A stretch of DNA of 64,000 bases from positions 5,376,001-5,440,000 of the forward strand of contig CM000153.2 of assembly GCA_000004695.1 (NCBI GenBank). Reading direction: 5' to 3'. A program made the position numbers and the translations under genes. This DNA is from Dictyostelium discoideum. Lineage: Eukaryota. Below the pieces are notes generated by a model. That model had not been told where the DNA came from, did no database searches, and worked only from the letters and a program-made list of their open reading frames with translations. How positions within the stretch are numbered: the first letter of the stretch is position 1; the number at the start of each line of letters is the position of its first letter. This document shows positions 1 to 64,000 of this stretch, one piece after another.

Positions 1-443
1 TTGTAAACGAAAAAAAAAAAATAAAATAAAAAATGAAAATCCGCTTTCTTCTTCGAATTAGGGTGCTTTTGAATAAAAATAAAATGATAATAAGTATATC
101 AATAAGAAGTAAAAAATGCAATTGCATTATCCAATTCAAAATTAGATTGGGGGTGGCTTATATGAGAAATTGAGCAGTTCTATGGAAGGAAGACCTAATG
201 GTTTAAGATTAGCTTCAACCATATGTTCGAATCCAAACTTAAAAAAAAATAAGTGACAGTATCAAAAAAAAAAAAAACTGTACCCCAAGTTTTTCTATTT
301 TTGTAAAAAAAAAAAAACACTACTCCCACATTGTTGTTCTACTTTTTGATTTCCAAAAAAAAACATCACAAAATACCCACAGTTTTTTCTATTTTTTGAT
401 TTTCAAAAAAAAAAAAACAACACAAAACACCAAAATACCTTTT

Positions 444-479
<36 letters not shown>

Positions 480-600
480 TAAATAATAATAAAAGTTTTA
501 ATATATATATTTTTTTATTACAAACATTAAAAACATTATCTCACAAACACACACACACACATATATATATATATTTATATTTATATTTACAACTTAAGTA

Positions 601-1009
601 ATGAAAGGAAGAACTTCTTTTAAGTGCCCACATTTAGATCTTTCTGTTGAAGAAGCTGAGGAAAATAATTATAAATACATGTGGATATTAACAGATCCAG
701 ATGAATTTCCAATGTTTCAACCTAGTGTATGTACAGCCGACTGTAAAGAAAAAAATGGTAAAAATAATTGACATGATCCTTTTTAAACATTATAAATTCT
801 CAAGAGATTACTTTGAAGATTGTAAAATGGTTTTTGGTCGTGGTGTAAAGGGTATGTGGCTACATGAATATACCGATTTTATTAAAGATAATGAATTTAA
901 TGAAAGAACTGAATTATTAACAAATCTTCAGTATATAAATGGAAAAGTTGTTAGATTTTGTGATGTTCCAAAAGATAATGATGAAATTGGAAAAGAAAAA
1001 AACAAATAA
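601..1009 (+). CDS. Hypothetical small protein. Tentative 2-exon model join(601..742,807..1009), about 114 aa. The minimal alternative is the single ORF 701..1009.
   Basis: ATG at 601 opens frame 1 (MKGRTSFKCPHLDLSVEEAEENNYKYMWILTDPDEFPMFQPSV...) and overlaps the tracked ORF 701..1009 in frame 2. A GTAAAG donor at 743 and the AG at 805-806 give a 64-nt AT-rich intron that joins the two frames. The donor is non-canonical, so the structure is uncertain. I do not recognise the family. Confidence 0.35.
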
Positions 1010-3410
1010 AACCATCAACTATTTTTGTTTTTTAAATAAAAAAAATAAATAATTATAATAAATAATAAAAAAATCATTGAAATCTAATTTATTTTAAAAA
1101 TTTTTATTTTATTTTTTTTCATTTAATTTTTTTTTTTTTTTCAGTATAAATAAATTATATTTACATAATACCACTATTACACCATTACTACTACTACTAC
1201 AACTACCAACTCATACTGGCAATATATTAATATTCAATTAATTAATTACTTTTTTAGTTTTAAATTTTGGAAAAAACAAATAAATTATTTAAATTTTTTT
1301 TTTTTTTTTCAAATTTAAATAAAACAACCAAACTTCAATCTTGATTAATTTTAATTATAAAAAAATAGTAAATTATAATTATAAAAAAGTAATAAATTTA
1401 TGAGAAAATTTTAAGTTTTTAAAAAAAAAAAAAAAAAAAAAAAAGAGTTTGTATTAAAATGAAAAGAACTCACTTTACTGTTAGATAATATTTTTTTTTT
1501 TTTTAAATATATTCTTTCTATTTTTTACAATTTAATAAAAGATTTATAATAAAAATAAAAAGCAGAAATAATTATTTTATATTAAATTTTATTTTATTTT
1601 TACCTATTAAATGTTCGGAATAGGTAAACCTTTAATTTTAATTTTAATTTTATTTTTTTTCTTTCCTTTCTTTCTTTTAATTTTATTGACTATAACTATC
1701 CCACCATCTAATCCACCAACGTAATTGTGGACTTCTGTTTGATATCAATATATCAAAACCTTCTGAAATTGTATTATCAAATTGAAATTTATTATTATTA
1801 TTATTATAATAATTACTATTTAAATTTATCATCGATGGACTATTACTATTAGATTTTTTAAAATTAATTGAAGTTATTGATTCTAATATTAGAATTTTAA
1901 AATTTTAAAAGATTAATATATTTTGAATTTAAAATAATAAGTTTATATTTAACTTTTTGTATTTTTTTTCTTTTTTCTTTTTTCCTTTTTTTATTTAGGA
2001 GAAATTCAAATTTAAAATTATTTAACTTACTTATTAATGTCATTTTATTTTACTTGGATATTTTAAACTAACTGCTTTATTCAGTTTTTATGTTTTTGTT
2101 TTTTTTTTTTTTTTTTTTTTTTATATACTGATTTTTAAAATAAAATTCTAGAATAATAAATTTAAAATTTTCATTAAAATAAAATTTTGTTAATTATTTT
2201 ATCGGAATTTCAAATTGACAAAAAGAATTTTTTAAAAATACAAACCAAAAATAGATTTTATTGGTTATTATTAAAAAAAAAAAAAAAAAATAATTATCTT
2301 ATTGCTTTCTAAACCCTTAGTGTGGTGCAAAAAAAAAAATTTAAATATATTGGATTTTTTGGTTTAATTTAAAATCTAAATGTGTTTAAATTTAAATTTA
2401 AAATTTTATTTATCTTGATTTTAAAAAAAAAAAAAATATCAAGATTAAAAAAAAAAAAATAAAAATAAAAAAAGAAAGAACGAAAAAAAAAAAGATTTTA
2501 AACTTCAATTATTTATTTTAATTATTTTATTAATAAAAATTATTCTTTTTATTTTTTAATTATTTTTTTTTTTTTTTTTTTTTTAAAATACTCCTAAAAA
2601 TAGACTAATGTAAAATAATTTTAATTTTATTTTTTTTTCAAATAAAAAATTTAATGTTAAAAATAAATGCTGAAAATTTTATAATTTTATTAATTGGTAT
2701 TAACACCACTACCATTATCATAAAAACCAATATTTTTTTAATTTTTACAAAAAAAAAAAATTAAAAAAATATCCCACAGAATCATATTCTGAATATTAAA
2801 ATTCCCAAATATATATAAAAAAAATAAGATTCTCACAATATTTTCAATGATATAATTTCAATCTAATATCTAGTTTTTGAAATATCTATTATTTGAAAAA
2901 TATTTATATAAAATTAAATATTATATATTTAATTTAATTAAATAAAATAAAATACATTTTAAAACAACCTACCCCTTTTTTTTTTTTTTTTTTAAACTAA
3001 AAATTTTAATTAAAAATTAAAGAGTGGTGATTTTTTTTTTTTTTTTTTTGGTATGTGAATATTATTAATTATCACCATTTAATTTATAATACTGGTGAGT
3101 TGAAATATCTAAACACCCCAATAGTTTACTATTCCCCCCCTTTAATTTTCTCTTTATAATTTAGTAAAAAGTGAAATTGAAAAAAAAAGAAAATTATATA
3201 TATCTAATTTTATGGTATGAATATCCTATATAAGATGATTAAAAAAAAAAAAAATTGATTATTTAATTATTTTGAATTTTTAATAATTTTTATTATTTAA
3301 TTACTATTTAAAAAATCTTATTTCCTTTTGTTATAATTTTTTTATAAATGTATTTTTCAAATATATTTAACCATTGATGATCATTTTTTAATTTAACAAT
3401 TTCAAATTTA

Positions 3411-3450
<40 letters not shown>

Positions 3451-3641
3451 TTACCAAAACATTGAGATAAGAAATAATAATAATAATAGGAGGTTATATT
3501 TATTAACCAATTTCACTTTAATTGTATCTTGCTTTTTTCCTAATTAAAAAAATAAAAAATAAAAAAATTTTTTAAAAAAAAAAAAAAAAAAAAAAAATTT
3601 TATTTATAAATATAATCAATAAGGAGGGAATTAATTAAAGA

Positions 3642-3675
<34 letters not shown>

Positions 3676-3966
3676 ATAATATATAATTAAAAGAACAAAG
3701 ATTATCTAAAATAAAATTGATAATTAAATATTATTAAAAATATAAATACTCTTTAATTTAAAAAGTTTATTATTTTCATTTCCCAACATTTTAATTAAAA
3801 ATGAATTTAATTTCTTTTTTTTTTTTTTTTTTTTTTACCTCTTTAATTTGATTTATAAAGGAGAATTACCTACTTTTACTTTTTATTATTTTTTTTTTGT
3901 TTTTTTTTTTTATTTTTTTTTTTTATTTTTATTTTTTATTTTTTTTTTTTATATTATTTAATTAAA

Positions 3967-5914
3967 TTAAAAAGCTTCATCTTCATCAATATCTTCATCA
4001 TCTTCATCATCTTGATCAATTTCTTCTTGTTCATCATCGTCATCTTCATCATCATCATCTTGCACTTGTTTAGATGAAGTTGAAACAATACCAAATTTCT
4101 TTTTAAGTTTTTTATTTTGTTTTTTCAATTGTTTATTACTTTGTGGATTGAATTGATCATTTTCATCTTTAAGATTTTGAGATTTTGATTTAATTTGAGC
4201 AACTTGTTTAGCTGTTGCTTTAACCACTTGTTTTTGTTGTTGATATTTAAGTAATGCTTCAGAATCTGAATCTTCTTCCATTTCATCTTCATCTTCTTCA
4301 TCTTCTTCATCTTCTTCATCTTCTTCATCTTCCATTTCTTCCTCTTCTTCTTCATCATCATCTTCATCTTCATCTTCCATTTCTTCTTCATCTTCTTCAT
4401 CATCATCATCAAATAATGAATTATCTAATTCTTGTTGTTTTGGTTCTAAATATTTTAAAGAAGCAAATGAAGTATTTTGATTTGAAACAGTTGAAATTAA
4501 ATCAGATTGATCAATATTTAATTCATCAGAGAATTGTGAAAGTAAAGTTGATTTAACTAAAACTTTTGGTGGTTGAGTATAGAAAGGAATTTTACCACCA
4601 GTCCAATCACGAATGACACTAATGGCGGTAGAACGTAAATCAGCGATACCACCTTTAACGATTTTCTTACGTTTAGCAGCAACTTGAGTTAAGAAATCAG
4701 TGGTTGATTGATATTGAGCGATTTCATAGATATCTAAAATTTGTTTTTGAGAACAACGTGAAAGGATAGCATCAACTGGTGCGATTGGATCTAAAACTTT
4801 CTCCAATTTGACAACATTACGAAGAATGATATTCTCATCGACATTTCCTTTAATTGGTACGATACCTGGTGAATCCAATAGCTTGACATTCTTATCCAAA
4901 TGAACCTCTTGAGCAAACTTTGTGAAACCAGGAGTTGCACCAACACCAACGGAACGAGTACGTTTCAAAGAGTTGATTAAAGATGATTTACCAACATTTG
5001 GATAACCAATGATACCAACGGTTACCGAAGTTTTAATATTAAGTGAACGACTATAGTTTTTTAATAGTTGAAGTAATTGTTCGGCACCTAAACTCTCAGT
5101 ACTATTCAACATATCATTTGAGGCCAACTCTGGTTGAATACCACCTTGTTGACCAAGATTACGCTTTTGTTGTTGTGTTGAACATTTGAATGCCAAAGTT
5201 GGGTAGAAATTACGTAAATATTTCAACCACATCAATACATTTTCACGTGGTACCAAATCAATCTTATTCAAAATCAATACAATCTTTTTATTTGTATAAC
5301 GTTCTAATATCATTTTCTCAATCTCTAAACAACGACAACCCATTGGATCACGAGCATCCAATACTTGGAGAATGACATCACCAGCCTCGATCACCTTTTT
5401 AACCTCTCTATAAAATTGTTTCAATGATGAATCTTTACCTTCCTTTTCAAATTTACCTTGTTGTTTTTGTTGTTGTTTCAATTGTTGACGTTCTTGAAAT
5501 TCAGATTCACGACGTTTTGCATCGGCTGCCATCGATGCAATATCTCTTCTTGCTTCTGCCATTTGTTCCAATCTTCTCTTTTCTTTTTTATTCTTTTTCT
5601 CTTCTGATGCTTTTTGTTTTTGTTGTTCAATCTTATTTAACATATCCTCTTTAAATGGCCATAAATTTGGAATACCTGGATCTTTTCTACTTTTATTTAA
5701 TTCTGGGTGTTGTTTTGCAAATCTTTTAACTTTACGATGATGTTCTGCTACTTTTTTTAAAACTTTATGTTTATGATGTAAACTTTGACGTTTACTTGCA
5801 GTTTCTTTTTAATTATTATTAAAAAATAAAAAAAAATAAAAAAATTATTAATAAAAATAAATAAAATAAAAAATTTTATATAATAATTTTTTATTAATAT
5901 TTACGTTTTCCCAT
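3967..5914 (-). CDS. Nucleostemin/GNL3-like nucleolar GTPase. complement(join(3967..5804,5905..5914)), about 615 aa.
   Basis: The tracked ORF has the circularly permuted GTPase motif order: G4 [10 protein letters not shown] precedes G1 [14 protein letters not shown] and DSPGIV. It has a basic N-terminus and a long acidic D/E tail. The frame stays open upstream of the tracked Met as [55 protein letters not shown], which matches the GNL3 N-terminal domain. A 10-nt first exon ATGGGAAAAC (5905..5914) with a GTAAAT donor, and an AAAAAG acceptor at 5805, complete it as MGKQTASKR... The intron is 100 nt. Confidence 0.85.
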
Positions 5915-6046
5915 TTTTTTTTTAAGTTTATAATTTATATATATAAAAATATTATATATATAAAAAGAAATATTTGATTTGTAAAAAATAAATTAGAAAA
6001 AAAAAAAAAAAAAAAAAAACCGATTATAAAAAAAAAAAAATTTGTC

Positions 6047-6078
<32 letters not shown>

Positions 6079-6188
6079 CTTCCAAATTTTATTTTTATTT
6101 TATTTTTATTTTTTATTTTTTTTTTTTTTGACTCGTTTTTTATACAATTTTTTATTTTTAGTTTTTTTTTTTTTTAATTTTTTAAATT

Positions 6189-7827
6189 TTAATTTTCTAA
6201 ATTATCAGATGGAATATTAATTAAATTTATTAATTTTAAACCAATACACCTAATTTTTTCAAATGATATATTTTCAGTTGTATTTATAAATAATTTCCAA
6301 ATTTTTTCAGAATGTTCATTAAAATTATTTGGATAAATAAAAGTTTTCTTTAATTTACATGGTGATTGTTTTGATGAAGATGATGATGATGAAGAAGATG
6401 ACGAAATTGATGGCGAAGATGGTGGTGAATCTAAATAATAACTATCAATTTCTTCTTCTTTTGTAATACATTCTTTTTCCTCTGTTGATATATCATCATC
6501 ATTATTATTATTTGTTGATGTTGTAATTATTGGTATAGTTGATATTGAATTTATTTGTAATGATGATGATGATGATGATGATGTTGTTGTTGTTGAAATT
6601 AATTGATAAGAATAATTTATAACTTTAAAACTAAAATCTTGAACTTTTACAATTAAAGTTGTTGCATATTTATTTTCAATATTTAACATTTCAATTGCTT
6701 TATCAAATAATGATTTCATTAAATCTTCTAAATCTTTTTCATCATATAATTCTTTACAATTTTTTTCTTTACTAATCATAGTTTTCTTTTTATTTATTCT
6801 AAATGATGATTTATTTGGAAAAATGGGTATTGCTAATGCATGTTTAAATAGTAACTCTCTTTGTTCAGGTAAAAGATAATAAAGTTCATATCTATGTTCA
6901 ATAATATCCGATACAAATTCTAGACCCAATGTTTTCAATAACTCTTGTCTAACTTTACCAATACCAGGTAATTTTTTAATTTGAATTGTTTTTATAAATT
7001 CTTGACTATATTGTTTATCTAAATAGAAATATCCATTTGGTTTATTAATTTCACTTGATATCTTTGATAATAATGGTGAACAAGATATACCCATACTACA
7101 TGTTAATGTTGTCTTTTCAAATATATCATTTTGTAATTGATTTGCAACATCAATACCTGTTAAATTTTCATTATCTTTTAAATATTCTGTTATATCAATA
7201 CATCCTTCATCTAATGATGGTGACTTTTTTAAAGAAAAAAAAAAAAAAAAAATAAAAATATTAATATTATTATTTTAAAATTTTAAAAAAATATATATAT
7301 ATACATACAACATAATTTTTATCAAATTTATATAAAATATTTCTAATTATTAAACTAACTTCTCTATATCTATCCATACGTGATGGTAAAATGATTAAAT
7401 GAGGACATAATTTCATTGCTAATAGGCCTGGTAAACCTGAACGTACACCATAGGCTCTTGCTGCATAATTTGAAGTTACTAACATATCAATTGAACCAAC
7501 TGCAACAGGATGACCAATTAATTCTTTATTATCCATTTCTTCAACATTTGCATAGAATGCATCCATATCTATATGAATGAATGTACGTGATTGATCGATT
7601 TTTGAGGTTAATTCTGTTAGATAACTATCAACTTTCTCTTGATATTCTTCAGTATCTGGTATTTCATTCAATTTACTTAAAATTCCTTCTATATATTCTC
7701 TTGTTCTTTTTGAATCCCTTTCTAATTTCTCTTGAAAATGTGTGCCAACTGAAAATTGTTTTAACATTGAATTTATTGATTCAATATCAACTTTTTCCAT
7801 ACCTGCTTTAAATTCTAATGAATTCAT
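6189..7827 (-). CDS. polK: DNA polymerase kappa, a Y-family DinB/ImpB-type polymerase. complement(join(6189..7223,7308..7827)).
   Basis: Exon 1 carries KAGMEKVDIESIN, FIHIDMDAFYANVE and AVGS..MLVTSNYAARAYGVRSGLPG, the Pol kappa/DinB catalytic core. A GTATGT donor follows ...KNYV, and the acceptor is AAAAAG|TCACCATCATTAGATGAAGG, giving SPSLDEGCIDITEYL (the conserved MSLDEAYLNIT region). The same frame continues through TLTCSMGISCSPLLSKISSEINKPNGYF and ends near the little-finger motif IRCIGLKL. No C-terminal zinc-finger extension is present. Confidence 0.85.
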
Positions 7828-8001
7828 TTTATTTTTTTTATTTTTTTTTTATTTTTTTTTTTTTTTAATTATACAAATCTTATTATTAATTCTTTTTTAT
7901 TTTTTACATATATTATAAATGATAAAAAAATAAAAAATTAAAAAAATTTAAAAAATTAAAAAAAAAAAACAAAAAGAAAATAGAAAAATAAACTAAAAAT
8001 T

Positions 8002-8036
<35 letters not shown>

Positions 8037-8364
8037 ATAATTTGTTTTTTTTTAGGAAATTGATAATTTCAAAATAATTTTTTGAAAAATATCTTTTTTT
8101 TTTTTTTAATTTTTCTGATCATTTTGGATATGCTTGTACTTAAGTAATAGACTATTTTTTTTTTTTTTTTAATTTAAAATTCTATTAATAAAACTTATCC
8201 TTAAAAGTTTGTTTTAACAAAATAAAAAAAAAATAAAAAAAATAAATATAGAAAAAATATTAAAAAATAATAAAAAAATAATAAAAAAATAAAAAAAATA
8301 AAAGTTACATAAAGAAACAAAATATTTGATTTTATTTTATTATTATATATTTTTTTTTTTTTAA

Positions 8365-8550
8365 AAAATTATAATGGTGGACGTTAGATAGAGTCAGACA
8401 GTCATAACAAAGGTGCTACCCTTTGTATGACACTTATAAACATGTTTGGATGTTCTTAAAGTTTTTTGATCATCATTAAGTTGTAATTTTATGTATTGAA
8501 TGATTCCGTAGAAAACATTCTATAGATAAGAATTACCTACTAATTGTCGA
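8365..8550 (-). ncRNA. U3 (D2-like) box C/D snoRNA candidate, copy 1, about 185 nt.
   Basis: The minus-strand transcript would begin about 60 nt downstream of a DUSE motif. It contains a box-A-like UAGGUAAUUCUUAUCUAUAGAAUG (compare the yeast U3 UAGGAUCAUUUCUAUAGGAAUCG), a box C AAUGAUGAUCA, and a 3' box D GUCUGA. It ends in a T-run. A perfect 11-bp hairpin (GUCAUACAAAGG...CCUUUGUAUGAC) lies near the 3' end. A second copy sits 1.45 kb away, consistent with U3/D2 being a dispersed multigene family in Dictyostelium. Identified by memory of conserved boxes, not by a search. Confidence 0.5.
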
Positions 8551-8604
8551 ATTGGATACATTCACACTTTTTTTCAAAATACTGATCCCCTATAGAGTTT
8601 ATAT

Positions 8605-8612
8605 TTGTGGGA
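8605..8612 (-). promoter_or_regulatory. DUSE (Dictyostelium upstream sequence element) TCCCACAA, about 60 nt upstream of U3-like copy 1.
   Basis: Plus-strand ttgtggga is the reverse complement of TCCCACAA, matching the [AT]CCCA[CT]AA consensus reported upstream of Dictyostelium ncRNA genes. The similarity between the two repeat copies ends exactly at this motif. Confidence 0.45.
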
Positions 8613-9283
8613 TATAATAAAAAAAGTTGCTAAAAAAAATGGGAAAAAAAAAAAATTTAAAAAAAATGATTTATTTGAAAATTTTCTATATTTAGAATCA
8701 TAGGTTTGATGTAATAATAAACCCCCATGGGTATGCAAACATTACAATAAATTAAATAAAGAAAAAAAAAAAATATAAAAAAAAAAAGTTACTTTATTTC
8801 TATTTAAAAACACAAAATTTTTAATTGTCACCCATGCCAAATCCAATAATTAAAAAAAAAAAAAAAATAATTAAAAAAAAAATAAATCTTTTTAATTTTT
8901 TATTTTAGTTGTAACAAAATAAATAAATAAATAAATAAATAAATATATAAATATATAAATGACAAAAAAAAAAACATACATTTTATAAATTTCTTAACAT
9001 ACATTAATACTTTTAATTTCAAAAAAAAAAAAATAAAAAAAAAATACCAAATCGGGCAATCACACCCAGATTTTCCACTTACCCAACATCAGTAAGTATT
9101 ACAATATATAAACTAATTGTACCATAGGTTTTATTACTGACCAAATTATAATTTCAGAGTTAATTTTTTAAATTGTCATCAAATAGATCATTTAGCATTT
9201 TTTTACAATGACAATTTTGGAATTGTTGAAGGTGATGTATTATCAAACAAAAGAACAAAATTTCATCAATGGATTACTTGTCA

Positions 9284-9421
9284 CCAACCAATCCAACTCC
9301 TTCTTCCATATACAGAGGAACCACAACAACTACAACACCCACCACAACCACCACAACCATTCCAAAAACCAGCTATTAAAATAGGTGCTAAAAAGCCAGC
9401 TGCCAATTGAACATATACACT
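9284..9421 (-). other. Candidate terminal exon encoding a hydrophobic, Gly/Cys-rich peptide with no ATG (...FLAPILIAGFWNGCGGCGGCCSCCGSSVYGRRSWIGW*).
   Basis: A stop-to-stop minus-strand frame in an island between the two U3-like copies that is less AT-rich than its surroundings. It has a TM-like segment followed by a G/C-rich tail, reminiscent of Dictyostelium hssA/2C/7E-type or CYSTM-like small proteins. A TTTGAAG acceptor lies at its 5' side, and no upstream ATG exon was found. Confidence 0.2.
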
Positions 9422-9805
9422 TCAAATACATACATATATATACAAACACCAAAATATAAAAATACCAATGATAATTACAAGTTTAAGTATTTGCAATTTA
9501 TTGGTTTTAAATAAAAATAAAGATATTCAATGTTTGTAAAAATTCAAACCCTTCGTGTTTCAAAAACTTTTTTTCTTTTGTTTGATGAATTGCATCATAT
9601 TATATTGTTTAAACATCCAATTAAAAATATTTTACTTAAAAATACAATGTTCACATTGTGTTGAATTTAATAATAAATACGAAATAATGATCGATAATGA
9701 AGTTGTATTAAATACAAATCAAATATCTATTGATAAAAAAAAATGAAAATAAGAAAATAAAAAAAATAAAGAAACAATATGTTTATTTTAATTTTTTTTT
9801 TTTTT

Positions 9806-9989
9806 AAAAATTATAATGGTGGACTTTAGATAGTCAGACAGTCATAACAAAGGTGCTACCCTTTGTATGACACTTATAAACATGTTTGGATGTTCTTAAA
9901 GTTTTTGGTCATCATTAAGTTGTAATTTTATGTATTGAATGATTCCGTAGAAAACATTCTATAGATAAGAATTACCTACTAATTGTCGA
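9806..9989 (-). ncRNA. U3 (D2-like) snoRNA candidate, copy 2, a variant that may be a pseudogene.
   Basis: About 95% identical to copy 1 over roughly 250 bp (9806..10055 versus 8361..8620), including the DUSE. Box C is altered (UGAUGACCA instead of UGAUGAUCA), there is a 3-nt deletion near the 3' hairpin, and the -10..-40 promoter region has diverged. Confidence 0.4.
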
Positions 9990-10041
9990 ATTGTATAATT
10001 ATACACTTTTTTTCAAAATACTAATTCCCTATAGTTTATAT

Positions 10042-10049
10042 TTGTGGGA
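10042..10049 (-). promoter_or_regulatory. DUSE TCCCACAA upstream of U3-like copy 2.
   Basis: Plus ttgtggga; same position relative to the repeat as in copy 1. Confidence 0.4.
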
Positions 10050-10289
10050 CTTGTATAAAAATTAAAAAAAAAAATAAATAAAAAAAAAAAAAAAAAACGA
10101 AAAAAAAAAAACGAATGAAATCATCATGTAAATTACCGATTTCATGTAAGAAAAAAAAAAAAAAATTGATTATTAAATAATGTTTAGATTTCCACTTTTT
10201 TATTTTAAGTTATCGTATATATATTTGTTAATTAATTAATTAATTAATAATTGAAAATGTGTTAGAAATTTTAATTCTATTCAAAATTT

Positions 10290-10329
<40 letters not shown>

Positions 10330-10698
10330 TTTTTTTAAAATATCATGATCACATTTAAAATTTTTGTGGTTATCAAAATATCCAAAAAAATCATGTGTTT
10401 GTGTTTTGCTAAGAAAAAAAAAATTTAAAAAAAAAAATAAAAAAAATCCGGTGTTTTCGGTGGTAAAAAAAAAAAAAAAAACTTGGGGAATAAAATTAAT
10501 TAGAATTAATTTAAATTTAAATTAATTCGAATTTTTTTTTTTTTTTTAAAAGGGCTTTGAGAAGCCAATGTTAGTGTTATTTTTATAATTGTTTTTTTTT
10601 TCCCCCCCAATAGAGTTTTTTTAAAAGGGTAAGATTTTTTTTTTTCCCTTTTGTCTCCCATAGATTTTTTTTTTTTATTTTTTTTTTTTAATTTTTTC

Positions 10699-10739
<41 letters not shown>

Positions 10740-10914
10740 AATAAAACTCGTTAAAAATAAAGTTTTATTTTTAAAAATAAAAAAGAAATAGAAAAAGATA
10801 AAAAAAAAAAAAAAAATCGAAAAGTAAGATCACCAAAACAATCAAAACAACTACACCTTTTTTTTTTTTTTCTTTTTTTTTTTATTTTTTTTATTTTTTT
10901 GTTACAACAAATTT

Positions 10915-10960
10915 TTGTGAGAGTGTGCGTGTGTGTGTGTGTGTTTTTTTGTGGGTATAA
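10915..10960. promoter_or_regulatory. G/T-rich G-box/CAE-like element.
   Basis: tgtgagagtgtgcgtgtgtgtgtgtgtgttttttgtgggtat, about 1.15 kb upstream of the 12100 gene. It resembles the GBF-binding G-box / CA-rich elements of developmentally regulated Dictyostelium promoters. Confidence 0.25.
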
Positions 10961-11344
10961 TAGTTTACTTTTTGATAATAAAACAATTGTTTTGTTTTTA
11001 ATCTAATTTTTTTTTTTTTTTTTTTTTTGTTAATTGATTGATCAATAATTATTGTGTTTTTTTATTATTTTATTTTATTTTATTTTTTTATAAAAATATT
11101 TTATTTTATTTTTAAAATAACTTTTACTTTCACAAATATCAATCATTTTCCAAAATTTTTCATACAAACCAAAAACAATAACAAATAATAGATATAAAAA
11201 ATAAATTAAAAATTTATAATGTATGTGTTTAATAAAAAATTTATTATATCATTTTTTCTTTTTTTTTTATAATTATAATTTCATTATTATCATCATATTA
11301 ATGTTAACAACGATTCAATGACAATAACAACCACACACCAACAC

Positions 11345-11354
11345 TATAATAATT

Positions 11355-11445
<91 letters not shown>

Positions 11446-11450
11446 TAATA
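11345..11450. repeat. (AAT)n microsatellite, intergenic.
   Basis: More than 30 uninterrupted AAT units. The tracked poly-N and poly-L ORFs here are artefacts. Confidence 0.9.
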
Positions 11451-12099
11451 ATAATAAAAAAAAAAAGAAACCCGTTTTTAATTCAATGATATTGTTCAAG
11501 ATAATAATAGCAATAATAAACCCACACATAAATAATAAAAAAAAAAAATAAATAAATAAAAAAAAAAAAATGATCATTAATTATGTCTATATTATGGCTA
11601 TAAATGGATTTTTAACACCTTAGTGTGAAAACACATTATAAAAGAATTAAAATTATAATTTTAATTATTTTTTATTTATATTTTTAATTGTTAAAGAACT
11701 TACTAAAAATAAACGTATTTTTCCTCAAATAAAAATAAAAATAAAAATAATAATAATAATAAATAGCATTAAAAAAAAAAAAAACAAATAAAAATAAATA
11801 ACATAAAAAAAAAAAAAAAAATACATTTCTAAATCTTTAAATTTCCTATTTTTATAAAGATAACATAAAACTAATTTTTTTTTATTTTAACTTTAAAATT
11901 TTAAATTTTAAATAATTTTTTATACCAAATGAGTTATACAATAAAAAAAAAGTAAAAGAAAGGAAGAAAGATAGAATAAAAAAATAAAATAAAAAAATAA
12001 AATAAATAAAATAAAATAAAATAAAATAAAATAAAATTAAATTAAATAAAATAAAATAAAATAAAATAAAATAATTAATAATTAATAAAAAATAAAAAA

Positions 12100-15000
12100 A
12101 TGATAAATAATAAAATTTTAATAGCAATATTAATTTTAATATTATTAATTAAATTATCAAATTCATTATGTATACCAATATTAGGTGGTATATGTATTTT
12201 GGAAGGACCATTATTACTTGATGTTAGTCAATTATTTTCAAGTCTTGATTTAAAAAGTAATCCATTATCAATTCTTGGATCAATAATAACGATAACTGGT
12301 AAATTAACATGTGATTCAACTATATCATTATTAGGTGGTACATTAGTATTACAAGGTTTAATTGAAATTAAAGCTGGATGTGTATTTAAAATTGGCAATG
12401 AAACTGTAATTGAAACTTCATCATCACTATTGTCAATGCCATTGTTATCAGTTGAATTTTTAAATTCAAATGGTAATTCATCATTAACATTTAAAAGTTC
12501 AAATAGTAATTCAGCATTGGATTTACAATTCTTTTCATTAAATGGTACAGAAACACCAAAATTTATATTTAATTCAAATAATGTTTCAATTTCAACATCG
12601 TTTTTACATTTACCAATTTCAAGAATTGGTAAAGCTATAGTTAATATGGGTAATAAAATTGGTAGTAAATTAGAGATTAGTAATGATTTTAAATTTGATA
12701 GTTTATTAATACAAAATTCAATCTCACAATTATTATTACCCGATCAAATCGATATTAGTACATTAACATTAACAAATGTTAACAATGTATTAGGTTTATC
12801 AAATTTATCACCAACAATTACAAATTTATATACTCAATTAAATTTAATACTTGATTCAACAAATATATCATTTAATAAAAAAGTTTTTTTAAAGTCAATA
12901 AATTCAATTTCAAGTAATTTAAATTTTTTAAATTCAAATATTATAATTGGTGTTAATAATGGTAATATAATAAATTCAATGATTCAATTTAATGGTAATG
13001 AAAATAATCAAATTTTAGATTTATTTGGTAATTTAAATTTAGTTTCAACAATTTCACCAATTATAAATTCAATTCAACAATTAGTTACAAGTTCAACCAA
13101 TAATAATAATAATGGTATAATTAGATTAAATAATGGTTTAATTAATTCAAATTTAATAATTGGTAATGATTCAAGTTTAATTTATAAATTAAATTGTCAA
13201 TTAATCGGTGGTACAATTGGTGGTACAATTAATTCAATTGGTGGTTTATTTTTACCAAATCAATTAAATTTATTAGAAAAATTAAATTTAAATTTAAAAA
13301 GTTTATTAATTGATTCTGGTCAAATTTTATTAAATAATTCAATTTTAAATATTAAAGATTCAATTGGTTTCAATAACAATGTAATTGGTACAATGAATTT
13401 AACAAATAGTTTATTAGAATTAGGTGGTAACATTTTTAATAATACTTCAAATTCATTTAAAGATTTATTATTAATAAATGTTAAATTATCAGCAAATAAT
13501 TTAATTTTAAATATTGCAAATAATATTATTCTACCAAATCGTATTTCATTAGGTATTGGTTCAACTTTACACTTTGTAAATGGTATTGAAAATGATTTAA
13601 AATTTCAAACAACTTTAGATTTAAATTTATTAAATTCAATTTTAAATACAAATTTTGTTTTTGTAATTTCAACATCATCTTTAATATTTTGTAATGGTCA
13701 ATCACCACCAACTATGATACAATTACATGGTAGTTCAACTTCAACCTATCAATTTATGTGTGATAATAATATGATTGTAATGAGATTAACCAATTGTTTT
13801 GGTGGTTATATTTGTCCTTCAAATGATCAATGTGTATCAAATGAATCACAATGTTCATCAATTGATGATCAATCGGCAGTATTACCAGCTTGTAATGTAA
13901 ATGAAATTCGTTGTTTATCAGGTTGTCATTCAAATATTGATTATTGTAATAATACTCAATGTATAAGTGAGGGTGGTACAATTGAATGTTTATCACCAAC
14001 CACTGCCAAAAGTTTAAAATATAATGGTTGTCCATTTAATTATTTTCAATGTGGTGATGGTTCTTGTCATTTAAATAAATTGGATTGTTGTGTTGTTGGT
14101 ATAAATTGTACTCAATCTTTATTGGTTTCAACATTTGTTAAACCAGAATTATCGTACTCTCCAATTCATACTTTAAAAGATATGAAAGTTCCAATCATTT
14201 CAAAATCGAAATCAACTGGAATTTTAGATATTTATGGTTACGTTTCAATGCCAAGTGGTTTCTTAACTATAAATTCACTAAGTAAATTAAAAATAACCTA
14301 TAAAGATGATTCTTATTTAGATTCAGTAAATGGTGATGAAATTTGGGGTATTGATTCAAATATATCTCAATATAGACAGTCTGCAATTAGTATGATATTC
14401 GATATTTCAATCGATACAATTCCAAATCCAATTTTTAATCATAATATAACATTTGAATTAAAAGTTAATAATCTTCAACTTTTAAATTTATCAAATTATT
14501 GTCTTTACTATATTAATACTACTCAAAATAAATGGAATTGTGAAACTAGTTCAACTATTTCAATATCTCCAAGAAATACTTTGTTAGTTACAACTCCTCA
14601 TTTCACTGATTTTGGTGTTTTACTTAATAATTATAAACCTCAAACAACTCGTCCACCTGCTGGTGGTGGTACTTGGACAAATCCAACATTTACAACAACT
14701 GGTACTACAACTGGTACTACTACTGCAACTACAACTGCAACTACTACTGCAACTACAACTGCAACTACAACTGCAACAGGTAGTTCAAATCCTACTACAA
14801 CAACAACTACTAATCAACAAACAACAACAACAACAATTTCTCAAACCACCAATGGAGGTGATGGATCATCAATTGATACAACAACTGGGGGATCATCAAA
14901 TCCTACTACTACTGGTACTACAACTGCAACAACTTCAGGTACTACAACTGCTACAACTACTGCTACAACTACTGCAACAACAACTGCAACAACAACTGCA

Positions 15001-15276
15001 ACAACAACTGCAACAACAACTGCAACAACAACTGCAACAACAACTGCAACAACAGGTGTAACATTAACAGAAGAACCAATATCAGATGAAGAAGATAGTA
15101 ATAAAAATACAATTATAATGTCAACAACAATATCAGGTGGTGCATTAGTTATAGCTGGTGTATCATCTTATTTTATAAATAAAAGAATAAGACATGGTCG
15201 TGTAGTATATTGGTGGAAACTTAGAAAACCACCTCCCTCTCAACTTGAATTAAGTACAACTACAACAAAAGTTTAA
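12100..15276 (+). CDS. Type I transmembrane glycoprotein with a Cys-rich module and a Thr/Ala-repeat mucin-like stalk, 1058 aa.
   Basis: Signal peptide MINNKILIAILILILLIKLSNSLC. A long N/S/L-rich ectodomain with many N-x-S/T sites. A cysteine-rich block (CFGGYICPSNDQCVSNESQCSS...CGDGSCHLNKLDCC). TTTATTTATTTAT repeats. A TM helix (IIMSTTISGGALVIAGVSSYFI) and a short basic tail. Single uninterrupted ORF. Confidence 0.7.
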   Translation: MINNKILIAILILILLIKLSNSLCIPILGGICILEGPLLLDVSQLFSSLDLKSNPLSILGSIITITGKLTCDSTISLLGGTLVLQGLIEIKAGCVFKIGNETVIETSSSLLSMPLLSVEFLNSNGNSSLTFKSSNSNSALDLQFFSLNGTETPKFIFNSNNVSISTSFLHLPISRIGKAIVNMGNKIGSKLEISNDFKFDSLLIQNSISQLLLPDQIDISTLTLTNVNNVLGLSNLSPTITNLYTQLNLILDSTNISFNKKVFLKSINSISSNLNFLNSNIIIGVNNGNIINSMIQFNGNENNQILDLFGNLNLVSTISPIINSIQQLVTSSTNNNNNGIIRLNNGLINSNLIIGNDSSLIYKLNCQLIGGTIGGTINSIGGLFLPNQLNLLEKLNLNLKSLLIDSGQILLNNSILNIKDSIGFNNNVIGTMNLTNSLLELGGNIFNNTSNSFKDLLLINVKLSANNLILNIANNIILPNRISLGIGSTLHFVNGIENDLKFQTTLDLNLLNSILNTNFVFVISTSSLIFCNGQSPPTMIQLHGSSTSTYQFMCDNNMIVMRLTNCFGGYICPSNDQCVSNESQCSSIDDQSAVLPACNVNEIRCLSGCHSNIDYCNNTQCISEGGTIECLSPTTAKSLKYNGCPFNYFQCGDGSCHLNKLDCCVVGINCTQSLLVSTFVKPELSYSPIHTLKDMKVPIISKSKSTGILDIYGYVSMPSGFLTINSLSKLKITYKDDSYLDSVNGDEIWGIDSNISQYRQSAISMIFDISIDTIPNPIFNHNITFELKVNNLQLLNLSNYCLYYINTTQNKWNCETSSTISISPRNTLLVTTPHFTDFGVLLNNYKPQTTRPPAGGGTWTNPTFTTTGTTTGTTTATTTATTTATTTATTTATGSSNPTTTTTTNQQTTTTTISQTTNGGDGSSIDTTTGGSSNPTTTGTTTATTSGTTTATTTATTTATTTATTTATTTATTTATTTATTTATTGVTLTEEPISDEEDSNKNTIIMSTTISGGALVIAGVSSYFINKRIRHGRVVYWWKLRKPPPSQLELSTTTTKV

Positions 15277-15603
15277 AAAAAAATAATGATAATAATAATA
15301 ATACATATATATACCAAAAAATTAATATCTATTTATTATACAAAATTAAAACATTGTAAATAAACAAAATTATAAACTCGATAAAATTTTAATTATTTTT
15401 CCTATAATTTTAGGTCGGTAAATAAATATCCAATTTTTTTTTCATTTAATTTAATTTTTAGGTTTTTTTCAACCTACGTTTTTTTTTTTTTTTTTTTTTT
15501 GAAAAGTGACCAGAAAATTTTCACAAAAGCTCGAATACCAAACTAAAGTTTTTCCCACTCTTTGATTATATTAAAAAAAAAAAAAAAAAAAAATTATGTT
15601 AAT

Positions 15604-15637
<34 letters not shown>

Positions 15638-15670
15638 CATTTTAAATTATGATATATATATTTTTTAAAA

Positions 15671-17263
15671 ATGAATAATTATTATTATATTTTAATATTT
15701 TTATTATTTATAAATTTATTAATTGTTAAAGGTGATGATGTTCAATGTAATACATTTGTAAATTCACAATCAAATATGGATCCAAGTGAATGTGGTTCTT
15801 CATCAAATAATGCATGTTCAAATATTTCACAATCAATTTTAAATTGTGGTGAATTTAATGAAATTATAATTACAATTAGTCCAGGAAATTATTCAATTAA
15901 TAGTGAAACATTTGGACCAATTACAAATAAGAAAATTACAATTTTAAATTCTGATCAACCAATTATTCAACCATCAGTTATTATTAATTTATCAAAATCA
16001 GTTTCTCCATTTATTAGATATATTCCAACAACTATTGATGATACATTAACAGTATCATTAAATGGTATAACATTTGAAAATGGTATTCAAAGAGGATCAG
16101 TATTATTAAATAATGGATCTGGTATAATTAATTTATCAGTTGTAAATTGTGCATTCATTAATATGTTGGATTCAAGTTATGGTAGTACATTTTCATTCAC
16201 TAATAGTAGTAGTTTAACAACACCAACAACAATTGGTATTGTTTCAATTAGTAAATCAACTTTTTCAAATTCAAATTCAAATCAAATGGGTGGTTTTATT
16301 TATAGTATTAATTTACCAATTCAATTTACAATTGATCAAAGTAGTTTTTTAGGTCAAAATATTAGTGGTACTGGTATTAGTGTTGCAATTTTAAATGGAT
16401 ACTTGTCAGTTTCAAATACAATCGTTAAAGGACTCTATACAAAATATCCATTCTATTTACAAAGAAATAATGGTATTAAATCAGCAATGACAACTTTTAC
16501 ATTTAATAATGTTACATTTAAAGATTTAACCGAAGGTTTTGCTATAATGATAACTGGTGATAAAACAACATCAACTGAAATTAAGAATTGTACATTCACC
16601 AACACTGTTAATATTTCACCAATTTTCATTCAAGGTATTTCTCAAGCAAATATTCAGTCATGTACTTTCACTAATAATACAAATACACTTTCACTATTAA
16701 ATAGTGCAGGTGGTATTTCAATTGAATCAACCACTGCAACTATTAATGATTGTGTTTTCTTAAATAATAAAGCAAGACTAGGTGGTGCAATTTCAACAAG
16801 TTATTGTGATCTTCAAGGCGTTACAATTACAAATTCAACATTCCAAGGTAATAGTGCTCAGTATTTTGGTGGTTCAATTTATAATGTCAATTGTAATACT
16901 ACATTTAAAAATGTTGATTTCTCAAGTTTAGTTACAAATATTTCAACAGTTTATTGTTCAGCTTCAAATATGATATTCTCTTCTTCAAATTTCACAGATT
17001 CTGGTAAAGAAATAAATGATTTAAGTAATCTTGGTATTATTTGTAATTCAAATCCTTGTGCTATTACAATTGATTCAAAACCATCAATTCAATGTCAATA
17101 TAATGAAAATGATTCAAATGATAATAAAGGTGGTTTATCAACTGGTCAAAAAATTTTAATTGCTTTCGGTGTAGTTATTGGTTTAATAATTATAATTATA
17201 ATTATTGTTATTATTGTTAGAAAAGTTAAAAAAAATAGAGAATATAAACCATTTGGTTATTAA
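15671..17263 (+). CDS. Secreted/type I membrane protein with parallel beta-helix (Pmp-like GGAI/FxxN) repeats, 530 aa.
   Basis: Signal peptide. Repeated NxTFxN...GGAI motifs (NCTFTNTVN, GGISIESTTATINDCVFLNN, LGGAISTSYCDL, FGGSIYNVNCN). A C-terminal TM ([22 protein letters not shown]) and an RKVKKNREYKPFGY tail. Confidence 0.65.
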   Translation: MNNYYYILIFLLFINLLIVKGDDVQCNTFVNSQSNMDPSECGSSSNNACSNISQSILNCGEFNEIIITISPGNYSINSETFGPITNKKITILNSDQPIIQPSVIINLSKSVSPFIRYIPTTIDDTLTVSLNGITFENGIQRGSVLLNNGSGIINLSVVNCAFINMLDSSYGSTFSFTNSSSLTTPTTIGIVSISKSTFSNSNSNQMGGFIYSINLPIQFTIDQSSFLGQNISGTGISVAILNGYLSVSNTIVKGLYTKYPFYLQRNNGIKSAMTTFTFNNVTFKDLTEGFAIMITGDKTTSTEIKNCTFTNTVNISPIFIQGISQANIQSCTFTNNTNTLSLLNSAGGISIESTTATINDCVFLNNKARLGGAISTSYCDLQGVTITNSTFQGNSAQYFGGSIYNVNCNTTFKNVDFSSLVTNISTVYCSASNMIFSSSNFTDSGKEINDLSNLGIICNSNPCAITIDSKPSIQCQYNENDSNDNKGGLSTGQKILIAFGVVIGLIIIIIIIVIIVRKVKKNREYKPFGY

Positions 17264-17797
17264 AAAAAAAAAAAACAAATAAAAATAAATTATTATAAAA
17301 TATAATATTTTTTTTTTATTTAACTAAAATTCTATTTAATATTTTATTTATTTTTAGTTATATTTAAAACAAAACAAAGTTATTTAATTTAAATATTAAA
17401 TTACTACTTTATTACTAACTTAATTAATTTTATTATAATAATATTTTTTAATTACAATTAAAAAAAAAAAAATAATAAATAAAATGAAATAAGATAAATA
17501 AAATTTAATTTAAACAATCCAAAAGGATTGATTGTTTAATAATCTTAAAATATTAATTTCATAAAGTTTTAGATTTTACAAACTAGGTACTGGTCTTTAA
17601 AAGACTTTAGATTTAAATAATTTAATTTTAAAAAAAAAAATAAAATTAAATAAAAATAATATATATAAAAAAAATTTTTTTTAAAAAATTATTATTATTA
17701 TTTAGATAAACCAAAAGAATTTATTGAAAAATGTAATATTACAAGATTACTATAAAAATATCTTGTTAATAATATTTTATTTTAATTTTTATTTTTT

Positions 17798-18727
17798 TTA
17801 TAAATTTAATTCATTACTAATTGAAAGTAATTCACAAGTTTTTTCCCATAAAAGTTTAGAATTTTCAAGATTTGAAGCAAATGGTGAAGGTGAAATTTCT
17901 TTTGAAATTGAAAAATATTTACCAGAATGATTTGAATTATTTTCAATTAAATTAACAATTCCATTGATTGTATCTTCAGTTTTTGAACCATAACCAAAAA
18001 AGAATATTGGTGCAATGATATGTCTAGTGAACCAACTTAAATCTCTATTTATTGGAGTTCTTAAATAACCAGGATGAAGTGAATTCACTCTAATATTATT
18101 ATTCTTTAAATTATCCAATCTATTATGTAATTCCATTGAAAATAAAAGATTACATAATTTTGATTTTGAATATTCTCTAAGAGTATCAAAATTTGAAGAA
18201 TCATTATCTGTTAATAATAATTTATCAAAATTTAATGGTTCACGTTGATGAAATTCCGAACTTAATATTACAATATTTCCAAAGTCTTCATTGTTTGAAC
18301 TTGCACCATTTGAATTTTCATAATTTGAAGAGTTTTTAAAATTTTTTAATAATAATAATGTCAATAGTGATGTACCTAAATGATTTACACCAATTGTTGA
18401 TTCAAAACCATCGACTGTTTTTATAAATCTTGGTTGCATTATACCAGCATTATTTACTAATATATCTAAATGTGGTAAATTTAATTGATTGAAATTTTTT
18501 ACAAAATTTCTTATCGATTCAAATGATGATAAATCCATTTCCATTAAAGTTATATCAACTTTTTCATTAATTTCTTTTAATTGTTTTTTTAATAATTCTC
18601 CTTTTTCTAAATTTCTAACTGGTAATATAAATTTATAATTTTCACATTTTTCTCTTACCAAATGATTAATTACTAATAATCCAATACCATCTGTACTACC
18701 TGTGAAAATTATAACTTTTTTTTCCAT
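17798..18727 (-). CDS. Short-chain dehydrogenase/reductase (SDR) family, 309 aa.
   Basis: N-terminal Rossmann motif TGSTDGIG, the NNAG motif, and a YSKSK catalytic motif (YxxxK). Single exon. Confidence 0.8.
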   Translation of the reverse strand: MEKKVIIFTGSTDGIGLLVINHLVREKCENYKFILPVRNLEKGELLKKQLKEINEKVDITLMEMDLSSFESIRNFVKNFNQLNLPHLDILVNNAGIMQPRFIKTVDGFESTIGVNHLGTSLLTLLLLKNFKNSSNYENSNGASSNNEDFGNIVILSSEFHQREPLNFDKLLLTDNDSSNFDTLREYSKSKLCNLLFSMELHNRLDNLKNNNIRVNSLHPGYLRTPINRDLSWFTRHIIAPIFFFGYGSKTEDTINGIVNLIENNSNHSGKYFSISKEISPSPFASNLENSKLLWEKTCELLSISNELNL

Positions 18728-19254
18728 TTTTATTTATTAATTTATTTTATATATTTTATTTATAAAATTTATTTATTTTTAAAAGAAGAAGGTAAAATAG
18801 TGATTTTAGAAAAAAAAAGATAGAAGAAAAAAAAAAAAAAAGGTGATTTAAAGTATTTTTTTTTTTTTTTTTTTTAAATAGAAAAAAAAAAAAAAAATAA
18901 AAATAAATATATAATAAATAAATTGAAAAAAATAATTTAAAATAAAATAAAAATGAAATACCAATATTAATTTATATATTTATCTTTAAATTAATTAATC
19001 TTTTAAAATACAATAGATCTTTACAATATACTATTTCTGTAATAAAAAAGGTTAAAGATTTTGAAAAAAAGGATAGTCTTTTTTTATTTTTTTTTATTTT
19101 TTTTTTATTTTTTTTTTATTTTTTTACTTACAAGAAATTTAACTAAAAACAAATTAGGTCATTTATAATTAAAATTTTTTATATTTAAATTAAAAAAAAA
19201 CATCCCCTATATGTCATAAAAATAAAATTAACAAGAAAAAAAATTATAAAAAAG

Positions 19255-19300
19255 GATCGTGTGTGGTTTGTATGTGTGGTTTGGGTGTTGGTAAAATTTT
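19255..19300. promoter_or_regulatory. G/T-rich G-box / CAE-like element in the divergent promoter between the SDR and CBP20 genes.
   Basis: gtgtgtggtttgtatgtgtggtttgggtgttgg, a GBF-type G-rich motif. It lies about 530 bp upstream of the SDR start and about 700 bp upstream of the 19993 start. Confidence 0.3.
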
Positions 19301-19639
19301 ATTTCTTTAATTTTAATTTTTTTAATTTATTTTAATATGATTTATTATGATTTATTATTATTTAATTTTTAATCAAAAAAAAAAATAAAAATAAAAATAA
19401 AAAAAAAAATAAAAAAAAAAAAAAGAAATTAAAATAGTTATAACTATTTTTCAAATAAAATAATCATTATTTTTTTATTTTTTATTTTTTATTATTTTTT
19501 TTTTTATTCTTTTTGTTTTGAAATATCCGTTGATTTATTTCTAATAAACTCAGAAAACAAAATTTTAATATTTTAATAATATAATTATATTTTTATTTTT
19601 ATTTTTTTTTTTCCAAAATAAATAGTAATCTATATATAA

Positions 19640-19674
<35 letters not shown>

Positions 19675-19824
19675 AAAAATGAAAAAAATAAAAAAATATA
19701 ATGAAAAATATCTGAACTAATTTTATTTTTAGTTAATCTTTTTTTTTTTAAATGAATTTATATAAATAAATTTATTTTTTTTTTTTTTTTTTTTTTTTTT
19801 CCAATTTTTTTTTTTTTTTTTTTT

Positions 19825-19861
<37 letters not shown>

Positions 19862-19992
19862 CTTAAATTGCACACGAGCAGTAACGTCAAAAAAGATATC
19901 TTTTTTTTTTTTTCTTTTAAATAAAAATAAACGAAAATAAAATAAATAATAAAATAAATAATAAAATAAATATATATATAAATAGATAAAGG

Positions 19993-20806
19993 ATGTCTGA
20001 ATTATATTCAACACCACAACCATTTTATTATGATAAAAAATCAGGATTCACACAAGATGAATTTAAACATGCAATAGATAAATCATCAACTATTTATGTT
20101 GGTTACTTATCATTTTATACAACAGAGGAACAATTATATGAATTATTTTCAAAATGTGGTGAGATTAAAAGAATTATTATGGGTTTAGATAGAAATCAAA
20201 AAACACCATGTGGTTTTTGTTTTGTAGAGTTAGTAAAAATATATATAAATATAAATATAAATATAATTAGTAATAATAATAATAATAATAATTAATTTAA
20301 TTTAATTTAATTAAATTTAATTTAAATTTTTTAATAGATATTATTCAAAAGAAGATGCAGCAGATTGTATAAAATATATTAATGGTAGTAAATTAGATGA
20401 GAGATTAATTCGTTGTGATTGGGATTATGGATTTAAAGAGGGTAGACAATATGGACGTGGTTTAAGTGGTGGTCAAGTTAGAGATGAATATAGAACTGAT
20501 TATGATCCAGGTCGTGGTGGTTATGGTAAACAAAGACAATTTGAGATGGATCAATTTAGTGATGTAAATGGTGGTGATATCACTTATCAACAACAAATCT
20601 TACAACTTCAACAATCACAACAACAACATCAACTATATCAACAAGCAAATGCTGGTGGTCCTCAAAATTATTCAGGTAAAAGAAATCGTGGTGCTGATGA
20701 TGATTCAGATTCTTTTAAAAGACAAAGAGATAATAATGGTTCAATTTCTGCTGGTAATACTCCAAATAAAGGTAGATTTAGAGAAAGAGATGAAGAAGAT
20801 GATTAA
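19993..20806 (+). CDS. ncbp2: Nuclear cap-binding protein subunit 2 (CBP20). join(19993..20228,20338..20806), about 234 aa.
   Basis: Exon 1 reads [47 protein letters not shown], an RNP-type RRM with the CBP20 signature. A GTTAGT donor and TAG acceptor flank a 109-nt intron. Exon 2 continues [52 protein letters not shown], the canonical CBP20 continuation, followed by a Q-rich tail. Confidence 0.85.
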
Positions 20807-21048
20807 ATTAAAATTTTTTAAAAAAAATAAATAATAATAATAATAATAAAAAACTGAAAAAAAAAAAAAACTGAAAAAAAAAAAAAACACACAAATTAAA
20901 TTATAATACAACAGATACACACACTCCCCTTCCCCCTTACTCCCTCCCCCCCTTCCTTTTAGTTTTATGTTTTTTTTAAAAATGTATATATATATTTATT
21001 TATTTAGTTAATTTTATTTTTATAAACGAAAAAGTAATTTGTTTTGAT

Positions 21049-22782
21049 TTAATAAAATAAAGTAATAAAGATTAATAATAATAAAAATAATGATGATGTT
21101 GATAATAATTTTGAAGTTGAATTACTTGAATATTTATCTTGATCACAAATTTTACCAGTTTTGGTTGGTAAACATTGGCATAGACCAGTGACAGGATTAC
21201 AAGTACCACTATTACTACAACCTTGTGTTGTTGTATTGGTTGAAGAAGTTGGAGAAGTGGTACCATTGGAAAATGATTGACCTGGGCAAAGTGAATAGAA
21301 TGAAATTGTTGAAGTATCACTATCTGGTGCTATATTATTTCTTTGACCATCAACAGTTATAACATAAGAGATTGGATTTTGTAAAATTTCAACACCAGCT
21401 TCATAGTAACATACAATTGTTGAACTTGTAATTTCTAATACTTTACATGGTTTATCAGCGATTGTAATTGTAGTATTTGTATAATTTGCCCAATTTGTAC
21501 CATAAAATGTGAAATTCAATTTATTATTAACATAAAATCCATTTGGAACAACTGCATCAATAATTGGTTTTTGATAATGTGATTTAAATTCATTCGAATC
21601 ATGATTAACATTATTCCCAACTGATCTTGAAAAAATTGAAAATGAAATTGAATCATTTAAATTTCTTTGTGGGAATTTACATTTTTTATAATAAATATTA
21701 TTATTACTTGATGATGAAGTTGTTGCTTTTGTTGATGATGATGAAGAATCTGATGTTGATGATAATGTGTCATCACCATTGTCATCATCATCAGTATTTG
21801 AATCTTTAATTAAAATTGTTGAACAATTTAATTTTGTTGATGGTGATAAATAAATATCAGATAAGTAACTACCAGTTATATTAATTGTATCACCATTATA
21901 ATTTGGAAAATCAACATTTGTAATTATTGGTGTTAAATATAATGGTAATGTATTTGATTGTTGAGAATTTGCATTTACATAGATATTACCACTTGAAGAA
22001 TCACTATTAATTTTAATTAATAAATTTGTATCGTTAATTGATAAGATATCAGTTAACTTTGTAATGATTAATGAATCATTATTAAAATCATGGATTTCAA
22101 CGAAAACTAATTTCATTGATTGTTTTGATCCAAAATTTGTACCACTAATATTAAGATATTGTTGAGTGGTTTTATTATTATTATCTTTAATGTCAACAAC
22201 TGATAATGATTCAATATTTGGTAATTCATATTTGAATTTAATTGAATTTGATTTTTTACCACTATCAACATTTGTTAATGATATGGTTAGAGGTGTTTGG
22301 AAAAAACTTGGTGGATAGAATTTAACGGAATCAGATGCTGTTGAATTTATATCAACATTTGAACCACCAATGGTAACAAGTAAATGAGTTGATGTTTTGT
22401 TTGTTTCTGGATTTGAATTTGCGTTGAAATAGAATCCTCTAATTGTGATTTCAATTGATGATGTTGGTATTACTTTTGGATCCATACTTGAAATATATGG
22501 TGATAATACAACTGTGGTTATATCAATTACATTTGTACCTTCTTCTTTATCATACACCAAGAATCCACCATTAATTGATTTGGCTGGTGGGAAACATGTC
22601 AATATTGTAGTATTAATTGAACATAGTTGAGTAATATCACCAATATTTGAAAAGGAAATTGTATATTTGTCAATGGTTTTATCAAATTCTCCAGTAACTA
22701 TTATTTTTTCATTTGTTTGACTATAACCACATTTTGATAATATTATTGAATTTATTATTAAAAATAATAATAATAATAATTT

Positions 22783-22785
<3 letters not shown>
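21049..22785 (-). CDS. IPT/TIG-domain plus EGF-like cell-surface glycoprotein (Tgr-like), about 578 aa, with a hydrophobic C-terminus (GPI or TM).
   Basis: The real start is the second Met, at the signal peptide MKLLLLLFLIINSIILSKCGYS. The upstream poly-K in the tracked ORF is poly-A. IPT/TIG signatures are ITIRGFYFNANS and ISGTNFGSKQ. A C-terminal EGF-like module (CSNSGTCNPVTGLCQCLPTKTGKICDQD) precedes a hydrophobic tail. Single exon. Confidence 0.6.
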
Positions 22786-22822
<37 letters not shown>

Positions 22823-24078
22823 ATTATAATATAGAATAATTTATGAATAATTAAATTATACAAATAATAAAATTATGTGAAAAAAAAATTAATATTGAGT
22901 TTAATAATCAAATTAAAAAAAAAAAAAAAAAAAATAAAAATAAGAAAAAAAAAAAAAAAAAATTTTTTTAATTGGGGTTTTATTAATCAAATAAAAAATT
23001 TAAAAAAATATATTTAAAAATTAAAAATTAAAAATTAAAAATAAATAATAATAATAATAAAAAAAAACTTGTATGATTCTAAGCTGTGGTCAATAGAAAA
23101 TTTTGAATATGTAATTGTGGGGTTTTTTTTTTTTGTGTATGATTTAAAGAAAAACCACTAATATTAGAATTTTAAACACATACATTTTGACGGTTAAATT
23201 AAATAAACATGTGGCATACCACCACCACCAACCCCTTGATGTTAAAAATAAATAACAAAAAAAAAAATAAAAATAAAAATAAAAAAATTAAACTTCCCAT
23301 TTTGATAGTGGTGTCTTTATCTATTTTCTGAAATTTTCTATTTTTATTTTCACACACAATCAAAAGAAATATTTTTTAAATTTATGATGTGTAAAAAAAA
23401 AAAAAAGTTTTTATTGATAAATTGTTTTCAGCTTTTTCAAGCTTCTTTTAATTTTCTTTTATATTTTTTTTTTTTTTTTTTTTTATTTATTTCTTTTTTT
23501 CTTCCTCCCAATTTTTATTTGTTTGTTGAGAACCTTTGGTAACCTCTTTGACTTTATATAATTGGTTTTTTATTTTTATTAACTCTTTTCTTTAAATTAT
23601 TACTTCTTTCTGCTGCAAAAATCAGACCTAAACTCTAGTATAAAAGGAAGAGGAAAGCCATTAGCCAAAATTGAATGACAAAAAGAGTTCAAATCTTTAA
23701 AGTTTGACTTCTTTTGGCTGCAAAAATCATACCATTTATTTTTTCCTGATTTATTTGATTTTAATTATAAATATATAAATTCAAACATTATAATTATAAA
23801 AATAAAAAAAAATAATAAAAAAAAGTTATTAACTTTAAAATAAAGTTTTTTTATTATTCATCTGGTTAATATTTTCCAAGACCTTCATAAGTTCTTTTTT
23901 TGTTTACTTTTCCTATGAAACAGATTTTTAATAAAAAAAATATATAAATAAGTAAAAATAAAAAAAAACAGTGGGATAAATATAAAAAAAAAAAAAAAAA
24001 ATGATAAACCATTTTTATCTCTACGTGTCAATAAAAAACAAGTAAAAATAATTAAGACTTAATGCATTTATTTTTGGA

Positions 24079-24109
<31 letters not shown>

Positions 24110-24399
24110 CGACCAAATAAAAAAAAAAGTCAAAATTTAGGACTTTTTTATTTGTTTTTGGTAAAAAAAAAAGGATAATTTTTTTTTTTTTTTTTATTCC
24201 AAAAAAACAAATAAAAATAATTCCAAATTTGGTATACAAAATTTAAACGATATGAAAAATATCAATAACATGTAAAAATAAAAAAAAAAAAAATAAAAAA
24301 TAAAAAATAAAAAAAAAAAAAAAAAAACATTTCATTTGAAATTTTTAAAAATAAAAAAAAACAAAAAAAAAAAAAAAGAGATACACACATACAACAAAA

Positions 24400-25252
24400 A
24401 TGGTATGAAAAAATGAAAATAAAAATAAAAATAACAAGTATTTATTATTATTATTATTTGACTAACTTTTGTTTTTTTATTATTTTTTAGTCATTAGCAC
24501 AAACAAGATTAACAGAAGAAAGAAAAGCATTTCGAAAAGATCACCCAGTGGTAAGTTCGAATTAATTAATTTCTTTTTTTTTTAAATATTAACTTATTAA
24601 TTTAGTCAATCCCTGTATATTTATATATTTAAACATATATACACAAATATGTTTATAGGGTTTTCATGCTAGACCAGTAACAAATGCAGATGATACATTA
24701 AATTTATTAAAATGGACTTGTGGAGTTCCAGGAAAAGTAGGTACACCATGGGAAGGAGGTATTTATGATGTAACAATAACATTTAAAGATGATTATCCAA
24801 GTAGACCACCAGTATGTTCATTTCCAAAAGGATTCTTTCACTTAAATTGTTTTCCAAGTGGTGATATTTGTTTATCAATTCTTAATAATGAATGGAAACC
24901 ATCAATCTCTATAAAAAATGTATGCTATAGCATTATTCATATTTATATTTAGAATTTACACCTCTAATCTGTGTGTGTGATAAATTTAGTTGATGCTAAT
25001 AAAGTATAATTTATAGATTTTATTAGGTATACAAGAATTATTAGATAGTCCAAATCCAGATAGTGCTGCAAATAGTGAAGCTTATTCATTATGGAAGTAT
25101 GTTATTTTTATATTTTTCTTTTTTTTTTTCACTAATATGTATTTAATAATTAATAATTAATAATTAATAATAACAGGAAAGATAAAGCAGGTTATTTAAA
25201 GAGAATAAAAGATCAAGCTAAATTGTATGATGCTCAAAGACTATTGGAATGA
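24400..25252 (+). CDS. ubc9: SUMO-conjugating enzyme Ubc9. join(24400..24402,24491..24550,24659..24919,25017..25096,25177..25252), 159 aa.
   Basis: The spliced product is M|SLAQTRLTEERKAFRKDHPV|GFHARPVTNADDTLNLLKWTCGVPGKVGTPWEGGIYDVTITFKDDYPSRPPVCSFPKGFFHLNCFPSGDICLSILNNEWKPSISIKN|ILLGIQELLDSPNPDSAANSEAYSLWK|KDKAGYLKRIKDQAKLYDAQRLLE*. This is near-collinear with human UBC9 (158 aa), including the HPNVYPSGTVCLSIL active-site region. All introns are GTA(A/T)G...(T)AG. Exon 1 is the ATG alone. Confidence 0.9.
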
Positions 25253-25393
25253 AAAAAAAAACAAAAAATAAATAAATAATTGTACAAACAAAAAAAAAGA
25301 AAAAAAAAAAAAGAAAAAAGAATTAAAAAAAAGAATAAATTTAAGAATACTATTTTATTTTAATTACATTAAATAATGATTAGCTAGTTTTTT

Positions 25394-25425
<32 letters not shown>

Positions 25426-25495
25426 TTATTTATTATTTATTTACTATTTATTTACTATTTATTATTTATATATTCAATTATTTTATTTTATTTAT

Positions 25496-27241
25496 TTATT
25501 TATTTTTTAAATAATTTGTAATTAGTCTAGCAGTATTTTTTGAAGATATAGTTGTTGTTTCAATAGTAGATACAGAATGTTCGAAAGCATTATTATAGAA
25601 TAAACCTTGATCTATAATGATTGGTGGGAATTTTTGAGCTGGTGTCAATACTGGATATGCACTCCAAACATGATAATGTAATAATTCAGGTTTAATAAAG
25701 AATTTATCAATTAATTTTGAATCTAATTTCTTTGGAGCAAATATTTTAAAAACTTGTCTTCCATCATCAAGTTTACCCTATATGAAAATAATTAATAATT
25801 AATAATTAATAAATAATAAAGAAAAATGACTAATAAATATAATAAAAGTTACCCTTGAATTTTCACAAAGACTAAAGAATGGTAAAGATTTATTAAAAGA
25901 AGTTAAAATACAATCAATTGGATGATCTTTTGGATAACCAAAATATTCAGCATTGATTGAATTTGCAGCAATTAAATGAACATGAACTTTTTTATAATCT
26001 TTTTTTGGTATTGTTTCATGAGTGAATGGTAAACCTGTGAATTTAATATTTGAGAATTCAATAGGTGTTGAAATTACAACAATATCAAATTCCTCGATTG
26101 ATATTTGATTATTATTTGATAAATCTTTTGATGTAATTTTATAAATAATTTTTTTATTTTTTTCATCATCATTATCATCATCATCATGATCAATTAAAAC
26201 TTTTTCAATTTCAATAACTTCATGAGTTGATAAAACTTTTGATTTTGTATTATTTAATAATGCCTCAGATATTTGATAATTACCACCTTGAACAGAGAAT
26301 AAACCATCATCAGTACCTGCCAAACCAATGAATGCAGCAAATGCTGATAAATTATCATAATCTTGATTATAATTTACTCTCATACCAGCCGATAAAATAT
26401 CTTCAACAAATTCAGTTGAAATTCCTAACTTATCACAAAAATGTTCTTTTGCTGTTGATTTAGTAACTTCTAATAAACCTAAATTTTTATAAAATTCTTC
26501 AACACTTTTAAATGGTTCACTATTATTATAACCTTTTAAAAATTTATTTATAACATCATCTCTAGCATCTTTACAAAAATAATAATTAAATAATTTTAAT
26601 TTTAATTTTTTTGGTAAAATAAAAATAAAAATAAAAATTGAAAAAAAAAAAAATTGGAAAAACTTACTTTTAAATTTAATTGGTGACATAAAATAATTAT
26701 ATAACATTTTTAATTGATTAACTATTGTATATGGGTGTTGTGAAAAAACAAATTCTTTACCATTCCAAATTACTAAATTTTTATTATCAACTTCTTCAGA
26801 TTTTTTAATTTTTAAACCAAGTTTATTTATTAATCCAATTATATTTTCATTTAATGGGTGAACGACACTACCACCTAATTCAGTGTATTTACCTTGAATA
26901 TCGATATTTCTAGTTCTACCACCAATTTTTTCCTTTTCAAAAACTGTAATTTCAATTGGTTTATCAATTCTATCTGATAATGATTCTTCATTAATATAGT
27001 ATGCACATGATGATCCTCCAATACCTGATCCAATAATTGCAATCTTTATTGGTTCAACAGGTTCAAAATGATTATGTGATTTTATTTCTTCTTTTTCATT
27101 ATTATTATGTTGATGTTGATGATCAGTTTCAAAGAATGGATGGTTATGTGGTGTATTTTTATTTTCATTACCACTACATTCTATAATTGAATTTAAAAAT
27201 AAAGAAATTAAAAAAATTATTAAAATATTATGTTTTATCAT
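25496..27241 (-). CDS. Prenylcysteine oxidase-like FAD oxidoreductase, multi-exon. Exons about 26668..27241 and 25854..26568, plus a C-terminal exon region 25496..25778. The last junctions are unresolved.
   Basis: Signal peptide followed by KIAIIGSGIGGSSCAYYI, a FAD-binding GxGxxG motif typical of PCYOX. An in-frame 99-nt AT-rich intron (GTAAGT...AAAG) is read through by the tracked ORF as FFQFFFFSIFIF. A second intron sits after ...CENSR (GTAACT...ATATAG). The C-terminal reading ...HYHVWSAYPVLTPAQKFPPIIIDQGLFYNNAFEHSVSTIETTTISSKNTARLITNYLKNK* resembles the PCYOX C-terminus. In my hand translation the pieces fall in different frames, and the tracked-ORF codon for residue 441 (P) does not match the displayed bases (caa). 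Confidence 0.6.
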
Positions 27242-27464
27242 TTTTTTTTTTTTTGTTTTATTATTTAAATAATAATAATCTAAAGAAATTAAATTGTTTT
27301 TTTATTTTTTAAATTAAATTTTTAATTTAAAAAAAAAAAAAAAAAAAATGATTGTTGGGCAATTTACAAAAAAAAAAAAAAAAAAATTAAAAAAAATAAA
27401 AAAAAAAAAGAAAATCTTTTTTTTTTATTGTGAAATATATATGAAAATAAGATTTCATTTAAAT

Positions 27465-27699
27465 TTATTTATTTTGTTTATAATAGTAAAAATAACTTGG
27501 GCCAATATGTGGCTTTAAAGTGTGTGTTAAAAAATATTTTAAACTAATTTGTGTTCCAAATAATATATTATCAATTTCTAACTCTCCATACAAACTATCA
27601 GGATTCATCCTAAAAAAAGGTTAAAATTAAAGTAATAATAAATAAAAAAATTATTTATTAGTAATGTAATGTTTTTTAATTTTTTAAGAAAATATATTA

Positions 27700-27730
<31 letters not shown>

Positions 27731-27973
27731 TTACCTTTTAATCTCTCTAACCATATTATCTTTTTCTAAAATTAAATCTTTTTCTGAACCATTTTCAAAT
27801 AATATATAAATTATTATACTATAACAATAAATATTATTATTATTAAATCTAGCCTGTATTGTTAAAAATCCTAAATCAGATGATTGTATAGTATTTTCTA
27901 AATATTCACTTTTATTGTACCTTGAAAGTTGATATATTAACCCATTATTAATTGATCCAGTTATTTGCTCCAT
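27465..27973 (-). CDS. Hypothetical small protein. complement(join(27465..27609,27735..27973)), 127 aa.
   Basis: Exon 1 is the tracked ORF MEQITGSINNGLIYQLSRYNK...MVREIK, ending at a GTAAAT donor. A TTTTTTTAG acceptor at 27610 adds RMNPDSLYGELEIDNILFGTQISLKYFLTHTLKPHIGPSYFYYYKQNK*. The intron is 125 nt. I do not recognise the family with confidence. Confidence 0.45.
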
Positions 27974-28658
27974 TTTTATTTTAATTTATTATAAAGATAT
28001 TTTTATTTTTATTTTTAACTAAAAATAGTTTTGTTTATTTTTCTTTTTTTTTTTTTTTTTTTTTTTCTAAAAAAATAAATTAAACCTTTTTTTTTTTTTC
28101 TTTTTTTTTTTTTTTTATTTTTTAATTTTGAAATAATTAAACAATAATAAAAAAAAATAAAAAAAAAAACAATATCTTTCCATTATTATAAAACTATTGA
28201 ATACAATCGGAAGAATCTTAATTTTTTTATACATTATTATAAATATATTCCATTATAATAATTATTTTTTACAATAAAAAAAAAAAAAAAAAAAAAAAAT
28301 CGCCAAATCTTTAATTTTTTAAAAACCCATAGAATTTTATGTCAAATTATTTTTGATAAATTTTAGTTATAAAAAAAAAAAAAAAATTGCTCTCGACGTT
28401 TTATAATACAAAAATGATGAAAATAAGAGAATAAAAAAAAAAAAAAAAAATAACACCGAATAGTAAATCCAAATAAACATAATAATAAAAATAATAATTA
28501 GTAAATAAATGAATAATAATAAAAAAAAAAAAATAAATAAATATATAAAATGAAAATTTAGTAAATTATTTATGTACAAATAGGTTTTTTTTTTTTTTAT
28601 TTTTTATTTTTATTTTTGTAATGTTAAAGTTAGGGGATATCATCAAATTGTATTGAAA

Positions 28659-29023
28659 TTATCTAATTGATTCACAAGCATCAATCCAATCACTATAAAC
28701 GTCTATGGCATCTGATAACTCTGCATGTTTTTTTTATTTTTTAAATAATGACGAAATGAAAATAAAAAAGAATTAGTATTTCTATTAATTATTGTGTGTG
28801 TATGTGAGTGGATTTATTAAAAAGAAAAAATAATAAACATACCATGAATTGGTGTTTCATATGAGGCATTACAAACTCTGCACTTGGCAACTCCTTTACC
28901 AAGTTCTCTATCTAATATACAATCTACAGACTGAGAATGGGCACAAAATAAGCAATCAAAATGCTTTGGGAGTTTTTGAACTACCTTTTTTGGGGGTGGC
29001 TTACTTGATTTACGCTTACCCAT
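28659..29023 (-). CDS. elof1: Transcription elongation factor 1 homolog (ELOF1/Elf1). complement(join(28659..28720,28843..29023)), 80 aa.
   Basis: [60 protein letters not shown], the Elf1 zinc ribbon (CxxC...CxxC). A GTATGT donor and CATGCAG acceptor (122-nt intron) lead to [20 protein letters not shown], matching the conserved [12 protein letters not shown] tail. Confidence 0.85.
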
Positions 29024-29112
29024 ATTATTTATATATGTGTTTATATATATAAAATAATGTGTAAAAAAAAAAAAAATTATAATTTAAATTAAAAAAAAAA
29101 AAAAAAATTTTC

Positions 29113-29149
<37 letters not shown>

Positions 29150-29182
29150 TTTATTTTATTTTTATTTTTATTTTTATTTTTA

Positions 29183-29213
<31 letters not shown>

Positions 29214-29460
29214 TTCATTTTTATTTTTTACCAAATTAAAAACATTTTTGAAACACAAACAAAAAGGGAGGCAATTTTTATGTTGGGGATGAAGTAAAAA
29301 AAAAAAAAAAAAAAAAACAAAAAAAAAAAAAAAAAAAAAACAGAATATATTATTCCTTTTTTTATTATTAAAAATAACTATAAAAAAAATTAAATCTTTA
29401 AAATTTTTCATTTTGTTTTTTATATAAAGTAATAGAATTTTTATTTTTATTTTTACTATT

Positions 29461-29496
<36 letters not shown>

Positions 29497-29588
29497 GGTA
29501 TTTTTAATTTGGATTTAATAAATAATTTCGATATCTTCTCTTTAAATAGTTTTTTTTTTTTTTTTTTTTTTTTCCAAAATGTATCAAG

Positions 29589-29838
29589 TTAATTACACAT
29601 ATATGGTCTTGTAAACATAGCACCACTATACAATTTATTGGTTGCAGTTACTTGATTTAATGATGATGATAAAGAAGAGGATTCTTGGCTATTAATTGTG
29701 ATTTTGTTGTTTGATTTTTCAACGGTGGTTAATGAAATTAATGATTCTATAAAAATATTTAAAAAATTAGTAAGTATTTAATCTTTTTTTATTTTATTTT
29801 ATTTCTTTTTTTATATTTTCACACATACTGAATAACAT
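29589..29838 (-). CDS. Speculative 2-exon small ORF (55 aa). complement(join(29589..29746,29829..29838)).
   Basis: A region less AT-rich than its surroundings. ATGTTATTCA|GTATGT (10-nt first exon), then an 82-nt intron ending TTTTTATAG, then [52 protein letters not shown]. No recognisable family. Confidence 0.2.
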
Positions 29839-31023
29839 TTTAAAGATAGTTTTTTTTTTTTTTTTTTTAATAAAATAAATAAATAAATAAGTAAATAAAT
29901 TAATAAATAAATAATTAGTTTTTTTAATAAAGTAAATAAATAAATAAGTAAATAAATTAATAAATAAATAATTTTTTAAAATCTTTTTTTTTAATAAATA
30001 AATAAATAAATAATTGTTTTTGAATGATTTTTTTTTTTTTTTCTTTATTAAAAAATATTCCTATTTATACTTTTTTTTATATATATTTCCTTTTTTAATA
30101 TTAATTTTTGTTAAAATAATTTAGTAGTGTTTTCTTTTTTTTTTAAAAAAAATGAATAGTTAAATTTGATTATAATTATTTGAAATAATTTCCTTTTTAA
30201 AAACATTACTTGGTGGGAATTTCTCCCCCAATAAAAAATAAAATCCTTTTAAGATTTTTTTTTTTTAAAACATAAAAATAAATAAAGTAAAAATAAAGAT
30301 TATTTTTAAAAAAAAAAATATTGCACATTGCCACACTAAATTGATTGATTTTTTAAAAATAAAAATAATTATATAAAATTCAAAATTATTTTAAAATTTA
30401 CGAAAATTAGTAAATAGCCCAATAGGAAAATCTAATTCATACTTGTACTAATAAAATCCCTATTTTTGGCAATAAGTTTTCAAACCGAAATATTAAACAT
30501 AATATCAGAGATTTTAAAAAAAAATCCTGATCAATAATAATTTTTTTTATTATAATATTATTTATTTGAATATAAAATTTTCTTTTTTTTTTTTTTTTTT
30601 CTTATTATTATTTTAATTTAAACAAAAAGTGTAATTATTTTTTTTTTTTTTTTTCTCCTCTTTATTGTTTTCAATTTAATTTTGATTTTATTTAATTTAA
30701 AATTTATAACCACTTTTAAAATAATAAAAAATAATTTTAAAATTATTATTTATTATTATTATTTTTTTTTTTTTTTTTTTTTAAACATTTTTTTTAAACA
30801 TTTTTTTTTTTTTTAAATTTTAATCTATAAAAACAAATACATATTAAAAATTAAATATAACTTTATAAAATTTTTAAAATTAAAATTAAAATACATTTAA
30901 AAAAAATGTTAAAATTGAATTGAAAAAATAAAAAAAATTAAACATTTTATATTTATTTTTATATAATTTTATAAAAGAAAAAAAAAAAACAATAATATAA
31001 ATAAAGAAAATAAATAATTAAAC

Positions 31024-31126
31024 ATGAAAAAAATAATAAATTTAATAATGATTTTTTTTTTAATAAATGAAATTATAGGATTTGAATATAAAAATATAAA
31101 TACTATAATAATTAACAATAATAATG

Positions 31127-31158
<32 letters not shown>

Positions 31159-31542
31159 TTAAATAAAATCCAATGTAATGATAATTCATTGTATCCATTT
31201 GATTTACCAGTATTAATTTATATTGTATCATTAGTTGAAAGAAATGATATTAATAATGAAATTAATAATAATAATGAAAATGAATCAAATAAATTTTTAA
31301 CAGCAACAGTTAATGGTAGAACATGTTTAAGTCAAGGTATTGATAATAATTTATCATTTGAATTATCAATTGGTTCAAATGTAACAATTCCACAACAATT
31401 ATTAGAAAAAGAATTTGAAGCAAAATATATAAATATTAATTTTCGTGGTGAAATTTTATCATTTCCTGATTTATCAATTTTAATTAAACATAATAATTTT
31501 CCAGATACATATCATATTGAAACTATATTTAAAAAATTTTAA
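31024..31542 (+). CDS. Hypothetical secreted protein, 172 aa.
   Basis: Signal-peptide-like N-terminus MKKIINLIMIFFLINEIIGF, poly-N tracts, and no TM segment. Single ORF with no recognisable domain. Confidence 0.4.
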
Positions 31543-31709
31543 TTTAAATAAAATAATCATAAATGTGTATATATATATATATTATTTTATTTTATTCCTT
31601 TAATTATAATTATAACTATTTTTATTTTTTATTTTTTTTATTTTTAAATATTATTTATTTATTTTATTTTATTTATTTTTATTTATTTTTATTTATTTAA
31701 TTCTATTAA

Positions 31710-32953
31710 CTATTGATTCCAATTTAAATTTGGTTTTACAAAAATAAAATTATTTGTATTTTTAGTTTTTGATAATTCTTTGTTAAAACGTTTAGAGATA
31801 ATTTTAAAATGAGGTAAATTTAATTTACCAGCAACTAAAGGTAATAGAATATGTTTAATTTCATGAGTAGAATCGGGATGAATTGAGAAAGTTGATTGTT
31901 TATCACCAGAAAAGAAGAAAGGAATATCAGAATTACCATAACTTGGTGGATTAATAACTTGTAGATCAAATTCTTGTAAAAAGTTTGTATTATTTTTAAT
32001 GATAATCGATTGGGTTAATGGTTGACCGACTATACCAAAAGAAGGTACATGAACTTTTGCAAGGAATGGATTTGGTGTTGTTCTAATATATGGTAATTGA
32101 ATTGGTAATGTTGAAATGATTTTACTTGATTGACCTTTTCTTCTCCATTCAATAATAAAAGAACCAAAACTAATAGATTCACTAATTACCAATGGTATCA
32201 AATTAAACCAACCACTATAAGTTGTATTTTTTGATAATTCAACATCTTTTAATAATTTATTTGAATCTGATAATAATTGTGCAACTGGTAAATTATTAAT
32301 GCTATCATCTAAAATCATATTAAGATTATTTATAATATTATTATTTACACCACCACTATTATTATTTGGATTATTTGGATTATTATTTGGATTATTATTA
32401 TTTGGATTATTATTTGGAGTATTAGGATTATTATTAGCAACATTTGGTGATAATAAAGTTGCATTTCTTGCAGATTCAGCAGCAGTTGAAATTGATAATT
32501 TTGTATTTTCAATTATAATATTAAAAGGTAATTGTGATTTAATTTCACTTAATAATAAAAGATTCTCTCTAGTTTGTACACCTTGATCATAGAGATCAGT
32601 AATCAATTGTAAATGTTCATTAAAGAATTGGAATTGTGTATTGAAACCAACAACTACAGGAATTGTAAATAACTTTGATGTATGTGATATTTCACCAGTT
32701 TTAGTTTCATAACTAATACTAATTAATAATTTATTTTCATCAACAACTGAAGAATAAACATAAAACATTTTCTTAAAACTCTTTGTTTCTTTAATCGTTG
32801 TTAATTTCATTTCACTTAATGGTGTTGATCTATTTGGTTCTAAATAAATTCCTTTTTCACATGATTGATTATTAATATTAATAATATTAACTGATTGTTG
32901 TTGTTGTTGTAATTGTTGTTGTTGTTGTTGTTGTTGTAATTGTTGTTGTTGTA

Positions 32954-32984
<31 letters not shown>

Positions 32985-35333
32985 ATGATGATGATGTGAG
33001 TGTTGAGTTTGTGGTAATGGTTGTTGTGGATTCTGTTGTAGTAGAGTTGTAGTTTGTTGTGATTGTTGAATTTCAAATCTAATTGTACCACCTTTAATTT
33101 CAGCATCATTATTTATAATTTCTAATTCAATTTCATAAAATTCATTTACAATTGCAGGTGAACTATGATTACATTTAATTTGAATTAATGATTCATGATC
33201 AAGTATTCTAATTGATGATCTTTCTAAAAACTTTTTATATGGATTTAATTTCTCTAAAGTTTTTGGTGGTTGTTGTTGTTGTTGTTGTTGTGTTGTTTTA
33301 ATATTTTTATCTTTTAATTTGTTTTGAATTGGTGGTGTTGTTGTTGTTGAAATTAATAATGATGATGGATCTTTAATTTTCTTTTCAATTTCAGTTTCAT
33401 CAGATTTAATTGCCCATTCTTGAACATTCCAAACAAAGTTTATAGTTTTTGTTGGTGAACCAATATTACCCAATTCTAAAATTACTGATAAACATTCTAA
33501 TTCCATTTTCTCTTTTGCTACTTCAAGTTTAAAAGTGAATAATCTAGATTCATCAGGAAGGAAAATTAAATCTTGTCTGCTATGATCATCTCTTTTAATT
33601 GTTGATTGATTGATTGGTGATTGAATTGGTTGTTTATCATGAATTGATTTATTATAAGATTTCTCAGAGAAAATAACTTTTAAAGCAGAGAATCTAATTG
33701 GGTTTGGAAAATGTGACCCAATTACAACATAAAATTCTGTGGTTGAATTTGTAAAAGTGAAAGAAGAAGGGAACTGAACTCTACAATCTAATAATGGATG
33801 AACATGATCCATATTGATATCCAATGATTTCTCCAATGATAATGGTGGTGACAATTTTTGAGCACCATCAGTTAGAATATGAATGATGGTATTTTGAATA
33901 TTTGCTCTATCCGCTACTGTATTATTTAATTCTGGTGATAGATAATCCAAAGCGTAACCAATATAATTTGTTGGTAAATTTAAATAGTGTACAGATTTCA
34001 AAAGCATTGATAAACTATGAGTTAATAAAGTTGTCCATTTCTCACGACGATATGTAAATGCATTCTTATTATAATATTTCAATGCTAAATCATATTGTTT
34101 CGATATGAAATATTCATAAGCAATTAATGATTCAATGAATGATAAAATACGATGATTACCACTAACAGTTGATTGATCATATGCTTTAACCAATGTTTTA
34201 ATTATTAAATTTGTATAATTTAATGATAATTCAATTGCAATTGATTTTGATAAATCATTTTCATCTGCAATTGTTAATTGTTCTTCATATGTTTGTAATT
34301 GTGTATTATTATTATTACTAATATTATTGGTATTATTGGTATTATTATTATTATTATTATTATCATCAAGTGGATGTGAACCAACTGGTGGTGGTTGACC
34401 AATATATGTTAAATTTGAAAGATCAAACTTTGGTTTAATATCACGATATTCTAAAACATTAACATTCTCTTTATAATGATTTGATAATGCTTTGAAACTA
34501 TCTCTACGATTACCTTGATGTTTTGCAGAAATTTGATAATAAAAACCAGGATTTGTATTAAAATTTGATCTAATAATTGATGGACATAATTCTAATAACT
34601 CTGCAAATATTTGATACTCTCTTGCTAACCAAATACAATGAGTGAATTCCTTTTCAGCTGGACCCATATAAATTTTAAATGTTTTAATATGTTTTTCAAA
34701 TTGATTCAATGAATCTTGAATTAATTTAATTTGTTTTTCAAATTGATTTTGTTGTTGTTGTAATAATATTTGTTGTTGTGATTGTTGTGATTGTTGTGAT
34801 TGTTGTTGTTGTTGATAAAAAAAACCTGTTCCACTTTGTTGAATTTGTTGTTGTGGCTGTGATGGTTGTAATGATTGTTGTTGTAAATATGAAGGTTGAT
34901 ATTGTGATTGTAATGGTGATGTACTAAATTGTGCTTGTTGTTGTTGTTGTGATGATGGTTGTTGCATCATTCCAGGTGTACCAGTTGGTGATAGAATTGT
35001 ACCACCAGGTGTAGATGTTGTTAATGTTGTTGTCGCCAAAATTGGTATTGAAGGTGTTATAGATATTGATGGATTTGTCGTTATTGAATTTGGTGTATTT
35101 GGTGTAGTATTTGTTGGTGTGGTGGTAGTGGTTGCTATATCGCTATTTAACATTGATATTTTACAAATTTTAAAATTAAAAAATGATGCTAAACTTCTAA
35201 TCTCTGCAAACCTAATGCCTCTACTATCATTATTTGATTTATAATTTAATAAATTATAACAATCTCTATAATACCTATTTTTTAAAAAATAAAAATAATA
35301 ATAATAATTATTAATATAAATTATTATTATTAT

Positions 35334-35393
<60 letters not shown>

Positions 35394-36538
35394 TACTTTA
35401 AACTTGTAGAATTATCACCTCTGAAAAATTCAGAATAAAAAGCTATTTTAAAATTATAACGAATTGAAAGGAAAGGATGATTTGATTTTGCAATTTGTGA
35501 TTTTGTATATTGACACATTTCTTTATAATATTGTTCAGATAATTCTAAAGCTAATCTTTCCCATTTCTTTACAAATGGTTTTATATCTTGTTTATTTAAG
35601 AATAAAAAGTATTTTGGATCAATATCTGCTTTCTTTCTAATAGTGTTAACTTTTTCTTCATGATCTAATACTATTGATGTTACAATAATAACTATTAATT
35701 TAATATTTCTACTTTTCATATTTGTTCTAAAATAAATAATTTAAAATAAATAATATAAAATAAATAATATAAAATAAATAATATAAAATAAATAATATAA
35801 AGTTTGTTAATTTTTTAATTTTTTTTTTTTTTTTTTTATAAAGAAACTTAAAACTTACCTAACTAAATCAACTTGTTGTAACATTTGATCATGAGCTTTA
35901 GAATTATTTTTATCATCAGGCCATTGAAGGAATAATGAAACTACAGATGGTATTGAAAATGTATGTTTATGAATCCAATTTGCTTTTAAAATACCCATTG
36001 GATGTGGATTAACTTCAACTTTTTTTTCTTTTTTAAATGATAATGAATCAGTTTCTAATGGTACTGTTTTAAATAATGGTATATTTGAATTTTGAAATCT
36101 CCATCCACCTGCTTCACCACCTGTTGCTGCTGATGTTAAAATTGGTGTACCAACTTTTTGAGTTGGTGATTTCCATAATTCATCAAATTGTGATAATGAT
36201 TTTTGTTGTAATGATAATTCACCCAATTGATTTGATAGTGATGATGGACTATTACTATAATTTGAAGTATTATTATTGTTATTGTTATGTAAAATTGAAA
36301 ATGGATCAATTGATGGTGATGATGAATATTGACCACTATTCCTTCTATTATCACCACCAATAGTTGATGTTAAAATTGGTGTATTATTATTTGATGGTGT
36401 TGTTGGATGAATCCTTTCAAAATCTGTTACATTCTTTGTTGATAAACAATCAATAATTTGTGAATGTAATGATTGACATCCAATTAAACCAATTAATGGT
36501 TGTGGTGAAAGTACAAGATCATCTGGTAATTCATTCAT
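31710..36538 (-). CDS. TRAPP complex subunit 11 (TRAPPC11/foie-gras-like) homolog. complement(join(31710..35274,35397..35726,35859..36538)), about 1524 aa.
   Basis: Exon 1 (NPHPMGILKANWIHKHTFSIPSVVSLFLQWPDDK) aligns to the human TRAPPC11 N-terminus ([34 protein letters not shown]). Exon 2 (RNIKLIVIIVTS...SIRYNFKIAFYSEFF) aligns to RNTKVAVVLIQKK...RHQFKIAFFSE. Exon 3 begins ...KYYRDCYNLL...FFNFKICKIS (YRTAYNLV...FINYKICRLC) and continues through NPGFYYQ, EKWTTLLTHSLSMLLKSVHYL and PNPIRFSALKV, all conserved TRAPPC11 blocks. Both introns are GTAAGT...AG, 132 and 122 nt. Q/N-rich low-complexity insertions are present. Confidence 0.8.
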
Positions 36539-36958
36539 TATTATTTAAAAAAAAAATTATTTATTATTAAATTTTAATTTATTATTTTATTATTATACAT
36601 GTATAAATATTAATTATATATGAAAAAATGATAATTGAATAATGAAAAAAAAAAAAGTAGTTTTAAATTGAAAAAATTAAAAAAAAAAAAATTAAAAAAA
36701 ATTAAAAAAAAAAAAATTAAAAAAAAAAAAAAAAATAAAAATAAAAAAAAAAAAATAAAAAAAAAAATAAAAAAAATATCTTTTTTTTTTATTTCAGTGT
36801 TCATGATCATTTTGGGTTTTGATTGATTTAATGTGAAAATATGTATTTTTTTTTTTTTTTAATTTTTATTTAAGGAAAATAAAAAAAATAATATATTTTG
36901 TTTTTTTATTTTTTATTTTATTTTATTTTATTTTATTTTATTTTATTTTAAAATAATT

Positions 36959-38543
36959 TTATTGTGGTGATTGAGTTGAAGTTAAAGTTGGTGATGATGT
37001 TGAAGTTGATAATGATTTCAAATAATTATTATGTTCTTTAGTTTGATTATCATATTCTTTTTGTAATTTTTTTAATTGTGATTTTGTAATTTCAACACCT
37101 TCCTTATCATGAGTTGGCATACCCAATTCATTGAATTTTGAGTATTTATCAGTTTCATTGATAAAGAGTTGTTGTGGTGGAATTTTTGATTTTTCAAATT
37201 TCTCTTTTAATTTTTTTTCTTTTTCTTCCTTGTCAGCTTGTTTCTTCTTTTCAATTTCTTTCTTTTGTTCAATTTCTTTTTTGAGGGTTTCTTTATCTTC
37301 AAATTTCCACATTGCAGTTGTTGCGGATTTATCATCAATCTTTACGCCCAATAATGGTAAAACCTCATCACGAAGGTTATCACAAGTTTTAAGGATTGAG
37401 GTAGTATCTTTTGCGATTGCAGAAGCACGTACCTCTGAACGGAATTGAGTGAGAGCATTTAAGATTGGAGTCATCTCCTCTTCGATATTACCTTTACCAG
37501 CGGAACCGAAACCAATCATTGAAGAGGCGGTTGAAGATTCGGTTAAACCGAAAACAGAGAAAATGTAAGTGATATACTCTGCGATTGCACTAATTAAATT
37601 TAATCTTGGATTTGTCTTTTGTTCAGCACATGATCTAATGTAAACATTTGTTTTATTGACGAGATCTGATAAAGTTTTCAAAGCGTCAGAGGTGTTAAAG
37701 TTATCAAGAATGAATTGATGAACTTGGTCATTTGCATTTTGAAGATGTTTATTTAAATCCTTTTCAGCTTGAGTCCAAAATTGTGGTAAAGATAATGGAG
37801 AATCTCTAAGGATTTGTTTGGCGGTATGGAAGAACTCTACAAAAGTTTTCTCCATTTCAATGGCGTAACCCATGGACTCTGGTGAATAGTTCATGGCTTT
37901 ATCATATTTATGAAGAATGAAAAACATTCTCATTTGACGTGAAGTATACTTTTCCAAGGCTTGTTTAATTGTGATGAAATTCTTTAAGGATTTTGACATT
38001 TTCAAACCATCGATCAATAAATGACCACTGTGTACGAAATAGTTAATCCATTGACGATTGCCATAGAATGCTTCAGATTGTGCCAATTCGTTATCGTGAT
38101 GTGGGAATTTCAAATCTGAACCACCCGAATGAATATCGATATTGCCACCAAGAAGGTCGGATGCCATTGCTGAACATTCAATATGCCATCCTGGACGACC
38201 CTCACCCCAAGGACTATTCCAAACTGGTTCACCTGGTTTAGATTTCTTCCATAATGCAAAATCAAAACCACTACGTTTCTCTGAAACTGCTGATGTTGCT
38301 GTTAATGATCCTTCACCCTCTGCTGCTAATTTCTCATTACCAACTGAATTTGGTTCTAATTTACCATAATCATGTGCTTTTGAAAATGCTACTGTATCAA
38401 AATAAACTGATCCATTTGATTCATATGCAAATCCATTTGAAATAATCTTTTCAACATATTCAACAATTTGTGGTACATATTCTGTAACTCTTGTTAATGC
38501 ATCTGGTGGTAATACCTTAAAAAATAAAAAAATAATATTAATA

Positions 38544-38587
<44 letters not shown>

Positions 38588-39025
38588 TACAAAATTTACA
38601 TTTAATAATTTCATATCTTCAAAGAAAGCAGTCTCCCATTTTTTTGAAAGATCACTATGTGAAATACCATTTTCATTTGCACGAATAATGATTTTATCAT
38701 CAATATCGGTAATGTTCATAACATATTGGATATTGAAACCAAGATAATTTTTCATAATACGTCTAATGATATCAAAACTAATATAAGTTCTAGCATGACC
38801 CATATGTGATGCATCATAAACTGTTGGACCACAAGCATACCATGTTAATGATCTACCTTTACCACTTTCATTGAAAACGAATGGTACTTTACCACCTGTT
38901 AAACTATTATTAATTAATAATTCAGTTTCTTTGCCTTTAGGTTTAATCCATTCTGGGAATGGTTTTTTTGTACTTGCTGCTGCTGCTGATGTTGATTCTA
39001 ATTTTGGTGATGAATTTTCAGACAT
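36959..39025 (-). CDS. cysS: Cysteinyl-tRNA synthetase, cytoplasmic. complement(join(36959..38515,38600..39025)), about 660 aa.
   Basis: HIGH motif (SHMGHARTY), KMSKS motif (KMSKSLKNF) and the CysRS-specific zinc-site context. An in-frame 84-nt intron (GTAAAT...TTAAG) is read through by the tracked ORF as a poly-K run. The spliced junction [26 protein letters not shown] matches human CARS [26 protein letters not shown]. Confidence 0.9.
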
Positions 39026-39607
39026 CTTAAATATATTATTAGTTTTTCTTGATTTGGTTGAAAATAAAAAATGAAATAAAAAAAAAAATTTTAAAAAATA
39101 AAAAAAGTGAAAAAAAAAAATAAAAAAAAAAAAAAATAAAAAAATAAAAATAAAATTTTAAAATACCACACCCAAAAACAAAAAATTTAAAAAAATAAAA
39201 ATTAAAACAAATCAAAAACAATTTTCTTATAAAATTATAAAAATAATTATTTCCTTTTCTAAAAAAGTTTTATTTAATATTCCCAATATATTTTTTATTT
39301 TATTTTTTTTATTTTAATTTTTGTTTAAGGTTGATTTGAAAAAAAAAAACAAAAAAAAAAAATAAATTTAAATTTGTTTTGGTTTGGTTTGAAAATAAAA
39401 AATTACCTTAACAAACACACTCTTGTAATCAAAAAAAAAAAAAAAAAAAAAAAAAATTGTATATAAAATTTTAATTGGTTTATTTATTTATTTTAATAGT
39501 GACATTTATTATTTATTTATTTATTTATTTATTTTTTTTTTTAATTTTTTTATTACTTATTGGTTTTAATTTTTTAATTTTCCATTGTTTTCCATTTATA
39601 ATTGTGT

Positions 39608-40761
39608 TTATATTGAATTTATTAAATGTTTTAAACCTTTAGATTTTAGAAACATAAATAATAAACCCCCCATTATAATATAAACATATGAAATGGTTCC
39701 AGGGAGTGGCACCTCTTGGTTAATACCATTTAACCTTTTAAATCTTAATTTATCTTGACCTAATCTATAATCTTTATAATCAGTGTCTTTTATTAAAATT
39801 TCTAAAACATATAGACCATCATTCTTTGGATTTACTACTTTGTGGAAATAAAATAGTAGGTAATTTGCTGGCATTGGGGTGATTTTGGCATATACTTTGC
39901 TTTGGATTGCAAGTTTAAGATCATCTAAATTAGAACCTTGAAGCTCAATTCCATGTACTGTGGAGTCATCATGAATTCCTACAAAAATTGATCCACCTAT
40001 TGAATTTAAAAATCCACAAATCTGTTTAACCAATTCGTCAATATTTACTTCTTTTTTTTTCATACTAACATTTTTATCTTTATTACCTTTTAACTCTAAT
40101 TCATAGTCCTCTTGAAAATTTGTTTTTTTTCCAAAAACAAATTTATCTTCGCCTACAGCTAACTCTAAACATGTTTAATAAAATTAGTAAATTAATTCTA
40201 AAATAAAATTACATGTTACTTACCCATATAATTTTGTAATTCTTCATCATCATTAATATCAAAAATAATTTGTTTATAAACTTTCATAGCAGCTTTGTTT
40301 TTTTGGTATTTTTTATCACCAGATTGTAATGAATGAGACCCAATATAAACTTTTGGTTCGTTAGATTCATTTATTAAAGTAATTTTGCATTGATTAAATC
40401 CATCTATATCTTCCCAAATAACATTTGTTTTCTTTTTACTTGCAAAAGTGTTGAGGACTCCCAAAGGTGTTTTATTTTGATGTGTAATTTCATCCAATTC
40501 TACAATTATACCAAGTACTTCTAATGCTAAAATCGTTACCATTGCATGAGCAAGGTTATGTGTTTTATAGCCTTCTTTAGTTTCAAAAAAACTATTTTTT
40601 TTAATAACCATATTATTTTCAGGGTTGGTTGCTTGTTTTAAAAATGTTAATTTTGATCCACTATTTGTTCCAAATTTTATAGTTTCATATTTTAAATCCT
40701 CGTAATTAATATATTTACGTAGTTCTTCCATAGTTTTTTTTATTGATAGTTTTTGTGTCAT
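39608..40761 (-). CDS. AlbA_2 (Schlafen-like/divergent AAA) domain protein. complement(join(39608..40164,40224..40761)), about 364 aa.
   Basis: The real ATG is at 40761 (MTQKLSIKK...). The upstream part of the tracked ORF is AT-rich leader. A GTAAGT donor sits after ...EELQNYM. A 59-nt intron ends at the second acceptor TGTTTAG, because the first AG gives an immediate stop. Exon 2 reads ELAVGEDKFVFGKKTNFQEDYELELK...VKQICGFLNSIGGSIFVGIHDDSTVHGIELQG, the AlbA_2 signature. Confidence 0.55.
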
Positions 40762-41081
40762 TGTGTTTTTGAAAAATATAAAATAAAAATAATAAATTTT
40801 TATTTTGTTTTTTCCATCAAAAAATTTCAAAAAAAAAAAAAATTAAATTTTAATCAAAATTTTTTTTTTTTTATAGAACAAAGATATTTCTTTTTTAAAT
40901 ATTCTCCCCAAAATATTTTTTATTATTTGGTTTTAAATTTTTTTTTTTTGTTATTATTATTATTTTTTTATTTTTTTTTCATGATTTAATAATTTTTATT
41001 TCATGAATTTTACAATTTATAATTAATTAAATAAAAAAAAAAAAAAAACGACAATTTAAATTAAAGAATAGTATACAACAC

Positions 41082-41112
<31 letters not shown>

Positions 41113-41278
41113 GAAAAACACTTGGAAATAAAATTTTAATTGATTTCTAGGGGTTAACTATTTAAGTTTTTTTTTTTTATTTATTAATTTTAGTAGTGAC
41201 ATTTAAATTTTATTATTATTATTATTTTTTTTAATTCTTAAAATTAAATCTAATTGGTTTTAACAAGATATTAATATC

Positions 41279-41901
41279 TTAATAACCATTATCTCTTAAG
41301 TAATCACCTAACTTTTCAACAATAAGTGCAGCTGATCCCTATTAATTTAAAAAAATATAAAATAATTAGTAGTTATAAATTTAATTGCAAGTTATTATAA
41401 TATCAATAAAATAATGTTATACATACTGGTTGGACTTTATCATCATAAATGCCAACAATGATTGCTTGGCCTGTTCTAACAAGAACACAACCAGTTGCTC
41501 CCTTTTTACCATAGATACTTTGTGGGTCACCCTTTTAAAAATAAAGAAATAAATATAAATGTTAATAATTTATAAAAAAAATTTTCAACCCATATATAAA
41601 AAAGTTATAATATTTTACCTTAATACCCATATATTTTACTCCACCAATCAAAGCACCCTTAGCAAATACCTCAGCTGGATTTTTGAATAAAGCAGCTATA
41701 CCATCACCTTCTGGTTTCTATAATAAAAACAAATAATTAATATTATTATTATTATTATAATAATAATTAATTATCGATAATTACAGTAATATTAATACCT
41801 GATGATTTAGCCCAAACACCACCATCATTTGCACCTAAAATTGCTCCTTGAGAAAGTCCTGCACCAGTTAATTGTTCATCGACATATTGTTGCCAGCTCA
41901 T
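41279..41901 (-). CDS. proA: Profilin I. complement(join(41279..41338,41427..41531,41619..41717,41785..41901)), 126 aa.
   Basis: The spliced product is MSWQQYVDEQLTGAGLSQGAILGANDGGVWAKSSGINIT|KPEGDGIAALFKNPAEVFAKGALIGGVKYMGIK|GDPQSIYGKKGATGCVLVRTGQAIIVGIYDDKVQP|GSAALIVEKLGDYLRDNGY*. It matches my recollection of Dictyostelium profilin I over its full length. Three introns of 67, 87 and 88 nt have GTAATT/GTAAAA/GTATGT donors and AG acceptors. Confidence 0.9.
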
Positions 41902-43076
41902 TTTATTTTATTTGTATGTATATATATTGTATTTGAAGAAAAAAGAAAGAGATAATTAATTTACTTTTTTTTTATGGAATATAAAAAATTGATTTGAAAA
42001 AAAAAAAAAAAATTTATTTGAAAGAAAAAAAAAAATAAAAGAAAATTAAATTTAAAAAAAAAAAAAAAAAAAAATTAAATTAATAATTAAAATTGTAATT
42101 TGGGTCACAAGTGATTTATTTTTTTATTTTTTTTTTATTTATTTTTTTTTTTTTGAAACTTAATGGGGTTGTGTTGGGTTAGTTGAAAATCATATGATCA
42201 AAAGAGATGTTGACCAATAAGATTTAACTGTGATTTTTAAAATTTTTTCAAATAAAAATTTACTTTATTGTGTGCCATTTTTTTTTTTTTTTTTATTTTT
42301 TTTATTTTTTTTTTTTTTTAAGTTTTTTTTATTTTTAATTTTTTTTTTTTTTGATTTATTTATTTATTTATTTTTTTTTTTTTATTACAAATAATAATTA
42401 TTATTTGTAATAAAAAAAATAAATATAAATTATGGCAAAAAATTGGGTTTTAGTTTTAATGGTTAATGAAGTTTTTTTTATAAAAAATGGGTTTGAGATA
42501 ATTAAATGTTGGGTCAATTTATTTTTAAAAAATTAATTTTAATTGGCAGTGTTTTTTTTTTTTTTTTATTACCCTTTTAAAAATTTCACCAAACTTTTCA
42601 TTTACCCCCATAATTTTTTTTTTTCAGTGAATTTGATGATTTTAAAAAAATATTTTTACTTTTTTTTTTTTTTTTTTTTTTTCAAAAAAAAAAAAATAAA
42701 AAAGATGGTTTAAAAATAAACAATTTTATAAAAGTGAAAGATAAAGAGATTTCATCTCAAAACAAATAGAACCCTCAAAATTATATTATTTTTTTTTTTC
42801 CTAATTTTGGAATTACTGATAAAACAGTTAAACCATCTTTTAATAAAAATAAGGTGCACAGTATTTTTTTTTTTTTTTTTTTGTGGGTATTTTTATAATT
42901 TTAACGGTATCCAAAATCGAGATTGTAAATAAAAAATTAATTTTAAATCTACACACCCATCCTCACACACACGCGCATAATAAAAAAAAACAGTTCAGTT
43001 TAATTTTTTATTTTATTTAATTTTCCAGTTTTTTTTATTTTTTTTATTTTTTTTTTTCCTCCAATTATTTTTTGTT

Positions 43077-43172
43077 TTAATTATTTCCACAACACCAAAT
43101 ATTAAACAATAGGAATTTTCTATTTGTTGAATTCTTTAATGTTTTTTTAATATTTTCAATTTCTTTTATATT

Positions 43173-43211
<39 letters not shown>

Positions 43212-43883
43212 TGATTGTAAAGTTGGAGAAATTAAAATGATTTTATTAGTATCAATTAATAAATTCCAATTAATATTAAAATCTATTGAAGTTGATTGAA
43301 TCTCTTTTAAAATTAATTCCAAAGATTTTAAATCATAATGTCTATATTGAATGAAAACTAGTGCTTGTTTTGCACTCTCTGAGAAATCACTAAATCCAAA
43401 TGAAGATTTAAAGAATATTTGATCAGGTGAACTATCAACATAAATTGCTTTTTCAATTTCTTGATCTGTTAAATCAAATTTAATAATTCTATACATTTGA
43501 AACATTTTCATTGATAATCTTTTTGTATAAAAATAAATTACTTTATAAAATGATTGAACCAATTCTTTTATTTGAATATTAAATCCTTCCTTTATTGGTA
43601 ATATAATCTTAATATTTGCACCATCATCATTATTATTATTACTATCTTCATTTTTAATATGTTTTATTATTAAAATTTTGGTTTTTTTAATTATTTGAAT
43701 AACTTGATCTGATTTTAATTTAATTTCTTTTAATAATTCTAAAAATATATAAAATTCCAAAATTATTATTATTATTATTATTTTTTTATTTTTTTAAAAA
43801 AAAATTAAAAATTAATTTCTAATTACTTTTTTCTTCTTCTAAATTTAATTGATTAATATTATTTGATTTATTATATAATTCAT
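43077..43883 (-). CDS. Hypothetical protein. complement(join(43077..43738,43826..43883)), about 239 aa. The 5' exon is uncertain.
   Basis: The tracked ORF 43077..43760 has only an artefactual TTG start. A TTTTTAG acceptor at 43739 and a GTAATT donor at 43825 link it to a short upstream exon ATG(43883)...LNLEEEK. An alternative upstream ATG at 43983 is in another frame and runs into a stop. The product is coiled-coil/Q-rich and ends ...NIWCCGNN. No family recognised. Confidence 0.35.
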
Positions 43884-44437
43884 CAACATTTAATTTTATA
43901 GAATTTATTAAATTGTTTATTTCAATTTCTGTTTCACTCAACTCAAATATACTTTCACTATTTTTTAAGTGTGATGTGGTCATATTATTTTTGTTTGATT
44001 ATAGTTTTTTTTTTTTTTTATTTTTTTTTTTTTTTAGAAATGAAATTAAATATATTTTATATATTATAAAATAAAAATAAAAATAAAAATAATAATAAAC
44101 AAAAAAAAAAAAAAAAAATAATTAAAAAAAAAAAAAAAAATAAATAAAATGTCAAAACACCACTTCCACACACTTTAAACAAATAATTAAATTTTTGACA
44201 TTGTATTTTTTCAAAATAATAATTCCCTTATTTTTTCAAAATAATAATTTCCTTATTTTTTTAAAAAAATAAAATAATAAATAATAAAATAAAAAATGTA
44301 AAGTATTGGTTTGTTGAAAATGTTTGATGAAATTATTTGAAAAAAAAAATAAAAAAAAAAATAAAAAAAAAAAAATTAAAAATTAAAAAAAAAAGAGCGC
44401 TCTTTGGATGTCAAAAAAAAAATTGTGTTTTTTATTT

Positions 44438-44485
<48 letters not shown>

Positions 44486-44536
44486 CAACAACCATCTAAA
44501 AAAACATTTGTTATTATTTTTAAATAAATAAATAAC

Positions 44537-44587
44537 ATGTTGTTTGATTTAATAAATTCATTTTTAAAGAATGGAATAAATAATAGC

Positions 44588-44619
<32 letters not shown>

Positions 44620-46504
44620 TAATTTTTATAATTCTTTGGAGGATGATGATTATTTATTAAATAATCAAACAACCAAAGTATCATTGTATTTGTATTTCTT
44701 TATATTTGCATTTATGTTTTTAGTAGTGGATTTAATAATGTTATATTATAAACATAGAGAGAATATAGAGTCAAGAGAAACTGATCTATCTTTAAAATTA
44801 AATAAAATGTTAATAGATTTTGAAAATGATAATAAAATAAAATCATCACCAACAACATCTACTACAACAACTACAATAACACCAACTACTACTTCATCAT
44901 CACAATTAAGACAACCATCAACACCAAAAACAACAACTAAAACAATTAATTCACCACCATCAACACCAAAATCACCACCACCTTTACCATCATTAGAATC
45001 AAAACTATTATATAAAGATGATATTAAACAACAATTATCATTAAATGAAGCAAAGAGTCAAATTGATAGTGCTAAACAACTGGATGAATCATTAAAATAT
45101 AATAGTTGTATTAAATTATATATAGATGGTATCGAGAAATTAATGGCATTATTCTCAAGTTACAACTCTAAAGAATATAGAGATTATATTGATTTTTACC
45201 TAAAAAGAGCGGAATATTTAAAAAATGAATTAAAAAAAGGTACAAATTTAAAATCAATAACTAATTTTAATAATTTTTCAAAAGAATATCAAATAAATTA
45301 TAATAATAAAATTTTAGAACAGCAACAACAACAACAACAACAATCATCATCAACATATAGAAACTCATTAAATTTATCTTCTTCTAAATCAAATTCAACT
45401 ATAAATAATAGACATTCAATATCTTCATTATCTTCATTAAATTCAACAACAGCAACAACAACAACACCATCAAATACTTCAACAATAACAAGTCCGGGTA
45501 ATAAATATGGATTACAAAAAAGTTTATCATCAACAACATTATCATTAAAAAAATCATCAAATTCAACCAATTTTCAACAACCTTCACCACCATCAATGGT
45601 TATACCAGATATAAAAGGAATTGATAAATCTATGGTAACATTAATTATGAATGAAATTATGGATAGAAAGAATCCTGTTAAATGGGATGATGTGGTTGGA
45701 TTGGATAAAGTTAAACAATCATTGATGGAATCAGTTATTTTACCAAATTTAAGACCCGATGTTTTCACAGGTTTAAGGGCACCTCCAAAAGGTTTATTAT
45801 TATTTGGTCCACCAGGTAATGGTAAAACAATGATTGCCAAAGCAGTTGCCTATGAAAGTAAAGTAACATTTTTTAGTATCTCTTCAAGTTCACTAACTAG
45901 CAAGTATGTAGGTGACGGTGAAAAATTGGTACGTGCATTATTCGCTGTTGCAACTCATTTTCAACCTTCAATTATTTTCATTGATGAAATTGATTCATTG
46001 CTAACTGAACGTTCTTCAAATGAATCTGAGGCATCTCGTCGTTTAAAAACAGAGATTTTAGTTCAATTCGATGGTGCTAGAACAAATGGTGATGAAAGAG
46101 TATTGGTAATGGGTGCAACTAATAGACCAGAGGATTTGGATGATGCTGCATTACGTCGTCTCGTTAAACGTATTTATGTTGGTTTACCAGAACTTGAAAC
46201 TCGTTTACAAATTATTCAACATTTACTAGTGGGTCAAAGACATTCTCTAACCAAACAACAAATTAATTCACTAGCTGAAGTAACTCAAGGTTACAGTGGT
46301 TTTGATTTAGCTGCACTTTGTAAAGATGCTGCTTATGAACCAATTAGAAGATTAGGTATAGGTATTAAAGATTTAGAATTAAATGAAATCTCTCTTATTA
46401 GTTTTAAAGACTTTGCTAATAGTTTAAAACAAATTAGACCATCAGTAACTTCTCAATCTTTAAAATCTTTTGAAAAATGGAATCAAAAGTTTGGAACTAT
46501 TTAA
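44537..46504 (+). CDS. Spastin-like AAA ATPase (membrane hairpin plus MIT plus AAA), 655 aa.
   Basis: N-terminal hydrophobic hairpin ([24 protein letters not shown]). A MIT-like helical domain ([39 protein letters not shown]...[14 protein letters not shown]). Walker A GPPGNGKT, Walker B IIFIDEID, and second region of homology [17 protein letters not shown]. The C-terminal ...[21 protein letters not shown] is typical of the spastin/katanin meiotic clade. Single exon. Confidence 0.8.
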
Positions 46505-46689
46505 AAAAAAAAAAAAAAAAAAAAAAAATAACAAAGTAATAGGATCGATAAAATTAATTAATTTTAAATTTATAAAATTATTATTATTATTATAGTTTAT
46601 TTTAAAATAACAACAATATAAAATTTGGTAATCAATAAATAATAAAGATTGATTGTAATATAATTTTTTATTTTTTTTTTTTAAAAAGT

Positions 46690-49478
46690 TTAAATTTTAT
46701 TTTTATTTAAACCAACTTTTTCTAATTTTCTTTTTAATGTTTGTTGTAACATTTTATTCTTTTTATTTTTATAAAAGTAATAAATAATACAAACTATAAT
46801 GACTGTTAAGAAAGCAACACCACCAATGACGATACCAGCGATTTGACCTTTAGTAAGAGATGAATTATTTGAACAAATTGAATTTTCAGAATTACTGGAT
46901 GCTGCTCTTTGATCAATAATGATTGAAAAGTCTGGATCAATAATAACTTTATTCGAATATTGTGGAATTGTAATTCCAATAAAACTTTGAGTTGAATATG
47001 AATTTGATATTGGTTTCATTGTTGAATCTAATAATATATTTTCAATTGATTGAACTTTTGAATCGATAATTGCACGTTTAATAAATCTACCATAGACTGA
47101 ATGATTATCTACTTGAATCTTTATATAATTTGAGTCATCACCACTTGTTGTATTACCAAATTCTTTTGATGAACAAATATCATCATTGTTTTCACTTGAT
47201 ATTAATGATGCTGACATTACAAATTGTAATGTATTTAATGATTGTGAAAATGGATATTTATTAATTTCGATTGTATATTTAATTGATGATGGATTCATTA
47301 TTAATTGTTGATTTGCAAATTCAACTATACTACTTTTATTAAACCATTCAATTGTTGCACTAATATTTGTAATAGTATTTGTATTTGAATTAACAATTGA
47401 TGTTTCATATAAATTTTTATTACTTTCGAGTGGTGTAAATATCCATTTATCAAAAGTATATAATTTAATTTGTTCACCTTTATAATTTAATTCTCTTAAT
47501 GATACTAATGATATTAATGATTTAAATATTATTTTTGATATATTTTCATCACTATCACTACTATTATCAGGTGATGGAATTGGAATTTCAGTTGATGGTG
47601 TAGTTGTATTTGTTGATGGTTGTGGTACTATTATAATTTGAGAAGTACAAGTTAAACCAATAAATGGTGGATAACAAATACATCCACCGTCTTTACAAAT
47701 ACCTTGGTTTGAACCTCCACATTCTGGATTACCTTGACATTTTTGTGGTGGGTTTGTTGGTATTGGACTAACTGTTGGTATTGGTGTTGTGGTTGGGGTT
47801 GTGGTTGGTGTTGTAGTTGGGGTTGTAGTTGGTGTTGTAGTTGGTTCAATTGGGTCTGTATAATTAAAAAAGAATAGTTTTGGTTGAACTATAAATTCAT
47901 TTGATTCCATAGATGTTGAAGAACTTGTAATTTTAATTGTAAAAGATTGATTTGTTGATCTAATATTTTCAATATAAATAAAACTATCAAAAATTGTTTT
48001 TGGAATAAATGATATATAATTTGCACCATCACCACCATCAGAGTATTTTAAAAGTACTCGAATTGAATTAATATCTCCAATGTTTCCATATGTTAACATT
48101 CTACCATAAATCATTAAATTACCACCATAATTTGTAATTGAATTGGTTGATGAGATATATGGTTGATTATTTGTAAAAATACTTGTATTTATTGAATGAT
48201 CAAAACCTAAATTTATAAGTGATTGAGTTGGATAACCACTATAATAACCTCCATTATTTATAAATCCAAAAACTGATAAAATGATACCATTCATATTACC
48301 AAAACCGATTGGTACAGTAGTTGTACATACGAATTTTGTTTTATATTGAAATGGTGTTGAATTTGTTGAAATACATTTATGTATATCTAATTCTAATGTT
48401 GTTAAATAAACAATTGGGAATTGATTATCTCTAATACCTGTTTCTTGATCTTCACATTCGAATTCAAATGTAATACTTCTATCACCTAATGATCCAACAT
48501 CTAAACTACTTTTACTACTTTTAAATGATAAAAGCATTGGTCCTGTTGAATCATTAATACCACCACTACAAATGTTATTAATTGGTGATACTAAAACTAT
48601 TGATGTATCATTTAAATAGTTTATAAATGGATTAAATTGTGATGACTCTGGATCTTCAGATAATTTAATATAGGAAGCTTGATTATTAAAAGTATCATAT
48701 AAAATTACATCTGTGATTTCATAAGGTTGTTGAATACATTGTAATTGATTTTCTTCAATATAAATTTCATATTCACCATTCCATTTATCACCTTTGATTG
48801 CTTTTGATGGTTCGATTGTAAAATTATGAAGTGAAGAATCGATTGTACCTCTAACTGAAATATAACCATTCTTTAATCCATTTATATTATCTTGAATAGT
48901 AACTAACCAACCAAATGTATCTTTTGGTAAATTTGATGGATTCTTTATAATTTTACTAAAAATTGGTCCATATATATCAATATCTATGAAAAAAAAAAAC
49001 GGTTAATAAGAATTTATGTATCAATATCTGTGAAAAAAAAAAAAAAATAACATACTTTTTGAAATTAAATTTAATTGTGCAGATTGTGGTAGTTCAGAAC
49101 TAAAGATTTTAATTTCTTTTGAAAAAGTTAAATAATAATTAGCAATACCAGTCATAGTGTTTGCAGGAATATTAAACATTACTTGATATCTATTATCTAC
49201 CCATTCTGCGAAAATGTAATTTTCTTTAATTTCTCTATTATTTGAATTAACTACTGAATTAAATTGATTTTCAGTTAAAGTTTTTGGATCCATTAAACTA
49301 AAACCAATTGATAAATCTTTATAATTATTAATATTTGTAAAATTAAAATAAATAATATTTGAAACTGATTGATTTGTAACATGAACATTATTATATAAAA
49401 ATGTAATATTAACTAAATCTTGAAAATTAAATTCTAAAAAATAAATATATATATTTTAATAAAGGAGAGAAAAATGTT

Positions 49479-49524
<46 letters not shown>

Positions 49525-51611
49525 AAACATACCATTAATTTCAACAGAAGGTAATCGAAATGACTTTTGATTTAAAAATGAAATTGGTAAACCAATGTAA
49601 TATAAATTAACCATACCAGAAAATGTTAATACTTTCATTAATTTTCCATTTGAATCTTTTCCACCTAATACACCATCATAAATGGTTTCCCAAATTCCAT
49701 GATAATAATCACCTGATACAATATCGTTTGGTGTTAAAGTAAAGGATGATTTATCGGTATCACCTCTATATCTAATAGATTTAATTGGATATGGACCAAT
49801 AGTTGATAATGTAAATTGAAGTAAAAATTTAAAGTTACCTAAATAAACAGAGTTGAAATCTTGAATTTTTCCTACGATTGTTTCATTATATGGTACGATA
49901 TTGATTGGTTTGAATTCAATGTATTTGGAAAAAGAAATACTTATAAAGGTAAATTTCATATAATCAATAAAATATTGATATGTAATTGTTGAAACTGTTA
50001 AATTAAAATTTAAATTATTTCCTTCAGTGAATGCATAAGGGAATGGTTCAGCATAATTATTAAATTGATCAGTAGCATCATAATGTATAATTTTAAAATC
50101 ATAATCCTTATTAAAATTAAGACTAACTGTATAAGTTGTTATTGTTTTATTTTCGAAGATTGGATATGTAATATTATCTGATAATGGTAAAAATGGAGCT
50201 ATTTTTTTTTAAAATGAAAAATTGGATTAGAAATTTTTTATTATTAATTATTATTAATTATTATTATTATATTTTATATTTACTAGTAATAGAATTTGTA
50301 AAATCATAACTATTGTAATTAGGTTGACCATTTTGATAAAATAAAGAATATGAGCCAGGAAGATAGGAAAGACAAGATGCAATGAATTCAATATTACCTA
50401 AACTTCCTAAAATTGGTGTGACGATAAAATCAGTGGAACCATAAAATGATAATTGAAAGCTTGGCATATTTGTGATATTTGTTTTTGTAAGTTTGAATTT
50501 AATAATTTGACCATAAAATAATGTCATTGCTATTATATCTGTTTGGTTTGGATATAATGTAAAATCTGTAATTTCACTATCAAGAATAGTTGGTGTTGTT
50601 TCTTTTTAAAAAAAGATGATTTTTAAAATAAATTTTAATATTATTCTTATTATTTATTATTTATTATTTATTATTTATTATTTATTTATTATTTATTATT
50701 TATTATTTATTATTTATTATTTATTATTTATTATATATTATATATTATATATTATTTATTATATTTTATTGATAAATACCATATTTGTATGTTATATTAA
50801 ATGAAAGTTCATCGCCGTTAATTGGTAAAATAACTTTCCAATTGGGTGTTGTTTGAGTTCTAACAAAAGTATTAATGAATTTGATTCTATATAAATATGT
50901 ATCTGATAATTTGACAATACTATATGATGGTGCGTCTGATAAAATTATAGGTCTTGGTAATCCATTTAATTTGAAAACTGCTGAATAATATGACATTTCA
51001 TTGTATGTTATATCATTAATTAATGTAACTGATAGTTTTGATACATCAACAACTTTTTCATTTTAAAAAAAATAAAATGTCATGGTGGTAAAGAAATTAT
51101 AATTAAAAAAAAAAAAAAAAAAGTTAGGAAAAATCAAATAGAGATTTTTTATATTTTTTATTTTCATTTTTTTTGAAAATAAAAAATATAAAAAAAAAAT
51201 AAAAAATAAAAAAATTGAATAATTACAGTTGCACGAATAATTTAAATTAATATCAGATTCTGGAAATCCTGGAATTGTTACATTTGAAGTATAGGTTCCT
51301 TTTGAAATTTCAATTTCAAAGTTGTAAATAGCAGAATTTTCATTTTTAACAATTGAACTATACACAAAAAAACTTTGAGAATCTAAAAATACTTGAATTG
51401 GTGGACCAGTTTGATCAAGAATATTGATAACTAAAATATTAATTGTAATCTTACATTTAAGATCACCAATAGGTGATGGATAGGTATCTAATTCCAATTG
51501 GGAATTAATACATGAAGTTTCATACTTTTTTTGACAACTTACACAACAAAATAAATAAAAAATAAAAAATATAAAAACAAGTAAAGATCTTTTATTTATT
51601 GTTGTTGCCAT
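46690..51611 (-). CDS. Large IPT/TIG plus EGF-like type I transmembrane glycoprotein (Tgr-like). complement(join(46690..48983,49056..49433,49533..50198,50284..50601,50780..51052,51227..51611)), about 1309 aa.
   Basis: Signal peptide at 51611 (MATTINKRSLLVFIFFIFYLFCCVSCQ). Five introns of 174, 178, 85, 99 and 72 nt have GTAATT/GTATTT/GTAAAT/GTATGT/GTATGT donors and AAAAAG/AAAAAG/AATAG/TTTAG/CATAG acceptors. All ends are phase 1 and the exon-length arithmetic is consistent. All six tracked minus-strand ORFs between 46690 and 51611 are linked in frame. TIG-like GxxxxIxG blocks, TPTTTP repeats and an EGF-like module (CQGNPECGGSNQGICKDGGCICYPPFIGLTC) are present. A C-terminal TM (IAGIVIGGVAFLTVIIVCIIYYF) is followed by a basic cytoplasmic tail. 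The exon 1 donor is the least certain junction. Confidence 0.55.
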
Positions 51612-51664
51612 TTTTATATTTTAAAAATTTTATTTTTTTTTAAAATTTAAAAAAAAAGACGTAG

Positions 51665-51707
<43 letters not shown>

Positions 51708-51992
51708 ACCAGCTGCTGGATGTTTCGTGTTTATAAAAAAAAAGATTAAATATAAAAAAGTTTTTTTTTTTTGGATATTATTTCCCACCTTTGCATAAAA
51801 AAAAAAAAAATACCAGAAATACGTACTCATTTCTTAATAAAAATTTTTTTTTTTTTTTTTTTTTCCAATCAAAAAATTAATTTAAAGAATTTAATTATTT
51901 ATCCATTACATAAGAAAACCTGTCAATCAAATCACAAATGTTCAAATACCAAACAAAAAATAAATAAATTTAGTTCACACAATAAATATTTT

Positions 51993-52025
<33 letters not shown>

Positions 52026-52088
52026 GAGATCAATTTTAAGAAATTAGTAATAAAGTTGTATTTGTTTATTATTTATTATTTATTATTT

Positions 52089-52128
<40 letters not shown>

Positions 52129-52137
52129 TTTGTTTTT

Positions 52138-53051
52138 TTATTTATTTAAATTTGGATATTTTTCAAAAAGTTTATTAATATGACCTCTTTCATATATAAA
52201 GGTATTAATATTATATCTTTTGGCTGGGGCAGAATCTTTAACACTATCATCCAAATAGAGGATTTGTTTACCTAATTCTTGAAATAATGATAATTGTTGT
52301 CCAATTAATGGTTCACCATGTTTCAAGACTACATCTTTAGTTTCTTGAGGAAAACAAATCTTTATTAGATATTCAATGAAATAGTTATCAGGTTTAGTTG
52401 CACCACAATCAAAACTATAAGCTTCTGCATCGAATAATGAACGAAAATGATATTTATCTTCTAAATATTGAATTCTTGATGGAATATTACCACTGAATGC
52501 AACTAATTTATAATTATTACCTGGTTTCTTTAATGTATTCTTCATCCAATTCGATAAATCTTCATCGAGAATATATCCACGATAATAAGCTTGTTTAATT
52601 AAATCTACATCATAATTTGATGGTACTTTAGATTTCAAATAAATATTCCAAAATTCATTATCACTAATCATTCCTTTTCTTAATTGTTGTGCTTTTTCAC
52701 TAACTAATTCATCATGAATTAATACTACATCATATCCATATGAACTCCATTCTGCTTTTGCAAATTCTTTTCCTAATAATAATAAAAAAAAAAATAATAA
52801 TAATAAAAAAAAAAAAATGGAATAAATATTTTTTTTTTTTTTTATTTTATTTTATTTATTTTATTTTATTTTATTTTATTTTATTTTATTTTATTTTATT
52901 TTATTTTATTTTATTTTATTTTATTTTATTTTATTTTATTTTATTTTATTTTATTTTATTTTATTTTATTTTATTCTAAAAAAAGAATTTTTACCTGCAG
53001 AAAATAATACACCTCCTAAATCAAATGCTATACACCTAAAATTGTTATCCA
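52138..53051 (-). CDS. HAD-superfamily hydrolase-like protein. complement(join(52138..52772,52994..53051)), about 230 aa.
   Basis: Exon 1 is MDNNFRCIAFDLGGVLFSA (HAD motif-I-like FDLGGVL) followed by a GTAAAA donor. The 221-nt intron contains a (TTTTA)n microsatellite. A TATTAG acceptor leads to GKEFAKAEWSSYGYDVVLIHDELVSEKAQQLRKG, then the tracked ORF MISDNEFWN... Confidence 0.55.
52843..52974. repeat. (TTTTA)n pentanucleotide microsatellite, about 26 units, inside the HAD-gene intron.
   Basis: Perfect ttatt/tttta periodicity over about 130 bp. The tracked F/I/L/Y ORF there is an artefact. Confidence 0.9.
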
Positions 53052-53266
53052 TTGGGAATTCTTTAAAGCAATCAGAGACTGATTGTGAGGAGAGAAAAAA
53101 AAAATAAAAATTAAATTAAATTAAAATAAATTAAATTAATTTAAATTTTATTTTTTTTTTTTATTTTTTTTATTTTTTTATTTTTTTTTTAATTTCAGTG
53201 CCCAATAATATTTTTTTTTTTTTTTTTTTATTATTATTTTTTTTATTAACTTGAAAGGCACCTTGT

Positions 53267-53299
<33 letters not shown>

Positions 53300-53342
53300 G
53301 AAGATAATTATTTTAGTTGGAAAAATTTTTTTTTTAAACTAA

Positions 53343-59050
<5,708 letters not shown>

Positions 59051-59308
59051 AATAAAATATTTGTTTTTTTATTTTTTTTTTAATCAATTATTTTAATTTT
59101 TTTTAAAAGATTCCATAAAATTGAAGTTATTTTTTTATAAAAAAAAAAAAAACATATAAAATAAAAAAAAGAATAATAGAAATAAAAATTTAAATATATA
59201 TTTTTTGACCTTTAATTTTTCAAAAAAATCTTCCAGACGACCATTTGCAAATGGTAGAAATTATTGAAACGAACCAATATTGCTTTCATTTTAAAAATTT
59301 CCAAAAAA

Positions 59309-59390
59309 GTAAGCTTGCCCGAGCTGGTCTAAGGGGTTGCATTAAGGCTGCAATATCATTGATACAAGGGTTCGAATCCCTTAGCTTACA
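59309..59390 (+). tRNA. tRNA-Leu, anticodon AAG, type II, 82 nt, copy 1.
   Basis: Acceptor stem GTAAGCT/AGCTTAC. Anticodon stem TTGCA/TGCAA with loop TTAAGGC (anticodon AAG, G37). A variable arm, and a T-arm AAGGGTTCGAATCCCTT. Discriminator A. Confidence 0.85.
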
Positions 59391-59421
59391 AATAATTTTT
59401 TCAAAAAAAAAAGAGATCAGA

Positions 59422-59432
59422 GGATCGATTCC
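59422..59432 (+). promoter_or_regulatory. ex-B box (extra B-box) 32 bp downstream of tRNA-Leu copy 1.
   Basis: GGATCGATTCC, a duplicate of the T-arm B-box consensus, at the position typical for Dictyostelium tRNA genes. Confidence 0.6.
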
Positions 59433-59439
59433 ATATTGA

Positions 59440-59920
59440 AAAAAATCTCTCGAGTTGTTTGGATATGATAGATTTGAAATTTTTGGCTTGTTCGTTGTTT
59501 GTAGCTTTTTTTTCTTGTCTAATTAGTTTGAATATGTAGTTTTTGGTTCTCTCCCACGCTACGTATTGCGTTTTTTTAGTTCGTGAAATATTAATATTTC
59601 CTTTCTTGGGTTTTTGAGGGTGATTCCTTCATGAACTTTTTGTTTCTTCTTCTCCAGATGTTTTCGCATATAATGGCTATTGTATTGGATGTTAAAGAAA
59701 TACCTAGTTTGTTGAGAACTTCAATACCCCATACAATCCTGGACCTCCACTTTTCTCTTGTACGTAGTTTATGCAGTTTAAATAATTTGTAATTGAAATG
59801 AACTTTTTTTTTTGAATTATATAACGCAATTATTAGTTGCTTCTCCTTGAGCTTTGAAATGAAATAATTTTTTTTTTTTGAATTTGAAATGAAATAATAT
59901 TTTTTTTTTTTTTTTTTTCA
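59440..59920. mobile_element. Insert of about 480 bp, less AT-rich than the flanking intergenic DNA, between the two tRNA-Leu copies. Possibly a truncated tRNA-gene-targeted retroelement (TRE) remnant.
   Basis: G+T-rich, unlike the flanking spacer. It ends in a T-run about 15 bp upstream of tRNA copy 2 and begins just after the ex-B box of copy 1, both known TRE5/TRE3 integration positions. It contains an internal 24-bp direct repeat (TTTGAAATGAAATAAT...). No ORF or recognisable module, so the identity is a guess. Confidence 0.2.
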
Positions 59921-59935
59921 GAAATTTTCAAAAAA

Positions 59936-60017
59936 GTAAGCTTGCCCGAGCTGGTCTAAGGGGTTGCATTAAGGCTGCAATATCATTGATACAAGGGTTC
60001 GAATCCCTTAGCTTACA
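59936..60017 (+). tRNA. tRNA-Leu(AAG), copy 2, identical to copy 1.
   Basis: Same 82-nt sequence. The duplicated unit is about 140 bp: about 20 bp of 5' flank, the tRNA, and the ex-B box. Confidence 0.85.
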
Positions 60018-60050
60018 ATTAATTTTTCAAAAAAAAAAAAAGAGATCAGA

Positions 60051-60061
60051 GGATCGAATCC
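60051..60061 (+). promoter_or_regulatory. ex-B box 34 bp downstream of tRNA-Leu copy 2.
   Basis: GGATCGAATCC. Confidence 0.6.
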
Positions 60062-60308
60062 AGTGTTACGAAAAATTGATTTTATATTTTATTTTTATTT
60101 TATTTTTATTTTATTTTTATTTTTTTATTTTCGGTATTAACAAACCGAACTTCGTAAAAATAGCAATATATTTTACACCAGATTGAAAACAATGGTAAAA
60201 TTAATAAACCAAAATTTCCATGCGAAGTTCATCAATCTTTATCTCAATCAATCACTCTTTAAGATTATTTCAATAGTAGTATTTTCTATGCTCAGATCCT
60301 AAACTTCA

Positions 60309-60491
60309 CTAAAAAAAATAGGTAAATATTGATATTGATATTGATTTTGATTCTGTGAAATTTTCAATTGTTTTCCTAGAATTTTTATTTAACTCTTGTT
60401 GGAAATCATTAAACTTTCTGTGTGCATCATTGAACTGAAAAATATTAAGTACCCCAGCCAAAACTGCTATATTTTTTAATTTTATGAACAT
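60309..60491 (-). CDS. Speculative small secreted peptide, about 60 aa.
   Basis: ATG at 60491 opens MFIKLKNIAVLAGVLNIFQF (signal-peptide-like), then NDAHRKFNDFQQELNKNSRKTIENFTESKSISISI... The upstream part of the tracked ORF is poly-A derived. Confidence 0.2.
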   Translation of the reverse strand: MFIKLKNIAVLAGVLNIFQFNDAHRKFNDFQQELNKNSRKTIENFTESKSISISIFTYFF

Positions 60492-60719
60492 ATTTTTATT
60501 TTTTAAATTTCTCTTTTGATAGCTGTTGGACTTGATTTTCATTCAAAATATTGTAGAATAAAATCAATCTTTAGTATTAAAAATTTTTGATTATTAATTA
60601 AAATGAAACCATAGTGGAGAAAGGAACTCCTTAAAATAATTTAAAAAAATAAATAATTCCTTAAGGAATTAATTGAAATAATTGATTTTATTCATGAAAT
60701 AATAAAAATTTAATATATT

Positions 60720-60756
<37 letters not shown>

Positions 60757-60816
60757 GGTGACCTTTTTATTTCTATTTTTTGATTTCTATTTTGAAAATA
60801 ATTTAGATTTGATTAA

Positions 60817-60855
<39 letters not shown>

Positions 60856-61287
60856 GTTCTGGTAATTATTTAGATTTAATTATAATTCTGCATAAAAAAG
60901 AAATCTTTTCTACAACTGCTCGATCAATTAGTACCAACTGAGGCATTCGATTTATTAGAAAAGTCCACTTTTATTTATTTATATAATACTATTATTGGTT
61001 ATCAAATTAATAAAAAAAATTTTTTTATAATAAATTTCTTTATTTTTATAAATAGATTTTATAATAAATTAAAAAAATATATATGTAATGAAATTGAATG
61101 ATGTATTCGGATTGTATTTTATTGTATACAAATATAAAGAAAAATAAAAATATCTATTAATTAAATTAATTATATTTTTTTTTATTTTTATTTTTTTATT
61201 TATTTTTTTTATACCAACTTTTTTATTTTACACAAAATTTTTTTTTTTTTTATTTTTGATAACTATATCTAACTTCTTTTGATTTAC

Positions 61288-61344
<57 letters not shown>

Positions 61345-61469
61345 GAAGTTATTTTCAAAAGGTGGTTTTGATAAAATTAATTTTTTTTTTTTTTTTTTTT
61401 TTTTAAATTTCCAATTTTTATTATTTTTTATTTATTTATTTCATACCCACATTAATAATAGAAAAAAAT

Positions 61470-64000
<2,531 letters not shown>

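Follow-up and report, generated by a model that had tools for sequence, protein, structure and literature searches.

The orphan snoRNAs OR3 and OR4 of Dictyostelium discoideum: a DUSE-driven gene pair with a conserved, possibly U8-like 5' domain

U3 is universal. Its box A consensus, GGAUCAUUUCUAUAG, pairs with the 5' end of the 18S rRNA, the GGAUCA of this box pairing with the universal 18S sequence UGAUCC. U8 is the large-subunit counterpart of U3 and is mutated in a human leukoencephalopathy. U8 is described for vertebrates alone (Langhendries, 2016) or, before a candidate was described in Tetrahymena, had not been found outside metazoans (Andersen and Nielsen, 2012; PMC3273799); its stated range is vertebrates or metazoans only, plus this one unconfirmed ciliate candidate. 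The candidate, TtnuCD26, was put forward as the U8 of Tetrahymena; its 5' end is complementary to that of the 26S rRNA (Andersen and Nielsen, 2012; PMC3273799). The U3 RNA of Dictyostelium, D2, is 210 nt long and carries boxes GAC, A', A, C', B, C and D (Charette and Gray, 2009). Two further RNAs, OR3 and OR4, are orphan box C/D snoRNAs of 87-88 nt, listed as validated by RNA-seq with the full expression score, for which no rRNA methylation target was found (Diesend et al., 2022; Sci Rep 12:1952, Tables S4 and S5). The DUSE of Dictyostelium ncRNA genes is described as [AT]CCCA[CT]AA, located ~60 nt upstream of the transcript start.

Gene pair and promoters

The window analysed here is a stretch of 64,000 nucleotides of D. 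discoideum AX4 (chr4:5376001-5440000, hence an offset of 5,376,000, or 84×64,000, between window and chromosome 4 positions). It contains two direct copies of one unit on the minus strand, copy 1 running from 8612 to about 8363 and copy 2 from 10049 to about 9806, spaced 1439-1442 bp from start to start in a repeat-family search of the window. When the two are aligned, likeness opens exactly at TCCCACAA (8605-8612 and 10042-10049) and continues for ~250 nt, to a T-run and then slightly into the next A-run, while the sequences upstream of TCCCACAA bear no relation to each other (7 of 13 columns differ). The pairwise alignment thus bears out two direct repeats each bounded at a DUSE motif, as proposed in a preliminary description. 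The same description gave a single 3-nt indel in copy 2, where there are in fact three indels, one of 1 nt in an A-run and two of 2 nt, the first a CU following box D and the second in the promoter.

Both genes are already known, although only as 87-88 nt cores without a function, since the copies agree with OR4 and OR3 in coordinates, strand, length, GC content and C-D gap. Copy 1 is OR4 (8392-8479, corresponding to AX4 chr4 5384392-5384479, minus strand; 88 nt, GC 31.82%, C-D gap 72 nt) and copy 2 is OR3 (9832-9918, corresponding to AX4 chr4 5385832-5385918, minus strand; 87 nt, GC 33.33%, C-D gap 71 nt). The spacing of OR4 and OR3, 1440 between starts and 1439 between ends, is reproduced by the window coordinates. 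The features of the two genes are listed below, with reference to an alignment of five sequences: the two AX4 copies, the two copies of D. discoideum strain GCA_054859385.1 and the one gene of D. cf. discoideum.

8605..8612, minus: DUSE TCCCACAA of copy 1 (OR4), invariant in 5/5 sequences
10042..10049, minus: DUSE TCCCACAA of copy 2 (OR3), from motif match and five-sequence alignment
8564..8583, minus: promoter-proximal element AGTATTTTGAAAAAAAGTGT of copy 1, nearly invariant between DUSE and start
8377..8553, minus: conserved RNA unit of copy 1, 177 nt, AAUUCGAC...GUCCAC, bounds from the five-sequence alignment; contains the OR4 core
9819..9992, minus: conserved RNA unit of copy 2, 174 nt; contains the OR3 core
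8521..8544, minus: 5' element AUUAGUAGGUAAUUCUUAUCUAUA of copy 1, U8/TtnuCD26-like (Rfam RF02302 match, 24-mer match, LSU duplex)
9960-9983, minus: 5' element of copy 2
8483..8536, minus: long AU-rich 5' hairpin of copy 1, predicted as an alternative fold of the 5' domain
8470..8476, minus: box C AUGAUGA of copy 1
9909-9915, minus: box C AUGAUGA of copy 2
8432..8462, minus: hairpin A of copy 1, between boxes C and D, its sole substitution in the loop
8401..8431, minus: hairpin B of copy 1, 6 bp, bulged U, 6 bp, loop GUAGCA
9841-9871, minus: hairpin B of copy 2
8394..8397, minus: box D CUGA of copy 1
9834-9837, minus: box D CUGA of copy 2
8377..8393, minus: conserved 3' tail of copy 1, of which 8380-8391 would form a predicted terminal stem with the 5' end (8537-8548)
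8363..8368, minus: T-run (T6) downstream of copy 1; T4-T6 in D. discoideum copies, absent in D. cf. discoideum
9806-9810, minus: T-run (T5) downstream of copy 2, from pairwise alignment

In both copies, the first base of a DUSE of the [AT]CCCA[CT]AA type lies 59 nt ahead of the conserved block, whose edge in the five-sequence alignment serves as the RNA start; the distance of ~60 nt given in the preliminary description therefore holds. Across the window, the motif by itself shows no enrichment (8 matches, 9.25 expected). Both DUSEs are invariant in the five orthologous or paralogous sequences, and 17 of the next 52 columns are variable. Within these, the element AGTATTTTGAAAAAAAGTGT is probably a core promoter or TATA-like element, and, unlike it, the 10 nt directly 5' of the RNA vary. 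An arrangement with a TGTG-box was rejected, as GTGTG lies 46 nt from the DUSE instead of 60 and is unconserved. At the other end, the unit had been given as ~185 nt ending in a T-run; the conserved block is 177 nt (8553→8377), and the T-run is not conserved in D. cf. discoideum.

Conservation of the RNA unit

Boxes C and D are genuine: AUGAUGA and CUGA are present in both copies and invariant in all five sequences, as befits box C/D snoRNAs, expression being judged from the score that Diesend et al. (2022) obtained with their RNA-seq classifier. The description of the two as independently promoted small nucleolar RNA genes stands. The box C substitution noted in copy 2 (UGAUGAcC) falls just 3' of the intact AUGAUGA core. 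Nor is copy 2 decaying, as had been suggested: its GACC and its lack of the CU insert recur in the single D. cf. discoideum gene, so that both states look ancestral, and OR3 and OR4 are both listed as expressed.

Hairpin B (GUCAUACAAAGG/GUAGCA/CCUUUGUUAUGAC) consists of two 6-bp helices around a bulged U and is not the perfect 11-bp 3' hairpin first described. Of its three one-sided changes, two turn C-G into U·G and one turns A-U into G·U, so that no pair is lost. In the 3' tail and terminal stem, variable sites are confined to bulges or linkers. Throughout the RNA, every variable site is either unpaired or preserves its pair through wobble. Hairpin B sequesters the stretch upstream of box D; neither copy therefore has a guide element, in agreement with the missing rRNA methylation target of Diesend et al. 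(2022). A guide for 17S-Gm1266, like that of CD37, was considered and rejected, as UAAGAAC alone matches and there is no D' box in register.

The most constrained part of the conserved unit is its 77-nt 5' domain, with 1 variable column in 77, against 7 in 83 for the C-D core, 17 in 52 for the promoter and 16 in 32 for the 3' flank (five-sequence alignment). The long 5' domain of U3/U8 type that had been proposed is borne out, and the OR3/OR4 annotation most likely falls short of the whole functional RNA. The predicted 5' hairpin (8483-8536) is neither supported nor contradicted by covariation, because every one of its pairs is invariant. Searches directed at syntenic loci of D. purpureum and P. 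violaceum, at metagenomes and at prokaryotic assemblies gave no homologue beyond the D. discoideum complex, and covariation consequently lends the 5' domain no support. The neighbouring GNL3 gene served to find syntenic loci, and a fragment of the gene for an IMS-domain DNA polymerase yielded almost nothing. In D. purpureum the syntenic contig has no copy, and it breaks off upstream of the gene for the IMS-domain polymerase, at a distance of 1 kb. Neither synteny nor a match (BLAST, nhmmer, motif) was seen in P. violaceum, T. lacteum, H. album or C. fasciculata. The pattern AGTAGGTAATYCTTAYCTATA, which spans the D. discoideum and Tetrahymena variants, found nothing in metagenomes or prokaryotic genome assemblies.

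The 5' domain and its candidate relatives

Among Rfam families, TtnuCD26 (RF02302) alone touches the 5' domain with sequence sense; it aligns over model positions 1-30 in the 206-nt query at 17.5 bits (E=2.5), below its gathering score of 90 and limited to the 5' 27 nt. A 24-mer of the domain is identical to the 5' end of TtnuCD26 at 21 of 24 positions; at up to 3 mismatches the TtnuCD26 24-mer occurs in the window only at the two copies, and in none of 100 shuffles. All three differences are C→U and would keep pairing to G. The segment earlier called box A-like is this same stretch. No U3, U8 or DdR family emerged from Rfam runs on the whole window, 2 kb, 206 nt or the 113-nt 3' domain: U8 itself (RF00096) did not match, and at E≤10 the 3' domain returned nothing specific, only generic box C matches.

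Pairing with the large subunit was computed by RNAduplex on generic LSU sequences rather than on the D. discoideum 26S rRNA (FR733594.1). On such a sequence (AGGUAGGAUUACCCGCUGA), the D. discoideum 5' element forms a duplex of -18.6 kcal/mol with four G·U pairs and one mismatch, modestly better than shuffles (6/500 as good). TtnuCD26 (-26.1 kcal/mol; 0/300 shuffles) and what we take to be the sequence of human U8 (-26.9 kcal/mol; 3/300 shuffles) are placed on the same site, at about nt 15-35 of the LSU rRNA (AGGUA..UACCCGCUGA). The site AGGUAGGAUUACCCGCUGA was confirmed in real eukaryotic LSU 5' ends, which came from 73 loci occurring as contaminants in prokaryotic assemblies; none of these has the D. 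discoideum-specific CD7 or CD13 segments. Two matches in a viral collection were uninformative. A 17-mer derived from the CD7 primer, ATTTGTGCGAACACGGA, gave 49 chance matches in metagenomes, none with an LSU motif. The RNA has features of the U8/TtnuCD26 type: box C is internal, box D lies towards the 3' end, a methylation guide is lacking and the promoter is its own.

The chances are about even, in our judgement, that each copy encodes a DUSE-driven, 5'-extended, U8-like snoRNA for pre-LSU processing. The two repeats are separate genes, each with its own DUSE promoter ~60 nt upstream, and the functional RNA would comprise the 77-nt 5' domain, box C, two plain hairpins, box D and a 17-nt tail that folds back onto the 5' end. 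The usual core proteins, namely a Snu13-type k-turn binder, Nop56/58 and fibrillarin, would gather on boxes C and D, and the specific work would fall to the 5' domain, whose first 24 nt match the 5' ends of TtnuCD26 and vertebrate U8 and may pair with the LSU rRNA around nt 15-35. From the 24-nt match and this pairing we infer a U8-like chaperone, distinct from U3, that would act on the pre-26S rRNA, at its 5' end, in the course of 5.8S/26S maturation; retention of the 5' domain in the mature RNA, the rRNA target and the function are parts of this inferred picture. The further step, that OR3 and OR4 are the amoebozoan orthologues of U8, an RNA that would most likely date to the last eukaryotic common ancestor and be no animal invention, is more tentative and falls somewhat short of an even chance.

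U3 (D2) genes, which would direct early small-subunit processing through base pairing of the 5' domain to the 5' ETS and 18S rRNA, were the original proposal and now appear very improbable. The ~75-nt domain ahead of UGAUGA is as in U3, the RNA 5' end UUCGAC resembles a GAC box, UCUAUAG is present, and CAACUU..UGAUGA looks like what we take to be the C' context of yeast U3. There may also be several copies, recalling the 'dispersed multigene family' of D2: the possible paralogues OR1, at chr2:4524799-4524900, and OR5, at chr2:6880357-6880444, have an equal C-D gap. These likenesses are set against the Rfam check that had been suggested, which gave no match to U3, Fungi_U3 or Plant_U3 (RF00012, RF01846 and RF01847) at the gathering score in the whole window or at E≤10 in 2 kb or 206 nt. 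The box A core GGAUCAUUUCUAUAG has no match within 3 mismatches at either copy, and GGAUCA is absent from the locus; the segment in question reads AGGUAAUUCUUAUCUAUAG, with only UCUAUAG in common with U3 box A. A further box A candidate, GGGGATCAG in the copy 1 promoter, was rejected, as it is not conserved in copy 2 or D. cf. discoideum. The second k-turn of box B/C (the Rrp9/U3-55K site), which U3 has beside that of C'/D, is likewise absent, a single UGAUGA and a single CUGA enclosing two ordinary hairpins, and the block measures 177 nt against the 210 nt of D2. Pairing with the universal 18S 5' end is no better than in shuffles (104/300 as good), in a comparison where the yeast U3 positive control is itself weak (35/300).

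It is unlikely, though to be taken seriously, that the genes encode ordinary orphan box C/D snoRNAs of ~88 nt and that the 5' 75 nt are a precursor leader, later removed, the long hairpin and the external 5'/3' stem serving only RNase III/exonuclease processing and snoRNP assembly. Lengths of 87-88 nt are listed with the top expression score, for which a 'distinct 5' end' was a requirement, and if this end is real, the mature RNA loses the 5' domain; complementary stretches are also noted to flank snoRNAs that have no terminal stem (Diesend et al., 2022). The 5' domain is moreover predicted to fold as a 27-bp AU-rich hairpin, and the ends of the RNA to pair. However, the lengths in Table S5 follow the snoScan bounds (boxes plus ~5 nt), OR3 and OR4 come without primer extension, and knockout of the RNase III gene drnB left both unaffected. 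A processing hairpin should also tolerate change, and the single variable column in the 5' 77, loops and bulges included, against seven in the annotated core of 83 counts against a leader, for which the match to TtnuCD26/U8 would be a coincidence. A 5'-extended box C/D RNA that is unrelated to U8 and acts on another target (5' ETS, ITS, snRNA or mRNA) or binds protein is a rather improbable reading. It would suit a strongly constrained 5' domain with weak family evidence and a modest LSU duplex, and the paralogue-like CD37 at chr1:3858279-3858361, which shares hairpin B (primer identical at 20 of 21 positions) and is assigned to 17S-Gm1266, hints at a family diverse in function. Yet the best and only sequence relative is a U8 candidate, matching at the same 5'-end position, and the three differences from it preserve pairing to the LSU site. 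A spliceosomal snRNA (no Rfam match, no Sm site) and a Class I RNA (no CCTTACAG motif) were rejected.

Implications and comparison with known snoRNAs

If the 5' domain is functional and U8-like, two snoRNAs so far without a function gain a testable role, U8 becomes an ancient eukaryotic RNA, and snoRNA catalogues whose entries stop at boxes C and D leave out the part of a processing snoRNA that does the work. Were OR3 and OR4 orthologues of U8, they would offer a genetically tractable model for SNORD118 function; were the 5' domain a mere leader, the locus would be an ordinary, already catalogued pair of snoRNA genes.

Compared with U3 (RF00012, RF01846, RF01847; D2 GenBank V00190), the RNA shares the placing of UGAUGA behind ~75 nt and of box D close to the 3' end, an independent promoter of the snRNA type and the short motifs CGAC and UCUAUAG; it differs in having no GGAUCA core, no box B/C and no model match, and in its length. 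It is unlike vertebrate U8 (SNORD118, RF00096) in that the covariance model does not match and the LSm-binding loop and hairpin layout are unrecognisable. The two are alike in independent transcription, internal box C and 3' box D, in a 5' hairpin (UCAG..GG..UAAUCCUUACCU in what is presumably the human U8 sequence, UUAG..GG..UAAUUCUUAUCU here) and, by RNAduplex with the same presumed sequence, in the LSU site (CCCGCUGA and the upstream hairpin). TtnuCD26 (RF02302) is shorter (98-108 nt, against ~177 nt here), the rest of its model does not align, and the present RNA, unlike it, needs G·U pairs on the generic LSU; both are long box C/D RNAs without guide function, nearly identical over the 5'-terminal 24 nt (21/24), and in both the 5' end has predicted complementarity to the LSU rRNA in its 5' region (generic LSU for the D. 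discoideum element). The OR3 and OR4 entries of Diesend et al. (2022) give the C-to-D core only, without promoter, 5' domain, 3' tail or function, whereas the conserved unit described here spans 177 nt behind a DUSE and is most constrained in its 5' domain.

The gene pair and its published annotation

Pairwise alignment places a single unit twice on the minus strand (8340-8660 and 9780-10100), the two copies being spaced 1439-1442 bp from start to start. Similarity begins at the upstream promoter motif, the DUSE TCCCACAA, 5' of which the copies are unrelated, and the order is the same in both: TCCCACAA, AUGAUGA, hairpin, CUGA and a short T-run. The direct repeat pair of the preliminary description, starting at the DUSE and carrying boxes C and D, is thus confirmed by alignment and motif positions after corrections. 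The 3' hairpin described as a perfect 11-bp stem is 6 bp, a bulged U and 6 bp, located 5' of box D, while the substitution reported for box C of copy 2 is present but adjoins an intact AUGAUGA instead of lying inside the core.

Features in the window
8605-8612 (copy 1) and 10042-10049 (copy 2), minus: DUSE TCCCACAA
8477-8553, minus: 5' domain, ahead of box C
8470-8476 (copy 1) and 9909-9915 (copy 2), minus: box C, AUGAUGA
8394-8397 (copy 1) and 9834-9837 (copy 2), minus: box D, CUGA
8377-8393, minus: 3' tail
59309-59390 and 59936-60017, plus: two tRNA-Leu(AAG) genes, 627 bp apart (ARAGORN); the Rfam gathering search listed the first only

Two orphan box C/D snoRNAs are listed in Supplementary Tables S4 and S5 of Diesend et al. 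(2022; PMC8817022): OR4 (AX4 chr4 5384392-5384479, minus strand; 88 nt; GC 31.82%; AUGAUGA/CUGA; C-D gap 72) and OR3 (5385832-5385918, minus strand; 87 nt; GC 33.33%; C-D gap 71). Window positions 8392-8479 and 9832-9918 match all these figures, with an offset to AX4 chr4 of 5,376,000 (84×64,000), which places the window at AX4 chr4:5376001-5440000; D. discoideum assemblies also encode one of its proteins. The agreement in coordinates, length, GC% and C-D gap identifies copy 1 with OR4 and copy 2 with OR3, so the pair is already catalogued as orphans. Both are classed as expressed (read count >100, 'distinct 5' end'), and no rRNA methylation target was found for either; the listed lengths are snoScan box boundaries, without primer extension for either RNA (PMC8817022). 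New here is the 5' domain, which is conserved and delimited by the promoter, together with its U8-like character.

Conserved unit, fold and copy history

Orthologous loci, reached via the neighbouring GNL3 gene, contribute two copies from a second D. discoideum strain and one from D. cf. discoideum to a five-sequence alignment with the window copies. Variable columns number 0/8 in the DUSE, 17/52 between DUSE and start, 1/77 in the 5' domain, 7/83 in the C-to-D core, 3/17 in the 3' tail and 16/32 in the 3' flank. This pattern delimits a conserved unit, AAUUCGAC...GUCCAC (8553 to 8377 in copy 1, minus strand), whose most constrained part is the unannotated 5' domain. The unit starts 59 nt past the first DUSE base, bearing out the proposed spacing of about 60 nt and fitting the DUSE-to-start distance reported for Dictyostelium ncRNA genes (~60-63 nt). 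Within the interval, AGTATTTTGAAAAAAAGTGT (8564-8583 and about 10003-10022, minus strand) is almost invariant, in contrast to the variable 10 nt directly ahead of the RNA, and might serve DUSE genes as a core-promoter or TATA-like element. The window contains 8 WCCCAYAA matches, about as many as chance predicts (9.25). The six besides those of the gene pair (10949, 17844, 20177, 21667, 41520, 42881) have nothing RNA-like 60 nt downstream, and the Class I RNA motif CCTTACAG is absent from the window.

RNAalifold predicts four elements, namely a terminal stem (formed by the 3' tail and nt 6-17), a long 5' hairpin, and hairpins A and B, with boxes C and D single-stranded. All variable sites are unpaired or pair-keeping, including three one-sided, wobble-preserving changes in hairpin B; as the alignment contains no double compensatory change, support for the predicted structure is modest.

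The D. cf. discoideum gene (L056:7305-7565, GCA_054859235.1) is the sole copy at the syntenic locus, so the duplication is either confined to D. discoideum or was followed by the loss of a copy. The gene has the upstream flank of copy 1 but, within the RNA, the states of copy 2 (GACC, CU insert lacking). The peculiarities of copy 1 therefore appear derived, and copy 2, previously suspected of decay, is not decaying. The T-run said to end the unit follows the window copies but is missing from D. cf. discoideum; this speaks against a Pol III terminator being conserved here. Primer CD37 (GACAGTCATGACAAAGGTGCT; Diesend et al., 2022, Table S2) is identical at 20/21 positions to 8396-8416 and 9836-9856 (plus strand) in hairpin B, so CD37 (AX4 chr1:3858279-3858361; weak boxes AUGAUUA/AUGA, assigned to 17S-Gm1266; PMC8817022) probably shares this hairpin. 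OR1 and OR5 on chr2 have a 71-nt C-D gap, as does OR3 (PMC8817022). Together these likenesses suggest a small dispersed family, possibly of 4-5 members.

The U3 proposal and a possible U8 likeness

The U3 (D2) identity first proposed is very improbable. U3-type covariance models, the Rfam search then advised, gave no match at gathering score in the whole window or at E<=10 in 2 kb and in 206 nt, and the box A core is absent from the locus within three mismatches. Each copy has one C-type and one D-type box only, hence the U3-defining B/C k-turn is missing; two ordinary hairpins occupy the C-D interval (RNAalifold). At 177 nt, the conserved block is shorter than Dictyostelium D2/U3, which measures 210 nt (V00190 nt 62-271) and has been aligned with boxes GAC, A', A, C', B, C and D (Charette and Gray, 2009). 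The 5' domain pairs with a universal 18S 5' end no more strongly than shuffled sequences do, but as the yeast U3 control was weak too, this comparison says little either way. In the copy 1 promoter, CUAUAGGGGAUCAG (8584-8597, minus strand) resembles the U3 box A core by chance, since neither copy 2 nor the second strain nor D. cf. discoideum preserves it.

Only one Rfam match is meaningful at the sequence level, that to model positions 1-30 of TtnuCD26 (RF02302; 17.5 bits, E 2.5, sub-threshold). With 3 mismatches, a TtnuCD26 24-mer occurs at the two copies and nowhere else in the window, and not at all in 100 shuffles; the three differences are all C to U. The D. discoideum element, TtnuCD26 and human U8 are predicted to pair with the same LSU site, AGGUAGGAUUACCCGCUGA.

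RNAduplex pairing with generic LSU sequence
D. discoideum nt 11-30: -18.6 kcal/mol; 6/500 shuffles as good
TtnuCD26: -26.1 kcal/mol; 0/300 shuffles as good
Human U8: -26.9 kcal/mol; 3/300 shuffles as good

Actual LSU 5' ends from eukaryotes were afterwards found to contain the site. These were recovered from 73 loci in prokaryotic assemblies and MAGs of the GTDB collection (e.g., contig JAFDXO010000130.1, labelled a Bacteroidetes MAG), presumably as contaminants; ITS2 is very AT-rich in some (about 18-20% GC).

At about even confidence, the genes are read as encoding a box C/D RNA of about 175 nt, transcribed from the DUSE promoter and probably capped; like U8, it would work through its 5' domain on the 5' end of pre-26S rRNA. 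No homologues were found outside the D. discoideum complex. The main rival to this reading takes the 5' domain for a processing leader and the published 88-nt size for the true mature form; it is unlikely given the extreme primary-sequence conservation of that domain. Slightly less probable again is a 5' domain with some other target. U8 is needed for 5.8S and 28S maturation. By one account it has so far been found in vertebrates alone (Langhendries, 2016), and TtnuCD26 was proposed as the first U8 outside metazoans on two grounds, complementarity between its 5' end and that of 26S, and an abundance equal to that of U3 (Andersen and Nielsen; PMC3273799).

Follow-up and report, generated by a model that had tools for sequence, protein, structure and literature searches.

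The 64-kb window of Dictyostelium discoideum AX4 DNA analysed here (the whole stretch examined) holds two genes that concern us, both on the minus strand: a six-exon gene at 46690-51611, hereafter gene 1, and a single-exon gene at 21049..22785, hereafter gene 2. In gene 1, six stop-to-stop fragments line up in one reading frame once five phase-1 introns of the GT..AG type are removed, giving exons at 51611-51227, 51052-50780, 50601-50284, 50198-49533, 49433-49056 and 48983-46690. The resulting CDS of 4314 nt has an uninterrupted reading frame and encodes 1437 aa. Exon 1 (385 nt) opens with the first ATG at 51611, carries the first ectodomain module and ends at a donor at 51226; the D. citrinum orthologue shares both this start and this junction. 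Exon 2 (273 nt, as in D. citrinum; aa 129-219) and exon 3 (318 nt, aa 220-325) each encode a variable ectodomain module, and exon 4 (666 nt, aa 326-547) a further variable region. Among paralogues, good conservation begins with the module of exon 5 (378 nt, aa 548-673). The TAA stop (46690-46692) is counted in the 2294 nt of exon 6 (aa 674-1437), which supplies the conserved stalk, the transmembrane (TM) helix and the tail.

The introns, all in phase 1, have 3–18% GC versus 25% in the CDS: 174 nt for intron 1 (51053..51226; 11% GC; GTAATT...AAAAAG), 178 nt for intron 2 (50602..50779; 3% GC and (AATAAATAAT)n-rich; GTATTT...AAAAAG), 85 nt for intron 3 (50199..50283; GTAAAT...AAATAG), 99 nt for intron 4 (49434..49532; GTATGT...TTTTAG) and 72 nt for intron 5, at the start of the DUF7035 domain (48984..49055; GTATGT...TCATAG). 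All 10 splice sites are canonical. Seven homologues of 1364–1435 aa cross all five junctions without gaps in alignment, and the D. citrinum orthologue (ACTFIV_005020) has identical intron positions, phases and donor hexamers; judged by this conservation, the junctions are more than chance. Intron 5 also holds a 20-nt decoy copy of its own acceptor, a duplication specific to AX4. We considered an alternative isoform spliced to this decoy and judged it unlikely, as it would leave an intron of 28 nt, probably too short to splice.

The first-pass annotation of this DNA had assembled the same six fragments into one gene of six exons for a surface protein with a TM helix, and in this its gene model was essentially right. 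Some details need revision: the product is longer than the roughly 1309 aa it gave, the GTA(T/A)GT donors it described are found at two of the five introns (both GTATGT), and its poly(A)-AG acceptors at the first two introns (AAAAAG), the remaining sites having the hexamers listed above.

The encoded protein has only two hydrophobic segments by hydropathy (aa 4-29 and 1385-1413), and it is a type I membrane protein with a short cytoplasmic tail. The first segment belongs to a signal peptide (aa 4-26, or aa 1-26 counted from the start codon, 51611-51534), and the second contains the TM helix (46774..46842, aa 1388-1410; Kyte–Doolittle hydropathy 2.87), which is also helical in an AF2 model. Exons 1-5 encode about 650 aa of all-beta modules that belong to no Pfam family. 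They are followed, in order, by DUF7035 (48598..48981, aa 675-802; E = 6.4e-35, 120.7 bits versus a cut-off of 27), DUF7034 (48178..48540, aa 822-942; E = 4.6e-30, 104.7 bits versus 27) and a third beta domain (47854..48153, aa ~951-1050). The last is placed by predicted beta strands and by the domain order of homologues, which carry PF28405/DUF8390 at this position in precomputed Pfam annotations, a profile absent from the set that we scanned. A Thr/Pro-rich (TPTT)n linker (47746..47853, aa ~1051-1086), likely an O-glycosylated stalk, then leads to an EGF-like six-Cys module assigned to DUF7949 (47635..47739, aa 1089-1123; E = 5.5e-13, 49.4 bits versus 27). Next to the membrane lies the ComC supersandwich domain, ComC_SSD (PF22933; 46918..47550, aa 1152-1362; E = 3e-20, 73.2 bits versus 24), matched over positions 12-222 of the 222 in the profile. 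Beyond the TM helix is a basic, Lys/Asn-rich tail of 27 aa (46693..46773) with no recognisable domain. Thus the signal peptide, T/P linker, single EGF-like module, TM helix and basic tail that had been read from the sequence at first pass are all present, as are 28 N-glycosylation sequons.

AF2 models of exons 4 and 6, both of low confidence, are all-beta except for the TM helix, and structure searches with them bring up series of FN3, Ig and complement-MG sandwiches. The second half of exon 4 is modelled as an Ig/FN3-like beta-sandwich, with a DUF7743 match below threshold. A PDB sequence search with the family profile gave no match.

The four Pfam families named above place gene 1 among the ComC-like proteins, and the same set is precomputed in nine of nine homologues. 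Exon 6, used as a query, retrieved 880 representatives of 50%-identity clusters at E ≤ 1e-3; 388 of these passed E ≤ 1e-30. Most are 1300–1450 aa long. Members occur in D. firmibasis, Tieghemostelium lacteum and Polysphondylium violaceum, and elsewhere in AX4 (DDB_G0278919). The latter (Q54XI0) and the ACTFIT_003205 locus, both paralogues of AX4 set in unrelated neighbourhoods, share the length class and Pfam architecture of gene 1, to which they are 33% and 56% identical, respectively. We rejected the idea that the 56%-identical D. discoideum matches are hypervariable positional alleles, as they lie at a different locus, among unrelated neighbours (terpene synthase, P450, HSP70).

In sister species the position of gene 1 is occupied by a tandem array, which lies between a gene for an HAD-like protein and the convergent spastin gene; profilin and CysRS follow the latter. 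AX4 has one copy, D. dimigraforme three and D. citrinum four (ACTFIV_005020 with its tandem neighbours ACTFIV_005019 and ACTFIV_005021, and a fourth copy); tblastn found no second copy elsewhere in the 64-kb window. The D. dimigraforme genes ACTA71_011464/011467 share the syntenic locus and the six-exon, phase-1 structure, and one of the three copies in that species is broken into pieces of 315 and 411 aa. Gene 1 is the orthologue of the second D. citrinum copy, ACTFIV_005020, with 79% identity overall and 70–78% in the variable N-terminal exons. The paralogues within D. citrinum are only 32–57% identical in exons 1-4 versus 95–100% in exon 6, and across the sister-species arrays the N-terminal exons have diverged while the C-terminal 2 kb has been homogenised. 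To judge from these alignments, the near identity of exon 6 within a species, 96–100% in these arrays, is the mark of gene conversion.

The single copy in AX4 raises the question of whether it is a recently inactivated or unexpressed relic, the last of a decaying set. The copy numbers, the broken D. dimigraforme copy and the AX4-specific acceptor duplication would all fit such a history, and protein homology and exact-match searches retrieved no AX4 or AX4-like protein for the locus. That absence counts for little, however: neither the exact 1437-aa model nor an AX4 homologue entry was found, but in the same search index a 389-aa query from the conserved part missed even homologues of 80% identity, so that the lack of an AX4 match is uninformative. 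Against decay stand the intact frame, the full set of canonical splice sites and the improbably short intron that the decoy would create. Furthermore, dN/dS between gene 1 and ACTFIV_005020 is 0.32 overall, 0.39 in the N-terminal part and 0.18 in ComC_SSD, which shows that the gene has been constrained for most of the time since the two diverged. Such ratios indicate purifying selection on gene 1 and a retained function, and we regard a pseudogene in AX4 as quite improbable.

The first-pass annotation had gone further and assigned gene 1, on the strength of its whole architecture, apparent IPT/TIG-like repeats included, to the Tgr allorecognition family, with gene 2 as a second member. Tgr proteins (Transmembrane, IPT/Ig E-set Repeat) are defined by IPT/TIG domains (PF01833 / IPR002909, IPR014756) in the ectodomain (bioRxiv 10.1101/2025.10.22.684067). 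The resemblance in gross plan is real: like a Tgr protein, gene 1 has a signal peptide and a beta-rich ectodomain of large size, as well as an EGF-like module, and ends in a TM helix with a short tail. A signal peptide with a single TM helix is not specific to Tgr. The structure searches, with models of limited confidence, also suggest that the domains of gene 1 fall in the broad Ig/FN3-like sandwich class to which E-set/IPT folds belong, and the birth-and-death and gene-conversion dynamics of the array recall those of tgr clusters (bioRxiv 10.1101/2025.10.22.684067). However, no PF01833 domain was found in gene 1 at E ≤ 1 in the whole protein or at E ≤ 10 in six separate modules, while gene 2, which served as a positive control with the same model, scored 42–47 bits per domain. 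Nor were internal repeats found: no pair exceeded 7% probability in an all-against-all hhalign comparison of 11 modules. The conserved half of the protein is instead accounted for by the four ComC-like families, and of the TIG and EGF domains that a Pfam scan had been expected to reveal, only the EGF-like one appeared. Many tgr genes, though not all, are paired head to head or clustered with others of their family. Gene 1 is neither: it has no head-to-head tgr partner, and its neighbours are the convergent spastin gene, DDB_G0287165 on chromosome 5, and, upstream, an HAD-like hydrolase. The first-pass annotation had itself named the failure to find IPT/TIG domains as grounds for giving up the Tgr assignment, and by that reasoning it falls. 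At the level of domains, as far as sequence profiles can tell, the Tgr reading is already refuted, and we give it very little credence.

Gene 2 had been correctly located, as a single exon on the minus strand; it is an exact match to DDB_G0287199 (578 aa). Its product has a signal peptide, two TIG domains (aa 96-186, 42.2 bits; aa 407-493, 46.6 bits; cut-off 20.9), an EGF-like module (aa ~523-549) and a hydrophobic stretch (aa 558-578) that reaches the last residue and so leaves no cytoplasmic tail behind a TM helix. This stretch looks like a GPI signal, as had been suggested. A TM helix is also missing from some tgr members, e.g. tgrB2 (bioRxiv 10.1101/2025.10.22.684067). With two TIG domains, an EGF-like module and a hydrophobic tail, gene 2 is Tgr-like in domain content, which bears out that part of the earlier description; it is not named as a tgr gene, however, but as a 'hypothetical protein' or 'EGF-like domain-containing protein' (AX4, UniProt), and a homology search returned orthologues only. 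Comparison of the two gene families by hhalign gave 3% probability, over 23 EGF columns, and BLASTP between the two proteins gave E = 0.11. The two genes are thus not detectably related by these methods, and the view of gene 2 as a fellow family member of gene 1 was wrong.

A split of the six fragments over several transcripts (at least two), e.g. one for a secreted N-terminal protein and another for a membrane protein, has no direct support, although the decoy acceptor in intron 5 could in principle give a 677-aa product lacking a TM helix. This reading has next to no chance of being right: a signal peptide initiated by ATG is present in the first fragment only, fragments 2-6 begin in phase 1 directly after AG, and homologues of 1300–1450 aa in many species span both halves in one protein.

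We conclude, with a probability of roughly 85%, that gene 1 is a single intact six-exon AX4 gene for a 1437-aa type I glycoprotein of the dictyostelid-specific ComC-like family. By analogy with ComC, its product may be a cell-surface adhesion or cell–cell communication receptor. Paralogue-specific binding would fall to the N-terminal modules far from the membrane, each of which has phase-1 introns at its boundaries, and the conserved part encoded by exon 6 would form a glycosylated stalk and membrane anchor. With only 27 aa in the cytoplasm, and no catalytic or docking domain among them, the protein would have to signal by adhesion itself or via a membrane partner protein.

ComC, the product of the D. 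discoideum gene 'communication mutant C', affects aggregation and intercellular communication and is the only characterised member of this family. Kibler and colleagues are said to have placed it, in 2003, upstream of lagC/tgrC1 expression. A broader and rather unlikely suggestion is that the array at the spastin locus serves group-4 dictyostelids as a second surface-recognition system that evolves fast, with an anciently diverged, paralogue-specific head (exons 1-4) on a stalk that gene conversion keeps uniform, and a copy number that varies between sibling species (one in AX4, three to four in D. dimigraforme and D. citrinum). If ComC does act upstream of tgrC1/tgrB1 expression, as reported, such a system could aid discrimination of species or kin ahead of the Tgr checkpoint. 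Literature searches on the DDB_G identifiers, ComC_SSD and the DUF names, and for papers that mention comC together with lagC, returned nothing; the support for our preferred reading includes the 2003 work on comC as cited in PMC8865844.

Gene 1 is an ordinary member of a known family that has received little functional study. As part of a model organism's reference genome, with orthologues that have already been annotated, the gene itself is no discovery. Its reassignment keeps a spurious member out of the Tgr allorecognition family and adds it to a large ComC-like family, with hundreds of 50%-identity clusters, that has hardly been studied. Two points are of modest value: an exon/intron model checked by homology, and the mosaic head-and-stalk evolution of a locus whose copy number differs between sibling species, a pattern that could help in the search for recognition molecules beyond Tgr.

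Among known systems, ComC is the closest to gene 1, which carries the domain named after it and also DUF7035, DUF7034 and DUF7949, each of the four scoring above its cut-off. The signal peptide, TM helix and EGF-like module also agree with the published description of ComC (PMC4931340). Gene 1 is distinct from comC, being its paralogue at another locus, and is likened to it through shared Pfam domains and that description. With the Tgr proteins (TgrB1/TgrC1; 63 annotated members in AX4) it shares a heavily glycosylated type I form and a beta-sandwich ectodomain, but gene 1 lacks the IPT/TIG (Ig E-set) repeats that define the Tgr family; of the two genes, only the neighbouring, unrelated DDB_G0287199 has them. 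Both Tgr and ComC-like genes form clustered, fast-evolving families.

The ComC-like gene lies in a window of ~20% G+C with coding islands of 25–30%, and a stop-to-stop scan of the minus strand between 51620 and 46693 recovered exactly six long open fragments. When all frame-preserving GT..AG pairs were enumerated and the shortest, most AT-rich intron was kept for each gap, the fragments joined into exons at 51611–51227, 51052–50780, 50601–50284, 50198–49533, 49433–49056 and 48983–46690, separated by introns of 174, 178, 85, 99 and 72 nt, all five of them in phase 1. The resulting CDS of 4314 nt has one stop, at its end, and encodes 1437 aa; the ~1309 aa of the first-pass annotation was too short. 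G+C is 3–18% in the introns versus 25% in the CDS, and low intron G+C is expected in Dictyostelium. The donors are, in order, GTAATT, GTATTT, GTAAAT, GTATGT and GTATGT; the motif GTA(T/A)GT, earlier ascribed to all five, thus describes two (both GTATGT) and not the other three. Intron 5 sits precisely where DUF7035 begins (aa 674/675, at the domain's first residue), and the uniform phase is consistent with a module-wise exon organization.

A protein-collection search yielded nine homologues, 1340–1435 aa long, the best being ACTFIV_005020 of D. citrinum (79% identity, 100% query coverage), the second copy of a syntenic tandem array. All five junctions are uninterrupted in the homologues, e.g. 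NYSCN/FVDVSKL, ITYKY/ETTPTIL, VEIN/EFNFQDL and LISK/NIDIYGP (slash at the junction). We reassembled ACTFIV_005020 exon by exon at its genomic locus, with a translation identical to the deposited protein, and found six exons (379, 273, 318, 663, 378 and 2264 nt), separated by five phase-1 introns at matching positions; the five donor hexamer types of the AX4 gene recur there in unchanged order. The proposal that six fragments form one gene through five phase-1 introns therefore holds: the frame is intact, and both the homologues and the orthologous exon plan agree. The reading frame has been under purifying selection: dN/dS against this orthologue is 0.32 overall (Nei–Gojobori; dS ~0.35), with regional values of 0.39 (aa 27–547), 0.27 (aa 548–1437) and 0.18 (ComC_SSD).

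A 20-nt near-exact copy of the 3′ splice site and first exon-6 bases lies inside and just after intron 5 (48974–49040, minus strand), placing a decoy acceptor, TTTTTCACAG/ATATTGATAC, 44 nt upstream of TTTTTCATAG/ATATTGATAT. Use of the decoy would give a 28-nt intron, a stop after four codons and a 677-aa product without the TM segment. The duplicate is not present in the corresponding intron of ACTFIV_005020.

Hydropathy reveals only two hydrophobic segments in the protein, aa 4–29 and 1385–1413, and there are 28 N-X-S/T sequons. Four Pfam families score far above their cut-offs of 24–27 bits: DUF7035 (aa 675–802, 120.7 bits), DUF7034 (aa 822–942, 104.7 bits), the six-Cys EGF-like module DUF7949 (aa 1089–1123, 49.4 bits) and ComC_SSD, ‘ComC, supersandwich domain’ (aa 1152–1362, 73.2 bits). 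The homologues' precomputed Pfam set contains these four and, lying between DUF7034 and the EGF module, PF28405/DUF8390. The Thr/Pro linker, (TPTT)n at aa ~1051–1086, the six-Cys module and the basic tail (the last 27 aa, K/N-rich and cytoplasmic) are present as first described. The IPT/TIG-like repeats that the first-pass annotation had listed for its Tgr-like assignment are not: Pfam matched no such domain in the whole protein and none in its six separate modules rescanned at E ≤ 10, where the sole family-related match was a sub-threshold DUF7743 in the latter half of exon 4. By the measure that the first-pass annotation itself had set, a domain search without IPT/TIG matches, the Tgr-like assignment of this gene is refuted. 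The product is a surface protein of type I, heavily glycosylated, whose ectodomain is built of beta-sandwich modules; its cytoplasmic part shows no domain beyond the basic tail.

When 11 modules were compared profile against profile, no internal repeats emerged (top probability 7%), and a sequence search with the family profile gave no relative whose structure has been solved. AF2 models from a shallow 10-sequence alignment, of low confidence (mean pLDDT 58 for exon 6 and 62 for exon 4), are all-beta throughout, as far as the TM helix. ‘Ig-like sandwich modules’ is a fair label for the modelled fold class, which alone does not make the protein a TIG family member.

The second gene proposed as Tgr-like, a 578-aa ORF at 21049–22785 (minus strand), exactly matches AX4 DDB_G0287199 (Q54KR8), named in the sources ‘hypothetical’ or ‘EGF-like domain-containing protein’. 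Two TIG domains exceed threshold (aa 96–186 and 407–493), a laminin-type EGF falls short (19.7 bits versus 21), and the protein has a signal peptide at one end and, at the other, a hydrophobic stretch reaching the last residue. In its domains the protein is Tgr-like and its C-terminus looks GPI-like, as suggested, but the supposed kinship with the ComC-like gene fails: no homology was found between the two by hhalign (3% probability, EGF columns only) or BLASTP (E = 0.11). A search for relatives returned orthologues only, leaving the gene a candidate for the tgr family of 63 genes as delimited in bioRxiv 10.1101/2025.10.22.684067. The AX4 protein is ~94% identical to those of two other D. discoideum strains, with 33–35 substitutions, ~18 of them outside the S/N/D-rich linker (aa 329–360), plus indels; the same study gives a mean diversity of 0.003 across the genome, and by that standard the divergence is high. 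DDB_G0287199 may encode a TIG/EGF surface protein of GPI type that is polymorphic.

In D. citrinum and D. dimigraforme the syntenic locus runs from a large SNF2/RING gene through a HAD-like gene and the ComC-like genes to convergent spastin, a ~265-aa gene, profilin and CysRS. Four tandem ComC-like copies occur in D. citrinum (L001/L002, JBTAPL010000023.1, 4.79–4.81 Mb), three in D. dimigraforme (L003; one split into 315-aa and 411-aa calls) and one in AX4, where the 64-kb window holds no remnants of others. Over exons 1–4 the D. citrinum paralogues are 32–69% identical among themselves, AX4 reaches 70–78% identity with copy 2, and the D. dimigraforme locus has a copy that pairs with copy 3 (56–69%). 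Over exon 6 the D. citrinum copies are 95–100% identical to one another and only 76–89% to AX4; across both arrays, copies within a species share 96–100% in exon 6 and 32–69% in exons 1–4. Compared as DNA, the D. citrinum copies share 96–100% identity over most of the stretch matching AX4 48.9–46.9 kb and 45–80% upstream. These region-wise identities show a mosaic. In our reading, the N-terminal ‘heads’ split apart before these species did, the C-terminal ‘stalk’ is homogenized within each species by gene conversion, and D. discoideum, or at least AX4, keeps only the copy-2 type. A reading of the array as a second recognition locus, of ComC type, seems quite unlikely. Two 56%-identical D. discoideum matches, considered as divergent alleles, proved to be paralogues at another locus. 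The paralogue ACTFIT_003205 (10001–16075 of L005, from D. discoideum GCA_054883475.1) spans 6.1 kb and ends in an aberrant acidic tail (…VLITYALNWEEKLTISDSDSSDSDPDT…) in place of the TM end and basic tail, which may reflect disruption of the TM exon or an error in the modelled 3′ end.

Elsewhere in the window, a 655-aa ORF at 44537–46504 (plus strand) exactly matches AX4 spastin (Q54KQ7). Together with the exact match of DDB_G0287199, this identifies the window as AX4 or a strain identical to it. The upstream neighbour of the ComC-like gene (52138–53052, minus strand), modelled by homology to a 227-aa D. citrinum gene, encodes a HAD-like hydrolase (230 aa, motif FDLGGVLF) in two exons, and its 222-nt intron is nearly all (AAATA)n. 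ARAGORN placed two tRNA-Leu(AAG) genes 627 bp apart, at 59309–59390 and 59936–60017 (plus strand), only the first reaching the Rfam gathering score. A 530-aa ORF at 15671–17263 (plus strand) has a match to the Chlamydia polymorphic-membrane-protein (Chlam_PMP) repeat and adjoins a 1058-aa ORF without a Pfam family.

The ComC-like gene lies in a model-organism reference genome, Pfam already lists its family, and databases hold its orthologues under the name of hypothetical proteins. No AX4 protein record for the locus turned up in a search index with gaps, and the reference may carry a different model of the gene or label it a pseudogene; its sequence argues for an intact gene. In an exhaustive HMMER search, exon 6 matched representative proteins of clusters formed at 50% identity, 880 of them at E ≤ 1e-3 and 388 at E ≤ 1e-30, mostly 1300–1450 aa long and aligned over their C-terminal halves. 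Among the named members are proteins of D. firmibasis, D. dimigraforme, Tieghemostelium lacteum, Polysphondylium violaceum and AX4 (DDB_G0278919); the family is large and dictyostelid-wide. The 2003 comC paper reportedly placed comC upstream of lagC/tgrC1 and lagD. ComC itself, the family namesake, is described as a signal-plus-TM EGF-domain protein needed for normal development (2003 work, as cited in PMC8865844). From this description and the position ascribed to comC, we therefore infer, at roughly even odds (about 0.5), that the present product is likewise an adhesion or contact-signalling receptor, one in which the variable N-terminal modules would set binding specificity and the conserved exon-6 part would serve as stalk and anchor.

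Follow-up and report, generated by a model that had tools for sequence, protein, structure and literature searches.

Two tRNA-Leu(AAG) genes lie on the plus strand of the window (the whole stretch of Dictyostelium discoideum DNA that was analyzed, 64 kb in length), at 59309-59390 (copy 1) and 59936-60017 (copy 2), with a gap of 545 bp between them. Both were called by ARAGORN and by Rfam (RF00005, 50.8 bits, E 1.5e-9 for each gene), and they are identical at 82/82 nt, confirming what a preliminary description of this DNA had said of them. A scan of Rfam matched the tRNAs only and nothing else. The B-box pattern GGWTCGAWTCC has four matches in the 64-kb window, where the number expected by chance is 0. 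Two of the four are the internal B boxes of the genes, starting at 59369 and 59996 (that of copy 1, 59369-59379, plus strand, reads GGTTCGAATCC), and the other two are external copies in the 3' flanks, referred to here as ex-B following PMC5911963. The ex-B of copy 1 (GGATCGATTCC, 59422-59432, plus strand) starts 31 nt past the end of the tRNA, and that of copy 2 (GGATCGAATCC, 60051-60061, plus strand) 33 nt past it. Both genes fit the Dictyostelium type, with a cloverleaf, an internal B box and a second B box in the 3' flank; they look functional and are presumably active.

The similarity between the two genes continues into their flanks, including ex-B. Self-BLASTN aligned 59264-59433 with 59884-60062 at 87.7% identity over 179 columns, which defines a duplicated unit of ~170-180 bp. 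The preliminary description had recognized this unit of flank, tRNA and ex-B, and had correctly placed an ex-B downstream of each tRNA, but its estimates of ~140 bp for the unit and of 32-34 bp for the ex-B spacing need to be replaced by the values given here. Within the unit, 100% identity is confined to the tRNA, while the flanks show substitutions (~12% divergence) plus indels, with 37/60 columns identical in the 5' flanks and 39/45 in the 3' flanks up to ex-B. By self-BLASTN and flank alignment, the 5' flank of copy 1 (59264-59308, plus strand) is uninterrupted and homologous to 59883-59935; judging by this alignment, it shows the pre-insertion state of the target. Its 53-bp counterpart, the 5' flank of copy 2 (59883-59935, plus strand), was delimited by that homology and is the native DNA separating tRNA copy 2 from the TRE5 insertion site. 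Dictyostelium is known for pairs of tRNA genes with identical anticodons (PMC8163159). The original extent of this tRNA duplication can no longer be read, because retroelement debris has replaced the whole spacer between the copies.

This spacer (~450 bp) has a GC content of 30-37%, compared to 9-19% in the adjoining intergenic DNA, and its plus strand carries a strong excess of T, with an AT skew reaching -0.47. As previously described, it is a segment unlike normal intergenic DNA, but both of its boundaries had been misplaced. The foreign DNA does not start right after the ex-B of copy 1 but 11 nt past it, at 59443, which is 53 nt downstream of tRNA copy 1. Likewise, the TE-derived DNA ends not 15-35 bp but 53 bp upstream of tRNA copy 2, at 59882, and a T-run that had been counted as part of the insert belongs to the 5' flank of copy 2. 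A word-indexed protein search with a 102-aa minus-strand frame from the spacer gave no match; the relatives emerged through an exhaustive HMMER search, which matched the spacer to Dictyostelium non-LTR ORF2 tails (E 2.5e-10) named in UniRef as 'Reverse transcriptase zinc-binding domain' proteins. A profile search with the spacer frame returned matches from Dictyostelium exclusively (37/37). These results support the view that the spacer consists of decayed TRE5 remnants on the minus strand, stacked by two or more insertions. The earlier proposal of a TRE remnant at this tRNA gene is thus borne out by HMMER, by BLASTN and by a piece of C-module, although a single insert does not account for the spacer.

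The remnant adjoining copy 1, TE-1, was delimited by HMMER, profile search, blastx and BLASTN as a TRE5-C-like non-LTR element truncated at both ends (59443-~59790, minus strand), with homology that is firm over 59443-59775 and uncertain over 59776-59790. It contains the 3' part of ORF2 from just past the zinc finger, interrupted by at least two frameshifts and by in-frame stops, and the blastx match is spread across three minus-strand frames. Only the last ~115 codons of ORF2 are retained, the APE, RT and finger regions being absent from the window. When stitched together, the TE-1 translation is 75% identical to DDB_G0293280 (P0009), relatives of which carry a CX2C..H..C finger just upstream of the matched tail, and 40% identical to the TRE5-A-type protein P0019. 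Both P0009 and P0019 come solely from strain AX4. At the nucleotide level, the closest relative of TE-1 is a copy at another D. discoideum locus, L003 (positions 3262-3593; BLASTN, 88% over 335 bp, E 1e-118), followed by two copies at locus L001 (74-77% identical).

The alignments to the reference copies end at 59443, which is an internal point of the element. As every comparison with a reference copy stops there, this left junction is not an element terminus; a blastx overrun to 59428 reflects a coincidental TGGAA. An assignment of the ex-B of copy 1 to the element was considered and rejected, the two tRNA units being clearly homologous there. TE-1 stops ~100 bp short of the end of ORF2 and has no A-run, C-module, oligo(A) tail or target-site duplication; the tail and the duplication are missing along with its 3' end. 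The reconstructed 5' end of TE-1 lies 53-55 bp from tRNA copy 2, in opposite orientation.

Reference copies show what such an element looks like when its 3' end is retained. One L001 copy (3884-4748, 865 bp) lies 46 bp upstream of a tRNA-Ser(GCT) gene in opposite orientation, is flanked by a target-site duplication of 13 bp whose two copies agree at 12/13 positions, and follows the order ORF2 stop, A-run, C-module, oligo(A). The TE-1 relatives at both L001 and L003 have no 3' B-module, the ORF2 stop and A-run being followed by a C-module that is 70-74% identical to that of TRE5-A. TRE5-C as described in PMC3159450 likewise lacks a 3' B-module, and its C-module shares 78% identity with the TRE5-A one. 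The subfamily labels, TRE5-C-like for TE-1 and TRE5-A-type for the second remnant described below, are inferred from such published descriptions and from the anatomy in three loci. A point against the reading proposed here is that L003 and L004, out of three loci carrying TRE5-C-like copies, have no tRNA gene within 3 kb.

The second remnant, TE-2 (59804-59851, minus strand), is an extremely 5'-truncated TRE5: all that it contains is the terminal 38 nt of a C-module of TRE5-A type (CTCAAGGAGAAGCAACTAATAATTGCGTTATATAATTC) and an A10 tail. It was compared to a TRE5-A stack with duplicated A and B modules, ORF1 and a C-module, located ~48 bp upstream of a tRNA-Thr gene and bearing a 14-bp target-site duplication (L002); TE-2 matches the C-module end of this stack at 95.8% over 48 bp, and at 36/38 positions in the core. 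T15, C26, A35 and C38 (numbered from the 3' end), the C-module stem nucleotides that were mutated in PMC3159450, are present in TE-2 as well as in the reference copies of TRE5-A type. Although only 38 nt survive and the diagnostic bases are few, these bases suggest TRE5-A rather than TRE5-C as the source. As read from the sequence, TE-2 is enclosed by an exact 10-bp target-site duplication, TTGAAATGAA, with its distal copy at 59793-59802 and its proximal copy at 59854-59863. Target-site duplications measured for this TRE5 group are 10-15 bp long, and in both its A10 tail and its 10-bp TTGAAATGAA duplication TE-2 has the marks of a TRE5 insertion. Between TE-2 and the flank of copy 2, an exact 15-bp direct repeat, TTTGAAATGAAATAA (59853-59867 and 59883-59897, minus strand), was read on either side of a T12 run and GAA (59868-59882). 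The interval 59853-59897 may be either a third TRE5 stub, made up of TTC and an A12 tail between target-site duplications of 15 bp, or flank that was simply duplicated in tandem over 30 bp.

TRE5 elements insert upstream of tRNA genes in opposite orientation, typically at 44-54 bp and overall at 37-95 bp, and TRE5 copies stacked upstream of one tRNA gene have been documented (PMC5391098). At this locus the distance to copy 2 is 53 bp, with TE-1 and TE-2 on the minus strand and the tRNAs on the plus strand. Taken together, it is likely that two functional-looking tRNA-Leu(AAG) genes stand here in tandem and that the space between them is taken up by stacked, dead TRE5 remnants, all of them aimed at copy 2, which we propose as the target of the insertions. 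The mechanism has been established in the literature for TRE5-A, and we infer that it also operated here. [quoted passage not shown] Each newer insertion would enter between the tRNA and the older copy, displacing the older copy outward. In the history that we propose, the TRE5-C-like TE-1 would have inserted ~53 bp upstream of copy 2 and decayed through frameshifts and stops, after which a TRE5-A event at the same site would have left the 38 nt of C-module and A10 of TE-2. The third step would be either the additional stub or a 30-bp slippage duplication. Finally, through one deletion with 3-4 nt of microhomology, TE-1 would have lost its terminal ~240 bp and an older tandem tRNA duplication its original spacer; this would have placed the truncated TE-1 immediately beyond ex-B, 53 nt after the end of copy 1.

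This deletion of the TE-1 end and of the original spacer is the most likely account of the left junction, with a probability somewhat better than even. The junction near the ex-B of copy 1, which the preliminary description had regarded as an integration site, would then be a secondary breakpoint internal to the element. Nothing of the presumed original spacer is left at the locus. It is also conceivable, though unlikely, that a single TE-1 insertion with a target-site duplication of ~180 bp made both tRNA copies, in keeping with the suggestion in the preliminary description that the duplicated unit was associated with an insertion event. In this scenario the second-strand nick would be at -53 and the priming nick just past ex-B, 53 nt beyond the end of the tRNA. 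Microhomology would have primed reverse transcription at an internal point of the element RNA, so that TE-1 would have been without its 3' end from the start. The layout is exactly unit-element-unit, with the unit homology stopping at both element junctions, but this is also expected if a larger tandem duplication was followed by insertion and deletion. Microhomology of 3-4 nt (AAAT) at the left junction, a loose similarity between the element and the flank after ex-B, and a flank divergence of ~12%, which would fit the age of TE-1 as judged by its 12% difference from the nearest relative, all speak in favor of the long duplication. However, it would be far outside the 10-15 bp measured for this group of elements, its priming nick would be ~170 bp away from the normal place, and tRNA pairs without an intervening element are common (PMC8163159), one pair with identical anticodons and no element between its members being present at L001. 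If the long duplication were nevertheless true, TE-1 would have created the tRNA pair, a complete promoter-bearing tRNA gene having been copied as a giant target-site duplication; if it were also recurrent, the unusually high number of tRNA gene pairs in Dictyostelium would stem in part from retrotransposition aimed at tRNA genes. The breakpoint lies 11 nt beyond the ex-B of copy 1, a placement that a long-target-site-duplication insertion would explain without a separate deletion. Also considered was 3' transduction, in which a read-through transcript would have carried the copy 1 unit along; it was rejected, as no tail or target-site duplication was detected left of 59264.

Other origins of the spacer are far less probable. 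[quoted passage not shown] Of the two kinds of integration position named in the preliminary description, it is accordingly the TRE5 position upstream of copy 2 that fits, and not that of TRE3. Unique functional host DNA (a small gene, a promoter or a non-coding RNA) is given the same very low probability. The GC content is at exon level, and one minus-strand frame stays open for 108 codons, a length reached in only 45 of 5000 shuffles. However, this frame has no start codon and is one of three that jointly rebuild a retrotransposon ORF2 tail, Rfam matches nothing other than the tRNAs, and homologous copies at unrelated loci already contradict a unique sequence. A DGLT-A (H3R) solo LTR or a Skipper-2 fragment is the least probable of all. 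DGLT-A inserts 13-33 bp upstream and Skipper-2 8-23 bp downstream of tRNAs, distances that would suit the boundaries first proposed for the insert, but not the true ones, and the size is unlike that of LTRs of 265 and 208 bp, respectively; moreover, the content is that of a non-LTR ORF2 tail and a C-module with oligo(A).

TRE5 remnants beside tRNA genes are an ordinary, well-documented and already known feature of Dictyostelium genomes. The present case matters mainly for annotation: what fills the GC-richer spacer is dead TRE5 material, neither a gene nor a regulatory RNA. Among the 'hypothetical proteins' annotated in recent Dictyostelium assemblies, several are ORFs that read through stacks of this kind. 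It also provides a compact textbook case of repeated targeting of one tRNA gene, in which an older TRE5-C-like copy would have been displaced by a later TRE5-A stub. In the neighboring SNF2/RING gene, the relatives found for the C-terminus are all at most 45% identical.

In comparison to known systems, TRE3-A to TRE3-D have a related ORF2 with a C-terminal zinc finger and target the tRNA/ex-B downstream region, where the left end of the insert falls; they differ from this locus in running in the same direction as the tRNA, whereas TE-1 and TE-2 run against it and the left junction lies inside the element. TRE5-C, an L1-like element represented by degenerate 3' parts only (879-bp partial consensus), shares its anatomy with the TE-1 relatives, including the 865-bp copy at L001. 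TE-1 itself differs from it in being truncated at both ends and in retaining none of the C-module, tail or target-site duplication. The active TRE5-A (DRE), which has A, B and C modules, differs from TE-1 in its ORF2 tail (only 40% identical at the protein level) and shares with TE-2 the end of the C-module, the stem nucleotides, the oligo(A), the insertion site and the orientation.

Exactly two tRNA genes were called by ARAGORN in the 64 kb, both tRNA-Leu(AAG) on the plus strand (copy 1, 59309-59390; copy 2, 59936-60017), and each was matched by Rfam at 50.8 bits, with no other Rfam match in 58800-60400. The two genes are identical at 82/82 nt, and each combines a cloverleaf tRNA containing an internal B box with a second B-box copy in its 3' flank. 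A pattern search for GGWTCGAWTCC returned four sites in the window and none in 100 shuffles, two being the internal B boxes and two the external copies (ex-B). The preliminary description correctly gave each tRNA one ex-B, although the distances from the tRNA end are 31 nt (59422-59432) and 33 nt (60051-60061) rather than 32-34 bp, and its duplicated unit of roughly 140 bp measures ~175 bp by self-BLASTN (59264-59433 versus 59884-60062, 87.7% identity over 179 columns). Within this unit the flanks have diverged, with 37/60 columns identical on the 5' side and 39/45 on the 3' side up to ex-B.

The spacer between these twins is as unusual as had been proposed. Its GC content of 30-37% lies above the 9-19% of adjacent intergenic DNA (21% for the window overall), in keeping with the suggestion of a less AT-rich insert, and its plus strand is strongly T-rich. 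The proposed boundaries had to be moved, as foreign DNA begins 11 nt past the ex-B of copy 1, not immediately after it, and stops 53 bp upstream of copy 2, not 15-35 bp. No start-codon open reading frame longer than 53 aa is present in the spacer; on its minus strand 108 codons are open but lack a start, and 45 of 5000 shuffles gave an open frame of that length. In a word-indexed protein search the frame had no match, and an exhaustive HMMER search gave four proteins (best E 2.5e-10), from which a profile was built for a wider search. This profile detected 37 proteins, all but one JGI protein from Dictyostelium discoideum, D. cf. discoideum and D. citrinum, which where named in UniRef are "Reverse transcriptase zinc-binding domain" proteins and which contain a CX2C...H...C finger followed by ...INWGIEIFNRLDIPLTANAIAIICENIWRRRNKK.... 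By blastx, the spacer encodes the tail of these relatives in three minus-strand frames, from ~59775 down to ~59443, and the translation stitched over the frameshifts is 75% identical to DDB_G0293280 over 114 aa, against only 40% for the P0019 type of relative.

Nucleotide and translated alignments define this remnant, TE-1, as a TRE5-C-like ORF2 tail at 59443-59775, possibly to 59790, with its sense strand on minus. References were four D. discoideum loci (L001-L004) carrying relatives of the spacer element. TE-1 aligns to L003 3262-3593 at 88% identity over 335 bp (E 1e-118), having lost 1 nt at two points and gained 3 nt at one, and is 74-77% identical to two copies at L001. No reference alignment extends past 59443: TE-1 breaks off after ...CAACTCGAGAGATTT, at which point the references go on AGCAAA..TGGAAC. 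Some 240 bp are therefore missing from TE-1, comprising ~100 bp at the end of ORF2 as well as the A-run, C-module and tail.

The complete 3' structure is seen in the 865-bp L001 copy (3884-4748), which is oriented away from a minus-strand tRNA-Ser(GCT) whose 5' end is 46 bp distant. The ORF2 stop of this copy, TAA, is also the start of a 33-nt A-run; a C-module of ~100 bp ending ...ATTGCGTTATTCTATTC plus A8 comes next, and a 13-bp target-site duplication (TGTTCTCGCAGAA versus TGTTGTCGCAGAA) brackets the copy. On the far side of the L001 copies (2310-2433 and 4780-4900) are tandem units of ~39 bp, composed of the first ~17 nt of tRNA-Ser(GCT) and ~22 nt of its 5' flank; these units could represent either a minisatellite or reiterated target-site sequence. 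At L002, a TRE5 stack ~48 bp upstream of tRNA-Thr(AGT) contains a duplicated A-module, a B-module both 5' and 3' (327 bp, 97.6% identical), an ORF1 of 444 aa, C-modules ending ...GCGTTATCCAATTC plus A13 and a 14-bp target-site duplication, TCGAATTCATGAAA. As this is the published TRE5-A anatomy, AB-ORF1/ORF2-BC (PMC3159450), the ORF2 tail of P0019 and P0040 is of TRE5-A type. The TRE5-A-type C-modules carry T15, C26, A35 and C38, counted from the 3' end, exactly the nucleotides changed in published C-module stem mutants (PMC3159450).

Published TRE5-C lacks the 3' B-module and has a terminal C-module sharing 78% identity with its TRE5-A counterpart, while TRE5-B lacks a C-module (PMC3159450); TRE5-C is listed solely as an 879-bp partial consensus (PMC5006619), close in length to the L001 copy. 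Because the L001 and L003 copies have no B-module between ORF2 and C-module, share 70-74% of the last 87 nt of the C-module with TRE5-A, and because the L001 copy comes close to the published length, we infer the name TRE5-C-like for the family of TE-1 from published descriptions rather than from a reference alignment. TRE5-C-like copies and TRE5 stacks at L003 2800-3835 and L004 2540-4440 have no tRNA gene detectable within 3 kb, and some copies of the family are no longer beside their target. Several annotated "hypothetical proteins" in recent Dictyostelium assemblies (L002 8001-8779, L004 3001-4176; P0006, P0029, P0031, P0040) share the N-terminus MKITNNTTNIKQHKCLQKISEI. They are artefacts of annotating TRE5 stacks, read-through ORFs that begin within the C-module of one TRE5, or a little before it, pass through that copy's oligo(A) tail as KKK and extend into what is left of ORF2 in an older TRE5.

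Alignment to L002 identified a second remnant, TE-2, at 59804-59851, a TRE5-A C-module stub with tail, also sense on minus. It reads CTCAAGGAGAAGCAACTAATAATTGCGTTATATAATTC plus A10, matches the L002 C-module end at 36/38 positions (95.8% over 48 bp with the tail), and is flanked by an exact 10-bp repeat, TTGAAATGAA, at 59793-59802 and 59854-59863. At 59853-59897, an exact 15-bp repeat, TTTGAAATGAAATAA, stands on either side of T12+GAA, which on the minus strand is TTC plus A12, the final three C-module bases and a tail. Either a third insertion that kept almost nothing of the element or a plain tandem duplication of 30 bp would account for this arrangement.

The only other match to these elements in the window is at its far left edge (70-139, plus strand), where ...AAAATAAAATGA...AATTGCATTATCCAATTC plus AAAA resembles a degenerate TRE5 C-module end and shares 79% identity with the TRE5-A C-module of L002. 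The body of that element would lie outside the window. A B-box-like TGTTCGAATCC follows at 226-236, and ARAGORN called no tRNA near either site. Upstream of copy 1 is a large SNF2/RING-finger helicase gene (53343-59050, plus strand) that encodes long Asn and Ser-Asn repeats and is interrupted by a single GT..AG intron at 53914-54002. A stretch of ~26% GC at 60128-60300 begins ~110 bp downstream of copy 2, the usual TRE3 position; it showed no similarity to the TRE-derived probes used here and may be the 3' part of a minus-strand ORF at 60309-60542.

The one question at this locus that merits follow-up is whether an insertion made the tRNA duplication. Homology between the two units extends to ~59442 (CCATATTGAAAA versus CCAGTGTTACGAAAA) and element homology starts at 59443, with an overlap of 3-4 nt (AAAT); the copy 1-side junction is not an integration junction. 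We consider it probable that the tRNA unit was first duplicated in tandem, that TRE5 elements would then have inserted upstream of the second copy, and that a single deletion would have taken the 3' end of TE-1 with the remaining spacer, a history from which unit homology ending at both junctions follows automatically. The literature records such tRNA gene pairs (PMC8163159), and at L001 two tRNA-Ser genes are separated by 4.4 kb. It is rather improbable that a single TE-1 insertion, with nicks ~180 bp apart and internal priming, instead produced the tRNA unit as a giant target-site duplication: measured target-site duplications are 10-15 bp and the priming nick would fall ~170 bp from the usual site, and for these reasons duplication before insertion is favoured. 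Neither history is favoured over the other by flank divergence or by the age of TE-1. Judged by order along the DNA, TE-1 would be the oldest, outermost insertion and TE-2 a later one.

[quoted passage not shown] TRE5 integrates 44-54 bp upstream of tRNA genes (overall 37-95 bp; PMC5006619, PMC5911963), always with its 5' end towards the tRNA, whereas TRE3 shares the orientation of the tRNA and lies 40-150 bp downstream of it (PMC5911963). With later additions removed, the 5' end of TE-1 falls 53-55 bp from copy 2 in the reconstructed target. The preliminary description had proposed a TRE remnant between the twins, which is borne out by ORF2-tail homology, the C-module stub and the target-site duplication; of the two integration positions it had invoked, the TRE5 site upstream of copy 2 holds, and the TRE3 site after copy 1 is contradicted by orientation. 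The evidence supports reading the spacer as dead TRE5 remnants stacked upstream of the second tRNA-Leu(AAG), namely an ORF2 tail of TRE5-C-like type and a C-module stub of TRE5-A. At copy 2 the TRE5 rule is followed in position and orientation as well as in 5' truncation, tail and target-site duplication, and the spacer is a known family behaving as described rather than a novel one.
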